Shown: positions 1 to 64,000, counted from the stretch's first letter. The stretch is DNA of 64,000 nucleotides from an uncultured Acidobacteriota bacterium (GCA_963779415.1 CAVZYA010000002.1:1664001-1728000); one strand, 5' to 3'. The notes: generated by a model not told the origin, from the letters alone. Program-made: numbers and translations.

Positions 1-740
1 AGGAGCTCCTCTCGAAGAGCCGCGATTTTTTCGACAAGGCGATCCCTTCCGCTTCGGGCTCGTCCGCGCTGGCTCTCGCGCGCCTCGCGCGGAAGAGCGG
101 CGACGTGGCGCTCGCGCGCGAATCGGCGGAGGCGGTCCGCGAGGTATCCTGGCTGCTGGGCCGCTCGCCGCACGGGACGGAGTCGTGGTTCTTCGCCCTC
201 GAAGAGCTGCTGAAGTTCGAGAAGGAGAATCCGGGAACGGGCACCGGCGCCCTGCTCGCTTTGAGAGGCGACGGCAAAGCGGGCGCAACGTCCGAAGAGG
301 ACCTTTCTTCGAAGGTGAAAGAGGCGGGGGGACGGGCCGAAGCCACTTCCGCGGATGGCGTTCTCTCCGTCTCCTTTCCCTCGAAGCACCGCGCGAAGCG
401 CGGAACGGTTCTCTCGGATCCCGCTGACCTTCAGAGTCAAGGAAGGCTGGTACTTGCAGGGGGCGGACGGCATTCGCATCGAAGCAGCGGCGGCGGGCCG
501 GGTCTCGCCTCTCGAAGAATCTCCGCACCCTCGCCCGAACTCCGCCGTCCCCGGCGAAGAGCTCGGAACCTCGCCGCCTACTCGGGTTCTTTCAAAGCAG
601 ATCTCTCTTTCTCGGTCTCTTCTTCGGCGCCGGTGGGAGAGAGAACGGTCAGCGTGATCGTCCACTACCGCGCGTGCGGCGAGGGGGCGTGCCGGCCCGA
701 GGCGGCGCTTTCGCTTTCGATTCCTGTCGAGGTGGTCTGA
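1..740 (+). CDS. 3' part of a thioredoxin-domain protein (YyaL/SSP411 family) fused to a C-terminal DsbD-N-like domain; 5' partial, internal frameshifts
   Basis: Frame 3 from the window start reads ELLSKSRDFFDKAIPSASGSSALALARL (YyaL-type D..PS.N region). A shifted frame gives IPLTFRVKEGWYLQ, then HYRACGEGACRP...LSIPVEVV (DsbD-N-like CxxxxC). Confidence 0.65.
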   Translation, partial: ELLSKSRDFFDKAIPSASGSSALALARLARKSGDVALARESAEAVREVSWLLGRSPHGTESWFFALEELLKFEKENPGTGTGALLALRGDGKAGATSEEDLSSKVKEAGGRAEATSADGVLSVSFPSKHRAKRGTVLSDPADLQSQGRLVLAGGGRHSHRSSGGGPGLASRRISAPSPELRRPRRRARNLAAYSGSFKADLSFSVSSSAPVGERTVSVIVHYRACGEGACRPEAALSLSIPVEVV

Positions 741-746
741 CCCGGC

Positions 747-1517
747 TCAGCGCCTGTAGCTCTCGGGGCGTCTGTCCTTGAGAGCGCTGAAGCGGGCGCG
801 GGAGCTTTCGACCTCTTTCGGGTCGACGTCGACGACGAGGACGGTCTCGATCTCCGCGGCCGAGGCGAGGGTCTCGCCCCAGGGGGAGATCGCCGCCGAG
901 TCCCCCGCGTAGTGGATGCCGTCGCCGTCGCCGACGCGGTTGACGCCGAGGACGAAGGCCTGGTTCTCGATGGCGCGCGCCCGGAGGAGCGTCTGCCAGT
1001 GGGCGCGCCGGCGGTCGGGCCAGTTCGCGATGACGACGAAAGCATCAGTGGCGTCCGCGGCGAGGCGGAACGGCTCGGGGAAGCGGAGGTCGTAGCAGAC
1101 GAGGGGCGTGACCCGCGCGCCGGCGATCTCCCACGTCACGACGCGGTCCCCGCCGCCGAAAAACCTCTCCTCCCCGGCGAACGAGAAAGGATGAATCTTC
1201 GAATAGCGCCTCACCTCGCCGTCCGGCGAGACGAGGAGCGCGTTGTTGACCGGGAGCGGCGAACCGGTCTCGGCGACCCCGGCGATCAGGTGGATCGCGA
1301 GCTCGCGCGCCTTGCTCCGGAGCCACTGCTCGGTCGGCCCCCCTTCCGGCTGGGCGGTCTTCGCGACGTTCAGCGAGAAGCCGGTCGCGAACATCTCGGG
1401 AAGGATGGCGAGATCCGCTCCCGCCTCGACCGCGCGCTTCAGGTGCGCCGAGGCGATGGCGTGGCTGGCCGGCCAGTCCTCCCAGGCGATGTCCGTCTGG
1501 ATCAGGGCGGCGCGCAT
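747..1517 (-). CDS. carbon-nitrogen hydrolase (nitrilase / omega-amidase family)
   Basis: [16 protein letters not shown] and VCYDLRFPE motifs (E-K-C triad); ARAIENQ. Confidence 0.9.
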
Positions 1518-1575
1518 GCCGGGATTATGGATTCGTTTCGTGGAGCCGGGCGGCGGTGCTAGCCTTTTCGCCCTC

Positions 1576-2991
1576 ATGGCGGCGACGCTCTACCGGAAAG
1601 TCTTCGATCTCCATACGGTGCGGAAGCTCCCGACGGGGCAGACGCAGCTCTTCATCGGGCTCCATCTCGTCCACGAGGTGACGAGCCCGCAGGCCTTCGA
1701 CATGGTCCGCGCCCGCGCCGGCCGCGTCCCCTTCCCGGGCCGGACGGTCGCGACGGTGGACCACATCGTCCCGACGGACGGATCGACCCGCCCCTTCCGC
1801 GACGTAATGGCCGAGGAGATGCTCCAGGCGCTCGAGCGAAACTGCCGCGAGTTCGGGATCCGGTTCTTCGAGCTGGGGTCGGAAGGGCAGGGGATCGTCC
1901 ACGTCATCGGCCCGGAGACGGGGCTGACGCAGCCGGGAATGACGATCGCCTGCGGAGACAGCCACACGTCGACGCACGGGGCGTTCGGGGCGCTCGCGTT
2001 CGGGATCGGGACATCGCAGGTGCGGGACGTCCTCGCCTCGCAGACGCTCGCCGTCGAGCCGCTGAAGGTCCGGCGGATCGAGGTCGATGGGGCGCTCGGG
2101 CGCGGGGTCTACTCGAAGGACGTCATCCTTGGAATTCTCGGCCGCCTCGGCGTGAAGGCGGGGGCAGGCTTCGCCTATGAGTACGGCGGCGCCGCCATCG
2201 AGGCGATGTCGATGGACGAGCGGATGACGCTCTGCAACATGACGATCGAAGGGGGAGCGCGGGCCGGCTACGTGAACCCCGACGCGACGACCTACGATTT
2301 CCTGAAGGGGCGCCCGTTCGCTCCGGCGGGGGAGGCGTGGGACCGCGCCGTGGCGTGGTGGACTTCGCTCGCCTCCGATCCGGGGGCGGCATACGACGAC
2401 GTCGTCCGGATGGACGGCTCGGCCCTCGAGCCGATGGTGACCTGGGGGATCAACCCGGGGCAGGTCGCGCCGGTGTCGGGGCGCGTGCCGAAACCCGGCG
2501 ACGCGCCGGCCGACGACCGTGCGTCGATCGTCGAGGCGCTCGACTACATGGGGCTCGAAGGAGGGCGCCCCGTCGCCGGGATCCCGGTCGACGTCGCCTT
2601 CATCGGCTCCTGCACGAATGGACGGCTCTCGGATCTTCGGGAAGCCGCGCGCGTGGCGAAGGGGCGCCGCGTGGCGAAGGGAGTGCGGGCGCTCGTCGTC
2701 CCCGGGTCGAATGCCGTCCGCGCCGCCGCCGAGCGGGAAGGGCTTCACGAGATCTTCCGCGAGGCCGGCTTCGAGTGGCGCGAGGCGGGCTGCTCGATGT
2801 GCCTCGCCATGAATCCGGACCGGCTCGTCGGACGCGAGACGTGCGCCTCCTCTTCGAACCGGAACTTCAAGGGAAGACAGGGGAGCCCGACCGGGCGAAC
2901 GCTCCTGATGAGCCCGGCGATGGTGGCGGCGGCCGCCGTCGCCGGCGAGGTGACCGACGTGAGGGCGTTGTTTCCGAAGGAGAAGTCGTGA
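1576..2991 (+). CDS. leuC: 3-isopropylmalate dehydratase large subunit
   Basis: [55 protein letters not shown]. Confidence 0.97.
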
Positions 2992-3614
2992 ACGTCTCCG
3001 CGATCCGCCGCATTGAAGGAAGGGCGCTGCCCCTCCCCGGCGACGACGTCGACACCGACCGGATCGTCCCCGCCCGCTTCCTCGTCTCCGTCACCTTCGA
3101 GGGGTTCGAGAGGCACGTCTTCGCGGACGACCGGGCCTCCCGCAGAGGGACGGGATCGCCCCATCCCTTCGACGAGCCCGATTTCGCGGAGGCGTCGGTC
3201 CTCCTCGTGAACCGGAACTTCGGATGCGGGTCGTCGCGCGAGCACGCCCCGCAGGCGCTTCAGCGCTGGGGGATCCGGGCGATCGTCGGGGAGTCGTTCT
3301 CCGAGATCTTCTTCGGCAATTCGCTGGCGCTCGGCCTTCCATGCGTGATCGCAGCGCCCGATGCGATCCACGCCCTCCAGAAAGCCGTCCTTCGCGACCC
3401 GCACCTTCAGGTCGAGGTGGACCTCGCCGCGAGGACCCTCCGCGCCGGGACGATCTCGGCCCCGATCTCGCTCCCCGACTCCATTCGCGAGGCATTTCTC
3501 TCCGGCGGCTGGGATGCCACGGGCCTTCTTCTGGAACGTTTCGAAGAGGTCGAGGCCGTCGCGAAAAAACTGCCGTACGTGTCAGGGTTTCAGGCCGGGC
3601 GATTTGTTTCTTGA
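2988..3614 (+). CDS. leuD: 3-isopropylmalate dehydratase small subunit
   Basis: [28 protein letters not shown]; GTGA overlap with the leuC stop. Confidence 0.95.
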
Positions 3615-3639
3615 CACGCGTCCCCGAAGTCCGTAGGGT
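3611..3639 (+). promoter_or_regulatory. sigma70-type promoter of the ilv-leu operon
   Basis: TTGACA (3611-3616), 17-bp spacer, TAGGGT (3634-3639); the -35 box overlaps the leuD stop codon. Confidence 0.75.
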
Positions 3640-3673
3640 TCGCCTTCAAATGTTGAGCAGGAACCAGACCCCC

Positions 3674-3778
3674 ATGTTTACCCGGTCGGCCGACATCGGC
3701 CGTCCGATGGACGGGGTCGTCCTCCTGCTTAGCGGGGTCATCGTCCTCGTCCTTACAGGCGAGGTGCAGGCGCCCTGA
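3674..3778 (+). CDS. ilv-type attenuator leader peptide (alternative starts at 3650 or 3707)
   Basis: MFTRSADIGRPMDGVVLLLSGVIVLVLTGEVQAP*: run of Val/Leu/Ile codons lying between the promoter and the terminator, upstream of ilvD. Confidence 0.8.
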   Translation: MFTRSADIGRPMDGVVLLLSGVIVLVLTGEVQAP

Positions 3779-3802
3779 TCAAGCAGTAGGTCAGAGAACA
3801 AC

Positions 3803-3840
3803 GCCCCGCACCTCGCCGAGGTCGCGGGGCTTTTCGTTTT
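3803..3840 (+). terminator. attenuator intrinsic terminator
   Basis: GCCCCGCACCTC-GCC-GAGGTCGCGGGGC stem followed by TTTTCGTTTT; 3808-3817 is the exact reverse complement of leader bases 3758-3767 (antiterminator pairing). Confidence 0.85.
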
Positions 3841-3880
3841 CGGCCCCGCGTCATCCCGACGAGGCCCGGCGGGTAACGCA

Positions 3881-5563
3881 ATGGAGGCCGGACCGGTGTT
3901 CAGCGATGTCGTGAAAAAGGGTCCCGCGCGCGCCCCGGCGCGGGCGATGCTCCGGGCCACCGGCCTCTCCGGAGCCGACATCGAGCGTCCGCTCGTGGCG
4001 GTCGCGAATACCTGGACCGAGGTCACTCCCTGCAACCTCCACCTCCGCCGCCTCGCGATGAAGGTGAAGGAGGGGATCCGGGCGGCGGGGGGGACTCCGA
4101 TCGAGTGCAACACGATCGCCATCTCGGACGGGATCTCGATGGGGACCGACGGAATGCGCGCCTCGCTCGTCTCGCGCGAGGTGATCGCCGACTCGATCGA
4201 GCTGTTCGTCAGCGGGCACTCCTTCGACGCCGTCGTGGCGATTTCGGGCTGCGACAAGACGATCCCGGGGACGGTGATGGCGATCGCGCGCCTCGACCTT
4301 CCCGCGGTGGCGCTCTACGGAGGCTCGATCCAGCCCGGGAGCTACCACGGCACCGACATCACGATTCAGGACGTCTTCGAGGCCGTGGGCGCCTTCTCGG
4401 CCGGGAAGATGAACGAGGGCGAGCTGCGCGCCATCGAGGAGCGGGCCTGCCCCGGCGCCGGGTCGTGCGGCGGACAGTTCACGGCCAACACGATGGCGAC
4501 GGCTCTCACGTTCCTCGGGATCTCGCCGATGGGGGCGAACGACGTCCCCGCCACCGATCCGCGCAAGGACGACGTGGCGTACGCCTGCGGCCAGCGGGTG
4601 ATGGGGCTCCTGAAGGAGGGGCTGACGCCGCGACGGATCCTGACCCGGGCCGCCTTCGAGAACGCGATCGCTTCCGTGGCCGCCACCGGCGGCTCGACGA
4701 ATGCCGTCCTCCATCTCCTCGCGATCGCGCGCGAGGCGGGGGTCCCGCTCGCGCTGGACGACTTCGACGCGATCTCCGGCCGGACGCCGATCCTCGCCGA
4801 CCTGAAGCCGGCGGGCCGGTTCACGGCGGTGGACATGGAGCACGCGGGAGGCGCCCGCCTCGTGGCGAAGCGTCTGGCCGACGCGGGCCTTCTCTCGGAC
4901 GCCCTCACGGTCACGGGCCGGACGATCTTCGAAGAGGCGAGGAGCGCCGTCGAGACGCCCGGGCAGGCCGTCATCCGCCCCGTCGGGCGCCCCGTGAAAC
5001 CGTCCGGCGGCCTCGCCATCCTCCGCGGCTCGCTCGCGCCGGAAGGGTGCGTCGCGAAGCTCGTGGGGCACGAGCGGACGAAGCATGTCGGTCCGGCGCG
5101 CGTTTTCGACGGCGAGGCCGCCGCGTTCGAAGCGGTCCAGAACCGGCGGATCCGCGAAGGGGACGTCGTCGTCATCCGGTACGAGGGGCCGAAGGGAGCG
5201 CCCGGGATGCCGGAGATGCTCGGTGTCACCGCCGCTCTCGTCGGGCAGGGGCTCGGGGGGTCGGTGGCGTTGATCACCGACGGCCGCTTCAGCGGCGCGA
5301 CGCACGGCCTCATGGTCGGACACGTCGCCCCCGAGGCCGCCTCCGGCGGCCCGATCGCCCTCCTCGAGGAAGGGGACCCGATCACGATCGACGTCAAGGC
5401 GCGCCGCCTCGACGTGGACGCCCCTCTCGAGGCGCGCCGCCGGACGTTCCGGCCGAGGGCCCCGCGCGCCACGACCGGAGCGCTCGCCAAGTACGCCCGC
5501 CTCGTCTCGTCCGCCTCGGAAGGGGCGATCACCGGATTCGCGCCCGAAGGAGCCCGCGCATGA
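3881..5563 (+). CDS. ilvD: dihydroxy-acid dehydratase
   Basis: [39 protein letters not shown]. Confidence 0.97.
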
Positions 5564-7293
5564 GCACCGTCCTCCGCACGGACACCGAAACCCGCCCGCG
5601 CGTTCGCGCCGCCCGTCTCTTCGTCGACGAGCTGGTCCGGCTCGGCGTCACGCACGTCTTCGGCCATCCGGGGGGCGCGGCGCTTCCGCTCTACGACGCG
5701 CTCTACGACACCCCGGCCATCACGCACCTTCTCGTCCGGCACGAGCAGAGCGGCGCGCACGCGGCCGAAGGGTTCGCTCGGGCCACGGGGCGCCCCGGCG
5801 TCTGCATCGCGACCTCCGGCCCCGGCGCGACGAACCTGATCACCGGCCTCGCCGACGCGATGATGGACTCGACGCCGATCGTCGCCCTGACGGCGCAGGT
5901 GCCGACGCACCTGATCGGGCGGGACGGCTTCCAGGAAGCGGACGTCGTCGGCCTGACGCAGCCGGTCACGAAGCACAACTGGCTCGTCCGCGACGCGGAG
6001 AGCCTCGTTCCGACGATCCGGAAGGCGTTCCGGACGGCGACGTCCGGACGCCAGGGCCCCGTTCTCGTCGACATCCCGCGCGACTTCCTGCAGGTCGAGA
6101 TCGAGGAGGCCGAGGAGGACGCCGAGGCGGCGCCGCGGGGGCGCCACGCCGAGGCTTCGGCTCTTCGGCATGCGGCGCTCGCAATCTCGAACGCGCGGCG
6201 TCCGGTTCTCTACGTCGGCGGCGGCGTCATCTCGTCGGGCGCGTCGGAAGAGCTGCGGCGTCTCGCGCGGAAGGCGCGGATCCCCGTCACGACGACCCTG
6301 ATGGGGAAGGGGGCCTACCCCGAGACCGACCCGCAGGCGCTCGGGATGCTCGGAATGCACGGCACGGCGTACGCGAACTGGGCGATCCACGAGAGCGACC
6401 TGATCATCGCCGTCGGCGTCCGGTTCGACGACCGCGTCACGCTGAAGATCGCGGCGTGGGCGCCGCACGCGCGGATCGTCCATATCGACGTGGACGAGGC
6501 GGAGATCGGAAAGAACCGGAAGGCGGACTACCCGCTCGCCGGCGACGCGCGGACCGTCCTCCACCAGCTGATCCCGCTCGTCGGCGCCCCCGACACGAAG
6601 GGGTGGTGGGAGCGGATCGAGGAGCTGAAGGCGCAGTACCCGCTCCGGTACTTCCAGGGGGAGGAGACGATCCTCCCGCAGTTCGCCATCGAGCGTCTCT
6701 GGGAGAAGACGAGGGGCCGGCGCCCGGTCCTGACGACCGACGTCGGGCAGCACCAGATGTGGGCGGCGCAGTACTGGAAGTGCGACGAGCCTCGGACCTT
6801 CATCACGTCGGGCGGCCTCGGGACGATGGGGTTCGGCCTCCCCGCCGCGATGGGGGCGCAGTGCGGCCTGCCGGACCGGCTCGTCATCAACCTGAACGGC
6901 GACGGGAGCTTCCAGCAGACGATGCAGGCGCTGATCACCGCCGCCGAGGCGAAGCTCCCGATCAAGGTCGTCATCCTCGACAACGGAAATCTCGGGATGG
7001 TCCGGCAGTGGCAGGAGCTCTTCTACGGGAAGCGGTACATCTCCGTGGCGATGTCGAACCCGGACTTCGCGAAGATCGCCGAAGCGATGGGGGCCGCGGC
7101 ATTCAGCGCCCGGCGCCCCGGGGAGCTGGACGCGGCGTACGACGCGATGCTCGCCGTGACGGACCGTCCCGCGGTCGCCCACGTCGTCGTCGAGCCGTCG
7201 GAGAACTGCTATCCGATCTGGCCCGCCGGCGTCGGGATCGAGGGGATGATCCCGCGGGATCCGCGGCACGAGGGCGAGGAGGCTTCCCGATGA
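5560..7293 (+). CDS. ilvB: acetolactate synthase large subunit
   Basis: [31 protein letters not shown]...N ThDP motif. Confidence 0.96.
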
Positions 7294-7565
7294 AGCGGAC
7301 CATCGTCGCCCACGTCGAGAACGTCCCCGGGATCCTCGCGCGCGTGGACGGCCTCTTCCGCCGCCACACCCTTCCGATCGAGAGCCTCTTTCTCGAGGCC
7401 GGAAGCGGAGCGACTGCCCGTCTCACGGTCGTCCTCCGGGCGTCGGCCGACGCCGCCGCCCTCGTCGTCCGTCAGATGCGTCGCCTCGGCGACGTGCGGG
7501 AGGCCCACGAGGCCGGTCCCGAGATTTCCCACGACACCGTCGCCCGCCTCCGCCCCGCCGGCTGA
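7290..7565 (+). CDS. ilvN: acetolactate synthase small subunit (single ACT domain)
   Basis: [25 protein letters not shown] motif; position between ilvB and ilvC. Confidence 0.85.
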
Positions 7566-7591
7566 GGAGGAGAGAGAGCAAGGAGTTCGAG

Positions 7592-8605
7592 ATGGCCAAG
7601 ATCTACTACGACAAGGACGCCGACGTCTCCCGGCTGAAGGGGCGGACCGTGGCCGTGATCGGCTACGGCAGCCAGGGGCATGCCCACGCCCTGAACCTCC
7701 GCGACAGCGGCGTCTCCGTCCTCGTGGGGCTCCACGACACGTCGGCTTCCGCCGCGAAGGCGCGCGCCGAGAAGCTGACGGTTCTCTCCGTCGACGAGGC
7801 GGCGCGGCGCGCGGAGATCATCATGATCCTGACCCCGGACACGGGGCAGAAGAAGCTCTACGAAGAGGCGATCGCGCCGCACCTCGGGAAGGGAAAGACG
7901 CTCCTTTTCGCCCACGGCTTCAACATCCGCTTCGGCCAGATCGTCCCGCCGCCGGACGTGGACGTCGCGATGATCGCTCCGAAGGCGCCGGGGCACCGCG
8001 TCCGCGAGCTGTACAAGGACGGCGAGGGGACGCCGGCTCTCGTCGCGATCGACCAGAACGCGAGCGGCCACGCCCGCGAGGACGCTCTGGCGTACGCCAA
8101 GGCCCTCGGCTGCACGCGGGCGGGGGTCCTCGAGACGACCTTCGCCGAGGAGACGGAGACCGACCTCTTCGGCGAGCAGGCCGTCCTCTGCGGCGGCGTT
8201 TCGGCCCTCGTGAAGGCGGGCTTCGAGACGCTGGTGGCCGCGGGGTACCAGCCCGAGGTCGCGTACTTCGAGTGCCTCCACGAGCTGAAGCTCATCGTCG
8301 ACCTCTTCTACCGGGGAGGCCTCAACTACATGCGCTACTCCGTGAGCGACACGGCCGAGTACGGCGACTACACCGCCGGGCCGCGCCTCGTCACGGACGG
8401 GACGCGCGCCGAGATGAAGAAGCTCCTCGCGGAGATCCAGGAAGGCGTCTTCGCCGAGAAGTGGATCGCCGAGAACGCCGCGGGGCGGCCGAACTTCGAG
8501 AGGCAGCGGGAGGCGGAGCGGGAGCATCAAATCGAGAAGGTCGGCAGGGAGCTTCGCGACCGGATGCCCTTTCTCCATCCCGTCGTCGTGGACCGGGTGG
8601 CCTGA
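7592..8605 (+). CDS. ilvC: ketol-acid reductoisomerase
   Basis: [35 protein letters not shown]. Confidence 0.97.
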
Positions 8606-8606
8606 G

Positions 8607-9899
8607 ATGGAGACGAACGACATCCGCCGCATCGTCATCTTCGACACGACCCTGCGCGACGGCGAGCAGGCCCCGGGCTACTCGCTCCGCCACGACGAGA
8701 AGCTCCGCTTCGCGCGGACGCTCGACGAGCTGGGGGTGGACGTCATCGAGGCCGGCTTCCCGATCGCGTCCGCCGACGACTTCGAGGCCGTCCGCGCCGT
8801 CGCGAAGGACGTACGGCGCCCGGCCGTGGCCGGCCTCGCCCGCAGCGTCCCGGCCGACATCGACCGGGCCGGCGCGGCGCTGGAGGGGGCCGCTCACCCC
8901 CGGATGCACGTCTTCATCGCGACGTCGGACCTGCACCTTTCGCGCAAGCTCGGCATCTCCCGCGAGCAGGCGCTCGAGGCGGCGGTGACCGGCGTCGAGC
9001 GCGCCCGCCGCTTCGCGGACGACGTGGAGTTCTCCGCCGAGGACGCGACGCGGAGCGACCCGGACTTCCTCGCGGCGATCGTCGCGGCGGTCGCCAATGC
9101 CGGGGCGACGACGGTGAATCTTCCCGACACGGTCGGCTACTCGGTCCCCGAGGAGATCCGCGAGATGTTCCGGAGGGTGCGGGCGCACCTCCCGGCCGGG
9201 AGGGACGTGATCCTCTCCGCCCACTGCCACAACGACCTCGGCCTCGCCGTGGCGAACTCGATCGCCGCGATCGAGGGGGGCGCCCGGCAGATCGAGTGCA
9301 CGGTGAACGGCATCGGAGAGCGGGCCGGGAACGCCTCGCTGGAGGAGTTCGCGATGGCCCTCAGGGTCCGCGGCGACCGGCTTCCCTTCGAGACGGGGAT
9401 CCGGACGCCGGTCCTCTTCGCCGCGAGCCAGCTCCTCTCCGAGCTGACCGGCGAGGCCGTCCAGGCGAACAAGGCGATCGTCGGGCGGAACGCCTTCGCC
9501 CACGAGGCGGGGATCCACCAGGACGGCCTCCTGAAGGACCGACGGACTTACGAGATCATGCGGGCCGAGGACGTCGGCCGCCCGAGCGCGACGCTCGTCC
9601 TCGGAAAGCACTCAGGGCGCCATGCGGTCAAGGCGCGCTGCGAAGCGCTGAAGATCACGCTGACCCGCTTCGAGCTGGACGACGTCTACCGGCGGATGAT
9701 CCTTCTTTCCGAGCGGAAGAAGGCCGTGGAGGACCCGGACCTCCTCGAGATGGTCGAGGAGATGCGCCGGGCCGAGGCGCGGCGCGCGGCCCCGACGCCC
9801 GTGGCCTCGGGGCCTTCCGCCGGGACGGCCCCGGCCCGCCGTCCGCGCTGGGACTCCCCGGCCGCGATCGACGAGCCGGGATACGGCTTCGGAGTCTGA
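8607..9899 (+). CDS. leuA: 2-isopropylmalate synthase, short form without the C-terminal regulatory domain
   Basis: [39 protein letters not shown]; 430 aa. Confidence 0.93.
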
Positions 9900-10982
9900 G
9901 TGGGAAGACGCGCGCGGATCGCCCTCCTCCCTGGCGACGGCATCGGCCCCGAGGTGGCCGCCGCCGCCGTGAGGGTGCTGGAGAGCGTTGCCGCGCGGCA
10001 CGGGCACGTCTTCACGTTCGACACGCGCCCGATCGGCGCCGCGGCGCTCCGCGCCGGAGAATCGCCGCTCCCCGACGCGACGCGGAAAGCCTGCCTCTCC
10101 TCCGACGCCGTCTTCCTCGCCGCCGTCGGCGATCCGGCTTTCGACGCTGCGCCGCCGGAAAAGCGCCCCGAGGCGGGGCTCCTCGCGCTCCGGAAGGCCC
10201 TCGGCGTCTACGCGAACCTCCGGCCGGGACGGCTCTTCGCCGGCCTGAACGGGGCGGGTCCCCTCAAGCCCGAGATCGCGCGCGGCCTCGACCTCGTCAT
10301 CGTCCGCGAGCTGACGGGGGGCCTCTACTACGGAACGCCGCGTCGCCTCGATCTGGCGGCCGGGACGGCCGTCAACACCCTTCCCTACACCCGCGGCGAG
10401 ATCGTCCGCGTGGCCGAGGTCGCCTTTCGGATCGCCGAGGGGCGGCGGAAGCTCGTGACGTCGGTCGACAAGTCGAACGTCCTCGAGACGTCGCAGCTCT
10501 GGCGCGCCGTCGTGACCGAGGTCGCCACGCGGCACCCGGACGTGAGGCTCGAGCACCAGCTCGTCGACTCGTGCGCGATGAGCCTTGTGGCGAACCCCTC
10601 CCGCTTCGACGTCCTCGTCATGGAGAACCTCTTCGGGGACATCCTCTCCGACGAGGTCGGGGCGCTCGTCGGGTCGCTGGGGCTCCTCCCGTCCGCGAGC
10701 CTGGGGGACGGGCCGGGGCTCTTCGAGCCGGTGCATGGCTCGGCTCCGGCGCTCGCCGGAAAGAACGTCGCGAACCCGGTCGGCGCGATCGCCTCGGCTG
10801 CGCTTCTCCTCAGGCACGGCCTCTCGCTCCCCGCGGAGGCCGATGCCGTCGAGCGCGCCGTCGAGAAAGTCCTCGCCGCCGGGGCTCGGACCCAGGACCT
10901 TCTGCCGCCCGGATCCGCCGGCGCGGCTTCCACCACCGGCATGACCGACGCCATCGTGACCGCGCTCGAGACGGCGCACTGA
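9900..10982 (+). CDS. leuB: 3-isopropylmalate dehydrogenase
   Basis: PGDGIGPEV, VRELTGGLYYG, NLFGDILSD, EPVHGSAP. Confidence 0.96.
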   Translation: MGRRARIALLPGDGIGPEVAAAAVRVLESVAARHGHVFTFDTRPIGAAALRAGESPLPDATRKACLSSDAVFLAAVGDPAFDAAPPEKRPEAGLLALRKALGVYANLRPGRLFAGLNGAGPLKPEIARGLDLVIVRELTGGLYYGTPRRLDLAAGTAVNTLPYTRGEIVRVAEVAFRIAEGRRKLVTSVDKSNVLETSQLWRAVVTEVATRHPDVRLEHQLVDSCAMSLVANPSRFDVLVMENLFGDILSDEVGALVGSLGLLPSASLGDGPGLFEPVHGSAPALAGKNVANPVGAIASAALLLRHGLSLPAEADAVERAVEKVLAAGARTQDLLPPGSAGAASTTGMTDAIVTALETAH

Positions 10983-10992
10983 AAGGTACCCC

Positions 10993-11965
10993 ATGGCCGC
11001 CAAGACCATCGAGACGAAGACCATCTGGATGAACGGGGAGTTCGTGGACGCCGCGAAGGCGACGGTCTCCTTCCTGACGCCCGGCTTTCACTACGGGATC
11101 GGAGTTTTCGAGGGAATCCGCTGCTACGCGACCGCGGAGGGCCCGGCAGTCTTCCGGCTCCGCGAGCACGTGGACCGGCTTCTCGAGTCGGCGCGGTGCC
11201 TCGGCTTCCGCGAGGTTCCCTGGTCCGCCGCCGACCTGATCGCGGCCATCGAGGAGACGATCGTCCGTAACGGCTACGACGAGTGCTACATCCGCCCGCT
11301 CATCTGGCTCGACGCCGGCGGCTGGAACCTGAACATCGACGGCGGGACCCCGTCTCTCGGCATCGCCGTCTGGCCGTGGAAGGACTACCTCGGCCCCGAC
11401 GCCCTGAAGAAGGGGATCCGCGCGAACGTCTCCTCGATCACCCGCCACCACCCGAACGCGACGGCGACGAAGGCGAAGATCAGCGGGAACTACGTCAACA
11501 GCTTCCTCGCGAAGACCGAGTCGGTCCGGCTCGGGTTCGACGAGGCGATCCTCCTCGATCCGGACGGCTACGTCGCCGAATGCACGGGGGCGAATCTCTT
11601 CGTCGTCCGGGGCGGGAAGATCTTCACGCCCCCCGCGGCGCCGGTCCTCGAGGGGATCACGCGGGACTCCATCATGACGCTCGCCGGCGACCACGGCATC
11701 CCGGTCGTCGAGGGCCTCATGTCGCGCGATCAGCTCTACATCGCCGACGAGGTCTTCGTCTGCGGCACGGCGGCCGAGTGCGTCGCCCTTTGCGAGATCG
11801 ACTTCAGGAAGATCGGCTCGGGCGAAGCCGGCCCGGTGACGCGTGCGCTTCAGGCGGCCTATCACGGCGCCGTCACGTGGCGAGGATCCGCGCTCCGACG
11901 GGTGGTGCCATCCGGTCGAGAAGGCCGCGCCGCGCCGGGTCGCCTCCTTCGGCCGCCGGCGCTGA
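10993..11965 (+). CDS. ilvE: branched-chain amino acid aminotransferase (apparent +1 indel near 11878)
   Basis: HYGIGVFEGIR, AKISGNY, LEGITR, CGTAAE; removing one base restores ...AVTGEDPRSDGWCHPV, with a stop at 11965. Confidence 0.92.
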
Positions 11966-11978
11966 GACCCCGGCCCTC

Positions 11979-13489
11979 TTGAAGCGCGACTATCTCGAGC
12001 GGATCCTCTCGGCCCGCGTCTACGACGTGGCGGTGGAGTCTCCGCTCGAGCCGGCCCCGAGCCTCTCGCGGCGGCTGGGGGACCAGGTTCTCCTCAAACG
12101 CGAGGACCTGCAGCCCGTCTTCTCCTTCAAGCTGCGCGGCGCCTACAACCGGATGGTCCGTCTCTCGCCGCCGGCCCTCGCCCGCGGCGTCGTCGCGGCG
12201 TCGGCCGGGAACCACGCGCAGGGAGTCGCCCTCGCGGCGCAGCGGCTGGGCTGCCGGGCGACGATCGTCATGCCGGTGACGACGCCCCGGATCAAGGTGG
12301 ACGCCGTGGCGGCGCGTGGCGCCGAGGTCGTCCTCCACGGCGACTCCTACGACGACGCGTACACCGAGGCTCGCCGGCTCGCCCGGAAAGGGCGGAGGAC
12401 CTTCGTCCATCCGTACGACGACCCGGACGTCATCGCCGGGCAGGGGACGATCGGGATGGAGATTCTCCGCCAGCATCCCCGGGGGATCGACGCGATCTTC
12501 GTGGCGGTCGGCGGCGGAGGCCTCGTCGCCGGCATCGCCGCGTACGTCAAGAGGCTCCAGCCCCGGATCAAGATGATCGGCGTGGAGCCGGCCGACGCGG
12601 ACGCGATGTCCCGCTCGATCGCGGCCGGGCGGCGCGTGACGCTCCCCGAGGTCGGCCTCTTCGCGGACGGCGTCGCGGTGAGGAAGGTCGGGAAGGAGAC
12701 GTTCCGGCTCTGCCGGAAGCTCCTCGACGAGGTCGTCCTCGTCGACACGGACGCGATCTGCGCGGCGATCAAGGACGTCTTCGAGGAGACGCGCTCGATC
12801 CTCGAGCCCGCGGGGGCGCTCCCGGTCGCGGGGCTCAAGAAGTGGGCCGAGCGCGGCCGGCGCCGCGGGCGGACGCTCGTCGCCGTGACGAGCGGCGCGA
12901 ACATGAACTTCGACCGGCTGCGCCACGTGGCCGAGCGGGCCGAGCTGGGCGAACGGCGCGAGGCGATCCTCGCCGTCACGATCCCGGAGCGTCCGGGGAG
13001 CTTTCGCGCGTTCTGCGCGCTCGTCGGCCCGCGGAACATGACCGAGTTCAACTACCGCTATGCCGACCGCGAGAAGGCGCACGTCTTCGTCGGGCTGGAG
13101 CTGCGCCACGCGGGGGAGGTGCGGGACCTCCTCGGGCGCCTCCGGGCGCCGGCTTCCCGGCGCTCGACCTGACCGACAACGAGATGGCGAAGCTCCACGT
13201 CCGCCACCTCGTCGGCGGGCGGGCGCCGGAGGCGCACGACGAGCGTCTCTTCCGCTTCGAGTTCCCGGAGCGCCCCGGCGCGCTCCTGACCTTCCTCTCG
13301 AAGATGCGGCGCGACTGGAACATCAGCCTCTTCCACTACCGGAATCACGGCGCCGACTACGGGCGCGTCCTCGCCGGGATCCAGGTTCCGCACCGCGACG
13401 ACGCGAAGTTCCGCGACTTCCTTTCGGACCTCGGCTACCGCCACTGGGACGAGAGCGCGAATCCCGCCTACCGGCTCTTCCTGAGCTGA
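11979..13489 (+). CDS. ilvA: biosynthetic threonine ammonia-lyase (frameshift near 13150)
   Basis: [33 protein letters not shown]; the C-terminal [10 protein letters not shown]...[14 protein letters not shown] domain is in a second frame. Confidence 0.93.
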
Positions 13490-13517
13490 GAGGGGAGCGT
13501 CCTTCCCGGTCCGCGAC

Positions 13518-14318
13518 TCAGCGGGCCGGCGTCTCCCAGCGGATCTCCGAGCCCCAGGTGCTGTGGGGAATCGCGAAGACGACGAGAGTTGCGAGGGCCG
13601 CGAGGACGACGGCCGTCCGGGCCTCGCCGCCGCGGCGCTGAAGAAGGACCGCCGCCGCCCAGAAGAAGGCCGCGAAGAGCGTCTTGTTGTCGGTCAGGTC
13701 CCATCCGAAGGGGATCCCGGTCCACAACGCTCCGAAGGCCGCCTTCTGGACGACGGGGCCGAGGACGAATCCGCCGAGGAGTATCAGCACGAGGGTGATG
13801 AGAGTCCGTTTTCGGAGCGGCAGCCCCGGCACGAGAGCGGCGAGCCCGGCGGCGCTGGAGACGAGCATGGCGGAGAACATGACGGCCACATGCGTGACGA
13901 GGAGGGGCGTCGAGACCTCCCCCTTGAACCGCGTGACGGCCGGGCGCGGCGGAAAGAGCTGTGTCTCCACGCCGCGGTCCAGCCGTACCTGGTACTCGAG
14001 CTTTCCCGCCGGGGGCTGGTGGGGGAGCGCGGCCTCGAGCACGTCTCCCTTCCGCTCCATCGGAAGGATGGTCCACGCGTCGTTCGTCGGGAAGCGGCGC
14101 CATGCCACCTTCCCCGTGACGGTCGCATCGGGCGCGACGACCGTCACGGGCTGGTCTCCCTCTCCTCCGTGCGTCCGGGTCAGCCGGAGGCGGATCTCCC
14201 GGCCGGCGAGTGTGACGTTCCCGCGGACGGGATAGGTCGGGCCGGTCACCCGCTGCCAGACGGCCGAGACGATCGTGATCAGGAAGGCGAGCCCATAGCG
14301 GACGGCGGGCCTCTGCAT
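13518..14318 (-). CDS. hypothetical membrane protein (small soluble domain plus about 4 TM helices)
   Basis: long ORF with N-terminal TM, PHQPPAGKLEY, and GWDLTDNKTL among hydrophobic segments. Confidence 0.7.
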   Translation of the reverse strand: MQRPAVRYGLAFLITIVSAVWQRVTGPTYPVRGNVTLAGREIRLRLTRTHGGEGDQPVTVVAPDATVTGKVAWRRFPTNDAWTILPMERKGDVLEAALPHQPPAGKLEYQVRLDRGVETQLFPPRPAVTRFKGEVSTPLLVTHVAVMFSAMLVSSAAGLAALVPGLPLRKRTLITLVLILLGGFVLGPVVQKAAFGALWTGIPFGWDLTDNKTLFAAFFWAAAVLLQRRGGEARTAVVLAALATLVVFAIPHSTWGSEIRWETPAR

Positions 14319-14426
14319 CCCGGGTCTTTTCGCAGAGGCGAGGCTTTCGGTCAATAGGGCATCTACCCGGTCGCGGCGGCCCGGGGGTATCGTGGAGCGG
14401 GTTTCTTCGCGAATGCGGGTGCTCGC

Positions 14427-15380
14427 GTGATCCGATCCGCCCTCCCCGGCGCGGCCGTGGCGGGGCTGGCTTTCTCGCTATCTGCCTGTGTCTCGAACGT
14501 CCCTCCCACGGACCTGATCCCGGCCGGTCCGGCCGTGACGCGCATGGAGGACCTGAGCGGCGACTACTGTTACGTCGGGCCCGAAGCAAACGTCCGCTCG
14601 TACCGCAGGGGGCCGGTCTTCATCCCGTTCGTCGACGTCCCGGCGCTCGCGACTCCGGGCGTCGTCTCCGTCCAGGCGACGAAGGAGCGGGTTGCCATCG
14701 TCTTCACCCGTTCGGACGGCACGGAAGAGGAGCGCGTCTTTGGTCCGGGAAAGGCCGGGGCCGTCTGGCGAAAGAACGCCCTCGTGATTTCGTCCGGGAG
14801 CGGGGGAGGCTCGATGCACTCGGACAATTACGGATTCACGACGGACCTCGGAGGACACAGCGAAAGCCGGCTTTCCCGGCTGAAGGACGGCCGGCTGGTG
14901 ATGAGCGATTCGTTCCGCCGGAAGACCTACAGCTCGCCGCCGGGCGGGCAGAATTTCGTGTTCATCGTCGACGAGTACCTCGTGGCCGTGATCCTGGATC
15001 CGGCGATCGGAGAGTGCGGACAGGACGCCAAGGGCCGGCCCGCCCAGCCGTGGTTCGGACGCGGCCCGAATCTGCGCGATCCGGCTTGCGCCTCCCGATT
15101 CGAAGAGCAGGTCACCGCGATCCTCGTGGACCAGGGTGAAGCGCCGGAAAACGCCGCTCTCTTCGCGGGTGACGCGCTCCAGTCGGGCATCGGGGGCGCA
15201 TGGAGCCGGGACTTCTACGTGTCGTCCTGGTCCGGAGCCACCTACCGGTTCGAGGTCGCGAAGATGGGATCGGGAGGCGTTCTACGCCTCTTCGAGCGAC
15301 AGAACCAGAACGGTTCCCTCCTGAACACACTCTCGTACATCGCAACCCGTCCGCTACCGGAATGCGCCTGCAATGACTGA
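14427..15380 (+). CDS. hypothetical lipoprotein
   Basis: lipobox LSAC after a hydrophobic leader; 317-aa ORF. Confidence 0.6.
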   Translation: MIRSALPGAAVAGLAFSLSACVSNVPPTDLIPAGPAVTRMEDLSGDYCYVGPEANVRSYRRGPVFIPFVDVPALATPGVVSVQATKERVAIVFTRSDGTEEERVFGPGKAGAVWRKNALVISSGSGGGSMHSDNYGFTTDLGGHSESRLSRLKDGRLVMSDSFRRKTYSSPPGGQNFVFIVDEYLVAVILDPAIGECGQDAKGRPAQPWFGRGPNLRDPACASRFEEQVTAILVDQGEAPENAALFAGDALQSGIGGAWSRDFYVSSWSGATYRFEVAKMGSGGVLRLFERQNQNGSLLNTLSYIATRPLPECACND

Positions 15381-15403
15381 GAGGAAGACTTGAGGCTTCC
15401 TCT

Positions 15404-15404
<1 letters not shown>
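15379..15404. terminator. hairpin between convergent genes
   Basis: GAGAGGAAG-N8-CTTCCTCTC. Confidence 0.5.
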
Positions 15405-18726
<3,322 letters not shown>

Positions 18727-18753
18727 GCGCGTCCTCTCCGGCCGATCCTACAA

Positions 18754-18795
18754 CGAAAAATGAGCCGTGGCTCATCGAAAATGAATGCCGGCTCA
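18754..18795. promoter_or_regulatory. tandem palindromic operator upstream of fadBA
   Basis: ATGAGCC-GT-GGCTCAT (18760-18775) and a degenerate second copy ATGAATGCCGGCTCA, each preceded by CGAAA(A); TAGGAT -10-like box on the minus strand at 18745-18750. Confidence 0.55.
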
Positions 18796-18889
18796 CCGCA
18801 TCCGGCCGGACGCCAGCGGGATGCGGAGGGCATCAGCGAAGCCAGGGAGCTTTCGCGGCAAGGCCTTGAAATCGCGATTGAGGTCCTGA

Positions 18890-21281
18890 TTAGTGCATTG
18901 CCAGCGGCGCCCCTTTCGGCAGCTTCACAGTGCGACAAATCCGCGCGAGGAGGTCGTCAAATCGTGGCTCTCCCCGGAAAAGGCCGAAGATCGGGTCGGT
19001 CGTGCACGCGAACGACAACATGGGCGTCCGCTCTTCGAACCCACGCTCCAGGGCGTGATAGGCATCCTTCTTCTCCCCCAGGCCCAGGTGGACGAGGGCG
19101 AGCTGGTAGGGCGACACGTAGCGGGCTTTCGAGAGGTCTTGGAGCTCGCGGAGGATCCGGCGGGAGTCGTCGCGCCGCCCCGCCTGCCCGTAGGCAAGGC
19201 CTAGGCAGGCGAGAAAGTTCAGATTCCGGCCCGAGGGCTCAATCGTCGCCTCGAAATCGGCGACGGCGCGCTGAGGCTTCCCTGCGGCCAGGTAGGCCTG
19301 CCCCTGATCCAGCGGACGAGGAAGTTACCTGGGCTCCGGGCAAGAGCCTGTCCGCACTCCTCAATCGCCCGGTCGAACCGGCGCTCGAAATTGAGAATCG
19401 CGCAGCCGTTGATGTCGTTCCATGGCGAGAACGGGTCAAGCTCGCGCGCAGTCTTCAGGTGCTCGCGCGCCTCGCCGAAACGGTCAAGGAAGAAATAGAG
19501 GAGCTGCGCGTACAAACCGTGTGCGGCCGCATATCCCGGCCGCAGCTCCAGGGCCTTCCGGTAATGACGCTCGGCGGCCTCCACGTCCCACTCCCCGTCC
19601 AGTGCGATCACGGCCCGGGCGTTATGAGCCTCCGGTAGGTGGTCGTCGAGCTCGAGGGCCTTTCGGGCCGCGCCGAGCGCTTCGTCCTGCACGGAGCCGG
19701 GCGGGACGAACTCGAAACCAGTTTCCGCCAGCGTCCACGTCGCCTCTGCCAGCCCCGCCCAGCCTGGTGCGTAAAGGGAGTCCAGCTCCGTCGCCCGCTT
19801 GAAGAAGTCGATCGCGGCCCGTAATTCTTTCTCGGTTGCTCCGTGCTCGAGGAGAGGCCGTCCCTTTAGCACGGCCTCGTAGGCTCCTGGGTCCACCTTC
19901 CGCTGGGAGGCAAGCCGCTGGCTTTCCTGCGGCGACACCTGCACCCGGATTTCGCTGGCGATGGCGCGCACCACCTCCCCTTGCAGCGCCAGTACATCCG
20001 TCATCTCGCGTTCGTAGTTGCTGGCCCAGAGGTGCCGGTCCTGCTGCGCGTTTATGAGCTGCGCCGTGATTCTGACTCGCGAGCCGGAGCGCACCACAGA
20101 GCCCTCGACGATCCCTTCGACCCCCAGTTCTCTTGCGATCTCGGAAATTGTCTTTTTCGAGTCCTTGTACTGCATCGCCGACGTCCGGGAGATCACCTTC
20201 AGGGCGCGGATCTGCGCGAGATCCGCGATGAGCGCATCCGTCATCCCGTCTGCGAAGAAGTCCTGAGAGGCGTCGCCGGAGTAGTTCTTGAGGGGAAGGA
20301 CGGCGAGGGACTGGATCGGTGTGGCGCCGGCGGGCTTCGATGCGAAAGGCTTCAGGACGAGCACGATGGCGGCCGCCGCCAGTAGGGCTGCCGCGAGCGC
20401 GGCGATCAAGACCCAGCGCCTCCTCGCGACAGGCTGCGATGGCGGTGTTGCCATAGCCAGCGCACCGGGCCGGGTCCTCAGCTCCTCGGCCAGGTCCGAA
20501 AGCTCGTGCCGAAGATCGCGAGCCGACTGGATGCGCGCGCGCGGGTCCTTTTCGAGACAGTGCTCGACGATCCTGACGTAGGCGGCCGGGAGGTCGGTCC
20601 GGATCCCTTCGAGCGGCGGAGGGTCTTCCTTGAGGATGGAGGCGGCGATCTCGGCTCCGGTCGCCCCCGTGAAGGGCCGCCGGCCGCTCGCCAGCTCGTA
20701 GAGCAATGCGCCGAAGGAGAAGATGTCAGCCCGCGCGTCGGCCTTCTCGCCCCGAAGCTGCTCCGGAGCCATGTAGGGCACCGTGCCGAAGATGTTCCCT
20801 GCCGCCGTCAGCGCCTCCGTCACCGACTCGGTGTGGAGGGACGGCGAAGATGACGGAGCCGAGACCCGGGCGAGGCCGAAGTCGAGAATCTTCGGCGGCC
20901 CTCGTCGTTGACCATCACGTTTCCCGGCTTGAGGTCCCTGTGAACGACGCCGCGGGCGTGGGCGGCGGCGAGGGCGTCGGCGATCGGGATCGCCCAGTCG
21001 AGGATCTTCTTCAAAGAAAGCCCGCCCGGCTCGATCAGCTCCGAGAGCGCCCGGCCCTGTATCCGCTCCATCGCGAGGAAGCGGATGCCGCCGGCTTCCT
21101 CGATGCCATAGAGCGTGACGATGTTCGGGTGATTGAGGGCGGCGACGGCCTTTGCCTCGCGCTCGAAGCGGGCGAGGCGGTCGGGATCAGCGGCCACCTC
21201 GGACCGAAGGATCTTCAAGGCGACAAGGCGGTCGAGACGCGTGTCCCGAGCCTCGTAAACCTCCCCCATCCCTCCGGCACC
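18890..21281 (-). pseudogene. Ser/Thr protein kinase with TM, TolB-like and TPR domains; 5'-truncated, several frameshifts
   Basis: GAGGMGEVY, VALKIL, HRDLKPGN, GTVPYMAPEQ, SLAVLPLKN...FFADGMTD, TPR repeats; no recognisable N-terminus before the Gly loop. Confidence 0.75.
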
Positions 21282-21346
21282 GGGTCCGGACGCGGGCGTA
21301 GACTTTCGTCGGGAAGCCGGAGAGGCTGACCCGGCGAGGTGAAGTC

Positions 21347-21562
21347 ATGGCCGAGAGCGTCTACAAGATCATCGAGCTCGTCGGTACGAGCAAGGAGTCG
21401 TGGGAAAAGGCCGCGGCGGCGGCCGTGGCGGTCGCGTCGAAGAGCCTTCGCGACCTCCGGATCGCCGAGGTCTGCCAGCTCGACATGCAGGTCGAGGGAG
21501 GAAAGGTCACCGCTTACCGGGCGAAGGTCAAGGTCTCCTTCAAGTACACGCCCGGGAAGTGA
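21347..21562 (+). CDS. dodecin family flavin/CoA-binding protein
   Basis: VYKIIELVGTSKESWEKA...YRAKVKVSF, 71 aa; RBS GAGGTG. Confidence 0.9.
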   Translation: MAESVYKIIELVGTSKESWEKAAAAAVAVASKSLRDLRIAEVCQLDMQVEGGKVTAYRAKVKVSFKYTPGK

Positions 21563-23005
21563 GTGCCGCGTCTCGCTGACGGCGCCACGACAGGCGGGAC
21601 GGGAAGCGCCCGGCTCGAGCGGCGGCTCGGGGCGTGGGACGGGGCGCTCCTGACCATCGGATCGGTCGTCGGGACGGGGATCTTCCTCACGACCGGAGAC
21701 ATGGCGAAGGCCCTGCCGCACGCGGGGCTGATCCTCCTCGTCTGGCTCCTCGGAGGGCTCCTCACCCTCGCGGGCGCCCTCACCTACGCCGAGCTGGGAG
21801 TCCTCTTCCCGCGTGCGGGCGGCATCTACCATTTCCTCAAGGAAGCCTTCGGCCCGTTCGTCGGCTTCCTCTACGGCTGGACCTCGTTCGTCGTGATCAT
21901 GTCGGGGGGGGTCGCGGCGATCGCCGTCGGATTCGGGGAGTACTTCGGGGCTTTCGTCCCGGCCTTCGCCCCCGCGCGGCTCCTCGTCGAGATTCCCCTC
22001 GGTCCCCTCACGTGGAAGATCGCCGGGCCGCAGGCCTCGGGCGCGATCGCGATCCTTCTCCTGACGCTTCTCAACCACGCCGGCCTTCGCGAAGGGGCGG
22101 CCGTGCAGAACTTCCTCACCGTGGCGAAAGGGGGCGCGCTCCTCGTCCTCGCCCTTCTCGGGCTCGGGGGGATCGGCGCCGTCTGGCACGCGGCCACCGC
22201 GCCGGTCGACCTCTCCCTGCGAATGCTCATCGCCGGTCTCGGCAGCGCGATGGTCGCCTCGCTCTGGACGTACGACGGGTGGTACGCGCTGACGCTCTCG
22301 GCGGGCGAGGTGCGAAACCCTTCGCGCGACCTTCCCCGAGGCCTCGTCGGCGGGACGGCGGCGGTCGTGGCGCTCTACCTCCTCGTCAACCTGACGTACC
22401 TCCGGGCCCTCCCGATCGACCAGCTCGGCCGGACGACGCGCGTGGCCGAGGCGGCCGCCGAGGCGCTGCTGGGGCCGGCGGGCGCCCGGCTCGTCACCGC
22501 GACGATCGCCGTCTCCATGCTCGGCTGCCTCGCCGCGACGATCCTCTACGCCTCGCGCCTCTACGTGCCGATGGCCGAGGACGGGGTCTTTTTTGCGGCG
22601 GCGGGGCGTGTCGATCCGGTGCGCCATACCCCCACCGGCGCTCTCTGGATGCAGGGGGTCTGGAGCGCCCTTCTCGCGGCGACGGGCGGGTACCGCTCGC
22701 TCTACACGTGGGCCACTTTCGCGGTCGTCCTCTTCAACGTGGCCGGCGGGACGGCCCTCTTCGTCCTCCGACGCACGAGACCCGATGCCGACCGCCCGTA
22801 CCGTGCGTGGGGCTATCCGGTCGTTCCGGCGTCGTTCCTCCTCGCCTGCCTCGCTCTCACCGTCGCCACTCTCTTCCAGAGCCCGGTCGAATCGGGTTTG
22901 GGCCTCGCCGTCGTGGCCTCGGGCGTGCCGGCGTGGCTCTGGTGGCGGAGGCCGAAGGGACGGCGTCCCGCGGCGCTTGACAGGCCGAGAGGCGGCAATC
23001 AATAG
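21563..23005 (+). CDS. APC-family amino acid permease
   Basis: GSVVGTGIF, YAELG, AGGIYHF, YDGW, RPYRAWGYP; about 12 TM segments. Confidence 0.92.
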   Translation: MPRLADGATTGGTGSARLERRLGAWDGALLTIGSVVGTGIFLTTGDMAKALPHAGLILLVWLLGGLLTLAGALTYAELGVLFPRAGGIYHFLKEAFGPFVGFLYGWTSFVVIMSGGVAAIAVGFGEYFGAFVPAFAPARLLVEIPLGPLTWKIAGPQASGAIAILLLTLLNHAGLREGAAVQNFLTVAKGGALLVLALLGLGGIGAVWHAATAPVDLSLRMLIAGLGSAMVASLWTYDGWYALTLSAGEVRNPSRDLPRGLVGGTAAVVALYLLVNLTYLRALPIDQLGRTTRVAEAAAEALLGPAGARLVTATIAVSMLGCLAATILYASRLYVPMAEDGVFFAAAGRVDPVRHTPTGALWMQGVWSALLAATGGYRSLYTWATFAVVLFNVAGGTALFVLRRTRPDADRPYRAWGYPVVPASFLLACLALTVATLFQSPVESGLGLAVVASGVPAWLWWRRPKGRRPAALDRPRGGNQ

Positions 23006-23034
23006 TCGTCGAAAGAGAGAAAGCGGAGATCCTT

Positions 23035-23679
23035 TTGTACGCAGAGATGCAGGAAGCCGTCGTCCAGGGGGATGCGGCCCGGGCGAGGAGGCTGGCCGAA
23101 GCCGTCGTGAACGGCGGGGGGGACCTCGTCGCGGCGATCGAGCAGGGGTTCGCCGCCGGGATCCGGAAGGTGGGTGACCTCTGGGAAGAAGGAGAGTACT
23201 TCCTTCCCGAGCTGGTCCAGGGTGCAGAGGCGATGAAGGCCGCCATGGGGGTCCTCCAGCCCGCGCTTCGGAAAGCCCACGGCGCGAAGGCCTCGAAGGG
23301 GCGGGTCGTCATCGGCACGGTTCAGGGAGACCTCCACGACATCGGGAAGACCCTCGTCGCAACGCTCCTTTCGGCGGGGGGGTTCGAGGTGGACGACCTC
23401 GGCAGCGACGTCCCCGTCGACCGCTTCCTCGCACGGGCAAAGGAAAACGGCGCCGACATCATCGCCGCCTCGGCCCTCCTGACCACCACCATGCCGGTCC
23501 AGAAAGCGATCGCCGAAGGGATCCCGTCCCTTGGGCTCGCCCCGCAGCCCCGGCTTCTCGTCGGTGGCGCGCCGACGACGGCGGCCTGGGCTGCGGAGAT
23601 CGGCGCGGGCTGGGCGGAGAACGCCCTTCGCGCCGTCGCGGTGGCCGAGGCGCTCGTGAACTCCGCCCGGCGCGCGTGA
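23035..23679 (+). CDS. corrinoid (B12-binding) protein, cap plus binding domain
   Basis: GEYFLPEL cap, GTVQGDLHDIGK (DxHxxG), SALLTTT, VGGAP. Confidence 0.93.
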   Translation: MYAEMQEAVVQGDAARARRLAEAVVNGGGDLVAAIEQGFAAGIRKVGDLWEEGEYFLPELVQGAEAMKAAMGVLQPALRKAHGAKASKGRVVIGTVQGDLHDIGKTLVATLLSAGGFEVDDLGSDVPVDRFLARAKENGADIIAASALLTTTMPVQKAIAEGIPSLGLAPQPRLLVGGAPTTAAWAAEIGAGWAENALRAVAVAEALVNSARRA

Positions 23680-24566
23680 ACGCCTTCGCCGAGCGCCTGC
23701 GCCTCCGCGAGACGACCCTCCTGGACGGGGGCCTCGGTAGCCTGCTCATCGCGCGGGGGCTCGCTCCGGGCGCGGCGCCCGAGTCGTGGGTCCTTTCGCG
23801 CCCCGACGACGTCCGCCGCGCGCACGGCGACTACGCTTCCGCCGGGAGCGACGCGGTTCACGCGGCGACTTTCGGGGCGAACCCGATCCGTCTCGCGAGG
23901 TTCTCTCTGGCCGACCGGTGCGAGGCCGTGAACGGAGAGGCCGTCCGGCTGGCCCGTGAGTCCGGCGCGCGTTTCGTCCTGGCGGACGTCGGCCCGACGG
24001 GCGAGTACCTCCCTCCGGTCGGGACGGGCGACCCGCAAGCCTGGAGAGCCGCGTTCCTTCGGCAGGGGCGGGCGCTGGCCGCAGCCGCGCCGGACGCTCT
24101 CCACGTCGAGACGATGACGGACCTGCGCGAGGCCCTGATCGCGCTCGAAGCCCTTCACGAAACCGCGCCGTCGCTCGCCGTGCTGGTCTCGCTGACCTTC
24201 GAGAAGAAGAAGCGGGGCTTCTTCACGATCATGGGGGACCCGCTGGCGAAATCGCTCCGGACGCTCGCCGAAGCCGGGGCCGTCGCCGTCGGCGCGAACT
24301 GCACGCTCGCGAGCGGAGAGATGCGGCCTCTCGCCGAGGAGGCCCGGGCTGCCGTGGATCTGCCTCTCGTCATCCAGCCCAATGCAGGGTCGCCGGAGAT
24401 GCGGAACGGCTCGGTCTTCTACTCGCAGTCGCCCGAGGCCTTCGCCGAGGAGATGGCGTTCGTTGCATCTCTCGGCGTCGAGCTGGTGGGGGGATGCTGC
24501 GGAACCGACCCTCGCTTCATACGTGCCCTCGGGAACCGCCTCGACTCGAAGAGGCCCCGGCCGTGA
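23676..24566 (+). CDS. stand-alone homocysteine S-methyltransferase domain
   Basis: LLDGGLG, GPTG, ETM, GANC, PNAG, GGCCGT (Zn ligands). Confidence 0.92.
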   Translation: MNAFAERLRLRETTLLDGGLGSLLIARGLAPGAAPESWVLSRPDDVRRAHGDYASAGSDAVHAATFGANPIRLARFSLADRCEAVNGEAVRLARESGARFVLADVGPTGEYLPPVGTGDPQAWRAAFLRQGRALAAAAPDALHVETMTDLREALIALEALHETAPSLAVLVSLTFEKKKRGFFTIMGDPLAKSLRTLAEAGAVAVGANCTLASGEMRPLAEEARAAVDLPLVIQPNAGSPEMRNGSVFYSQSPEAFAEEMAFVASLGVELVGGCCGTDPRFIRALGNRLDSKRPRP

Positions 24567-25297
24567 CCGGTCTCCGCGAGCAGGACAAGAAGCCCCCTGC
24601 CGCCGTCTCCAACCCGGGGCCTCCTGTGATCGTCCCTTCGATTCGGCTCTCCATCCTGGAGAGCGACGTCCTCCACTTCCTCGGCTATCCGAAGGGGCGG
24701 CGGCCGGCGGCTCGGCTCGAGCCCGTTCTCGAAGGCGTCCTTCGCGAAGCGAGAAAGCTCGCCGCCGCGCGCGGCGCGTTCCGGACGCTGCCCGTCTCCT
24801 CGGCCGCCGAAATCGGGCTGGAGGAGGAGGAGGCCGACGGGCTCGTTCTCGGCCTCGTCACTGCGGGGGGTGGGATCGAGCGGCGCGTGACGGAGCTTCT
24901 CGGCCGGGGAGAGGATTCCCGCGCCCTCCTGCTGGATGCCGCCGGAAGCGCCGCTGCCGAGGAAGCCGCGAACCGGCTGAGCGTCAGGGTCGTCGGCGGC
25001 AGGAGAGACGGGGACCTCGACGTCGGCTGTCGGGTCAGTCCCGGATACGGCCGCTGGCCCCTCTCTGCCCAGAAAGCCCTTCTCGCGCGTCTCCCTCACG
25101 AGACGCTCGGCGTGTCGCTTAATCCTTCGATGATGATGACTCCACGCAAGTCGATCTCCTTCGCCCTCTGGCTCGGCGCGAAAAGGGCGCCGAGGTCCGG
25201 GCTCTCGGGATGCGACACGTGCGGCCTGCCGCACTGTCGCTACCGCCGCTCCGCCGGGGGCAGGAGATCACGTTCTTCCCGCGAGGTGACGAGTTGA
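24563..25297 (+). CDS. B12-dependent methionine synthase activation-domain-like protein
   Basis: LLDAAGSAAAE, RVSPGYGRWPL, GVSLNPSMMMTPRKSIS, C-terminal CDTCGLPHCRYR. Confidence 0.8.
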   Translation: MTGLREQDKKPPAAVSNPGPPVIVPSIRLSILESDVLHFLGYPKGRRPAARLEPVLEGVLREARKLAAARGAFRTLPVSSAAEIGLEEEEADGLVLGLVTAGGGIERRVTELLGRGEDSRALLLDAAGSAAAEEAANRLSVRVVGGRRDGDLDVGCRVSPGYGRWPLSAQKALLARLPHETLGVSLNPSMMMTPRKSISFALWLGAKRAPRSGLSGCDTCGLPHCRYRRSAGGRRSRSSREVTS

Positions 25298-26757
25298 TGG
25301 CATCGCAAGTGAGGCCCACGGTTTCCCTCCTCTCTTCCGACGACGTCGAGACCATCGTCCAGGAAGCCTGTGACGTCCTCTCCGAAACGGGAGTTCTCGT
25401 CGAGAACCATGACGGACGGCTCCTTCTCCGGGACGGGGGAGCCACGGAAGCCAGCGGTCGCTTCAGGATTCCGGAGGCCATGGCTCGCCGGGCGCTGGCG
25501 ACGGTTCCGCCGCGCATCGAGCTTTTCGACCGGGACGGCGCTCCCGCGATGGACCTGGGCGGAGACCGAGTCCACTTCGATCCCGGCTCGGCGGCCATCC
25601 ACCTCTTCGACGCCTCCACGCGGCGGCGCCGGGCGATCTCGACCCGCGACGTCGTCCGGTTCGCCCGCCTCGTCGACGGCCTGCCGAACTACGCCGCCCA
25701 GTCGACGGCCCTGACGCCGGGCGACGTCCCGGGCGAGGTGGCGGACCGGTACCGCCTCTACCTGATTCTCCGCTCTGCCCGCAAGCCGGTGGTCACCGGC
25801 ACCTTCAGGAAGGACGGCTTCGCCCCGATGCGCGAATTGCTCCTCGCCGCGCGTGGGAGCGACACCGAGCTGAGGCGCCGTCCGCTCGCCATCTTCGACT
25901 GCTGCCCCAGCCCTCCGCTGAAATGGAGCGACCTGACCGGACAGGCGCTCGTCGACTGCGCCCGCTCGGGGATCCCCGCGGAGCTGGTCTCCATGCCGCT
26001 GGCGGGCGCCACCTCGCCGGTCACCCTTCGCGAGGCGGTCGTCCAGCAGTGCGCGGAGAACCTGAGCGGTGTCGTCATCCACCAGCAGGCGGCTGCCGGC
26101 TCGCCGCTGATCTGGGGCGGCTCGCCCGCGGCGATGGACATGCGCCACGGCACGACCCCGATGGGCGCCGTCGAGACGATGATGATCGACCTCGCCGCGT
26201 CGCAGGTGGGGAAGCGGCTCGGCCTCCCGACGCACGCCTACATGGGGCTGTCGGACTCGAAGTGTCCCGACTATCAGGCGGGCTTCGAAAGCGGGATCGG
26301 AACGATCCTCGCGGCGCTGGCCGGCATCAACGTCGTCTCGGGCCCCGGAATGCTCGACTTCGAGATCTGTCAGTCGTTCGAGAAGCTCCTTCTGGATCAC
26401 GACGTCTGCGGCATGGCGCTGCGGCTCGTCCGCGGGATCGACCACCGCGAGGGGGATGCCGCCGCCCTGATCCGGCAGGTCGTCGAGTCGTCCGAGTTCC
26501 TCTCGCACCCCCACACCCGGAAACACTGGAGGGAGGAGCTGACCGTCCCGTCGGGGCTCGTGGCCCGCGACACGTACGGCGACTGGGAGGCCCGTGGCGC
26601 GCCCTGGGCTCACGAGGAGGCCGCGAAGGAGGTCGAGCGCCGGCTCTCGAAGTGCCCGCCCCGCCCCCCGTCGCCCGACGTGACGCACGCTCTCGACGGG
26701 ATCATGCGGCACGAGGTCCGCGCCGCCGGCCTCTCGGAGCTCCCCTCCCTCGAGTGA
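25297..26757 (+). CDS. MttB-superfamily (trimethylamine methyltransferase family) protein, non-pyrrolysine
   Basis: SPPLKW, PLAGATSPVT, MDMRHG, GLSDSKCPDYQAGFE, GPGMLDF; no in-frame TAG; Leu at the apparent Pyl-equivalent position. Confidence 0.9.
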   Translation: MASQVRPTVSLLSSDDVETIVQEACDVLSETGVLVENHDGRLLLRDGGATEASGRFRIPEAMARRALATVPPRIELFDRDGAPAMDLGGDRVHFDPGSAAIHLFDASTRRRRAISTRDVVRFARLVDGLPNYAAQSTALTPGDVPGEVADRYRLYLILRSARKPVVTGTFRKDGFAPMRELLLAARGSDTELRRRPLAIFDCCPSPPLKWSDLTGQALVDCARSGIPAELVSMPLAGATSPVTLREAVVQQCAENLSGVVIHQQAAAGSPLIWGGSPAAMDMRHGTTPMGAVETMMIDLAASQVGKRLGLPTHAYMGLSDSKCPDYQAGFESGIGTILAALAGINVVSGPGMLDFEICQSFEKLLLDHDVCGMALRLVRGIDHREGDAAALIRQVVESSEFLSHPHTRKHWREELTVPSGLVARDTYGDWEARGAPWAHEEAAKEVERRLSKCPPRPPSPDVTHALDGIMRHEVRAAGLSELPSLE

Positions 26758-26787
26758 TCCCGTCAAAGCCGTCGGGGTCAAGCCGTC

Positions 26788-27840
26788 GGGGTCAGGCACC
26801 AATTTTCTATTATACGAAACGGACGATCCGAAGGGTCAGGTCTCATTTTTCTGGTATTCTGTAAGGCATGAGCCGTCCCCTTCGACTCGAGTTCGCCGGA
26901 GCCCTCTGGCACGTCACTTCCCGCGGGAATGAGAAGCGGGAGATCTTCCGCGACGAGGCGGACCGCGAGATGTTCCTCGCGATCCTCGGCCGGACGGTCG
27001 GCCTGTTCCGCTGGACGCTCCACGCGTACGTCCTCTTGGGAAACCACTTTCACCTCCTCGTCGAGACGCCGGAGCCGACGCTCTCGCGCGGGATGAGGCA
27101 GCTGAACGGCCTCTATACGCAGGCCTTCAACCGCCGACACCGGCGTGTCGGGCATCTGCTTCAAGGACGCTTCAAGTCCGTCCTCGTCGACAAGGAGACG
27201 CACTTCCTCGAACTCTCCCGGTACCTCGCTCTGAACCCGGTCCGGGCGGGGGCCGCCCGCTCGGCCCGCGCCTGGCCCTGGAGCAGCTACCGCGCGACCG
27301 CCGGCCTTGCTGCGGCGCCGGCATGGCTGGAGACCGACGCGACCCTCCGGCGTTTCGGGGCGAAGAAGGGCCCGGCCGAGGAGGCGTACCGGAAGTTCGT
27401 CGCCGACGGGAAGAACTCCGGGTACGACCCCTGGGAGCAGGTACAGGGACAGGTCTATCTCGGATCGGACGATTTCGTCGAGGCGGCCGAGAGGCGCGCC
27501 GAGGGACGCGGGGAGGCAGGGAAAGCGCGCCGTCCGCGACTCGTGCGATCGGGCTCGCTTTCCGAGCGGCTCGAGGAGGGGGCGGAGCGCCTCGGGGTTT
27601 CTCTGGAGGAGATGAAGCAGCATCCCCGTTGGCACATCCGCGAGCGGCGTCTCCTCGCGTGGGACGTCCGGCGGCGCGGCCTCTTCCGCCTTCAGGAGAT
27701 CGGCGCGGCGCTCGGCGTCGGGGCCGCCCAGGTCTCGGTGCTCATCCGGGGAGGCGAAGCGCTGGCCGCCTCCGGAGACCGCCTTGCACGGAAGCTCCTT
27801 ACCGGCCGGCCGCTATAATTGAAAATAGGTACCTGACCCC
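26788..27840. mobile_element. RAYT-containing element bounded by 27-bp imperfect inverted repeats
   Basis: Left GGGGTCAGGCACCAATTTTCTATTATA (26788-26814) versus reverse complement of right GGGGTCAGGTACCTATTTTCAATTATA (27814-27840): 24/27 identical. Confidence 0.75.
26868..27818 (+). CDS. REP-associated tyrosine (Y1/HUH) transposase with C-terminal HTH
   Basis: MSRPLRLEF, WHVTSRGN, NHFHLL (HUH), GHLLQGRFKS, YLALNPVRAG, WPWSSY. Confidence 0.92.
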   Translation: MSRPLRLEFAGALWHVTSRGNEKREIFRDEADREMFLAILGRTVGLFRWTLHAYVLLGNHFHLLVETPEPTLSRGMRQLNGLYTQAFNRRHRRVGHLLQGRFKSVLVDKETHFLELSRYLALNPVRAGAARSARAWPWSSYRATAGLAAAPAWLETDATLRRFGAKKGPAEEAYRKFVADGKNSGYDPWEQVQGQVYLGSDDFVEAAERRAEGRGEAGKARRPRLVRSGSLSERLEEGAERLGVSLEEMKQHPRWHIRERRLLAWDVRRRGLFRLQEIGAALGVGAAQVSVLIRGGEALAASGDRLARKLLTGRPL

Positions 27841-27874
27841 CGTCCTTTGACCCCTGTCCTTTGAAGGACCCGTC

Positions 27875-29161
27875 ATGGAGAGATGGAGGCAGAAGACGTT
27901 CGAGGCGATCGTCATCGGGTCGGGCCCCGGCGGAGCCGCCGTCGCGGCCGGGTTGAGCCGTCAGGGGAAGAAAGTCCTGATCCTGGAATGGGGTCAGGGG
28001 ACACCGGTCAGGGGGACGATGCTCCAGAGCATCGCCATGGCCATGGTGCCGGGGCGCAGCCTCCTCATCACCCAGGAACTCCTCGCGCTCGTCCGCGGCA
28101 TCACCGTCGGAGGGAGCTCCATCATGGCCTATGCGACGGCGTTCGATCCGCCGTATGGGATGTTCGAAGCGAGGAAGATCGACATCCGGCCGGAGGTCGA
28201 GGAGACCAGGAGGGAGCTGCCGATCGCTCCGCTCGCGGAGGGTCTCGTGGGCCCCGCCGCCCGTCGCCTCATGGCCAGTGCACGGGATCTGGGGCTCGCC
28301 TGGACGACCTTGCCGAAGATCGTCTTCCAGGACAAGTGCCGCTCCGGCTGTGACAAGTGCACGATGGGATGCCCCTACGGCGCCAAGTGGACGGCCCGCG
28401 CCTACATCGACGAGGCGTGCGCTCGAGGCTCGGAGCTTCTGACCGGAGCCCGCGTCCGGAGCGTGACGGTCCAGAACGACCGCGCGACGGGAGTCCTCTT
28501 CTCGAAGGGCGGAACCAGCTACCGGGTGTCGGCGCCGGTCGTCATCGTGGCGGCAGGGGGCATCGGCACGCCGCTCATTCTCCGCGCATCCGGCATTCCC
28601 GATGCCGGACACGACTTCTTCTTCGATCCGCTGATCGTCGTGATGGGAACCGTGGACGACCTGGACGGTGGAAGGGAATTCCCCATGGCCGCCGGTTTTC
28701 ACGATCCCCGCGAAGGCTACGTCCTCACCGATCTCGTATGGCCCGGATGGCTCTACCGGCTCTTCACGGCGCAGGCGCTCCGGCCGGACCGCCTCGGAGC
28801 TCACGCCCGAACGCTCCCCGTCATGGTGAAGATCAAGGACGATCTCGGTGGCCGCCTCACCCCCCGCGGCGGCGTCCGGAAGCGGCTGACCGAAAACGAT
28901 CGGACGAGACTCCGGCGGGGCGCCGATGTGGCGAAGAGGATCCTCGAGAACGCCGGAGCCCGCCACATCTTCCGTACCCGCTGCATGGCCGTCCATCCGG
29001 GCGGGACGGCAAAGATCGGCGACGTTGTGAACCCGGATCTCCGAACGCGGTTCGAGAACCTCTACGTCTGCGACTGCTCGGTCATTCCGGAGTCGTGGGG
29101 CCTCCCCCCCACGCTCACCCTGATCGCGCTGGGCAAGCGCCTGGTCCGCCATCTCGCCTGA
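27875..29161 (+). CDS. GMC-family FAD oxidoreductase
   Basis: IGSGPGG, VGGSS, CxxxCxxCxxGCPYGAK, HPGGT, NLYVCDCS, PTLTLIAL. Confidence 0.85.
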   Translation: MERWRQKTFEAIVIGSGPGGAAVAAGLSRQGKKVLILEWGQGTPVRGTMLQSIAMAMVPGRSLLITQELLALVRGITVGGSSIMAYATAFDPPYGMFEARKIDIRPEVEETRRELPIAPLAEGLVGPAARRLMASARDLGLAWTTLPKIVFQDKCRSGCDKCTMGCPYGAKWTARAYIDEACARGSELLTGARVRSVTVQNDRATGVLFSKGGTSYRVSAPVVIVAAGGIGTPLILRASGIPDAGHDFFFDPLIVVMGTVDDLDGGREFPMAAGFHDPREGYVLTDLVWPGWLYRLFTAQALRPDRLGAHARTLPVMVKIKDDLGGRLTPRGGVRKRLTENDRTRLRRGADVAKRILENAGARHIFRTRCMAVHPGGTAKIGDVVNPDLRTRFENLYVCDCSVIPESWGLPPTLTLIALGKRLVRHLA

Positions 29162-29195
29162 CTGCTCCCGCCGCGCATATCTCCCGAGGCCGCGC

Positions 29196-30128
29196 TCAGC
29201 CGAGGGTCCGGAAGTACTCGATCGTCTCCCGCAGACCCTCGTCGAGCGGAACCTTCGGCTCCCAGCCGAGGAGGGTGCGGGCCTTCGTGATGTCGGGGCG
29301 GCGCTGCTTTGGGTCGTCGACGGGGAGGGGGCGCCGGACGATCGGAGCGGCCGTCCCGGTCAGCTTCCGGATCGTCTCGGCAAACTCGAGGACGGTCATC
29401 TCGGCCGGGTTTCCGACATTGACCGGGTCGCGGATGTCGGACTTGAGGAGCCGGGCGATGCCGTCGACGAGGTCCGAGACGAAGCAGAAGGAGCGCGTCT
29501 GGGAGCCGTCGCCGAAGACGGTGAGCGGTTCGCTCCGGAGCGCCTGCCCGATGAGGGACGGAACGATGCGGCCGTCGTTCGGGCGCATCCGGGGGCCGTA
29601 GGTGTTGAAGATCCGGGCGATCCGCGTGTCGATGCCGTGGAAGTCCCGGTAGGCGACCGTCATTGCCTCGGCGAAGCGCTTCGCCTCGTCGTAGCAGCCG
29701 CGCGGGCCGACGGGATTGACGTTTCCCCAGTAGCTCTCCGGCTGCGGGTGGACGAGCGGGTCGCCGTAGACCTCGCTCGTGGAGGCGAGGAGGAAGCGCG
29801 CCTTCTTCGCCCGCGAAAGGCCGAGCGCCTTGTGCGTCCCGAGCGCCCCGACCTTCAGCGTCTGGATCGGGATCTGGAGGTAGTCGATCGGCGAGGCCGG
29901 GGAGGCGAAGTGGAGGATTGCGTCGACGGGACCGTCGAGGAAGATGTACTCCGTCACGTCGTGGAAGACGAACCGGAACTTCCGGTTCCCGGCGAGGTGC
30001 CGGATGTTCCGCTCGTGGCCGGTGACGAGGTTGTCGAGCCCGACGACCTCGTGCCCCTCCGCGAGGAGCCGGTCCGCGAGGTGGCTTCCGAGGAAACCGG
30101 CGACGCCCGTGACGACGACGCGCATCAT
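29196..30128 (-). CDS. UDP-glucuronic acid decarboxylase family (UDP-xylose synthase)
   Basis: [42 protein letters not shown]. Confidence 0.92.
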
Positions 30129-31423
30129 CCTCTTCCGAGGCCCGCGTACGTCCAGCCGCGACGGCGCATCTCGGCAGGCTCGTAGAGGTTCCGAAGGTCG
30201 ATGAAGTTCTTCGCCTTCATCGTCCGCTCGATCCGCTCGAGGTCGAGCTTCCGGAACTGGTTCCAGTCGGTCGCGAGAACGAGGGCGTCCGCCCCTTCGA
30301 GGCAGGAGTAGACGTCCTCGGCCAGCTCGAGCCCCGGGACCTCCTTCCGCGCGTTCTCCATCGCGGCGGGGTCGTAGGCCACGACCGAGGCGCCCCGGGA
30401 GGTCAGGTCCCGGATCAGGCGGACGCTCGCGCTCTCGCGGATGTCGTCCGTCTCGGGCTTGAAGGCGATGCCGAGGACGGCGACGCGCTTGCCCGAGAGG
30501 CTTCCGCAGACTCTCTCGACCTTCTCGACCATCCGCGCCTTCACCGCGTCGTTCACCTCGAGGACGGTCTCCATGATCCGGAAGCGGGTCCCGTACTTCC
30601 TCGCGAGGTCGACGACGGCGGAAGAGTCCTTCGGGAAGCAGGAGCCGCCGTAGCCGGGCCCCGGAAGGAGGAAGGCGGGAGCGATCCGCTTGTCGAGGCC
30701 CATGCCGCGGGCCACGTCCTTCACGTCGGCCCCCATCCTCTCGCACATCGCGGCGATCTCGTTGATGAACGTGATCTTCAGGGCGAGGAAGCCGTTCGAG
30801 GCGTACTTGATCAGCTCGGCGGACTCCACGTCGGTCACGACGAAGGGGACGCCCGAGACGAGGAGCGGCGAGTAGACGTCCCGGACGATTGCGATGGCCT
30901 GCTCGTCCCGCGAGCCGATGACGACGCGGTCGGGCCGCATGAAGTCCTCGATGGCAGAGCCTTCGCGCAGGAACTCGGGGTTCGAGACGATCGAGAACTT
31001 GTGGCCGCGCGGGTTCTTCCGGAGGATCTCCTCGATCTGCGCGCCCGTCCCGGTCGGGACCGTCGACTTCGTGACGACCACCTTGTAGCCGTTCATGTGG
31101 CCGGCGATCGACTCGGCGACCTGGAAGATGAACGAGAGGTCGGGCGATCCGTCGTCCTTCGGAGGCGTCCCGACGGCGATGAAGATGACGAGGGCTCGCT
31201 CGACCGACTCCGCCAGCTCGGTCGTGAAGCGAAGCCGCCTGGCCTTCTCGTTCTTGTGGATGATCTCCTCGAGCCCGGGCTCGTAGATCGGGGAGATCCC
31301 TTCCTTCAGAAGGGCGATCTTCGCCTCGTCCTTGTCCACGCAGGTGACGTCCATGCCGAAGTCGGCCAGGCACGCGCCCGTGACGAGGCCCACGTAGCCC
31401 GTCCCGACCATGCAGATGTTCAT
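30125..31423 (-). CDS. ugd: UDP-glucose 6-dehydrogenase
   Basis: [40 protein letters not shown]. Confidence 0.95.
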
Positions 31424-31505
31424 GAAGCGATCCTCTCCTTCGCCCGAAGGTTCCGGGCGGGCGGACGCAGTTTACCGTCGGCCCTGCGCGCGGGCGAGCG
31501 CGGGG

Positions 31506-32528
31506 TCAGCCGCGCCGGCTTCCGCCGAAGGGGCGGCGGAAGATCCCGAACAGCTCCCTCCGGGAGACGGGCCCGGCCGGCTCCCTCTCCGGCGCGTGCG
31601 CCGTCTTCACCCGCGCGTCCGTCGAGCGGACGCCGCCGGTCCCCTGTCGGGCAGAGAGGAGGGAGGCGACGATCCCTCCCATGTTGTAGGCGGGCGACCA
31701 GCCGAGCGTCCCGAAGGCGGCGTCGAGGTTCGCCGCTCGGCGCGGGCGGAGCGGTCCGCGCGGAGCGGTCACCGTGAGGCGAAGGGGCCGGTGCGCGTCC
31801 CGGGCCAGGAGCGCGAGGACCGTGCGCGGGTTGACGAGAAGGCCGCCGCCGAGGTTGAGGACGCGCCCGATCGGGCGGCGGCGAAGGGCCTCGACGACGC
31901 CGCGGACGGCGTCCTCGACGTGGAGAAAGTCCGAGAAGCCCTCCTCCTCGAAGCTGAACTCTTCGCCCCCGAGAATCGCCTCCAGCTCGCGCACCGGGAA
32001 CCGGCGGGGAGGAAACATCGGCCCGAGGACTGAAAAGAGACGAAGAATGACGGCGGGGAGGCCCAGCTCCCCGAGCATCCGCTCCTCCTCCAGCTTCGCG
32101 CGGAGAAGCGGGTCGCTTCCGGCCTCGAGCGGCTCGTCCTCCCGGGCCGGACGCTCCGGCTTCGGGCCGGGGGCGTAGAGCGCGCCGTCGGAGAGGTGGA
32201 GGAGGAGGCCGGTCCCCGCGGTGCGGGCGGCGCGGAAGAGCGGCCCCGCGCCGGGACCCGCCGGGTCGAAGAGGGCCGCGTTGACCACCGCTGCCGGGCG
32301 AAGGCGGACGAAGAGGCTCTCGAGGGCGTCGAGGTCCGCGAGGTCGAGCCGCTCGACGCCCGCCCGCGGATTCTTCGAGAGACGCTCGGCCCGCCATTCC
32401 TTCACCTCGGCGCCGTCGCCGGAACCGTCGAAGCGGTCGGCGGCGATGACGTCTTCCCCCGCGTCGAGAAGGGACGTCGCGATCGCGGCGCCGAGGAGGC
32501 CGGCGCCGCCGGCGACGAGAACGGGCAT
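31506..32528 (-). CDS. NAD-dependent epimerase/dehydratase family protein with degenerate catalytic motifs
   Basis: GGAGLLG Rossmann motif, DFLHVEDAV, LGWSP; YxxxK appears as LLRAK. Confidence 0.75.
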   Translation of the reverse strand: MPVLVAGGAGLLGAAIATSLLDAGEDVIAADRFDGSGDGAEVKEWRAERLSKNPRAGVERLDLADLDALESLFVRLRPAAVVNAALFDPAGPGAGPLFRAARTAGTGLLLHLSDGALYAPGPKPERPAREDEPLEAGSDPLLRAKLEEERMLGELGLPAVILRLFSVLGPMFPPRRFPVRELEAILGGEEFSFEEEGFSDFLHVEDAVRGVVEALRRRPIGRVLNLGGGLLVNPRTVLALLARDAHRPLRLTVTAPRGPLRPRRAANLDAAFGTLGWSPAYNMGGIVASLLSARQGTGGVRSTDARVKTAHAPEREPAGPVSRRELFGIFRRPFGGSRRG

Positions 32529-32532
32529 CCGA

Positions 32533-33753
32533 TCAGCCGTCCGGCGCCGTGGACGGGGCCGCCGCGGGGACGGGGGTCGGCGCCGGGAGCGGAGGCTTCG
32601 CCTCTTCCGCGGCCTTCGTCTCGTTGTAGCGCTTCTCGATACCGGACTTCTGCCGGTCGCGGACGAGCCACCTCAGGAACTTCGACTCGTTGACGCCGAC
32701 GAGGACGTCGTTGATCGCCTCGTAGACCGACGGGTCCGCGATGAGCCGTCCGGCCGTCCCGTCGGTCGAGTCGAGCTTCTCGGCGACGTTCGCCAGGTGC
32801 TTCGAGAGCTTCTCGAGGTCGCCGAGGAACTCCTTCGAGAACCCCTCGTCGTGGACGAGCCGCGGGATCGCCCCCTTCCCCTCGGAGAGGTCCTTCGAGA
32901 AGCTCGCGAGCGAGTCGGCCGTGGCCTTCACCGCGTCGACCATCGCGAAGACCTTCTTCTTCCCCTCCGGATCGGAGAGGAGGGCCGGGACGATCCCTTC
33001 GCCGCTCGTCGTCCCCTTCTCCACGGCCTGAGCGATCCGGTTGATGGAGTCGACGGTCTCGCGCAGCTCGTGGTCGACGTGCCGGGCCAGGCTCTCGTCG
33101 GTCAGGAGCTTTCCGGCGAGGCCCTTTCCTTCCCGGACCTCTTTCAGGACCAGGTTCGCCGACTCGATCGTCTCGCGCAGGGACTTTCCGAGCGCCTTCC
33201 CCTCGGGGCCGGGCGCGGTCACCTCGCCGAGGAACCCCTCGCCCTGCTCGGTCCGCCCGAGGATGTTACGGAGCGACTTCGAGATGGCGAGGACGTTCTC
33301 CACGAGGTCGCCGCCGGAGGCGAGGATCTTGTCCAGCTCGGCGCTCCGGACCGCCTGGATCTCGGAGTCCGGGGGGAGGTCCGGCTTGTCCGGGGAACCG
33401 GGGGAAAGCTCGAGGTACTTGTCGCCGAGGAGGCCGATCGTCTTGATCTCGACCTTGCTGTCGGCCTTGATGAGGTGCTGGTAACGCCGTTCGATGTCGA
33501 AGTAGACCGTCAGGTCCTGGCCCGGCTTCTTCGGGACCTCGATGTCGTGGACGGCTCCGACGACGACGCCCGTGAGCCGCACCTGGTTCCCCGCGGTGAT
33601 CCCCTGCGAGTTCGGGAAGCGGGCGAAGTAGGTCGTGCGCTTGATGAAGAAGCCGCGCTTGCCGCCGATCGTCAGGATGGCGCCCGCGAAGAGGACGAGC
33701 GCGGCGAAGATGATGATCCCGACGCGGGAACGGGTGCGGGCGTCAGCCCTCAT
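32533..33753 (-). CDS. MlaD/MCE family substrate-binding protein
   Basis: N-terminal TM, VRLTGVVVG, GLLGDKYLELSPG, helical repeats. Confidence 0.9.
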   Translation of the reverse strand: MRADARTRSRVGIIIFAALVLFAGAILTIGGKRGFFIKRTTYFARFPNSQGITAGNQVRLTGVVVGAVHDIEVPKKPGQDLTVYFDIERRYQHLIKADSKVEIKTIGLLGDKYLELSPGSPDKPDLPPDSEIQAVRSAELDKILASGGDLVENVLAISKSLRNILGRTEQGEGFLGEVTAPGPEGKALGKSLRETIESANLVLKEVREGKGLAGKLLTDESLARHVDHELRETVDSINRIAQAVEKGTTSGEGIVPALLSDPEGKKKVFAMVDAVKATADSLASFSKDLSEGKGAIPRLVHDEGFSKEFLGDLEKLSKHLANVAEKLDSTDGTAGRLIADPSVYEAINDVLVGVNESKFLRWLVRDRQKSGIEKRYNETKAAEEAKPPLPAPTPVPAAAPSTAPDG

Positions 33754-34534
33754 GCGGTATCTCCTGGGCGGCTAGGAACTCTCGCAGGTCGGCGACTTCG
33801 GAGCGCTTCGCCTCGTCGGGCGTGCCGATGAAGGCGAAGCGCCCGTTCTTCAGGAAGGCGATCCGGTCGGCGACGAAGAGCGTCGACGTGATGTCGTGGG
33901 TGACGACGACGGAGGTCGTTTTCAGGTGCTTGTTGAGGTCGACGATGAGCCGGTTGATCGTCATCGACGTCACGGGGTCGAGGCCGGTCGTGGGCTCGTC
34001 GTAGAGGAGGACGTCGGGCTTGAGCGCCACCGTCCGGGCGAGCGAGACGCGCTTCTTCATCCCGCCCGAGAGCGAGGAAGGGAGAAGCCTCGCCACGTCG
34101 CGCCCGAGGTTCACGAAGCCGAGGACCTCGTAGACCCGCTCGGCCACCTTCTCCTCGGGCATCTCGGACTTGTGCTCCCGGAGGGCGAAAGCCACGTTCT
34201 CGAAGACGGTCATCGAATCGAAGAGAGCGCCTCCCTGGAAGAGCATCCCGACCTTCCGGCGGACCGGCCCGAGCTGGTCCTCGTCGAAGAGAGAGATTTC
34301 GACGCCGTCAACGTAGACCTCGCCGCTGTCGGGGCGCGTCAGGCCGTTCATGTGGCGGAGGGAGACCGACTTGCCCGTCCCCGAGCCGCCGAGGATGACG
34401 AGAACCTCCCCCCGGTAGACTTTCAGGTCGACGTTGTCGAGGACCCGCTTCGGGCCGTAGGCCTTCGTGACCCCCCGGAACTCCAGGACCGGGAGCGTCG
34501 GGTCGCGCTCCAGGTCCTCCCGGAGCACCCGCAT
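33743..34534 (-). CDS. MlaF-type ABC ATPase
   Basis: GGSGTGKS, LSGGMKKRV, YDEPTTGLDP. Confidence 0.92.
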   Translation of the reverse strand: MRVLREDLERDPTLPVLEFRGVTKAYGPKRVLDNVDLKVYRGEVLVILGGSGTGKSVSLRHMNGLTRPDSGEVYVDGVEISLFDEDQLGPVRRKVGMLFQGGALFDSMTVFENVAFALREHKSEMPEEKVAERVYEVLGFVNLGRDVARLLPSSLSGGMKKRVSLARTVALKPDVLLYDEPTTGLDPVTSMTINRLIVDLNKHLKTTSVVVTHDITSTLFVADRIAFLKNGRFAFIGTPDEAKRSEVADLREFLAAQEIPHEG

Positions 34535-34554
34535 GACGAGAGTCTCGGAAATCG

Positions 34555-35388
34555 TCAATTGAGCCCCCACGGCACCGAGAGGAAGATCTTCGTCAGGAAG
34601 AAGTCGGAGGCGAGGACGGAGATGGAGGCGAGGACGACGGCCGTCGTCGTGGCCCGGCCCACGCCGTCGGCCCCGCCCGTCGCGTTCAGGCCGTTGTAGC
34701 AGCCGATCATGGCGATCTCGAAGCCGAAGAAGGGGGTCTTGGCAAGGCCGTGCAGGATGTCGTTGTACCGGAGCGACTGCATCACCGTGGAGAGGTAGAA
34801 GCTCGCGCCGATGTGGATCTCGGCGACGGCGATGAAAAGTCCGCCCACCATCCCGAGGAAGTCGGTCAGAACGGTCAGGAGCGGGAGCATCAGCGTGATG
34901 GCGACGACGCGGGGGAGGACGAGCTTCCGGATCGGGGAGGCGCCGAGGGCGCGCATGGCGTCCACCTGCTCGGTCACGTTCATCGACCCGAGCTCGGCGG
35001 TGATCCCGGCGCCGCAGCGCGCCGCGACCATCAGGGACGTGAGGACCGGACCCAGCTCGCGGCAGACCGAGAGGACGACGACGCGCCCGACGAAGATCTT
35101 CCCGCCGAACTGCGAGAGGGCGTAGGCCGTCTGGAGGGCGAGGACCATCCCGGTGAAGAGTGCCGTCAGGTTGGTGATGGCGATGGACTGGACGCCGAGC
35201 GCGTCCATCTGCCGGAGGATCTCGCCGGTCTCCCACTTGAGCCGGCTCTGCCGCAGCAGCTCGGACGTCATCTGGCCGAGCCCGCCGAGGTGGAACGTGA
35301 CCCGGTCGAACCAGAGCTGGATCCGCGGGAACTTCCACCAGGGAGTCCGCGCGATCAGGATGGAGGTCGTGGAGGTTGCCGGATCCAC
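34555..35388 (-). CDS. MlaE-type ABC permease
   Basis: RELGPVL, AELGSMNVTEQVDAM, GGADGVGRATT. Confidence 0.92.
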   Translation of the reverse strand: MDPATSTTSILIARTPWWKFPRIQLWFDRVTFHLGGLGQMTSELLRQSRLKWETGEILRQMDALGVQSIAITNLTALFTGMVLALQTAYALSQFGGKIFVGRVVVLSVCRELGPVLTSLMVAARCGAGITAELGSMNVTEQVDAMRALGASPIRKLVLPRVVAITLMLPLLTVLTDFLGMVGGLFIAVAEIHIGASFYLSTVMQSLRYNDILHGLAKTPFFGFEIAMIGCYNGLNATGGADGVGRATTTAVVLASISVLASDFFLTKIFLSVPWGLN

Positions 35389-35440
35389 CCGCGGATTCTA
35401 CGGGGGGCGGGCCTTTCCGCCCCCGGTAAACTCCGGGGAG

Positions 35441-36199
35441 GTGTCACGCGGCGACCGGGATCTGGCAGCGACGGTCTGGGGCTGGATCGTCATCTTCGGG
35501 GCCACCGTCGTCTTCGGGACGCTGGCGCTCCTCACGTCGTGGATCCCGCCGCGTGGGGGGCTCTTCCTCTTCTGGGCCCGTGCCTGGTCGCGCGCCCTCC
35601 TCGTCCTCTGCGGCATCCCGTTCCGGATCGAGCGCTCCGAAGGCGCCGCCACGGCGCCGCAAGCCGTCTTCATGTCGAACCACGAGTCGCTCGTCGACAT
35701 TCCGCTCCTCTTCGTCGGGATCACGCAGAGCGTCCGGGTCCTCGCGAAGCGCTCGCTCTTCTTCGTGCCGTTTCTCGGATGGTCGATGTGGCTGGCCGGG
35801 TTCGTCCCCGTCGACCGGCGGCGGACCGAGAAGGCCGCCGACGTCTTCCTCGCCCTCGAGAGGCGTGTGAAGGCCGGGAACTCGATTCTCGTTTTTCCCG
35901 AAGGGACCCGATCCCGCTCCGGCGAGCTTCAGTCTTTCAAGAAGTCGGGTTTCCTCCTCGCGATCCGGATGGGCCTGCCCATCGTGCCGGTCGCCGTCTC
36001 CGGAGCGCGGGAGGTCGTGGGGGCCGACTCGCTCTGGATCCGTCGCGTCCCTGCCGTCATCCGGTTCGGCGAACCGATTCCGACGGCCTCCTTTTCGCTC
36101 TCCGACCAGAAGGCGCTCATGGAGCGGGTGCGGGCGGAGATCCTGCGCCTGCGCCTCTCCGGGCCGCCGGCTCCGGAGAGAGGGGCGGATCGCGGATAA
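35441..36199 (+). CDS. 1-acyl-sn-glycerol-3-phosphate acyltransferase
   Basis: NHESLVD and FPEGTRS motifs. Confidence 0.9.
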   Translation: MSRGDRDLAATVWGWIVIFGATVVFGTLALLTSWIPPRGGLFLFWARAWSRALLVLCGIPFRIERSEGAATAPQAVFMSNHESLVDIPLLFVGITQSVRVLAKRSLFFVPFLGWSMWLAGFVPVDRRRTEKAADVFLALERRVKAGNSILVFPEGTRSRSGELQSFKKSGFLLAIRMGLPIVPVAVSGAREVVGADSLWIRRVPAVIRFGEPIPTASFSLSDQKALMERVRAEILRLRLSGPPAPERGADRG

Positions 36200-36222
36200 T
36201 CCACGCGGCAGGAGGTGGCGGG

Positions 36223-37347
36223 ATGTCCGGAGCGGAGATACTCGCCCGGGCCCGACTCGAGAAGCTGTTCGCACCGGCGGGGATCGGGCTGGACGGAAGC
36301 GCGCCTCACGACTTCCGCGTCCACGACGAACGCGTGTTTACGCGCGTCCTTTCGGGCGGTTCCCTCGCCCTCGGCGAGAGCTACATGGACGGCTGGTGGA
36401 GCTGCGAGCGGCTCGACGCGTTCTTCGCCCGCGTCCTCGCCGCTGGCCTCGACCGGACGGCGGAGCCGGCGGCGAGCGGGGTGCGGAGGCTCGGGGCCCT
36501 TCTCTTCCCGCTCGGGCGCCGGTCGAAAGCTTTCGTCATCGGCGAGCGCCACTACGACCTCGGCAACGAACTGTTCGAGGCGATGCTCGACCGCCGGATG
36601 ATCTACTCCTGCGCCTACTGGGACCGGGCGGCGACGCTCGACGAGGCGCAGGAGCGGAAGCTCGATCTCGTCTGCCGGAAGCTGAGACTCGAGAAGGGCC
36701 AGCGCCTCCTCGACATCGGCTGCGGATGGGGCGGCCTCGCGCGCTTCGCCGCCGAGCGGTACGGAGTCTCCGTCGTCGGGATCACCGTCTCGAAGGAGCA
36801 GGCGGCCTTCGGGGCCGAGCACGTGCGCGGCCTCCCGGTCGATATCCGTCTGGAGGACTACCGGGATCTCACGGGGAACTTCGACGCCGTCGCCTCGCTC
36901 GGGATGTTCGAGCACGTCGGCCCGCGCCACCACCGCACCTTCTTGGAGGTCGTCCGGCGGTGCCTCGGTGAAAACGGGCTCTTCCTGCTGCACACCATCG
37001 GGAATCTCGAGACGACGCCTGACCCCGACCCATGGATCCTGAAGTACATCTTTCCCGAGAGCCACGTCCCTTCTCTGGCGCAGATCGTCCGCGCCGCCGA
37101 AGGCCTGTTTCTCGTCGAGGACGTCCACAACTTCGGGGCCTTCTACGACCCGACGCTCATGGCGTGGCACGCCAACGTCGAGGCTCGCCGCTCCTCGCTC
37201 CCGGCCCGGTACGACGAGCGCTTCTTCCGGATGTGGCGCTACTACCTTCTCTCCTGCGCCGGCTCCTTCCGGGCGCGGCACGACCAGCTCTTCCAGGTCG
37301 TCCTCTCGCCCCGCGGCGTCCCCGGCGGGTTCACGCCGGTCCGCTGA
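36223..37347 (+). CDS. cfa: cyclopropane-fatty-acyl-phospholipid synthase
   Basis: LGESYMDGWW, HYDLGN, YSCAYW, LDIGCGWG, GMFEHVG, RMWRYYL. Confidence 0.93.
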   Translation: MSGAEILARARLEKLFAPAGIGLDGSAPHDFRVHDERVFTRVLSGGSLALGESYMDGWWSCERLDAFFARVLAAGLDRTAEPAASGVRRLGALLFPLGRRSKAFVIGERHYDLGNELFEAMLDRRMIYSCAYWDRAATLDEAQERKLDLVCRKLRLEKGQRLLDIGCGWGGLARFAAERYGVSVVGITVSKEQAAFGAEHVRGLPVDIRLEDYRDLTGNFDAVASLGMFEHVGPRHHRTFLEVVRRCLGENGLFLLHTIGNLETTPDPDPWILKYIFPESHVPSLAQIVRAAEGLFLVEDVHNFGAFYDPTLMAWHANVEARRSSLPARYDERFFRMWRYYLLSCAGSFRARHDQLFQVVLSPRGVPGGFTPVR

Positions 37348-37396
37348 GGCCGCTCGCCGCGCCATCTGTGCGACGATCCCCGGCGGAGGAGCCTGC

Positions 37397-38458
37397 GTGG
37401 TGATGGAGAAGCTGACGGCAGAGACGGCCCTCGAGGCGTTGAAGGGGGTCAAGTACCCCGGTTTTTCCCGCGACATCGTGTCGTTCGGGTTCGTGAGGGA
37501 ACTGGCGGTGGGGGGCGGCAACGTCTCCTTCCGGCTCGCCCTGACGGCCGACGCGCCCGCCGTGGCCGAGCAGATCCGGTCCGAGTGCGACGCGGTCCTC
37601 CGGAATCTTCCGGGCGTCACGAGCGTGACGATCTCCGTCGTGCCGGCGCCGCCGCGGCCGGCGGTCGTCGCGGGGGGCGCCGAGGCCGCCCCGAACGTCC
37701 TTCCCCAGACGCGCTTCACGGTCGCCGTCGCGTCCGGGAAGGGGGGCGTCGGGAAATCGACCGTCGCTGCGAACCTCGCCATCGCCCTCGCGAAAAAGGG
37801 GTACGAGGTGGGCCTTCTCGACTGCGACATCTACGGGCCCTCGCAGCAGATGATGATGGGAATCACGACGAGGCCCTTCGTCAACGAGGAGGAGAAGATC
37901 CTCCCGATCGCCAAGCACGGCGTTCGCGTCATGTCGATCGGCTTTCTGATGGACGTCGACACGCCCGTCATCTGGCGCGGGCCGATGATCTACAAGGCGA
38001 TCGAGCAGTTTCTCGGCGACGTGGCGTGGGGGAAACAGGACTTTCTCGTCATCGACCTGCCTCCCGGGACGGGCGACGCCCAGCTCACGCTGACGCAGAA
38101 GGTGGCGCTCTCCGGCGCGGTGATCGTGACGACGCCCCAGGACGTGGCGCTCATCGACGCGCGGAAGGGGCTCGCGATGTTCCAGAAGGTGAACGTCGAC
38201 GTCCTCGGCGTCGTCGAGAACATGAGCTACTACGAGTGCCCGAAGTGCGGGCATCGCGAGGAGATCTTCAAGCACGGCGGTGGGAAGGCGACGGCCGAGG
38301 GCCTCGGCGTTCCCTTCCTCGGAGAGATCCCGCTCGACCCGCGCGTCGCCGTTCAGGGGGACGCGGGAACCCCCATCGTCGCGGCCGAGCCCGACTCCGT
38401 CGTCGCGAAGGCCTTTTTCCGCCTCGCCGATCAGGTCGCGAAGGCCGTCGGGGCGTGA
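37397..38458 (+). CDS. mrp: Mrp/ApbC Fe-S cluster carrier ATPase
   Basis: SGKGGVGKST, DCDIYGPS, WRGPM, DLPPGTGD, ENMSYYECPKC. Confidence 0.93.
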   Translation: MVMEKLTAETALEALKGVKYPGFSRDIVSFGFVRELAVGGGNVSFRLALTADAPAVAEQIRSECDAVLRNLPGVTSVTISVVPAPPRPAVVAGGAEAAPNVLPQTRFTVAVASGKGGVGKSTVAANLAIALAKKGYEVGLLDCDIYGPSQQMMMGITTRPFVNEEEKILPIAKHGVRVMSIGFLMDVDTPVIWRGPMIYKAIEQFLGDVAWGKQDFLVIDLPPGTGDAQLTLTQKVALSGAVIVTTPQDVALIDARKGLAMFQKVNVDVLGVVENMSYYECPKCGHREEIFKHGGGKATAEGLGVPFLGEIPLDPRVAVQGDAGTPIVAAEPDSVVAKAFFRLADQVAKAVGA

Positions 38459-38488
38459 GGGGGCGACTCCGGAGGAGTCACCTCACGC
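38453..38488. terminator. hairpin between convergent genes
   Basis: GCGTGAGG..GACTCC-GGA-GGAGTC..CCTCACGC. Confidence 0.45.
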
Positions 38489-39002
38489 GTTGAAAGGGCC
38501 CGCCGAGATCAAACCGCCGTAGGGAATGTCCTGCCGGCGCAGGGTGCGGCTGGGGGAACGGCGGCGACCACGGGCGAGAGGCTCGCCGCGGCCCGGATCT
38601 CCTGACGGCGGGATGCGAGGCGGAACGCTGGCGGTGTCCGCTTCGTCCCGGATATCCCCCGTACCACGCCGGGACATCCATCGGCACGTAAGCCGAAGGC
38701 GGCTCGTCGACGGCCTCCGGCCCGGCCTCCGGTTCGGTCGCCGTTTCCTCCGTTTCCCGTTCGACCGGCGGAACGTACCTGCTCGAGCTTCGGGGCACGG
38801 TCGTCTCGACCGCCGAGAACCCGCCGACGGCCTTCCGGCCCTCCTTGCGTTCCCGCGCGACGTCCGACAAGGTGCGGGGCTCCGTGCTGACCGGAGCGCC
38901 GCCTTCGCCCGTGAAGTTCAGTTCGACCACGGGCGGCGGAACCGCATCGATCACCGCGAGGAGTGCAAGGGCCATCAGCATGATCGGTCCCTTCCCGACC
39001 AC
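38478..39002 (-). CDS. hypothetical secreted low-complexity protein
   Basis: hydrophobic leader, acidic then Pro/Arg-rich tail. Confidence 0.5.
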   Translation of the reverse strand: MVGKGPIMLMALALLAVIDAVPPPVVELNFTGEGGAPVSTEPRTLSDVARERKEGRKAVGGFSAVETTVPRSSSRYVPPVERETEETATEPEAGPEAVDEPPSAYVPMDVPAWYGGYPGRSGHRQRSASHPAVRRSGPRRASRPWSPPFPQPHPAPAGHSLRRFDLGGPFQRVR

Positions 39003-39053
39003 CTAGGATAGAACACCGTGCCCTTCGCGGCCGGAGCGCCCGCCGGCGGCGCC

Positions 39054-41648
39054 TCACGTCCCGATCCGCTCGATCCTGAGGATGGGGCCGTCCGGCGCCG
39101 CCGAGTCCCGGAGGTCGATTCCGGCGAAGATGGCCCACGTCTGATCGCCCTTCGGATCGAGGAGAGTCTGGGTGACCTCCCAGCGGCGCGGGCCCGCGGG
39201 TCTCAGATTCGTCCAGTGGTGGAGCCGCGCCTCGGTCCCCGAGACGAGCTCGCCGTACTCGTCGAAGAACGGGGTCATGGCGCTCTCGAAGCGCTCCGCG
39301 TCCCAGCGGATCCCGGCATCCTCCGCCGCCTCGTCAGTCTCCGGACTCTGCCAGACGCGCTCGGCCGCCTCTTCCCAGTCCCTCGCCGCGAGGGCGCGGA
39401 CGAGGAGATGCATCTCCGCCCGCACCCTTGCCGCGAAGACTTTCGGATTCGAGAGAAGCTCCGTGAGCCACGCGGCTTCCTTCCTGGCCTCCGGCTGGCG
39501 GGCCTCCGTCAGCAGAAGCTCCGGATGGCGAAGGCTCTCCCATTCCTCGAGGAGGCTCGCGTCCGTCTCGCCGACGAGCGACCGGAAGAACCCGAGCGCA
39601 TCCCAGAGCTCGTCGGTCTTCGCGCCTTCGGGGACCGTCTGGTCCAGGGTCTTGTAGAGCTGCGAGAGGTATCGGAGGAGAACGCCCTCGCTTCTCTCCA
39701 GGCCGTAGATCTTCACGTAGTCGGCAAAGCCGCTGAATGTCTCGAACATCTCGCGTCCGATCGATTTCGGGCTCACGTCCGACCCCGCAGTCCAGGGGTG
39801 CGCAGCGCGGAAATCGTTGAAGGCGCCGTAAAGGAAGTCGGCCAGCGGTTTCGGGTGGGTCACCTCCTCGAGGCGCTCCATCCGCTCCTCGTAAGGAACC
39901 CCCTCGGCTTTCAGCTCCGCGATGAGCTTTCCTTTGGCCCGGTCCACCTGTCTCCTCAGGATCACGTCCGGATCCTCGAGGATCGACTCCACGACGCTGA
40001 TGGCGTCCACCGCGTATGTCGGCGAGGCCGGATCCAGCTCCTCGAGGGCGGCCCACGCGAAGAGCGAGAGGGCCTGGTGCAGGGAGAAGTCCCACTGGAG
40101 GTCCTTCGCCACGGCGACCCGATAAGGCCTCTCGCCCGCGAGGCCGATGATCTTCGCCCGGTAGAGCGACCGGACGAGCAGGGCCGCGTGCTTCACGAGG
40201 CGCGGCTTCGCGGCGTCTTCCTCGTGGCACCGCGCGATGAGAGAGCGCAACGACGAAAAGTTCCGGAATCCCGAGCGCCCCCCGACCATTTCGTCGCGCT
40301 GGAGGAGATCCAGCACCATCCCGTGGGTCAGCCGGAACCGTGACTTCATGGTCTCCGGTGGGCGCGAGATCAGCTTCCGGAACGTCTCGATGGTCCAGGA
40401 GACCTCGCCTTTGGCGGGGCCCTTGAACGTCCGGGAGGTCTTCTTCCCCGAGGCGTCCGCCTTCTTTTCCGCCTGCCTCTTGTCGACGATGTGCTCGGGC
40501 GCCTGAGCGACGACGCTCCCGCGGTCGTCGAACCCGCGGCGCCCGGCGCGTCCCGAGATCTGCTTGAACTCGCGGACGGAGAGGAGCCCCACCTTCGTCC
40601 CGTCGAACTTCGCGAGCTTCGTGAAGAGGACGGTGCGGATCGGGATGTTCACGCCGACGCCCAGCGTGTCGGTGCCGCAGATGACGTGAAGGAGCCCCTT
40701 TTGCGCGAGCTGCTCGACGAGGAGGCGGTACTTCGGCAGGAGGCCGGCGTGGTGGACCCCGATTCCGAACGAGAGGAATCTCCGGAACTCCTTGCCGTAG
40801 GGGGTCGCGAGACGCCTTTCTCCCACGATCTTCCGGATCTCGTCCCGCTCCTCCTTGCTCCCGATCTTCACGCTCGTGAGCGACTGCGCCAGCTCCGCGC
40901 ACTCCCTCTGCGTGAAGTTCACAACGTAGACGGGGCTCTTCCTCTGCGCGAGGAGGTCCTCGATCGTCTCGTGGAGCGGCGTCTCGCGGTACTCGTAGTC
41001 GAGCGGGACGGGGCGGTTCTCGGAGGTGACGGTCGCGACTTCACGCCCCGTGAAGGCCGTGAGGCGCTCGGCGATCTCGCTCGTCTCTCCGAGCGTCGCC
41101 GACATGAGTAGGAACTGCGTCCTCGGCAGGACGAGGAGCGGCACCTGCCAGGCCACGCCGCGCTCCTTGTCCCCGTAATAGTGGAACTCGTCCATCACGA
41201 CATAGGGGGCCGCGAGCTCCTCCCCGAGCCGGAGCGCCATGTTCGAGAGGACCTCCGCCGTGCAGCAGACGACGCCCGCCTCCGCGTTGATGCTCGCGTC
41301 GCCGGTCAGCATCCCGACGTTCTCGGGGCCGAACTCCCCGCAGAGAGAGAAGAACTTCTCGCTCGCGAGGGCCTTGATCGGGCTCGTGTAGAACGACTCC
41401 CGTCCCTCGCAGAGCGCCTTGAAGTGGAGGCCCAGGGCCACGAGTGACTTTCCGGAGCCCGTCGGCGTCGCGAGGACGACGTGCTTTCCGGCCATGATCT
41501 CGAGCAGCGCCTCCTCCTGGGCGGGGTAGAGCATCAGGCCGGTGTCGGAGACCCAGTCGAGGAAGAGCCCCAGGATCTCGTCGGCGTCTGTCGTCCCCGA
41601 GGGCGGGACCCGGTCCGCAAGCGGAGCGATCGTCGGCATCCGGGGCAT
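39054..41648 (-). CDS. Ski2/HelY-like DEAH helicase with DUF3516-type C-terminus
   Basis: PTGSGKS, DEFH, MSAT, HHAG, TLGVGVN, QISGRAGRRG. Confidence 0.9.
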   Translation of the reverse strand: MPRMPTIAPLADRVPPSGTTDADEILGLFLDWVSDTGLMLYPAQEEALLEIMAGKHVVLATPTGSGKSLVALGLHFKALCEGRESFYTSPIKALASEKFFSLCGEFGPENVGMLTGDASINAEAGVVCCTAEVLSNMALRLGEELAAPYVVMDEFHYYGDKERGVAWQVPLLVLPRTQFLLMSATLGETSEIAERLTAFTGREVATVTSENRPVPLDYEYRETPLHETIEDLLAQRKSPVYVVNFTQRECAELAQSLTSVKIGSKEERDEIRKIVGERRLATPYGKEFRRFLSFGIGVHHAGLLPKYRLLVEQLAQKGLLHVICGTDTLGVGVNIPIRTVLFTKLAKFDGTKVGLLSVREFKQISGRAGRRGFDDRGSVVAQAPEHIVDKRQAEKKADASGKKTSRTFKGPAKGEVSWTIETFRKLISRPPETMKSRFRLTHGMVLDLLQRDEMVGGRSGFRNFSSLRSLIARCHEEDAAKPRLVKHAALLVRSLYRAKIIGLAGERPYRVAVAKDLQWDFSLHQALSLFAWAALEELDPASPTYAVDAISVVESILEDPDVILRRQVDRAKGKLIAELKAEGVPYEERMERLEEVTHPKPLADFLYGAFNDFRAAHPWTAGSDVSPKSIGREMFETFSGFADYVKIYGLERSEGVLLRYLSQLYKTLDQTVPEGAKTDELWDALGFFRSLVGETDASLLEEWESLRHPELLLTEARQPEARKEAAWLTELLSNPKVFAARVRAEMHLLVRALAARDWEEAAERVWQSPETDEAAEDAGIRWDAERFESAMTPFFDEYGELVSGTEARLHHWTNLRPAGPRRWEVTQTLLDPKGDQTWAIFAGIDLRDSAAPDGPILRIERIGT

Positions 41649-41733
41649 TGTTCCATGCGGACGCGTGACCCCGATTTCGCCTGCTGCGGGCGCCGGCTCC
41701 GATACACTCGATCGGCGGACGCGAGCGAATCGG

Positions 41734-42615
41734 ATGGGACAGCCCTACTGGAACGACATCTCCCATCACATCGGTTCACCGATCGAAGAGGCCTTCTGGC
41801 TCAGCCACCCGCTCGTCCGCGAACGGGTCTACCGGCGTGTCTCCGGCGACGGAAACACGTCGCCTACGGATTGGTTACGGCAGAAGATCACCCCCCGGCT
41901 CCCGTTGGAGCGGTGTCTCAGCATCGGATGCGGGACCGGTCATCTCGAGCGTGACCTCGTATGGAAAAGGATCGCCTCCCGAATCGTCGGAATAGACGTC
42001 GTCGACGAACCGCTCGATTACGCGCGCCAGGAGACCGCGCGGGTGGGGCTCACCCCGTCGCAGGTCGACTTCGTCAAGGCCGAAGCGAGGGAATTCCTGC
42101 CGACGCAGTCGAATCTGGACGCGATCTTCTTTCTCGGTTCGCTCCACCACTTCGACCGGCTCGATGACCTCATGACCCGCGTCTCCGCGGCACTTCGCCT
42201 CGGTGGCCTGCTCTACGTCGACGAGTATCTCGGTCCATCGATGCACGAATGGAACTGGCGGTCGCTCTTTCTGGCCAACCTGTTCCACAACCTCCTGTCC
42301 TGGAATGTCCGGCGCGTGGGTCTCGTTCGCGCACCCCGGAACCCGGACGACCCGACCGAGATGATCTGTTCGAGCGAGATCCGTCAGGCGATCCAGAGGC
42401 ATTTCCGCGTCGAATCGACTCGCGACTATGGCGGGAACCTCGTCTCCCTCATCTACCCCAATCTCCGGAGGCCGTCGCCGGAGAGGTCGCGGCCGACGCG
42501 TCAGCAGTTCGATCGGGCCGTGCGGTTTCTTCTCGATTGCGAAGAGCTTCTCCTGCGCTACGGCCGCTTCGTCGGCGTCCAGTCGTTCCATTCGGTCATC
42601 CTCGCGACGCCGTGA
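41734..42615 (+). CDS. class I SAM-dependent methyltransferase
   Basis: LSIGCGTG, GIDV, SLHH, GGLLYVDEY. Confidence 0.85.
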   Translation: MGQPYWNDISHHIGSPIEEAFWLSHPLVRERVYRRVSGDGNTSPTDWLRQKITPRLPLERCLSIGCGTGHLERDLVWKRIASRIVGIDVVDEPLDYARQETARVGLTPSQVDFVKAEAREFLPTQSNLDAIFFLGSLHHFDRLDDLMTRVSAALRLGGLLYVDEYLGPSMHEWNWRSLFLANLFHNLLSWNVRRVGLVRAPRNPDDPTEMICSSEIRQAIQRHFRVESTRDYGGNLVSLIYPNLRRPSPERSRPTRQQFDRAVRFLLDCEELLLRYGRFVGVQSFHSVILATP

Positions 42616-42639
42616 GGCTTCCCAACCGGGAGGATGGCC

Positions 42640-42713
42640 CCTCACCACCCGATCCCGTAGTCCTCCCCGTGGTCGCTGGAGCCGCCCCAGAGGGTGCCGT
42701 GGGCGCGGTCGAT
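42640..42713. repeat. 74-bp duplicate of the ggt 3' end (direct repeat of 43356-43429)
   Basis: 73/74 identical; on the minus strand it encodes IDRAHGTLWGGSSDHGEDYGIGW*. Confidence 0.95.
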
Positions 42714-42764
42714 CATTTCTTATTGAAATAATTAGCCGGCCGTGAGAGCCTGAAGCCGGGCGCG

Positions 42765-43031
42765 ATGGACTTCAGATGGAACGACTGGAACCTGACGCAT
42801 GTCGCAGAGCATGGTGTCGATCCCGCAGAAGCCGAGGAGGCCGTTGAGTCGGCCGATTCTTCCTGGCCTCGGTACCGGGGGGACGGAAAGTGGCTCGTAT
42901 GGGGGCGTGGACGGGGCGATCGGCTGTTGCAAGTCGTGTTCGTCCTCGACGCCGACGACACGCTCTTCATCATCCATGCACGGCCGTTGACCGACAGGGA
43001 GAGGCGGAGATTCCGGAGACAAGAGCGATGA
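42765..43031 (+). CDS. BrnT-like toxin
   Basis: FRWNDWN..HVAEHGV..AEAEE, LQVVFV, IIHARPLT..ERR pattern. Confidence 0.8.
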   Translation: MDFRWNDWNLTHVAEHGVDPAEAEEAVESADSSWPRYRGDGKWLVWGRGRGDRLLQVVFVLDADDTLFIIHARPLTDRERRRFRRQER

Positions 43032-43345
43032 AGCGCAAACGACCCGCCACCGATTTTCCGCGTATGACAGCGACCGAACTGCGAGCGGCAACGAAGGAAT
43101 TCGACCGTGAGATGGTGGTGGATGAGTTCCACCCTCTCTCGCCGGACGAGCGGGCCCGGTGGGAGAGTGCTCGCCGGAAGCCGGGGCGGCCACGCCGGGG
43201 AGCGGGAGCGAAGGTCATCTCGGTGAGCGTGGAGCGACGACTCCTCGTCCGCTCGGATGCTCTGGCGAAAAACCTCGGGATCACCCGCGCGTCGCTCGTG
43301 GAGCGCGGCCTGAAAGCCGTCCTCGCCGCAGAGGGAAAGCTCTAA
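43028..43345 (+). CDS. cognate antitoxin with C-terminal ribbon-helix-helix
   Basis: ATGA overlap with the toxin; GRP..GAGAKVISVSVE..LL...DALAK..GITRASLV. Confidence 0.75.
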   Translation: MKRKRPATDFPRMTATELRAATKEFDREMVVDEFHPLSPDERARWESARRKPGRPRRGAGAKVISVSVERRLLVRSDALAKNLGITRASLVERGLKAVLAAEGKL

Positions 43346-43357
43346 GGGCTTCCGGCC

Positions 43358-45241
43358 TCACCACCCGATCCCGTAGTCCTCGCCGTGGTCGCTGGAGCCG
43401 CCCCAGAGGGTGCCGTGGGCGCGGTCGATGAAGATGGCGTTGATGGGGCCGGAGGTCTTGGCGCGGACGTCGAGCCGGTAGCCCATCTTGACGAGTTCGT
43501 CGCGGACCCACGGGGGCGTCGAGGCGTGGATCATCAAGTAGCCGGGCTTCGCCTCGTGGGCGCCGAAGGAGCTGCGCATCTGCTCGCTGTTGATGTTCGC
43601 GGCCTCCGTGGCCTGCTGAACCGTCATCCCGAACTCCACGACGTTCAGGAAGAACTGGAGGAGGTTCTGGTCCTGTGAGTCGCCCCCCTGGACGGAGAAG
43701 CAGAGGTAGGGCTTCCCGTCCTTGAGCGCGAGCGTCGGCGTGAGGGTGACGCGCGGGTGCTTGCCGGGCGCAAGGACGTTGAACGGGCCGTCGGCCGGAT
43801 CGAGGACGAAGCTCTGCATCCGCTGGCTCATCCCGATTCCGGTCTTCCCGGCGATGACGGCCGGGACCCAGCCGCCGCTCGGCGTGACGGAGACGACCCA
43901 CCCTTCCGCGTCCGCCGCCTCGACGGACGTCGTCCCGGCGTAGAACTCCTCCTCGAACGTCCGGAGCGCGCGCCGGAGACGCTTCGGGCAGGCTGGCCGC
44001 TCTGGCCTTCGCGGGGCGTCGCCCCCCACCTTCTCGAGGAGGTCCGAGATACGGGTTCCTCTTTCCCTCGAAAGGATAGGGGTCGCCCGGCTTCACGTTC
44101 GGGTCGTTCTTCGCCCAGTTGATCGTGGCGGCCCGCTGTTTCGCGTACTCCTTCGAGAGGAGCCCCTTCGTCGGTTCTTCCGGTGGAAAGTAGGGGTCGC
44201 CGTAGTAGAAATCCCTGTCCGCGAACGCCAGGTTCATCGTCTGGTAGAGCGCGTGGATGTACCGGGCGCTGTCGTAGCCCATCCCCTTGAGGTCCATCCC
44301 CTCGAGGATGTTCAGGGCCTGCAGCATCGCGGGCCCCTGCGTCCAGACGTCGAGCTTGTAGACGTCGATCCCCTTGTAGGTCGTCTTCACCGGCTCCTCG
44401 ATATGGACCTTCCAGTTCGCGAGATCCTCGAGCGTGATGAGGCCGCCGACTTCCCGCGAACCGCGGACGAACTCGCGCGCGATGTCGCCGCGGTAGAAAC
44501 GGTCGTAGGCGGCGAGGATGGCCTCCTTGCGGCTCTTCCCGGCGGCGAGGGCCTGCTTCTCGGCGTCGACGAGCTTCCGGAGCGTCGCCGCGAGGTCGGG
44601 CTGCCGGAAGATCTCGCCGGCCTCCGGCGGCTTGTCGCCGGGGCGGGGGAGGAGGACGCGGCGCGAGTCGGGCCACTTCAGGAGCCAGTCGCGCTGGCGC
44701 GTCACGGTCGAGACGTGCTGCTGCTCGACCGCGTAGCCGTCGGCCATCTCGATCGCCGGCGCGAGGACGTCGGCCAGCGAGAGCTTTCCGTACTCGGCCA
44801 GCATCACCATGATCCCGCCGGGCGTCCCCGGCGTGACGGCGGCGAGCGGGCCGTACTCCGGCGGGTAGGCCATCCCTTTCGAACGGAAGAACTCCGGCGT
44901 CGCCCCCGTGGGTGCCACGCCGAGTGCGTTGATGCCGATCACCTTGCCCGTGTGCGGATTGAAGATGAGCGCCTGCGTCTCGCCCCCCCAGGAGAGGGTG
45001 TCCCACATGGTGCAGGTCGCGGCGATCATGGCGCAGGCCGCGTCGACGGCGTTGCCCCCCTTCTGGAAGATCATCGCGCCCGCCGTGGCGCCGAGAGGCT
45101 TGCCGGTGATCGCGATCCACTTCGTGGCGTGGAGCGGGGGCTTGTTCGTGGCCGCCGCGGTGACGAGGGCGAGGGCGATCGCGGCCGCGCCCGCCGCGAG
45201 GAAGAGCGCAGACGCGCGGCGTCCGGTTCCAGCGTCTTCAT
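43358..45241 (-). CDS. ggt: gamma-glutamyltransferase family protein (frameshifted)
   Basis: GGNAVDAA, TPGTPGG, AFADRDFYYGDP, GTTS nucleophile, PRVTLTP, GGDSQDQ; RBS GAAGGAG before ATG 45241. Confidence 0.88.
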
Positions 45242-45413
45242 CCGAGTCTCCTTCGGGAGGGCGGCCCTCCCCGGATACGGCTCAGCCTACAACGGCAGCG
45301 TGAAGCCTTCCCATCTGAGTCTCGCTATCGACGGACAACGTCGCTCTCGTACAATTCTCTTTGAGAATATTCGCAGGTGAATGCGCGATTCCGGACTACG
45401 GGCAGTACTGGAT

Positions 45414-46289
45414 TCAGAGTTGGACCGCACCGTTGAAGCGTTCGACGGTAATGGACGAGCCTTGAGACAGGAAGCGTCTAAGGCGAACCTGCCCTATCCG
45501 GCCTTCAGTGGCTTTGCGAGAACGAAGCACTTTTCTCATCGTTAGCTCGACCGCCGGCCTTCTCCGCCTCGGGATCCCGGGCTCGACCGGTGCGGTGCTG
45601 TAGAGTTCAGATGAGAGCCCCTTAATCCGGCCAACGTCGATTGGCGTCGGCAGCGGGACGCGTCCTCTCCTGAAGGGTGCGAGAGCCACCGGTGGCATGG
45701 TGACAAGAAGATCTGTCCAGGTACTCGCATGGTGGGCAGTCTCAGAGCCGTGGTGTGGGACCTTAAGAGCGGTAGCTCGGACCGATGGCCTATTGACATC
45801 AGAAGCAATTGCGCTCCATCCAGTCGACGATTCCTCTAGATCGGATCCAAGGAGCACAAGTCCCTCCTTTCCATGAACCAGAAGCAACACCACGGCGGAG
45901 TGGTTCGCACTGCGATCGACTATCTGACGACGCACGCAGGGCACCTTGGGAACGAGAGCCGCAATTTCCCTGACCGCTCGTACTTTGGCCAGCGACGAGG
46001 GACTCAAGGCCCATAGTTCGGCTTCCCCGCACCGATGCAGGACCTGGTCGGCTGACACCGGTAGAAGTCGCTGATTTGGAAGACCAAACACCCTGGCGAA
46101 CTCTGAAAGATGGTTCACTTCGCGCGGTTCATCCTCTGCCAGCGCCACGAGAGTCAAGAATTCGCGGCTCTGAAAACAGTCCGAAAACGCTATTCGGGCC
46201 GCGGGGCATGCGTCTGCCAGGGCTGAGAGTCCTCGCACGTGATCTTCATGCCAGTGAGAGGCAACAATCAACTTTACGGCCGACGTCAC
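45414..46289 (-). pseudogene. ComEC/Rec2-like MBL-fold hydrolase with disrupted N-terminus, in a low-GC segment
   Basis: SHWHEDH, NHSAVV, LLGSDLE, KVPHHGS; reading frame broken just upstream; visibly more AT-rich than the flanks. Confidence 0.7.
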
Positions 46290-46843
46290 GTCAGCCGAGT
46301 CCCGGCGGTGCGAGGTCGACTGTGATCGATGATGACCTCGCGCCCCGGTTCTTCTGCGAGGCTCAGATGAGTCGTAGCCATGTCCGAATCAGGAGGCGAT
46401 CCGGGGGCATTCCATCCTCTCGGTGCCGGATTAGTCGAGTCTTCAGAACGAATGTCAGCGAGCGCTCGAAGGACATCTCCTTCCGCAGTACGGCCTGGAC
46501 AGTTTTCCAGACCCGATGGCGAGGGGCCTGAATGTGGAGGCTGAGGTGCGCGCTGGACTGAAAGACGGGGGTAGATCGCGCGGAGTTGGATCCGGGGAAT
46601 TCGATGCAAGTTCGGCGGGCCGGAAGGTCCGAGACGAGATCCGAGTCCGGCGGCGACCGAGAAGCACCGCCCGGGCTCTTGTGCGGATACCTGGAATTGC
46701 AGAGGGCCTGACGACGGGCTCGGTACCCGCAAGTGCAAGAATCAGGCCGACGTAGAAGGATCAAATCTCCCAGGGACGCTCCGATCGACGAAATACTAGA
46801 CCGTCTTTTTGGAAGGCTGCGCCGGTCGATTCTAGGAATCGCG

Positions 46844-49225
46844 CTACGCCAGGACGCGGCGTGCGCGTCGCGTCCGCGGCGGAAGAGGGCGACGAGGCCA
46901 CCCGCCATCAGGACGTAGAAGCCGCCCCAGACGAGGGAGATGAGCGGCTTGAACGTCACGTCGACGGAGAAGCTCTCCGGCGTGGGGGGCTTGAGGTCGC
47001 CGCCCGGGGAGAGGCCGAGGACCTCGATCTCCATGGCGCCGTCGCTCCCGCTCGACGCGGGAGATCCGGAACCGCCCGTTCGGAACCCCCGGGATCGGAA
47101 CCTCGGGGGCCTGCTGCATCGCTTCCTCTCCTTCGCCGGAGAGGAACATGACGAGCTTGGCCGTCTCCTCCGTCGTCTTCCCGCCGCTCTCGACGAGAAA
47201 CTTCGCGTTCATCGTGACGCTCGGGGGATTCGCGTTCATCTGCGAGCGGTCCATGAAGAACCCCTTCGAGGTGAAGGCGACGCCACCGAGGGTCTTCCGC
47301 TCCTCCGGCCGGATCGGGATCTTCGTCCCCTCGATCCGCGAGGGGGAGCCCGGGTCGTACGACTGCGGGGAGAGATAGAGGTCGGCGAGCGGCGTCGAGC
47401 GGACGTCCGGGTTCGCCATGAGCTGGCGGGTCCGCTCGTTCTCGTACATCTTCGGGTAGGCCTTCCAGATCTTTCCTCCCCCCACGGCCACTTCCACCTC
47501 CATCGCCTGCTTGGCACGGCGGTCGGCGAGGATCGCGGGGTCGAGGTCCGTCCGCTGCTTCACGGCGCCGTCCTCGTTCATGAAGACGGTCCGCGTGAAG
47601 GTCATCGTGCGGCTCCCGACGACGGTCGGCGTCCCACGGACGAGCGTCACCTGCATCTTCCGCTCGTAGGCCCCCGAGATCAGGATCCCGACGAGCATGA
47701 TCGAGACCCCCACGTGGGCGAGATAGCCACCGACGGAGGCGACGACCTTCCTCCGGACGAAGAGGATTACGCTCTCGACGTTCGCCGCGAGGCCGAAGAC
47801 GGCAAATCCGATGAGGGCGAGATCGCCGACCCCGCGGACCCCCGCGGAGAAGGCGACGCCGGCGCCGAAGAGGCCGATGGCGAAAGCCGTGACGGCCTTT
47901 CGCGCGACGGAGCTTCCCGTCTCGCCGCGCCACGAGAGGTAGGGGACGAGCGCGATCAGGAGGCCGATCAGGATCGCCACGGGGACGTGCGTGATGTTGT
48001 AGAAGCTCGTCGCCACCTGGGAAGGCTTCGAGACGAGCCCGGTCAGGATGGGGGCGGAGGTGCCCAGAAGGATGACGGTCGCCGAGGCGCAGACGAGGGC
48101 GACCGAGAGGATGAAGAGGACCGAGCGCGAGAAGAAGAGCTCCTCCCGCTCCTTCCCGGTGGCCGGGTCGATCTCGGAGACGACGGGGATCTGCTTCCAG
48201 CGCCAGGCGAGAAGGGCGAGGCCGCCGGCGAGGAAACAGATGATGATGACCCCGAGCAGGTTCTTCAGGCCCGACTCGACGAAGGAATGGACCGAGAAGT
48301 CCTGAAGGACGCCCGACCGCGTCAGGAACGTGCCGTAGAGGATGCAGGAGTAGGTGAGGATGGCGAGGAGGATGTTGATCTTCCGGTGCTTCTCGCGCGT
48401 CCGCTGCAGGTACATCCCGTGCAGGAGGGCGACGGTGAAGAGCCACGGCACGAGGGAGGTGTTCTCGACGGGGTCCCACGCCCAGTAGCCGCCCCACCCG
48501 AGCGTCTTGTAGGCCCAGTAGCCCCCCATGAGGATCGCGGTGCCGAGCGTGACGAAGGTGAAGAGTGCCCACGGCATCGCGCGGACGACCCAGCCGTCCC
48601 ACCGCTTCGTCCAGAGGGCGCCGATCGCGAAGGCGAACGGCACCGAGAGAGACGCGAACCCCGCGAACATCACCGGCGGGTGGATCACCATCCACGGGTC
48701 CTGGAGGAGGGGATTCAGCCCCTGGCCGTCGGCCGGGATCTGCTCGAGGAACCGGAAGGGGGGCTGCTTGACGAGGATCACGACGATGGCGACGAACGAC
48801 AGGACGTAGACCGCCATGACGGGGGCTTCCTGCTCCTTCGCCGTCGCCAGGACGAAGAAGCCGATGATCGCGCCCCAGAAGAGCCAGAGCATGAAGGAGC
48901 CTTCCTGCCCGGCCCAGAACGTGGAGAAGAGGTAGGAGAACGGAAGGTCGCGCCCCGAGTAGGCCGCCACGTACGTGACGCGGAAATCGTGCGAGAGGAG
49001 GAGACCCATCAGAAGGAGGCAGGCGAGGAGGATCGACCCGGCGAAGGCCGCGTAGAGCCGCCGGGCGAACCCGGTCCAGGCGGCCGCCTCGGCCGCCTGG
49101 CCGCCCGCGGACTGGAGGGAGAGGACGCGGACGTAGGTCGCGATCGTCGCGAGCCCGAAAAGAAGCGCCGCCCAGATGGCGGCGGTGCCGGGGGCGAATC
49201 CGATGGAGCGGATCGTGTCGCTCAT
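46844..49225 (-). CDS. ccmF: cytochrome c heme lyase CcmF (C-terminal frameshift)
   Basis: WAGQEGS, GLNPLLQDPWMVIHPP, LGWGGYWAWDPVEN, TRSG..SVHSF. Confidence 0.92.
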   Translation of the reverse strand: MSDTIRSIGFAPGTAAIWAALLFGLATIATYVRVLSLQSAGGQAAEAAAWTGFARRLYAAFAGSILLACLLLMGLLLSHDFRVTYVAAYSGRDLPFSYLFSTFWAGQEGSFMLWLFWGAIIGFFVLATAKEQEAPVMAVYVLSFVAIVVILVKQPPFRFLEQIPADGQGLNPLLQDPWMVIHPPVMFAGFASLSVPFAFAIGALWTKRWDGWVVRAMPWALFTFVTLGTAILMGGYWAYKTLGWGGYWAWDPVENTSLVPWLFTVALLHGMYLQRTREKHRKINILLAILTYSCILYGTFLTRSGVLQDFSVHSFVESGLKNLLGVIIICFLAGGLALLAWRWKQIPVVSEIDPATGKEREELFFSRSVLFILSVALVCASATVILLGTSAPILTGLVSKPSQVATSFYNITHVPVAILIGLLIALVPYLSWRGETGSSVARKAVTAFAIGLFGAGVAFSAGVRGVGDLALIGFAVFGLAANVESVILFVRRKVVASVGGYLAHVGVSIMLVGILISGAYERKMQVTLVRGTPTVVGSRTMTFTRTVFMNEDGAVKQRTDLDPAILADRRAKQAMEVEVAVGGGKIWKAYPKMYENERTRQLMANPDVRSTPLADLYLSPQSYDPGSPSRIEGTKIPIRPEERKTLGGVAFTSKGFFMDRSQMNANPPSVTMNAKFLVESGGKTTEETAKLVMFLSGEGEEAMQQAPEVPIPGVPNGRFRISRVERERRRHGDRGPRPLPGRRPQAPHAGELLRRRDVQAAHLPRLGRLLRPDGGWPRRPLPPRTRRARRVLA

Positions 49226-49235
49226 TTTCCTCCCG

Positions 49236-49630
49236 TCACGCCTTCTTTCCGTACTGCGTTCGGCCTCTTGCCCCTGGTACTTCGACGGGCACTTCACGAG
49301 GAGCTTCTCGGCCTGGAAGGCGCCGTTCTGGTAGCGGCCGATCGCCACGATGGAGACCGCCTCCTCGAAGTTGGCCGGCTTGACGTCACGGTACGCGACC
49401 GGGAGGGCGACGTTGGTCTTCACGTCGAGGAGCGTGAAATGGAGCGTCTTCGACTCGATGTCGTAGCGCGAGGTTCCCTTCTCGAGCGCCCCCATCACCT
49501 GCACCGTCCGCTGCGAAGCGCGCGCCTCGTCGAACGAGACGTACGGCGTCATCGACCTCGTGAAGGTCGTGAGGCCGAGGGCGAGGAAGGCGAGGACGAC
49601 GACGGCGCCGATCCCGTATGCCTTTTTCAT
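49236..49630 (-). CDS. ccmE: heme chaperone CcmE, CxxxY type (indel near the 3' end)
   Basis: N-terminal TM, YRDVKPANF, LLVKCPSKY. Confidence 0.88.
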
Positions 49631-49782
49631 GGACGATCTTCCCCCGTACGAGCGGCGGACGCGGCGCGGATCTTTCGGTCCAGGTAGAGGAGGTAGAGAA
49701 AGAGGCCGGCCCAGATGATCAGGTTGACGCCCATCACGTAGAAGAGGGCGCCCTGCGCCGGGGCCGGGGCGGATGGATTCAT
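49627..49782 (-). CDS. ccmD: CcmD family small membrane protein
   Basis: VMGVNLIIWAGLFLYLLYLDRKIR between ccmC and ccmE. Confidence 0.8.
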   Translation of the reverse strand: MNPSAPAPAQGALFYVMGVNLIIWAGLFLYLLYLDRKIRAASAARTGEDRP

Positions 49783-50433
49783 GAATGGGCCTCCCGGAGA
49801 ATGCGGGTCACCTTCCGGTCGAGCGCCCAGAGCCAGACGAAGAGGCAGACGAAGGCGAGGCTCGACGAGAAGAAGACGGTCCGGATGTCCGAAGACATCT
49901 CGACCTTGCCGCGGGCATTGAGAACGGTGTCGGGGTGGAGCGAGGCGTACATCCGCGGCACGGCGAACATGAGGAACGGCACCGTGACGAACGCGACGAG
50001 GGCGTAGGCGGAAGAGAGCGTCGCCCGTCGCTCGGGGTCCTCGATCGAGCCGCGAAGCCCGAGATAGGCCCCGTAGACGAGAAGGAGGAGCGCGATCGAC
50101 GTCTCGCGCGGGTCCCAGTTCCAGTAGGCGTTCCACATCACCCTCGCGAAGATCGACCCGGTGACCGTCGCGAGAACGCAGAAGACGAAGCCGAGCCGTG
50201 CCGCGGCGGACGGCGGCGTCGTCGCTCTCCATCCGCCGCTTCCGGAGATAGACCGCCGAGTGCCAGGCCGCGAGGAAGAAGGCGATCGAGGCGACCCACG
50301 CCATCGGCACGTGGTAGAAGACGATGCGCGAGGATTCCCCGACGAAGTTCTGCGCGGGGCGGGCCCAGAGGAACGAGGCCCAGATGATGACGGCCATCGC
50401 GAGGCCGAGGACCCACTGACTGACACGTATCAC
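49779..50433 (-). CDS. ccmC: heme exporter CcmC (frameshift near 50210)
   Basis: RIVFYHVPMAW, WNAYWNWDPRET, SLHP. Confidence 0.9.
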
Positions 50434-50517
50434 GCCCGGCAACCCCTCACCGGCCGATATTAGCCCGGTCCGGGCGAGCCTGTCCGTAGAGCGGTTGATT
50501 CATTGACCCGGAAAGGG

Positions 50518-51219
50518 TTACTCCCGCCAGACGGCGTCGAACATCAGGAAGGCGGCCGTCGTCACCACGCCGTCGTAGGCCACGAGGAGGCGGACGAAAT
50601 CGAGCCCGGAGGCGAGATCCGTCTCCGTAGCGGCGACCCGCGTCCCGAGGACGGCGCCGACGAGGGGCGGGAGGAGGAGCGGAACCGCGAGAACGGCGAA
50701 CATCGTCCCCTTGGCCGAGGCCTTCGAGACGATCGCCGCGGTGAAAGTGCAGGCCGAGGCGAGGCCGATGTTCCCGAAAACGAGGAGGAGGAAGAAGAGG
50801 AGCGGGCTCTGGATCTGGAAGGACATCATCGCGAGGAAGAGCGGCACGACGAAGAGGGTCACGGCGAAGAGGAGCGCGAGGTTCGCGAGGAGCTTCCCGA
50901 GGAGGACCGCTGCCGGCGGGGCGGCGAGCCGGAGGGCCGCCGCCGTCCCGGCGTCCTCCTCCTTGACGAAGACGCGGGAGAGCCCCGTCATCGCCGAGAA
51001 GAAGAGGACGATCCAGAGGAGGACGGCGTTCACGGTGGGACGGTCCTCCGGCGAGAGCGTCGCGGGGCCGACCGCGTAGCCGACGAGGACGAGGACGGCG
51101 AAGGCGAAGAGGAGGAGCGCGTTCGTCGAGACGCGAGTCCGCCACTCGGAGAGGAGGTCCTTCAGGAAGAGGGCGCGCGCGGCGCCGAAGACCCCGGGGC
51201 GAAGGGCGCTCCCGCTCAC
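50518..51219 (-). CDS. ccmB: heme exporter CcmB
   Basis: KDLLSEWRTR, FVKEEDAGT, LLGK, VLAVPLLLP. Confidence 0.9.
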   Translation of the reverse strand: MSGSALRPGVFGAARALFLKDLLSEWRTRVSTNALLLFAFAVLVLVGYAVGPATLSPEDRPTVNAVLLWIVLFFSAMTGLSRVFVKEEDAGTAAALRLAAPPAAVLLGKLLANLALLFAVTLFVVPLFLAMMSFQIQSPLLFFLLLVFGNIGLASACTFTAAIVSKASAKGTMFAVLAVPLLLPPLVGAVLGTRVAATETDLASGLDFVRLLVAYDGVVTTAAFLMFDAVWRE

Positions 51220-51830
51220 AGCGTCACCCGCTCGGTCGCGAGGGCGAGGTCGCCCGGGTCGTTCGAGGCGACGACGACGACCCCCCGGGCCCGCTGGGCC
51301 GCGACGACGCTCGCGACGACGGCGCGCCCGGCCTCGTCGAGGTTCGAGCTCGGCTCGTCGAGAAAGAGGACGGCGGGCTCGTGGAGCGTCGCGTAGACGA
51401 GCTTCACGCGCTGGCGCTGTCCGGTCGAGAGGGCGCGGAGGGGCGTCGCGGCGATCCGCTTCGGGTCGAGACCGACCCCTTCGATCGCGGCGTCCGCCCA
51501 GTCGCTCCCGGAGGGGCGGCCGTGGAGGCGGGCGAAGAAGCGGAGGTTCTCCGAGGCCGTCAGCTCGCCGTAGAGCGAAAGGTCGGGGGCGACCCAGCCG
51601 ATCGACTCCGAGGCGTCGCGCGGGGCGCGCCGCGTCCCCCCTTCTTCGACGAAGACGGCGCCGGTCGAGGGGCGGAGAAGGCCTGCCAGCATCTTGACGA
51701 GCGTCGTCTTCCCGCTTCCGTTCGGGCCCGCGACGCCGAGGACGCTCCCCGGCGCGACCCGAAAGGAGAGCGGGCCGACGATCCGGCGGCGGCCGAAGGA
51801 GCGGGTCAGGTTCTCGGCGACGAGGTCCAC
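51216..51830 (-). CDS. ccmA: heme ABC exporter ATPase CcmA
   Basis: GPNGSGKTT, LYGELTASENL, LSTGQRQR, LDEPSSNLD. Confidence 0.9.
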   Translation of the reverse strand: MDLVAENLTRSFGRRRIVGPLSFRVAPGSVLGVAGPNGSGKTTLVKMLAGLLRPSTGAVFVEEGGTRRAPRDASESIGWVAPDLSLYGELTASENLRFFARLHGRPSGSDWADAAIEGVGLDPKRIAATPLRALSTGQRQRVKLVYATLHEPAVLFLDEPSSNLDEAGRAVVASVVAAQRARGVVVVASNDPGDLALATERVTL

Positions 51831-51877
51831 GCGACTCGCGGAGGATACCGAACGCGGCGGTCATAATCCGCGGAGCG

Positions 51878-52564
51878 GTGAGAACGCGCCTCCTGGGGTT
51901 CCTTCTTTTCGTCTTCGTCCTCCTCTGGCGGGCGACGCTCCGGATCCGCGTCGTCGGGGAGGAGCGGCGGGCGGCCGTCTCGGCGGAAGGGGTCCCGATC
52001 CTCCACGTCCTCTGGCATCAGCGGATGGTGTTGGGGATCCTCTCGAACAGGTTACCGGGCGTCCTGACGATGGCCTCGCGAAGCTCCGACGGCGAGGTGA
52101 TCGCCGAGTTCCTCCGGTTCTGGGGCTATCGCGTCGTCCGCGGCTCGTCGTCGCGCGGAGGGACGGAGGCGATGCGCGACATGATCCGGGAGGGACGCCT
52201 CGGCAGGCGCTGGACGGCCCTGACGACGGACGGTCCGCGCGGCCCCGCGCGGCGGTCGAAGGGGGGCGTCCTGACCTTCGCGGAGGCCATCGGAGCGGTG
52301 GTCCTGCCGGTCGGAACCTCCTCGGCATGGCCGAAATTTCTCCGCTCGTGGGACAACTTCCTCGTCCCGCTCCCGTTCTCCCGCTGCGCCTGCGTCTACG
52401 GCGAACCTCTCCGGCGGGAGCCGAAGGAGCCGGACGAGGCCTTTCTCGCGCGGCTCGACCGGGCCATCGACTCCGCGACGGAAGAGGCCGACCGGATCTG
52501 CGGCGTGACCGGGGCCCCTCGCGGACGCGACGTGCCGACGAAAGGGGAGGCCGATGACGCCTGA
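51878..52564 (+). CDS. DUF374 / lysophospholipid acyltransferase family protein
   Basis: LWHQR, SRSSDGE, RGSSSRGG, DGPRGP, SWDNF..PLPF. Confidence 0.85.
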   Translation: MRTRLLGFLLFVFVLLWRATLRIRVVGEERRAAVSAEGVPILHVLWHQRMVLGILSNRLPGVLTMASRSSDGEVIAEFLRFWGYRVVRGSSSRGGTEAMRDMIREGRLGRRWTALTTDGPRGPARRSKGGVLTFAEAIGAVVLPVGTSSAWPKFLRSWDNFLVPLPFSRCACVYGEPLRREPKEPDEAFLARLDRAIDSATEEADRICGVTGAPRGRDVPTKGEADDA

Positions 52565-53537
52565 CCGCCTGACGGTGTCGCCCGAGGACGTCCGCGCCGC
52601 CCGGCAAAGGATCGCGCCCTACGTCCACCGGACGCCGGTCGTGACCTCCCGGACGATCGACGAGCGGGTCGGGGCGCGTCTCTTCTTCAAGTGCGAGACG
52701 TTCCAGAAGGTCGGGGCGTTCAAGGCGCGCGGGGCCTTCTCGCGGCTGCTCCTCCTTTCGCCTGACGAACGGAAGCGCGGCGTGGTGGCTTTCTCGTCGG
52801 GGAACCACGCGCAGGCCGTCGCCCTCGCTGCTCGGACGCTCGGCGTCCCGGCCACGATCATCATGCCTTCGGACGCGCCGGCGCTGAAGCTCGCGGCGAC
52901 GAGGGGCTACGGCGCGGAAGTTCTTCTCTACGACCGGCGCGAGGAGAGCCGCGAGGCGATCGCCAGGCGACTCGTCGAGGAGCGGGGCGCGCTCCTCGTC
53001 CCTCCATTCGACGACGATGCCGTCATCGCGGGACAGGGGACGCTGGCGCTCGAGCTGCTCGAGGACGCCCCCGGCCTCGACGTCATCGTGACCCCGTGCG
53101 GCGGGGCGGGGCTCCTCTCGGGCGTGGCCGTCGCCGCGAAGGGGGTGGACGAGGCGATCCGGCTCTTCGGCGTCGAGCCCGAGGAAGGGGACGACGTCCG
53201 GCGGTCCGTCGCGGCGGGAACGCCCGTCTCGATCCCCGTTCCGCGGACGATCGCCGACTCTCTCCAGACGACGCGCCCGGCCGAGCGGACGCTCCGGATC
53301 GTCCGCGCCCTCGTCGAGGAGGTCGTGACGGTCGCGGACGACGACCTTCGGCTCGCGATGGCGGTGGCGGCCGTACGCCTGAAGCTCGTCGTCGAGCCCG
53401 GCGGCGCGGCCGGCTTCGCCGCGATCCTCGCGGGGAAGATCCCGGCGATCGCCGGAAAGCGAGTCGGCATCGTCCTCTCGGGCGGCAACGTCGACCCGGA
53501 GCTCTTCGGGCGGCTCGTCGCCGGAACGCCCGTCTAG
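52554..53537 (+). CDS. PLP-dependent serine/threonine dehydratase (serine racemase-like)
   Basis: KCETFQKVGAFKARGA, SSGNHAQ, GQGT, LSGGNVD. Confidence 0.9.
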   Translation: MTPDRLTVSPEDVRAARQRIAPYVHRTPVVTSRTIDERVGARLFFKCETFQKVGAFKARGAFSRLLLLSPDERKRGVVAFSSGNHAQAVALAARTLGVPATIIMPSDAPALKLAATRGYGAEVLLYDRREESREAIARRLVEERGALLVPPFDDDAVIAGQGTLALELLEDAPGLDVIVTPCGGAGLLSGVAVAAKGVDEAIRLFGVEPEEGDDVRRSVAAGTPVSIPVPRTIADSLQTTRPAERTLRIVRALVEEVVTVADDDLRLAMAVAAVRLKLVVEPGGAAGFAAILAGKIPAIAGKRVGIVLSGGNVDPELFGRLVAGTPV

Positions 53538-54109
53538 AAGTAGACGTCGATGCCGGCGCCGACCTGTCCGCTCCGGGAGCTCATCCCGATCGCATTGACC
53601 GCGTCGATGTCCAGAAAGACGTAGCGCCCGTCGAGGCGGAGGGAGACGGTGCGCGAGATGCGGAAGTCGACACCGGCTCCGGCGTGGAGGGCGAACTTGT
53701 TCTCGATCGTCCGGCCCTGGGGCTCGAGCGGCCCCTCGCCGGTGCACCAGACCCGGTAGTAGCCGATCCCGCCGAGGAGGTAGGGCTGGACGCGGAGGTT
53801 CGGGAGGAGGTAGGCGAGAAGGGAGAGCTGCACCGGGATCTGCTGGACTCGAAGGACCGGCGTCCCGGCTTCGTCGTACGTGTCGATCCGGTGCCCGATG
53901 AAGAGCTCGAGGCCGAAGACCCCCGTCAGACGCGTGATCCCGAGCGCGCCTCCGACGAAGGTGGTCCCGGAGCCTCCCGCCGTCCGTGTCGCGGCGCCGA
54001 GAAGTCCGGCGCCGATTCCGGGGTCGGCGAACGGCTGCCCCGCCGCGGGGAGGGGCACGAAGAGCGCTCCGAGAACCGAAGCGAAGGCAAGAACCCGGAT
54101 CGACCGCAT
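53534..54109 (-). CDS. outer-membrane beta-barrel protein
   Basis: signal peptide, QPYLLGGIGYY, GAGVDF, C-terminal aromatic VYF. Confidence 0.75.
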   Translation of the reverse strand: MRSIRVLAFASVLGALFVPLPAAGQPFADPGIGAGLLGAATRTAGGSGTTFVGGALGITRLTGVFGLELFIGHRIDTYDEAGTPVLRVQQIPVQLSLLAYLLPNLRVQPYLLGGIGYYRVWCTGEGPLEPQGRTIENKFALHAGAGVDFRISRTVSLRLDGRYVFLDIDAVNAIGMSSRSGQVGAGIDVYF

Positions 54110-54156
54110 GGCGCGGGGCGAGTCTACGGGGAAATGGCCGATAATCGTCTCCTTCG

Positions 54157-56955
54157 GTGAGACACCGCACCTGGAAGGACGAGCTTGCAACCCTCCTGAT
54201 CGCCACGGGAGCGCAGTTCGTCGTTCTCCGGGTGGCCGACTGGGCCAAGGCGAACGGCGGGACGGACGAAATGGCCACCCGGCTCGTCGGGTACCGGTTT
54301 TTCTTCCTGCCACAGATCCTCGCGGTCGCGCTCGTCGTCCTCTTCATCCGGCTCGTCCGGAGCCTTCTCGACTTCCGGGGGGTCCGCCTGCGCGACTGGA
54401 TCCGCTCCTCGGCGGTCCTCGTCGGCTTCGCCGTCGTCCTCGTTCCGGCGGCCCATCTCGACCAGGTTCTCGGGTTTCTCGGGGGGACGCTCGGCATTTC
54501 TGCGGTCGAGTCCGTCCGGCAGGCCGTCGCCTCGGCGGACTTCTACGTCCTCCTCGGGCGAAACGCCGTCCTCCGTCTCGCCCTCGACCTCGTCGCCGTC
54601 CTCGTCGTCCTCGCCGCGCTCCGGTTCGTCCGGCCGGCGTCTCCCGACCGCGTCGCCGCACGCGATGCCGCCCACGCGGGGGACTACATTCGCGCGGGCG
54701 ATCTCTACCTGAAGTCGGGCGACGTCCCGCGTGCCCGGCAGATGTTCCGGAAGGGAGCGGCGTGGGGGCGCCTCGCGGTGCTCGCCGAGCGCGACGGAAA
54801 GGAGAAGGATGCGGCCGCGCTCTACGAGAAGGGAGGCGACGCGTACGCATTCGAGGCCGCCCGCGCGTGGGAGGCGGCCGGGGAAGCGGCGCGCGCGAAG
54901 GCCCTTTTCGAGGTCGCCACCAGCGCGGCGCGCGCCGGGGCCCGCTGGGACCGTCTCGCGGAGGTGGCCGAGGCGACGGGAGATCAGGTCGTCCTCGCGG
55001 AGGCGTGCCGCCGGCTCGCCGAGGGACAGCCGACCGGACCCGTTCGCGCGACACTCTGGAGGCGGTCCGCCGAGGCGTCGCGCGCCGCAGGCCGGCCGGT
55101 CGAGGCCGCCGAGGCGTTCCGACAGGCGCAGGAGTTCGAGAAGGCCGGGGAGATGTATCTCGAGGCGTCCCGACCGGTCGATGCCGTGAAGGCGTTCGAG
55201 CGGAGCGGGGCCCTGAGCCGCGCCGCCGCGGCGGCGGCCGCTGCGGGGGACAGCCGCGCGGCCCAGGAGCTCGCCGCTCGCGAGGCCGAATCGCGGGGAG
55301 ACGCGATGGCCGCGGCGGAAGCGTGGTGGAAGGCGGGCCAGGCTCACAGGGCCGCGACGCTCTACGAGCGGGCCGGGGCTCTTCCCAAGGCGGCCGAGGC
55401 GTGGCAGGAAGCGGGGCGGGCGGACCGTGCGGCCTCGCTCTGGGAGAAGGCGGGAGAGGACTCCCGCGCCGCGGCGGCGTGGGAGGCGGCAGGAAAGCCC
55501 GAATCGGCTGCGGGGCTCTGGGCGAAGCTGGGGAACTTCGAGAAGGCGACGGCGCTCTACAAGGCGGCGGGCCGCCTCCCGCTCGCGGCGGACGCCCTTC
55601 GCGGCGCGGGCCGGAACGAGGAAGCGGCGGCGATCTACTCGCGCGTCGGGCGGAATCTGGACGCGGCCCGGTGCCTGATCGCGGCGGGGCGTCGCGAGAA
55701 GGCGTGGGACGAGCTCGTCACGGCGCCGCGCAACGAGACGGGGGTCACGGAGGCGTTCCACGAGCTGGCCGAAGCGCACCTCGCGGTCGGGGAGGCGCTC
55801 GACGCGGCGCACGTGATGCGGGAGCTTCTGGGACGGAGTCCCGTCACGGCCGCGAACATCGGGTACTACCGGACGTTCCTCCGGGCGCTCCGCGAAGCCG
55901 GAGACCCGTCGGAAGGGGCCGAGCTCCGGCGCGCCGCGGCGTTCGATCCGTCCGTGCTCGAAGGGAACCCGCTCGTGCCGATCCCCGATTCGGCTGGCGA
56001 GCCGGACGAGGAGCTCTCGATGCCCCCCTCCCTCCTCCGGACGCCGCCCGCTGTCGACCGGCCTCCAGGCCGGCTCGCGATCCGCCCGTCGGGCAGCACC
56101 ATTCCGGCTTTCTCGACTCCGACCGACTCCGCCCCGCGCCCCGCCATTCCGCTCGGCACGCCCGAGCGCGTCGAAGAGCGTTACGAGATCCTGGCCGAGC
56201 TGGGGCGGGGAGGGATGGGCGTCGTCCACAAGGCGCTCGACCGGAAGCTCGACCGGTACGTCGCGCTGAAGATCCTGCCGTGGCAGCTCCGGAGCGACGA
56301 GACGGCGATGCGCTACTTCATCCGCGAGGCCAAGGCGATCGCGGCGCTCCGCCATCCGAACATCGTGGCGCTCTACGACTACGGCGAGGGATTCGGGAGC
56401 CTCTACCTCGCCATGGAATACCTCGCGGGGCCGAATCTCCAGAAGCTGATGAAGTCCGAGCCGGAGCGCCTCCGCCGCCACTGGCGCGAGTGGTTCGTCC
56501 AGTCGGCGCGGGGGATCGCCGCCGCGCACGCGAAGGGGATCCTGCACCGGGACCTGAAGCCGGCGAACCTGCAGCTCGACGAGCACGACATCATCCGGAT
56601 CCTCGATTTCGGTCTCGCGCTGCCGCAGGCGGACGCGGGGGGGACCTCGAAGCTGATCGGGAGCCCGGCGTTCTTCCCGCCCGATGTCCTCCGCGGGGAG
56701 CTCGCGAGCCCGGCCTCCGACATCTACTCGCTCGGGGCCGCGTTCTACACGCTCGCGACGGGGCGCTGGCCCTACGTCGGCGACGACGTCCTCGTCGCGC
56801 GTCTCGAGCGCGACCCGGACGATCCGCGCCCCTACGCGCCTTTCCTCTCCGAGGGTGAGGTGGAGATCCTCCTCAAGTGCCTCGCCCGGCACCGCCCTGA
56901 CCGCTATCCCGACGGCGGCGAGCTCCTCGGCGCGCTTCTCTCGCTCGAGGGGTGA
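54157..56955 (+). CDS. membrane-anchored Ser/Thr kinase with a long helical-repeat region
   Basis: about 4 N-terminal TMs, many AAxLY/WExAG repeats, LGRGGMG, VALK, HRDLKPAN, DFG. Confidence 0.85.
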   Translation: MRHRTWKDELATLLIATGAQFVVLRVADWAKANGGTDEMATRLVGYRFFFLPQILAVALVVLFIRLVRSLLDFRGVRLRDWIRSSAVLVGFAVVLVPAAHLDQVLGFLGGTLGISAVESVRQAVASADFYVLLGRNAVLRLALDLVAVLVVLAALRFVRPASPDRVAARDAAHAGDYIRAGDLYLKSGDVPRARQMFRKGAAWGRLAVLAERDGKEKDAAALYEKGGDAYAFEAARAWEAAGEAARAKALFEVATSAARAGARWDRLAEVAEATGDQVVLAEACRRLAEGQPTGPVRATLWRRSAEASRAAGRPVEAAEAFRQAQEFEKAGEMYLEASRPVDAVKAFERSGALSRAAAAAAAAGDSRAAQELAAREAESRGDAMAAAEAWWKAGQAHRAATLYERAGALPKAAEAWQEAGRADRAASLWEKAGEDSRAAAAWEAAGKPESAAGLWAKLGNFEKATALYKAAGRLPLAADALRGAGRNEEAAAIYSRVGRNLDAARCLIAAGRREKAWDELVTAPRNETGVTEAFHELAEAHLAVGEALDAAHVMRELLGRSPVTAANIGYYRTFLRALREAGDPSEGAELRRAAAFDPSVLEGNPLVPIPDSAGEPDEELSMPPSLLRTPPAVDRPPGRLAIRPSGSTIPAFSTPTDSAPRPAIPLGTPERVEERYEILAELGRGGMGVVHKALDRKLDRYVALKILPWQLRSDETAMRYFIREAKAIAALRHPNIVALYDYGEGFGSLYLAMEYLAGPNLQKLMKSEPERLRRHWREWFVQSARGIAAAHAKGILHRDLKPANLQLDEHDIIRILDFGLALPQADAGGTSKLIGSPAFFPPDVLRGELASPASDIYSLGAAFYTLATGRWPYVGDDVLVARLERDPDDPRPYAPFLSEGEVEILLKCLARHRPDRYPDGGELLGALLSLEG

Positions 56956-57122
56956 CGACGCGTTCCCGGCGCGCCAGACATCGGATCTCTGATGCCGTGG
57001 GGGATAGAATCCCCGCAGTAACACGATCCTGACGGGCCGCCGGATCACGCGCCGCCGCGACCGGGTTCGGGTCGAGAGGCTGTGATGAGGTACGGCGCGG
57101 CGGGTCCCATAAATACGGTAAT

Positions 57123-57377
57123 ATGGCTTCCCATATGAAGACGACGGTCGAGCTTCCGGACGAGCTTCTGATCGCCGCGAAGAAACGGGCGGCGGAGACC
57201 CGGACCTCGCTGAAGGTGATCCTCTCCCGCGGACTGCAGCGGGAGCTGGCGCGACCGGCGCCGGCTCCGGCCCGAAGGCGGCGGGTTCGCTGGGTCACCG
57301 TGGAGGGCGGGCTCCCTCCCGGCTTGGACCTCTCGGACCGGGAGGCGATGCACCGGTTCATCCGTCGCGAACCGTGA
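57123..57377 (+). CDS. VapB-like antitoxin
   Basis: MKTTVELPDELL..AK RHH start; overlaps the PIN gene. Confidence 0.82.
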   Translation: MASHMKTTVELPDELLIAAKKRAAETRTSLKVILSRGLQRELARPAPAPARRRRVRWVTVEGGLPPGLDLSDREAMHRFIRREP

Positions 57378-57802
57378 TCGCGGTCGACACGAACATCCTC
57401 GTCTATGCCCACCGGGCCCGCGTCCCCGAGCACCGGGCGGCACTCCGGGCTCTCGAGCGCGCGCGGCGAGACCCGCGCGGCTGGGGGGTCGCCCTGAGAA
57501 GTGTCGTCGAGTTCTGGAGTGTCGTCACGCATCCCGCTGCGAGGGGACGGCCGTCATCGCCGGCCGAGGCCCATGCCTTCTTCGAGACGCTGACGAGGGA
57601 CGCGGGCGGGCGAGTCTGGCTGCCCGGGGAGAGGTTCCGCGAACACCTGCTCGCCCTCGCCGCGCGGCTTGAGGTTCGAGGACCGAGGATCTTCGACCTC
57701 GAGATCGCGCTGACGGCCTTCGAAAACGGCGCCTCGGAGCTCTGGACCCTCGATGGGCACTTCGTGACGGTCCCCGGCCTCGAGGTCCGCCGGCCGTTCT
57801 GA
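57374..57802 (+). CDS. VapC PIN-domain toxin
   Basis: IAVDTNILVYA, EFWSVVT, IFDLEIA, WTLDGHF. Confidence 0.88.
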   Translation: MIAVDTNILVYAHRARVPEHRAALRALERARRDPRGWGVALRSVVEFWSVVTHPAARGRPSSPAEAHAFFETLTRDAGGRVWLPGERFREHLLALAARLEVRGPRIFDLEIALTAFENGASELWTLDGHFVTVPGLEVRRPF

Positions 57803-57944
57803 CGCGACTTAGCCGTTTATCGCTTCAAAGGGGACGGCGGCTTGGCCTCTTTCCCTGACCGGCGTGCGAAGAGTCGCGCGCCGGTTCACCTGCATCATGG
57901 AGGGGCGCTCCGGGACGGCCGGATATTGGAATCCGAGGTGCACC

Positions 57945-58382
57945 ATGCCTGACCTCCTGAAGAGAGCTTCGAAGCCGGTCGTCTGCGTGGACGGGAAGGT
58001 CTCCGTCGAGGAGGCGGTCCGGACGATGGTCGAGCGGAAGATCGGCGCCGTCGTCGTGACGGAGAAGGGGCGCGTCGCCGGCATCTTCTCCGAGCGCGAC
58101 CTGATGCAGCGCGTCGTCCTCAAGAAGCTCGACCCGGTGAAGACTTCCGTCGCGAAGGTGATGACGGCGCCGGTCGTCAGCGCCTCCGTGGACGGCGACG
58201 AGGAGGAGGCGGTCGCGGCGATGGTCGAGAAGCACATCCGCCACGTCCCGGTCGTCGACCGGCGGAAGCACCCGGTGGGGATGCTCTCCTTCCGCGATGT
58301 CATGCGGAGCCGCGTCGACGACCTGAAGCACGAGGTGCAGGCGCTCGAGGCGTACCTCGGCTACGACGGCGTCTCGGGCTGA
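57945..58382 (+). CDS. CBS-domain protein
   Basis: IGAVVV, GIFSERDL, VMT, IRHVPVVD. Confidence 0.9.
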   Translation: MPDLLKRASKPVVCVDGKVSVEEAVRTMVERKIGAVVVTEKGRVAGIFSERDLMQRVVLKKLDPVKTSVAKVMTAPVVSASVDGDEEEAVAAMVEKHIRHVPVVDRRKHPVGMLSFRDVMRSRVDDLKHEVQALEAYLGYDGVSG

Positions 58383-58384
58383 CC

Positions 58385-58774
58385 GTGGAGATCCGATTCC
58401 CGGGAGGCGCCGTGGTCGAGGCGCTCACCCGGGGCCTCACGATCCGGACCGACCAGCCGCTCGAAGACGGCGGGACGAACTCGGCGGCCTCCCCGTTCGA
58501 CCTCTTCCTCGCCTCCCTTGGGACGTGCGCCGGGTACTACGCGCTCGGCTTCTGCAGGGAGCGGTCGATTCCGACGGACGGTCTCGCTCTCACGCTCACG
58601 ACCGAGCGGGACGAGATTCGGAGGCGTCTCGCGAAGATCCGGATCGAGATCCGCCTTCCGGAGGGCTTTCCCGAGAAGTATAAGGGCGCGATCCTCCGGG
58701 CCGTCGACCAGTGCAGCGTCAAGCGCCACGTCGTCGAGGCGCCCGCGTTCGAGGTCGTCACGGTCGACGAGTAG
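58385..58774 (+). CDS. OsmC family protein
   Basis: TDQP...GG..SPFDLFLASLGTC...CSVK. Confidence 0.9.
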   Translation: MEIRFPGGAVVEALTRGLTIRTDQPLEDGGTNSAASPFDLFLASLGTCAGYYALGFCRERSIPTDGLALTLTTERDEIRRRLAKIRIEIRLPEGFPEKYKGAILRAVDQCSVKRHVVEAPAFEVVTVDE

Positions 58775-59150
58775 CGTCTCCGGATCGGGGTGGGCCGCCC
58801 GCGCTCTCCGGCGTCTCGAGGCCGTAGCGTTTTCGCAGCCGGGCGGTTTCGAAGACGAGCGCCGAGAGTGCCGTCAGGAGCGTGACGGCGCCGAGGATGA
58901 CCGCGAGACGCGTCCAGGGCTGGCCGAGGTCTCGACGGAGGTGGACGAAGAAGACCGTCGTCCGAAGCCACTCCGCGGTCCCGAGAGCGAGAGCGGCCTG
59001 GAGAGTCCGCGCGGCCCACGGCCTCGGCACCGCGAGAAACGTGAAAAGGAGAAGGGACAGCGCCGCGGCAGGGAGGTTTCCGGCGCGATAGAAGTGGGCT
59101 CCGAGAACAAGGAGAGAGAGAGCGGGCGGGAGGACGAGAAGAGCGGTCAC
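58758..59150 (-). CDS. hypothetical membrane protein (about 4 TM)
   Basis: hydrophobic ORF with LGAHF and GQPWTRL. Confidence 0.65.
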   Translation of the reverse strand: MTALLVLPPALSLLVLGAHFYRAGNLPAAALSLLLFTFLAVPRPWAARTLQAALALGTAEWLRTTVFFVHLRRDLGQPWTRLAVILGAVTLLTALSALVFETARLRKRYGLETPESAGGPPRSGDATRRP

Positions 59151-59153
59151 CGT

Positions 59154-59510
59154 TCACGCCTCCCGCGGCGAAGGCGAGCGCCGCGGCCGGTCCGGCGCCT
59201 TCCGCCGTCCGTCGACGACGTGCATGAGCGCGAGGTACGGGTGCCGGAGGATCATCCGCGGCCCGGCGTACTTCATGACGACGCGGATCCGCTCCCGCAT
59301 CGTCTGCTGATAGCAATGGATCGGGCAGTTGACGCAGGTCGGCTTCGTCTCGCCGTAGGGGCAGCGCTCGAGGCGCTTTTCGGCATAGGCCTCGAGCTCG
59401 TCGCACTCCGTGCAAAGACGGGCCGCCGGATGGTGGCGGTCCGCGCAGTGAAGCGCGATCATCGTCCGAATCGTCTTCCACTCGCGGGCGTTCCGGCGTC
59501 TCGGACTCAT
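59154..59510 (-). CDS. YgbA-like (nitrous oxide-stimulated promoter family) Cys-rich protein
   Basis: E.KTI..MI.LHC...H, CTEC..L..YA..RL..CP...KPTC..CP.HCY, GPRM...HP. Confidence 0.85.
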   Translation of the reverse strand: MSPRRRNAREWKTIRTMIALHCADRHHPAARLCTECDELEAYAEKRLERCPYGETKPTCVNCPIHCYQQTMRERIRVVMKYAGPRMILRHPYLALMHVVDGRRKAPDRPRRSPSPREA

Positions 59511-59581
59511 CCGGCGCCCATTCTAGAAACGTGGAGAGCCGCGCGGTATGACGCGCGTCAGGTGAGCCCGGGATCGGCCCT

Positions 59582-59884
59582 TCAGCTCTTCGTCGTGTGG
59601 CAGATGTCCTGCGGCTCGGTGACCATCCCGTCCGAGAGGAGCTCGGTCGTCTGCACGTGAACCACGATGCGGGAGCCGTCGTCCGTGGTGTGCTCGATGC
59701 CGGTCCTGCCGCAGAGAGGGCATGTGGCGACCGGTCCCTCCAGAGGCACGTCCATGCCGGGGGCCAGTCTCGCGAAGTTCTGCACCGTGACGATCCGCTC
59801 GCCGGGGCCCGTGCACTCGGGGGTCCGGTCGGGGCAGTCGATGAGCTGGCAGATGAACCCGGTCTTTTTCGCCGCCGTCAACAT
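59582..59884 (-). CDS. small hypothetical Cys/His-rich protein
   Basis: RBS GAGGAG; CQLIDC..PEC, CPLCG, H, C-terminal ICH. Confidence 0.6.
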   Translation of the reverse strand: MLTAAKKTGFICQLIDCPDRTPECTGPGERIVTVQNFARLAPGMDVPLEGPVATCPLCGRTGIEHTTDDGSRIVVHVQTTELLSDGMVTEPQDICHTTKS

Positions 59885-59934
59885 CGCCTTCTCCTCTCGT
59901 ACAGCGTAGGTCCGGGGCCGTCGGGAATCGCTGA

Positions 59935-60753
59935 TCAAGATGCACCATCGGCCGGAACGAGAATCCGTCCGCCGACGAGCGTCCGGAAGAGCGCGGTGAG
60001 CGCGCGGGGGGAGAGGTCGCGGCGATGGCGGGCCGGGAGCCCGTCCAGCGCTGCGGCGAGCGTTCGGCCGGCCGCGAGCGCCGAGACGAGCGCGAACGCG
60101 CCCGGCGAGAGATCCAGCCGCCTTACGGCGAAGCCGCGCCGGAAGAGGAGCGACGACGTGAGGCGCGGGCGCGGCCTTCGGCGGGGCGAGCGTCCTTCAC
60201 GCACGGTGTCGAGGTACGGCCCGACGGGATGGCCGAGCCGGAGGAGAGCGAGCGGCGTCGCGGAGCGGAACGTCGTGGCGGGACCGGGCGGCGCGACGCG
60301 TGCCGTGGCCGGAGCCGGGGCGACGGCGTCGAAGATCTCCGTGACGGTGTGTTCGAGTCGCGCGAGATCCGCGAGGAACCGGCGGTCCGGGCGGTGCGAG
60401 CGCGCGAGGTACTCCGGGACGTGGTCGCCGAGCCGGTTGAGCGTGTGGCTCCGCGACGGGTGCCGGGCGACGTAGGCGCAGACGAAGTCCGCGAATCCGT
60501 CCGGGCCGAGAGCGTGCGCGAGACCGGGGTAGTCGGCCGCGAGCGCCTCGCGCATCCGGAGGAGGTACATCCCCTGATAGATCCCGATCCGCTCCACCGC
60601 CGACAGCGCTCGCGACGGGCGGAGCACGTCCTCGGGCGTGGCACCCCGAAGCTCGCGGCGGGCCGCGCGCAAGGCCGCGGAACTCGTCTCGCCCGGATCG
60701 ACGACGACGCCCTGGACGAAGCGCTGAAGACGTCGAAGCGCTGGGTCAGCCAA
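59935..60753 (-). CDS. DUF2063-type MNIO partner protein
   Basis: L.RLQ, ERIGIYQGMY..R..EALAADYP, HPSRSHTL, DLARLE; overlaps the DUF692 gene. Confidence 0.85.
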   Translation of the reverse strand: MADPALRRLQRFVQGVVVDPGETSSAALRAARRELRGATPEDVLRPSRALSAVERIGIYQGMYLLRMREALAADYPGLAHALGPDGFADFVCAYVARHPSRSHTLNRLGDHVPEYLARSHRPDRRFLADLARLEHTVTEIFDAVAPAPATARVAPPGPATTFRSATPLALLRLGHPVGPYLDTVREGRSPRRRPRPRLTSSLLFRRGFAVRRLDLSPGAFALVSALAAGRTLAAALDGLPARHRRDLSPRALTALFRTLVGGRILVPADGAS

Positions 60754-61606
60754 CGGCGCTCCTCGGGACTCTCCCGGCCTTGCGGGGTCGGAAGGCGAGC
60801 GCCTTCATCGCCTCGGCGCGGACGACGGCGAAGGGAGGAATCTCCTCGTCCCACTCGAGAAGGGTCGAGACGGGTCCGATCCTCTCGAGAAGCCGCGCGT
60901 AGAGCCGCCAGACCTCGCTCACGACGTGGTCGCTGTGCGTGTCGAGGATGTAGTCCCCTTTGCGGGTGTGGCCGGCAAGGTGGACCTGGACCACCCGCCC
61001 GCCCGGGATCGCGTCGAGGTACGTCCCGGCGTCGAAACCGTGGTTGAAGGCGCTGACGAAGACGTTGTTCACGTCCAGAAGGAGGCCGCAGTCGGCCTCC
61101 TCGGCCATCCGGCCGATGAACTCCCACTCCGGCATCGAGCTCGAGGCGTACTCCATGTAGCTCGAGGGGTTCTCAAGGACGAGCGGGCGCCCGAGGAGGT
61201 CCGAGGCTTCCCGGATCCGCCGGACGACGTGGCGGAGCGTCGCCTCGTCGTACGGGATCGGAAGGAGGTCGTGCGTATTTCGTCCCGCGACGCCCGTGAA
61301 GCAGACGTGGTCCGAGACCCAGACCGCCTTCAACCGGTCGGCGAGGGCCCGGACCTTCGCGAGGTAGGCGCGGTCGAGCCGGTCCGTCCCGCCGATCGAG
61401 AGGGAGACGCCGTGGAGGACGACGGGATAGCGCTCCGCCACGAGGTCGAGGACCCGGAGCGGACGCCCCCCCGTGTCGAGGAAGTTCTCCGTGATGGCTT
61501 CGAACCAGTCGACGTCGGGCCACCGGCGGAGGAGCGTCGGGAAATGCGCCGTCCGGAGGCCGACGCCGATGCCGAGATCTGGGAGGTCGAATCGGTTCTC
61601 TTTCAC
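60746..61606 (-). CDS. DUF692 multinuclear non-heme iron oxidative enzyme (MNIO)
   Basis: GVGLR, FEAITENF, HGVSLSIG, SDHVCF, HDLLP, LENPSSY, LLDVNN, HLAGH, DTH, LLEWD. Confidence 0.95.
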   Translation of the reverse strand: MKENRFDLPDLGIGVGLRTAHFPTLLRRWPDVDWFEAITENFLDTGGRPLRVLDLVAERYPVVLHGVSLSIGGTDRLDRAYLAKVRALADRLKAVWVSDHVCFTGVAGRNTHDLLPIPYDEATLRHVVRRIREASDLLGRPLVLENPSSYMEYASSSMPEWEFIGRMAEEADCGLLLDVNNVFVSAFNHGFDAGTYLDAIPGGRVVQVHLAGHTRKGDYILDTHSDHVVSEVWRLYARLLERIGPVSTLLEWDEEIPPFAVVRAEAMKALAFRPRKAGRVPRSAVG

Positions 61607-61625
61607 GTGTCACCTCCCGGCCCGC

Positions 61626-61666
61626 CGGGGGGCGGAGGACCCCCCAAGCCCCTCCGCCCGCCCGGC
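61626..61666. terminator. GC-rich hairpin between the precursor and MNIO genes
   Basis: GGCGGAGG-N12-CCTCCGCC core with extended CCGG pairing. Confidence 0.55.
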
Positions 61667-61681
61667 GTCCGAGATCGCCGC

Positions 61682-62044
61682 TTACGCGGCCTTCTTGACC
61701 GGGACGGCGCAGCCGCCCTTTCCCTTGCACGAGTTCTTGCCGGCGCAGCCGTTGTCGCCGCTCTGGCAGCCCCCGAGCCCCTTGCACGTGTTCATTCCGG
61801 CGCAGCCGTGTTTCGCGGACTCCGAGGCGCAGCCCCCCTTTCCCTTGCACGAGTTCTTGCCGGCGCAGCCGTTGTCGCCGCTCTGACAGCCGCCCTTCCC
61901 CTTGCACGAGTTCTTGCCGGCGCAGATGTGCTTCTCCGGGCCGGACGCCGTCTTCGCCTTGTCGTCCGCCAGAAGAGTCTTGCCGGCCACGATGCCGGCG
62001 AAGGCGGCGCTGAGGGCCCGGGTCGTGAACTCGCGTCGATTCAT
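61682..62044 (-). CDS. Cys-rich RiPP precursor (bufferin/BufA2-like) with Tat-type signal
   Basis: MNRREF signal; four CAGxNxCKGxGGC repeats; strong RBS GAAGGAG; directly upstream of DUF692. Confidence 0.88.
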   Translation of the reverse strand: MNRREFTTRALSAAFAGIVAGKTLLADDKAKTASGPEKHICAGKNSCKGKGGCQSGDNGCAGKNSCKGKGGCASESAKHGCAGMNTCKGLGGCQSGDNGCAGKNSCKGKGGCAVPVKKAA

Positions 62045-62132
62045 GTCGTTCGTCTCCTTCTCTCTTGTTGAGATTGTATCTCTGTCTCTATTGGGCGGAT
62101 ATGCCGGGAGACGGCCGGACGTTTCGCAGGAC

Positions 62133-64000
62133 TCAGCGCGAGACGCGGGCGAGGGCGCGCAGGACCTCGGCGACGCTCCACGCTTGTGCCGGACAGCCGC
62201 CCGGACGGTGGGGAGGGTCGCCGTCGAACAGCTCCGGGAGCTGGCCGACCCCCTCCGCGGGGAGGAAGTCGAGCAGAGGCCGGAGAAGCGCGCGCACTTC
62301 CGCGCGCGTCCGGGGCGAGTCCCCTTTCACCCGGAGAAGGGCGTCCACGAAGGGGCCGAGAAGCCAGGGCCAGACGGTCCCCTGGTGGTAGGCGCGGTCG
62401 CGCGCCCCGGCGTCCCCGTCGTACCGCCCGACGTAGCGCGGATCCCTCGGAGAGAGCGTCCGGAGACCGTACGGCGTCAGGAGATCGCGGGTCACGACCG
62501 CAAGGACGCTCCGGGCCATCTCCTCGTCCAGCATCGAGTGCGGAAGCGAGGCCGCGAAGAGCTGGTTCGGCCGGATCGACGGGTCGCGGGTGCCGCCGTC
62601 CACGACGTCGAAAAGTCCGCCACCTCGTTCGTCCGGGAAAAGGCGAAGAAAGCTCTCTCTCGCCTGCGCCGCCATCGCGCCGAATCGCGCGGCGGCGGCG
62701 GCCTCGCCGAAGCGGCCCGCAAGCTCTTCCATCGTCCGGAGGGCGTTGAACCAGAGCGCCTCCACTTCGACCGGCTTTCCCCGGCGCGGCGTGACGGGCT
62801 CGCCGTCCACGCGGGCATCCATCCAGGTCAACGCCACGCCCGGAGCGCCGGAGACGAGGAGGCCATCCGTATCGAGGTGTATGCCGAATCGCGTCCCCGC
62901 GACATGCCGGTCGAGGACCTCCGAAAGGACCCCCCAGAGACGCTGGCGGACCCATTCGGCGTCGCCGGTGGCCTCGACGAACCGCCGAACCGCCTCGATG
63001 AACCAGAGCGTCGCATCGACGGCGTTGTACCCGGGGGAACCGTCCTCGTCGGGGAAGTGGCTCGGCACCATCCCCTCGCTCGCGTGCCGGGCCCAAGAGA
63101 AGAGGATCTTCCGCGCCATCTCCGGCCGTCCGGTCGCGAGCGTCAGGCCCGGGAGGGAGATCATGGCGTCGCGCCCCCAGTCGGAGAACCACGGATACCC
63201 CGCGATGACCGTCGTCCCGCCGTCGCGCGCGACGAGGAACTGGTCGGCGGCGCGGGCCAGAAGGGGGAGTGACGGGTACTCTCCCCCGACGGCGAGAGCA
63301 AGCTCTCTTCGGCGCGTCAGCTCGTTCTTTGTCAGAAGGTGAATCTCGGCCGACGTGTGCCGTCGGGTCGATGCGATGACGGTCGCGCCGCGGTGCGCCG
63401 CTCCGGCGAGGTCGAACGTCAGGACGAAGGGCTGGAAGAGGTCCTCGGTGAAGTCGAAGCCCCGCCGGCGCTCCTCGTCGTATTCGAAGGAGCGGTACCA
63501 GTGCCCGGTCAGGGCGAGTCCGCCGTCGTGGGCGACGTGGAGAGGCGGAAGACCGGGGTAGGGAGCCACGGTCGCCGCGCCCGGGTCGACGGCGACGCCC
63601 GGGTCCAGCGCGCCGTTCTCGCGCGTCAGGGCGTGGTGGTCGCGGAAGGCGATGAGGGGGCGGACCTCGAGCCGTGCCGTGCCGGCCGACAGGAGCCGAT
63701 AGCCGACGACCGTCGTGTTCTCTCCATGGACCATGAAGAGCGTCTTTTCGAGCGTCGCGCCGCCGGCTTCGAAGATCCACGTCGGAAAGGGATCGACGCG
63801 GAACCCCCCGAGGAAGCGGTACCCCTCGGGGTGGAGCCCGCCCGGATACCGATTCGTGGAGAGCTCGATCCGCTCGCCCGCGACGACGAGCGTCTCTTCG
63901 AGCCTCGACAGCAGAACTCTCCGACCGGTCGGGGGATGCGTCGGGGCGACGAGGAGCCCGTGATAACGGCGCGTGTTCAGGCACGGGATCGTCGAGGACG
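62133..64000 (-). CDS. amylo-alpha-1,6-glucosidase (glycogen debranching enzyme family), 5' end outside the window
   Basis: TRRYHGLL, IAGYPWFSDWGRD, LTWMDA, IRPNQL, AYHQGTVWPW, QAWSVAE. Confidence 0.92.
   Translation of the reverse strand, partial: SSTIPCLNTRRYHGLLVAPTHPPTGRRVLLSRLEETLVVAGERIELSTNRYPGGLHPEGYRFLGGFRVDPFPTWIFEAGGATLEKTLFMVHGENTTVVGYRLLSAGTARLEVRPLIAFRDHHALTRENGALDPGVAVDPGAATVAPYPGLPPLHVAHDGGLALTGHWYRSFEYDEERRRGFDFTEDLFQPFVLTFDLAGAAHRGATVIASTRRHTSAEIHLLTKNELTRRRELALAVGGEYPSLPLLARAADQFLVARDGGTTVIAGYPWFSDWGRDAMISLPGLTLATGRPEMARKILFSWARHASEGMVPSHFPDEDGSPGYNAVDATLWFIEAVRRFVEATGDAEWVRQRLWGVLSEVLDRHVAGTRFGIHLDTDGLLVSGAPGVALTWMDARVDGEPVTPRRGKPVEVEALWFNALRTMEELAGRFGEAAAAARFGAMAAQARESFLRLFPDERGGGLFDVVDGGTRDPSIRPNQLFAASLPHSMLDEEMARSVLAVVTRDLLTPYGLRTLSPRDPRYVGRYDGDAGARDRAYHQGTVWPWLLGPFVDALLRVKGDSPRTRAEVRALLRPLLDFLPAEGVGQLPELFDGDPPHRPGGCPAQAWSVAEVLRALARVSR

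Follow-up and report, generated by a model that had tools for sequence, protein, structure and literature searches.

What does a gene cluster make when it carries most parts of a MetH-type methionine synthase and, where the folate module would be expected, a methyltransferase of the MttB superfamily? The question is raised by six co-oriented genes on the + strand (positions 21347-26757) of a 64,000-nt stretch of DNA from an uncultured Acidobacteriota bacterium, the whole of which is called the window here (Table 1). The original prediction, made from this DNA alone, was that an imported substrate methylates a Co(I) corrinoid through MttB and that the methyl group then passes to homocysteine, giving methionine, with repair by S-adenosylmethionine (SAM). 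This is also the best-supported reading of the present analysis, with a probability of roughly 0.6: the four-gene core (corrinoid protein to MttB) would be a methionine synthase that depends on a corrinoid and not on folate, put together from two worlds. Neither the four-gene cluster nor the hypothesis is new, both being predicted in the available text of Williams et al. 2022 (PMC9324843).

Layout and components of the operon

The genes follow in the order dodecin, LAT-type APC permease, MttC-like corrinoid protein, MetH-type homocysteine S-methyltransferase (HcyMT), TM0269-like SAM activation protein and non-pyrrolysine MttB. Direct reading gave TGAGTG at the dodecin/permease junction (21560-21565), GTGA at both the corrinoid/HcyMT (23676-23679) and the HcyMT/activation-protein junctions (24563-24566), and TGATG at the activation-protein/MttB junction (25295-25299), so that orientation, coordinates and junctions all agree with what had been predicted. 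Three of these junctions are overlaps of 4 nt or 1 nt, suggestive of translational coupling, which we count in favor of the methionine synthase reading. The permease and corrinoid genes are separated by 29 nt, and at this junction lies the sole sigma-70-like site found in 20800-27200 (one found versus 0.1 expected from shuffles), possibly an internal promoter of the four-gene core.

Table 1. Coordinates of the operon genes and of a promoter-like site in the window
Feature	Start	End	Strand	Length (aa)	Matches and remarks
Dodecin-family small flavin-binding protein	21347	21562	+	71	PF07311 89.1 bits; NF043052 60.3 bits
APC-superfamily permease, LAT (SLC7-like) type	21563	23005	+	480	PF13520 E 1.4e-54; putative GTG start
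Sigma-70-like match TTGACA-18-AATAGT	22977	23006	+		Permease-corrinoid junction; consensus match only
Corrinoid (B12) carrier, MttC/MtgC type	23035	23679	+	214	PF02607 + PF02310
Stand-alone MetH-type HcyMT, zinc enzyme	23676	24566	+	296	PF02574 E 1.3e-56
Stand-alone MetH-type activation protein (SAM-binding, reductive remethylation)	24563	25297	+	244	PF02965; GTG start
Non-pyrrolysine MttB-superfamily methyltransferase	25297	26757	+	486	PF06253

HcyMT supplies the homocysteine-binding zinc barrel of a MetH. Its zinc cysteines C209, C274 and C275 (GANC, GGCCG) are invariant in 25/25 orthologs, and its top PDB match is the MetH of T. maritima (1Q7M, E 6e-40), MmuM (5DML, 58.6 bits) and BHMT (48.7 bits) being weaker relatives. 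We propose that it acts as a methyl-cobalamin:homocysteine methyltransferase (MT2). It is also predicted to bind the corrinoid protein, with an ipSAE of 0.65 versus 0.03 for the best control, at least 88% of contacts shared between runs and a partner pLDDT of at least 89; the mark passed is one that 58 of 80 solved complexes reach, along with 2 of 110 mismatched pairs, and the pass may mirror likeness to known complexes, because MetH structures are already solved.

The corrinoid protein is built of a helical cap and a Rossmann B12 domain of the His-on type, as in MetH; its DxHxxG motif reads GDLHDIG, with D99, H101 and G104 invariant in all 25 orthologs. It scores 195.9 bits against NF047995 (MtgC) and 181.2 bits against TIGR02370, each under the respective cut-off, and its top PDB match is M. 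barkeri MttC (7XCN_M, E 1.3e-44, 155.8 bits), versus 104.3 bits for the MetH B12 domain 1BMT. Of the three stand-alone MetH-like modules that had been predicted, HcyMT and the activation protein thus stand as such, whereas the B12 protein is nearer to the methylamine corrinoid protein MttC than to MetH and is not simply a MetH-like module.

The activation protein corresponds to the SAM-binding activation domain of MetH, with 26.1 bits against PF02965 (cut-off 25), and a profile of 27 orthologs matches T. maritima TM0269 (1J6R, E 1.2e-14). The stretches R157-V-S-P-G-Y162 (x at the second position) and P194-R-K-S197 show little or no variation, the former matching RxxxGY, which we take to be the SAM-binding motif of such domains; a C-terminal C-x2-C-x4-C tail is present in all 24 rows extending that far. 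A search of the window's genome, 92% complete, found no RACo/RamA (PF14574). At 6 of 80 related loci RACo (PF14574 + PF17651 + Fer2) adjoins the corrinoid gene, and 4 of these 6 have no match to the activation protein; at locus L099 the order is permease-RACo-HcyMT-corrinoid-MttB. That RACo replaces or joins the activation protein would be expected if the latter serves the corrinoid protein, and the predicted reactivation by SAM rather than by a RamA/RACE ATPase fits both the RACo-free genome and the swap in sister operons.

The fourth part of a MetH, the pterin (methyl-THF) barrel, has no counterpart here: as predicted, a domain search found no pterin-binding domain (PF00809) within the cluster, and an MttB-superfamily member is present (PF06253, E 3.4e-75). 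The dodecin gene abuts the permease yet probably lies outside the functional unit, a dodecin homolog being found beside the cluster at none of 80 related loci. The permease scores 228.5 bits against TIGR00911 (L-type amino-acid transporter), under the cut-off of 701.8, and its closest solved structures are xCT, the bacterial LAT homolog 6F2G, y+LAT1, b0,+AT and LAT1. Of the 52 loci whose upstream DNA exceeds 4.2 kb, 7 have a permease homolog ahead of the MttB cluster and 45 have none; the linked homologs occur in two different operon designs. We propose the permease as an importer or exchanger of the methyl donor. Even with a permease that is LAT-like, an N-methyl amino acid is no more than a guess for the substrate.

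The MttB homolog and the proposed reaction

The match of MttB to PF06253 (253.4 bits, profile positions 28-489 of 500) places it in the superfamily (COG5598), with MttB 7XCL (179.5 bits) and MtgB 2QNE (170.9 bits) among its PDB matches. A pyrrolysine-dependent enzyme was rejected, since the frame is uninterrupted and the score against the equivalog TIGR02369 is 332.2 bits versus a cut-off of 525. Residues named in PMC13080624 and PMC9842639 were mapped by hand on the HMMER alignment: G110, Pyl334 and Y364 of M. barkeri MttB align with S98, Leu318 and S348, and where MtgB and MttB have their substrate-binding residues the clade carries an invariant set of its own, S98, M233, H313 (H/Q), S348 and F355. 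All 36 CHA rows have both S98 and S348; among 27 other rows S98 is found in 27 and S348 in 26. The betaine-binding residues of MtgB, Y97, R312, H348 and F356 (Picking et al. 2026, PMC13080624), correspond to S98, H313, S348 and E356 (F355 is adjacent), and identity with the glycine betaine methyltransferase was rejected as well. The arginine at the R312 position is reported as conserved across all characterised quaternary-amine members (PMC13080624) and is missing from the pocket of the operon's MttB, which bars assigning it a known substrate. In the tree, which had been suggested for placing this non-pyrrolysine MttB, the protein falls inside a separate, tight clade of 74 rows (SH-aLRT 100) with its own invariant pocket; Alphaproteobacterial MttB-family proteins, with 27-31% identity to it, fall outside. 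We propose it as a substrate:corrinoid methyltransferase (MT1).

What the data show are the identities of the domains, their catalytic and ligand motifs, the recurring gene order and the lack of a folate module; the transfer steps, their direction, the acceptor and the role of the permease we infer as follows. MttB would move a methyl group from an imported donor, methylated most likely on nitrogen, to the Co(I) of the MttC-like corrinoid protein. HcyMT would then transfer it from methyl-Co(III) to homocysteine, yielding methionine, and cofactor oxidised to Co(II) would be repaired by the TM0269-like activation protein through reductive methylation with SAM. The upstream LAT-type permease probably imports the methyl donor and may export the demethylated product in return.

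Conservation and methionine synthesis in carrier genomes

Conservation of the neighborhood had been set as a point on which the prediction could fail, and it did not fail there. The order corrinoid protein-HcyMT-activation protein-MttB is kept in 35 of the 64 loci that have 2.4 kb or more of upstream DNA, and the loci bearing this core belong, by their titles, to Thermoanaerobaculia, Myxococcota-type, Krumholzibacteriota, Latescibacterota, Zixibacteriota and other MAGs, that is, to many uncultured phyla. Of 80 loci, a single one has a MetH-type pterin domain in its flanks, and at most loci no linked catabolic genes were found.

In the genome search suggested earlier, the window's genome also proved to contain a canonical full-length MetH and MTHFR, so that the cluster would be an auxiliary route for methionine or methyl groups there; its PF00809 matches are MetH and FolP (TIGR01496, 242 bits), with no stand-alone methyl-THF module, and PF01717 (the MetE-type catalytic domain) had no match in it. 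In G011, a genome of the same family (96% complete, 1% contamination), the cluster is present and MetH, MetE, MTHFR and a pterin module were not found. Two of 41 relatives gave no match for the MetH-type pterin domain, a count that takes in the unpublished G025 and G030 and is unchanged by them; both of the two carry the cluster, and the domain is missing from none of the 32 cluster-negative relatives, one being ambiguous. In a census of 38 further cluster-bearing genomes, where FolP-like matches in 35 are only a proxy for completeness and the MetH class of G046-G078 was set by PF00809 score and open-frame length with no full-length model, 21 also have an ordinary MetH, and the MetH-type pterin domain is missing from 17, from 14 of them together with MetE and from 9 together with MetE and any small pterin protein. 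The cluster thus looks like the sole methionine route in some relatives.

The census also bears on a different reading, which we consider unlikely, in which the corrinoid protein, HcyMT and activation protein form a split MetH fed by a separate methyl-THF pterin module, MttB being an add-on that sends methyl groups of catabolised amines into this hub, from which they would pass to THF and be oxidised. Such an arrangement would parallel the MtgBCDE system of Ruegeria as described in the available text of Mausz et al. 2025 (PMC12478193). A small stand-alone PF00809 protein does occur in 6 of the 38 census genomes (G062, G063, G065, G070, G071 and G075), five of which lack MetH and MetE (48-77 bits), and it adjoins MTHFR in G075 and in the MetH-bearing G062; folate could therefore supply the corrinoid hub in those lineages, which speaks against the folate-free reading. 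However, the window's genome has no stand-alone pterin protein beside its MetH and FolP, G011 lacks both pterin module and MTHFR, a pterin module is close to the cluster at just the one locus mentioned, and the fixed neighbor of MttB is HcyMT, not a pterin protein.

It is improbable, to a somewhat greater degree, that demethylation, for nutrition or detoxification, is the main task of the cluster and methionine supply is not, with homocysteine a mere sink or another thiol methylated by the zinc enzyme. The MetH of the window's genome would make an extra methionine route dispensable, and PF02574 enzymes such as MmuM and BHMT take other donors and acceptors. Against this, HcyMT keeps the zinc site and most resembles true MetH homocysteine domains (140.7 versus 58.6 bits for MmuM), in some carriers the cluster is not accompanied by another methionine synthase, and stoichiometric catabolism through homocysteine would presumably demand costly regeneration of the SAM cycle. 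Finally, an MttB-like barrel that took over the role of the folate domain, binding methyl-THF or another universal methyl carrier in a four-piece MetH, would suit a gene set that amounts to MetH with MttB in exchange for the pterin domain, the 45 of 52 loci without a transporter and the scarcity of linked catabolic genes, the pocket unlike that of all characterised members, and the genomes G042, G059 and G069, where MTHFR was found and MetH, MetE and a small pterin protein were not, but it is very improbable: G011 and five census genomes carry the cluster without MTHFR, so that no methyl-THF would be made there, an ordinary MetH is also present in the window's genome and 21 of the 38 census genomes, two independent operon designs include a linked LAT-type permease, and we know of no MttB-family member that binds pterin.

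Comparison with known systems

The preferred reading, a folate-independent methionine synthase, combines parts with separate precedents. The MetH of T. maritima is, we take it, encoded by two genes, TM0268 and the separate activation protein TM0269 (1Q7M, 1J6R). These are the best solved relatives of the operon's HcyMT and activation protein, which gives a stand-alone SAM-dependent activation subunit a precedent. TM0268, however, has its own pterin and B12 domains, whereas the homocysteine domain of the operon stands alone and its B12 carrier is MttC-like; moreover, 1J6R lacks the C-x2-C-x4-C tail. With MtgB of anaerobes (D. hafniense, 2QNE/9YCE) and MttB-MttC of M. barkeri (7XCL/7XCN) the operon shares the MT1 fold and the type of cognate corrinoid protein. 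In those systems the acceptor module is a THF or CoM methyltransferase and RamA carries out reactivation, whereas in the operon the acceptor module is HcyMT and reactivation is predicted to depend on a SAM activation protein.

MtgBCDE of Ruegeria pomeroyi and Phaeobacter inhibens, according to the available text of Mausz et al. (PNAS), likewise has an MttB-family donor enzyme and a shared corrinoid protein with a stand-alone homocysteine module (MtgE), tying amine demethylation to methionine synthesis. It differs in requiring the pterin protein MtgD, of which the window's genome (92% complete) has no stand-alone counterpart, in its reactivation by RamA and DUF1638 where the operon has a SAM-type activation protein and no RACo, and in mtgE usually lying apart from mtgBCD, whereas HcyMT is a fixed neighbor in the core. 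The MesA-D 'core' methionine synthases, as presented in the available text of Price et al. 2021 (PLoS Genet, PMC7857596), also take the methyl group from a corrinoid protein and not from folate, but they are MetE-like (PF01717, not found in the window's genome), while the acceptor module of the operon is MetH-like.

The closest system is the four-gene cluster that Williams et al. (Environ Microbiol) describe in Electryoneota and 'diverse bacteria'. In the available text it has the same four adjacent gene products as positions 23035-26757 of the window, with no pterin module, and a canonical MetH elsewhere in the genome, as in the window's genome; the proposal is the same, corrinoid-dependent methionine synthesis with the donor left unnamed, and the authors put their MttB homolog in a clade that has no characterised member and is separate from MtgB and MttB; the operon's MttB likewise stands apart from both. 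The window differs in the two genes, for a LAT-type permease and a dodecin, that stand ahead of its core, and a census of the other methionine synthases of the carriers, not part of that available text, is given here.

Gene order around mttB

The six plus-strand genes that the original prediction placed at 21347-26757 are all present, each with a domain match in profile searches (see the table of genes), and the gene junctions that it cited can be read at their positions in the window. Since the activation gene opens with GTG at 24563 and mttB with ATG at 25297, open reading frames beginning further upstream are over-extended. No intrinsic terminator-like site was found between 20800 and 27200, where 2.8 would be expected. 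The genome (G000; 4.36 Mb in three contigs, 92% complete, about 69% G+C) holds the window at C2:1664001-1728000, and its nearest public relatives are MAGs titled Thermoanaerobaculia or Acidobacteriota.

Genes of the cluster and its surroundings, in window coordinates
Feature	Position	Strand	Domain match
Ser/Thr protein kinase, C-terminal TPR repeats	19219-21269	-	Pkinase
Dodecin	21347-21562	+	PF07311, 89 bits
APC permease	21563-23005	+	PF13520, E 1.4e-54
Corrinoid protein	23035-23679	+	PF02607 + PF02310
Homocysteine S-methyltransferase (HcyMT)	23676-24566	+	PF02574, E 1.3e-56
Activation-domain protein	24563-25297	+	PF02965, weak score, 26.1 bits
MttB-family protein	25297-26757	+	PF06253, E 3.4e-75
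IS200-like Y1 transposase	26868-27818		PF01797, 30 bits
GMC-family oxidoreductase, short (428 aa)	27875-29161		PF00732 + PF05199

A total of 321 MttB relatives were confirmed by tblastn in species-representative genomes, and the best 80 of these 321 loci were analysed. Among these best 80, 64 loci extend at least 2.4 kb upstream, and 35 of the 64 have the order corrinoid protein-HcyMT-activation protein-MttB, which bears out the expected conservation of the neighbourhood. The other 29 include mttB alone, corrinoid-mttB, corrinoid-activation-mttB (in MAGs titled Eubacteriales, for example at locus L065) and operons containing a RamA-type reactivase (RACo), such as the overlapping genes permease-RACo-HcyMT-corrinoid-MttB of locus L099. 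This exchange of RACo for other modules in sister operons supports a repair role of the activation protein. A MetH-type pterin domain occurs in the flanks of only one of the best 80 loci.

Dodecin was found in the flanks of none of these 80 loci, and neither dodecin nor the IS200-like and GMC oxidoreductase genes have a counterpart by the cluster elsewhere among them, so they were rejected as conserved neighbours. Sortilin/BNR, SDR, NifS/NifU, NadA and peptidases M49 and M20 do recur, but look like lineage synteny rather than pathway genes. The transposase gene lies 110 nt past the mttB stop, and close relatives have no counterpart of it adjoining the cluster. A tandem GTCAA(A)GCCGTCGGGGTCA repeat precedes the gene (region 26763-27870), AT-rich stretches of similar kind appear to flank it, and the GMC oxidoreductase gene follows downstream. 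Near the cluster there is also a second apparent frameshift: the minus-strand kinase falls into two ORFs that overlap in different frames, one covering Pkinase positions 13-135 and the other positions 156-260.

A chimeric set of modules and its probable chemistry

Sequence comparison assigns the four core proteins to two different sources. The best solved relative of the corrinoid protein is MttC of M. barkeri (7XCN_M, E 1.3e-44), with the MetH B12 domain scoring lower (104.3 bits), which places it in the methylamine type; all 25 of the orthologues compared keep its DxHxxG motif unchanged. HcyMT is by the same measure MetH-like, matching T. maritima MetH (1Q7M, E 6e-40) far above MmuM and BHMT, and all three of its zinc cysteines are invariant among orthologues. 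A profile of 27 activation-protein orthologues matches the separate activation protein TM0269 of T. maritima (1J6R, E 1.2e-14), and the orthologues keep the motifs R-x-S-P-G-Y-G-x-W and P-R-K-S. On these affinities the cassette is a chimera, with the substrate:corrinoid methyltransferase and carrier coming from the methylamine world and the homocysteine-side methyltransferase and repair protein from a Thermotoga-like split MetH.

In four-gene clusters the activation protein ends in C-x2-C-x4-C-x-[YF]-[RK] (all 24 rows of orthologue alignment A1 that reach this point; window 25220-25297). T. maritima TM0269 has no such tail, nor do the activation proteins at L065, with no HcyMT nearby, and L102, where RACo is present. 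The tail may be a metal or Fe-S site, and it presumably resembles the cluster motif of ThiC.

Co-folding of the carrier with HcyMT passed its controls, with a score of 0.65 against 0.03 for the best control, a level that 58 of 80 solved complexes but also 2 of 110 mismatched pairs attain; contact agreement between runs was at least 88% and partner pLDDT at least 89. In the predicted interface the cap loop of the carrier (residues 51-65) meets two stretches of HcyMT, 111-116 and 178-187, the second of which includes a segment gapped in T. maritima MetH. Because MetH structures exist, this result may reflect likeness to them.

A donor methyl group would pass through MttB to Co(I) of the MttC-like carrier, giving CH3-Co(III), and from there to zinc-activated homocysteine on the MetH-type barrel, yielding methionine; where Co(II) occasionally forms, the TM0269-like protein would repair it with SAM and an electron. 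Each transfer in this scheme is inferred, as are the acceptor and the direction of flow.

The methyl donor: MttB pocket and permease

The MttB homologue lies roughly as far from Pyl-MttB (179.5 bits) as from MtgB (170.9 bits), and shares 27-31% identity with alphaproteobacterial family members on plasmid or chromid records. In a tree whose outgroup was limited to the MttB-family proteins of S. meliloti, R. pomeroyi and Halomicrococcus, it belongs to a 74-sequence clade on a long branch (SH-aLRT 100); seven of the 80 loci were omitted, their best piece covering less than 90% of the query or containing a stop. A search for longer fused MttB forms (852-2430 aa) gave none at E <= 1e-20, which is weak evidence against them.

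Pocket positions come from an HMMER alignment, transferred by hand to the residues that PMC13080624 and PMC9842639 name (see the table of pocket positions). Across the clade, S98, M233, S348 and F355 show little or no variation.

Pocket positions of the MttB homologue and their counterparts
MttB homologue	MtgB	Pyl-MttB
S98	Y97	G110
M233	not mapped	M249
H313 (clade: H or Q)	R312	Y329
L318	Leu	Pyl334
S348	H348	Y364
E356 (F355 adjacent)	F356	not mapped

According to PMC13080624, every characterised member keeps R312, and these enzymes act on acidic quaternary amines. The Arg at this position is missing throughout the clade, and the pocket is large and rich in Ser, His and Asp. Judged by the residues that define these enzymes, the protein is neither a trimethylamine nor a glycine betaine methyltransferase.

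Among the best 80 of 321 loci, 52 have upstream sequence beyond 4.2 kb, and the permease is present in 7 of them. Identity is 81-84% in two of the seven, which are close relatives, 29% in a third, and 42-48% in four RACo operons of the Aminicenantes type. That the same type of permease turns up in two designs of operon, one of them lacking HcyMT (L085, L092), ties it to the MttB-corrinoid pair and supports an imported donor. Two other close relatives, L023 and L024, have no permease and carry purD and an unassigned ORF upstream instead, and the flanks of the cluster in the relative G011 hold no transporter and no hint of a pathway. The best solved relatives of the permease (xCT, a bacterial LAT homologue, y+LAT1, b0,+AT and LAT1) mark it as LAT-like; these relatives are exchangers. 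One candidate donor is an N-methyl amino acid entering through a LAT-type exchanger, with the demethylated amino acid sent back.

Methionine synthesis in carriers and relation to known systems

In G000, the search for metH, metE and stand-alone pterin-binding genes proposed with the original prediction found metH, no MetE, and FolP as the only pterin protein besides MetH. A full-length metH lies beside a gene for a YitJ-like HcyMT-MTHFR (C2:250217-255664), and a third, MmuM-like HcyMT is encoded. With MetH and an MTHFR gene present, the cassette would be auxiliary in this organism. Searches of the 92% complete genome found no RACo, second MttB or CobS; as CobS was not found, B12 may be salvaged. 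The metH gene (C2:252091-255664) is read in two frames, with a break inside the activation domain (about 1650-1700 in L009), profile positions 2-68 falling in a 1277-aa frame and 52-273 in another, the break following '...LLDEIVEKK', within an A-rich run. This is either an assembly or sequencing indel or a real frameshift, and the latter would cut off MetH's own activation domain.

Other carriers differ. Across 38 further cluster-bearing genomes (G041-G078), in which a FolP-like match in 35 serves as a rough proxy of completeness, 21 have a MetH-type pterin domain in a long open frame and 17 do not. MetE occurs in three of these 17, so that both are missing from 14. Of these, five encode a small pterin protein that stands alone (48-77 bits) and nine have nothing folate-linked, five of the nine also lacking MTHFR. 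A small PF00809 protein (48-78 bits) adjoins MTHFR in G075, one of those five (L113; G075:C3:242677-244448), and in the MetH-bearing G062 (G062:C50:92327-94638), a pair that resembles mtgD-metF2 of Ruegeria.

Among 41 relatives with quality figures, which are not independent and yield small numbers, a MetH-type domain was not found in two carriers of the cluster, G004 (86% complete) and G011 (96% complete, 1% contamination), and was missing from none of the 32 cluster-negative relatives, G035 being ambiguous; the tally includes the unpublished G025 and G030, with the same outcome either way. The G011 cluster has the same four-gene order, and neither MetE nor MTHFR was detected in this 96% complete genome. 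In G004, of the same genus, mttB and the MTHFR gene are each in three frame pieces (G004:C19:5989-6803; 910292-911751), which could be long-read indel noise or decay. The confinement of MetH absence to carriers fits a cassette able to replace the folate route, and speaks against the alternative in which methyl-THF is the donor to MttB.

Genomes such as G011 suggest that the cassette, with an imported methyl donor, may be the sole methionine synthase in part of its range. If so, entire lineages of uncultured bacteria in sediments and soils would draw every methyl group from an external methylated compound; SAR11 is likewise thought to depend on betaine or DMSP for methyl groups. It is unlikely that this holds jointly with a donor class new to the MttB family and with a Cys tail acting as a metal or Fe-S electron entry that replaces flavodoxin docking.

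Anaerobic lineages that are abundant but uncultured (Thermoanaerobaculia, Krumholzibacteriota, Latescibacterota, Aminicenantes-type, Zixibacteriota) commonly carry the cassette, which bears on their methyl supply, on their B12 demand and on how methylated nitrogen compounds are turned over in sediments and soils. The identity of its donor would give the MttB superfamily another substrate class. If the proposed chemistry is true, folate is bypassed, and the supply of methionine and SAM depends on a methylated compound from the environment.

The cassette is another case of an already predicted four-gene kind, the same cluster and the same hypothesis appearing in Williams et al. 2022 (PMC9324843). 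Full-text literature searches (MttB with homocysteine, corrinoid or methionine synthase) returned no experimental study of the cluster, and further papers or supplements may hold more. Added here are its chimeric parts, the clade-specific pocket, the link to a LAT-type permease, the Cys-rich activation tail and the carriers without other recognisable methionine synthase. If the chemistry holds, this would be a third B12 route to methionine, beside MetH and the Ruegeria-type hub. The experimentally studied MtgBCDE system of Ruegeria, a glycine-betaine-linked split methionine synthase, differs from the cassette in needing a pterin protein and RamA (PMC12478193).
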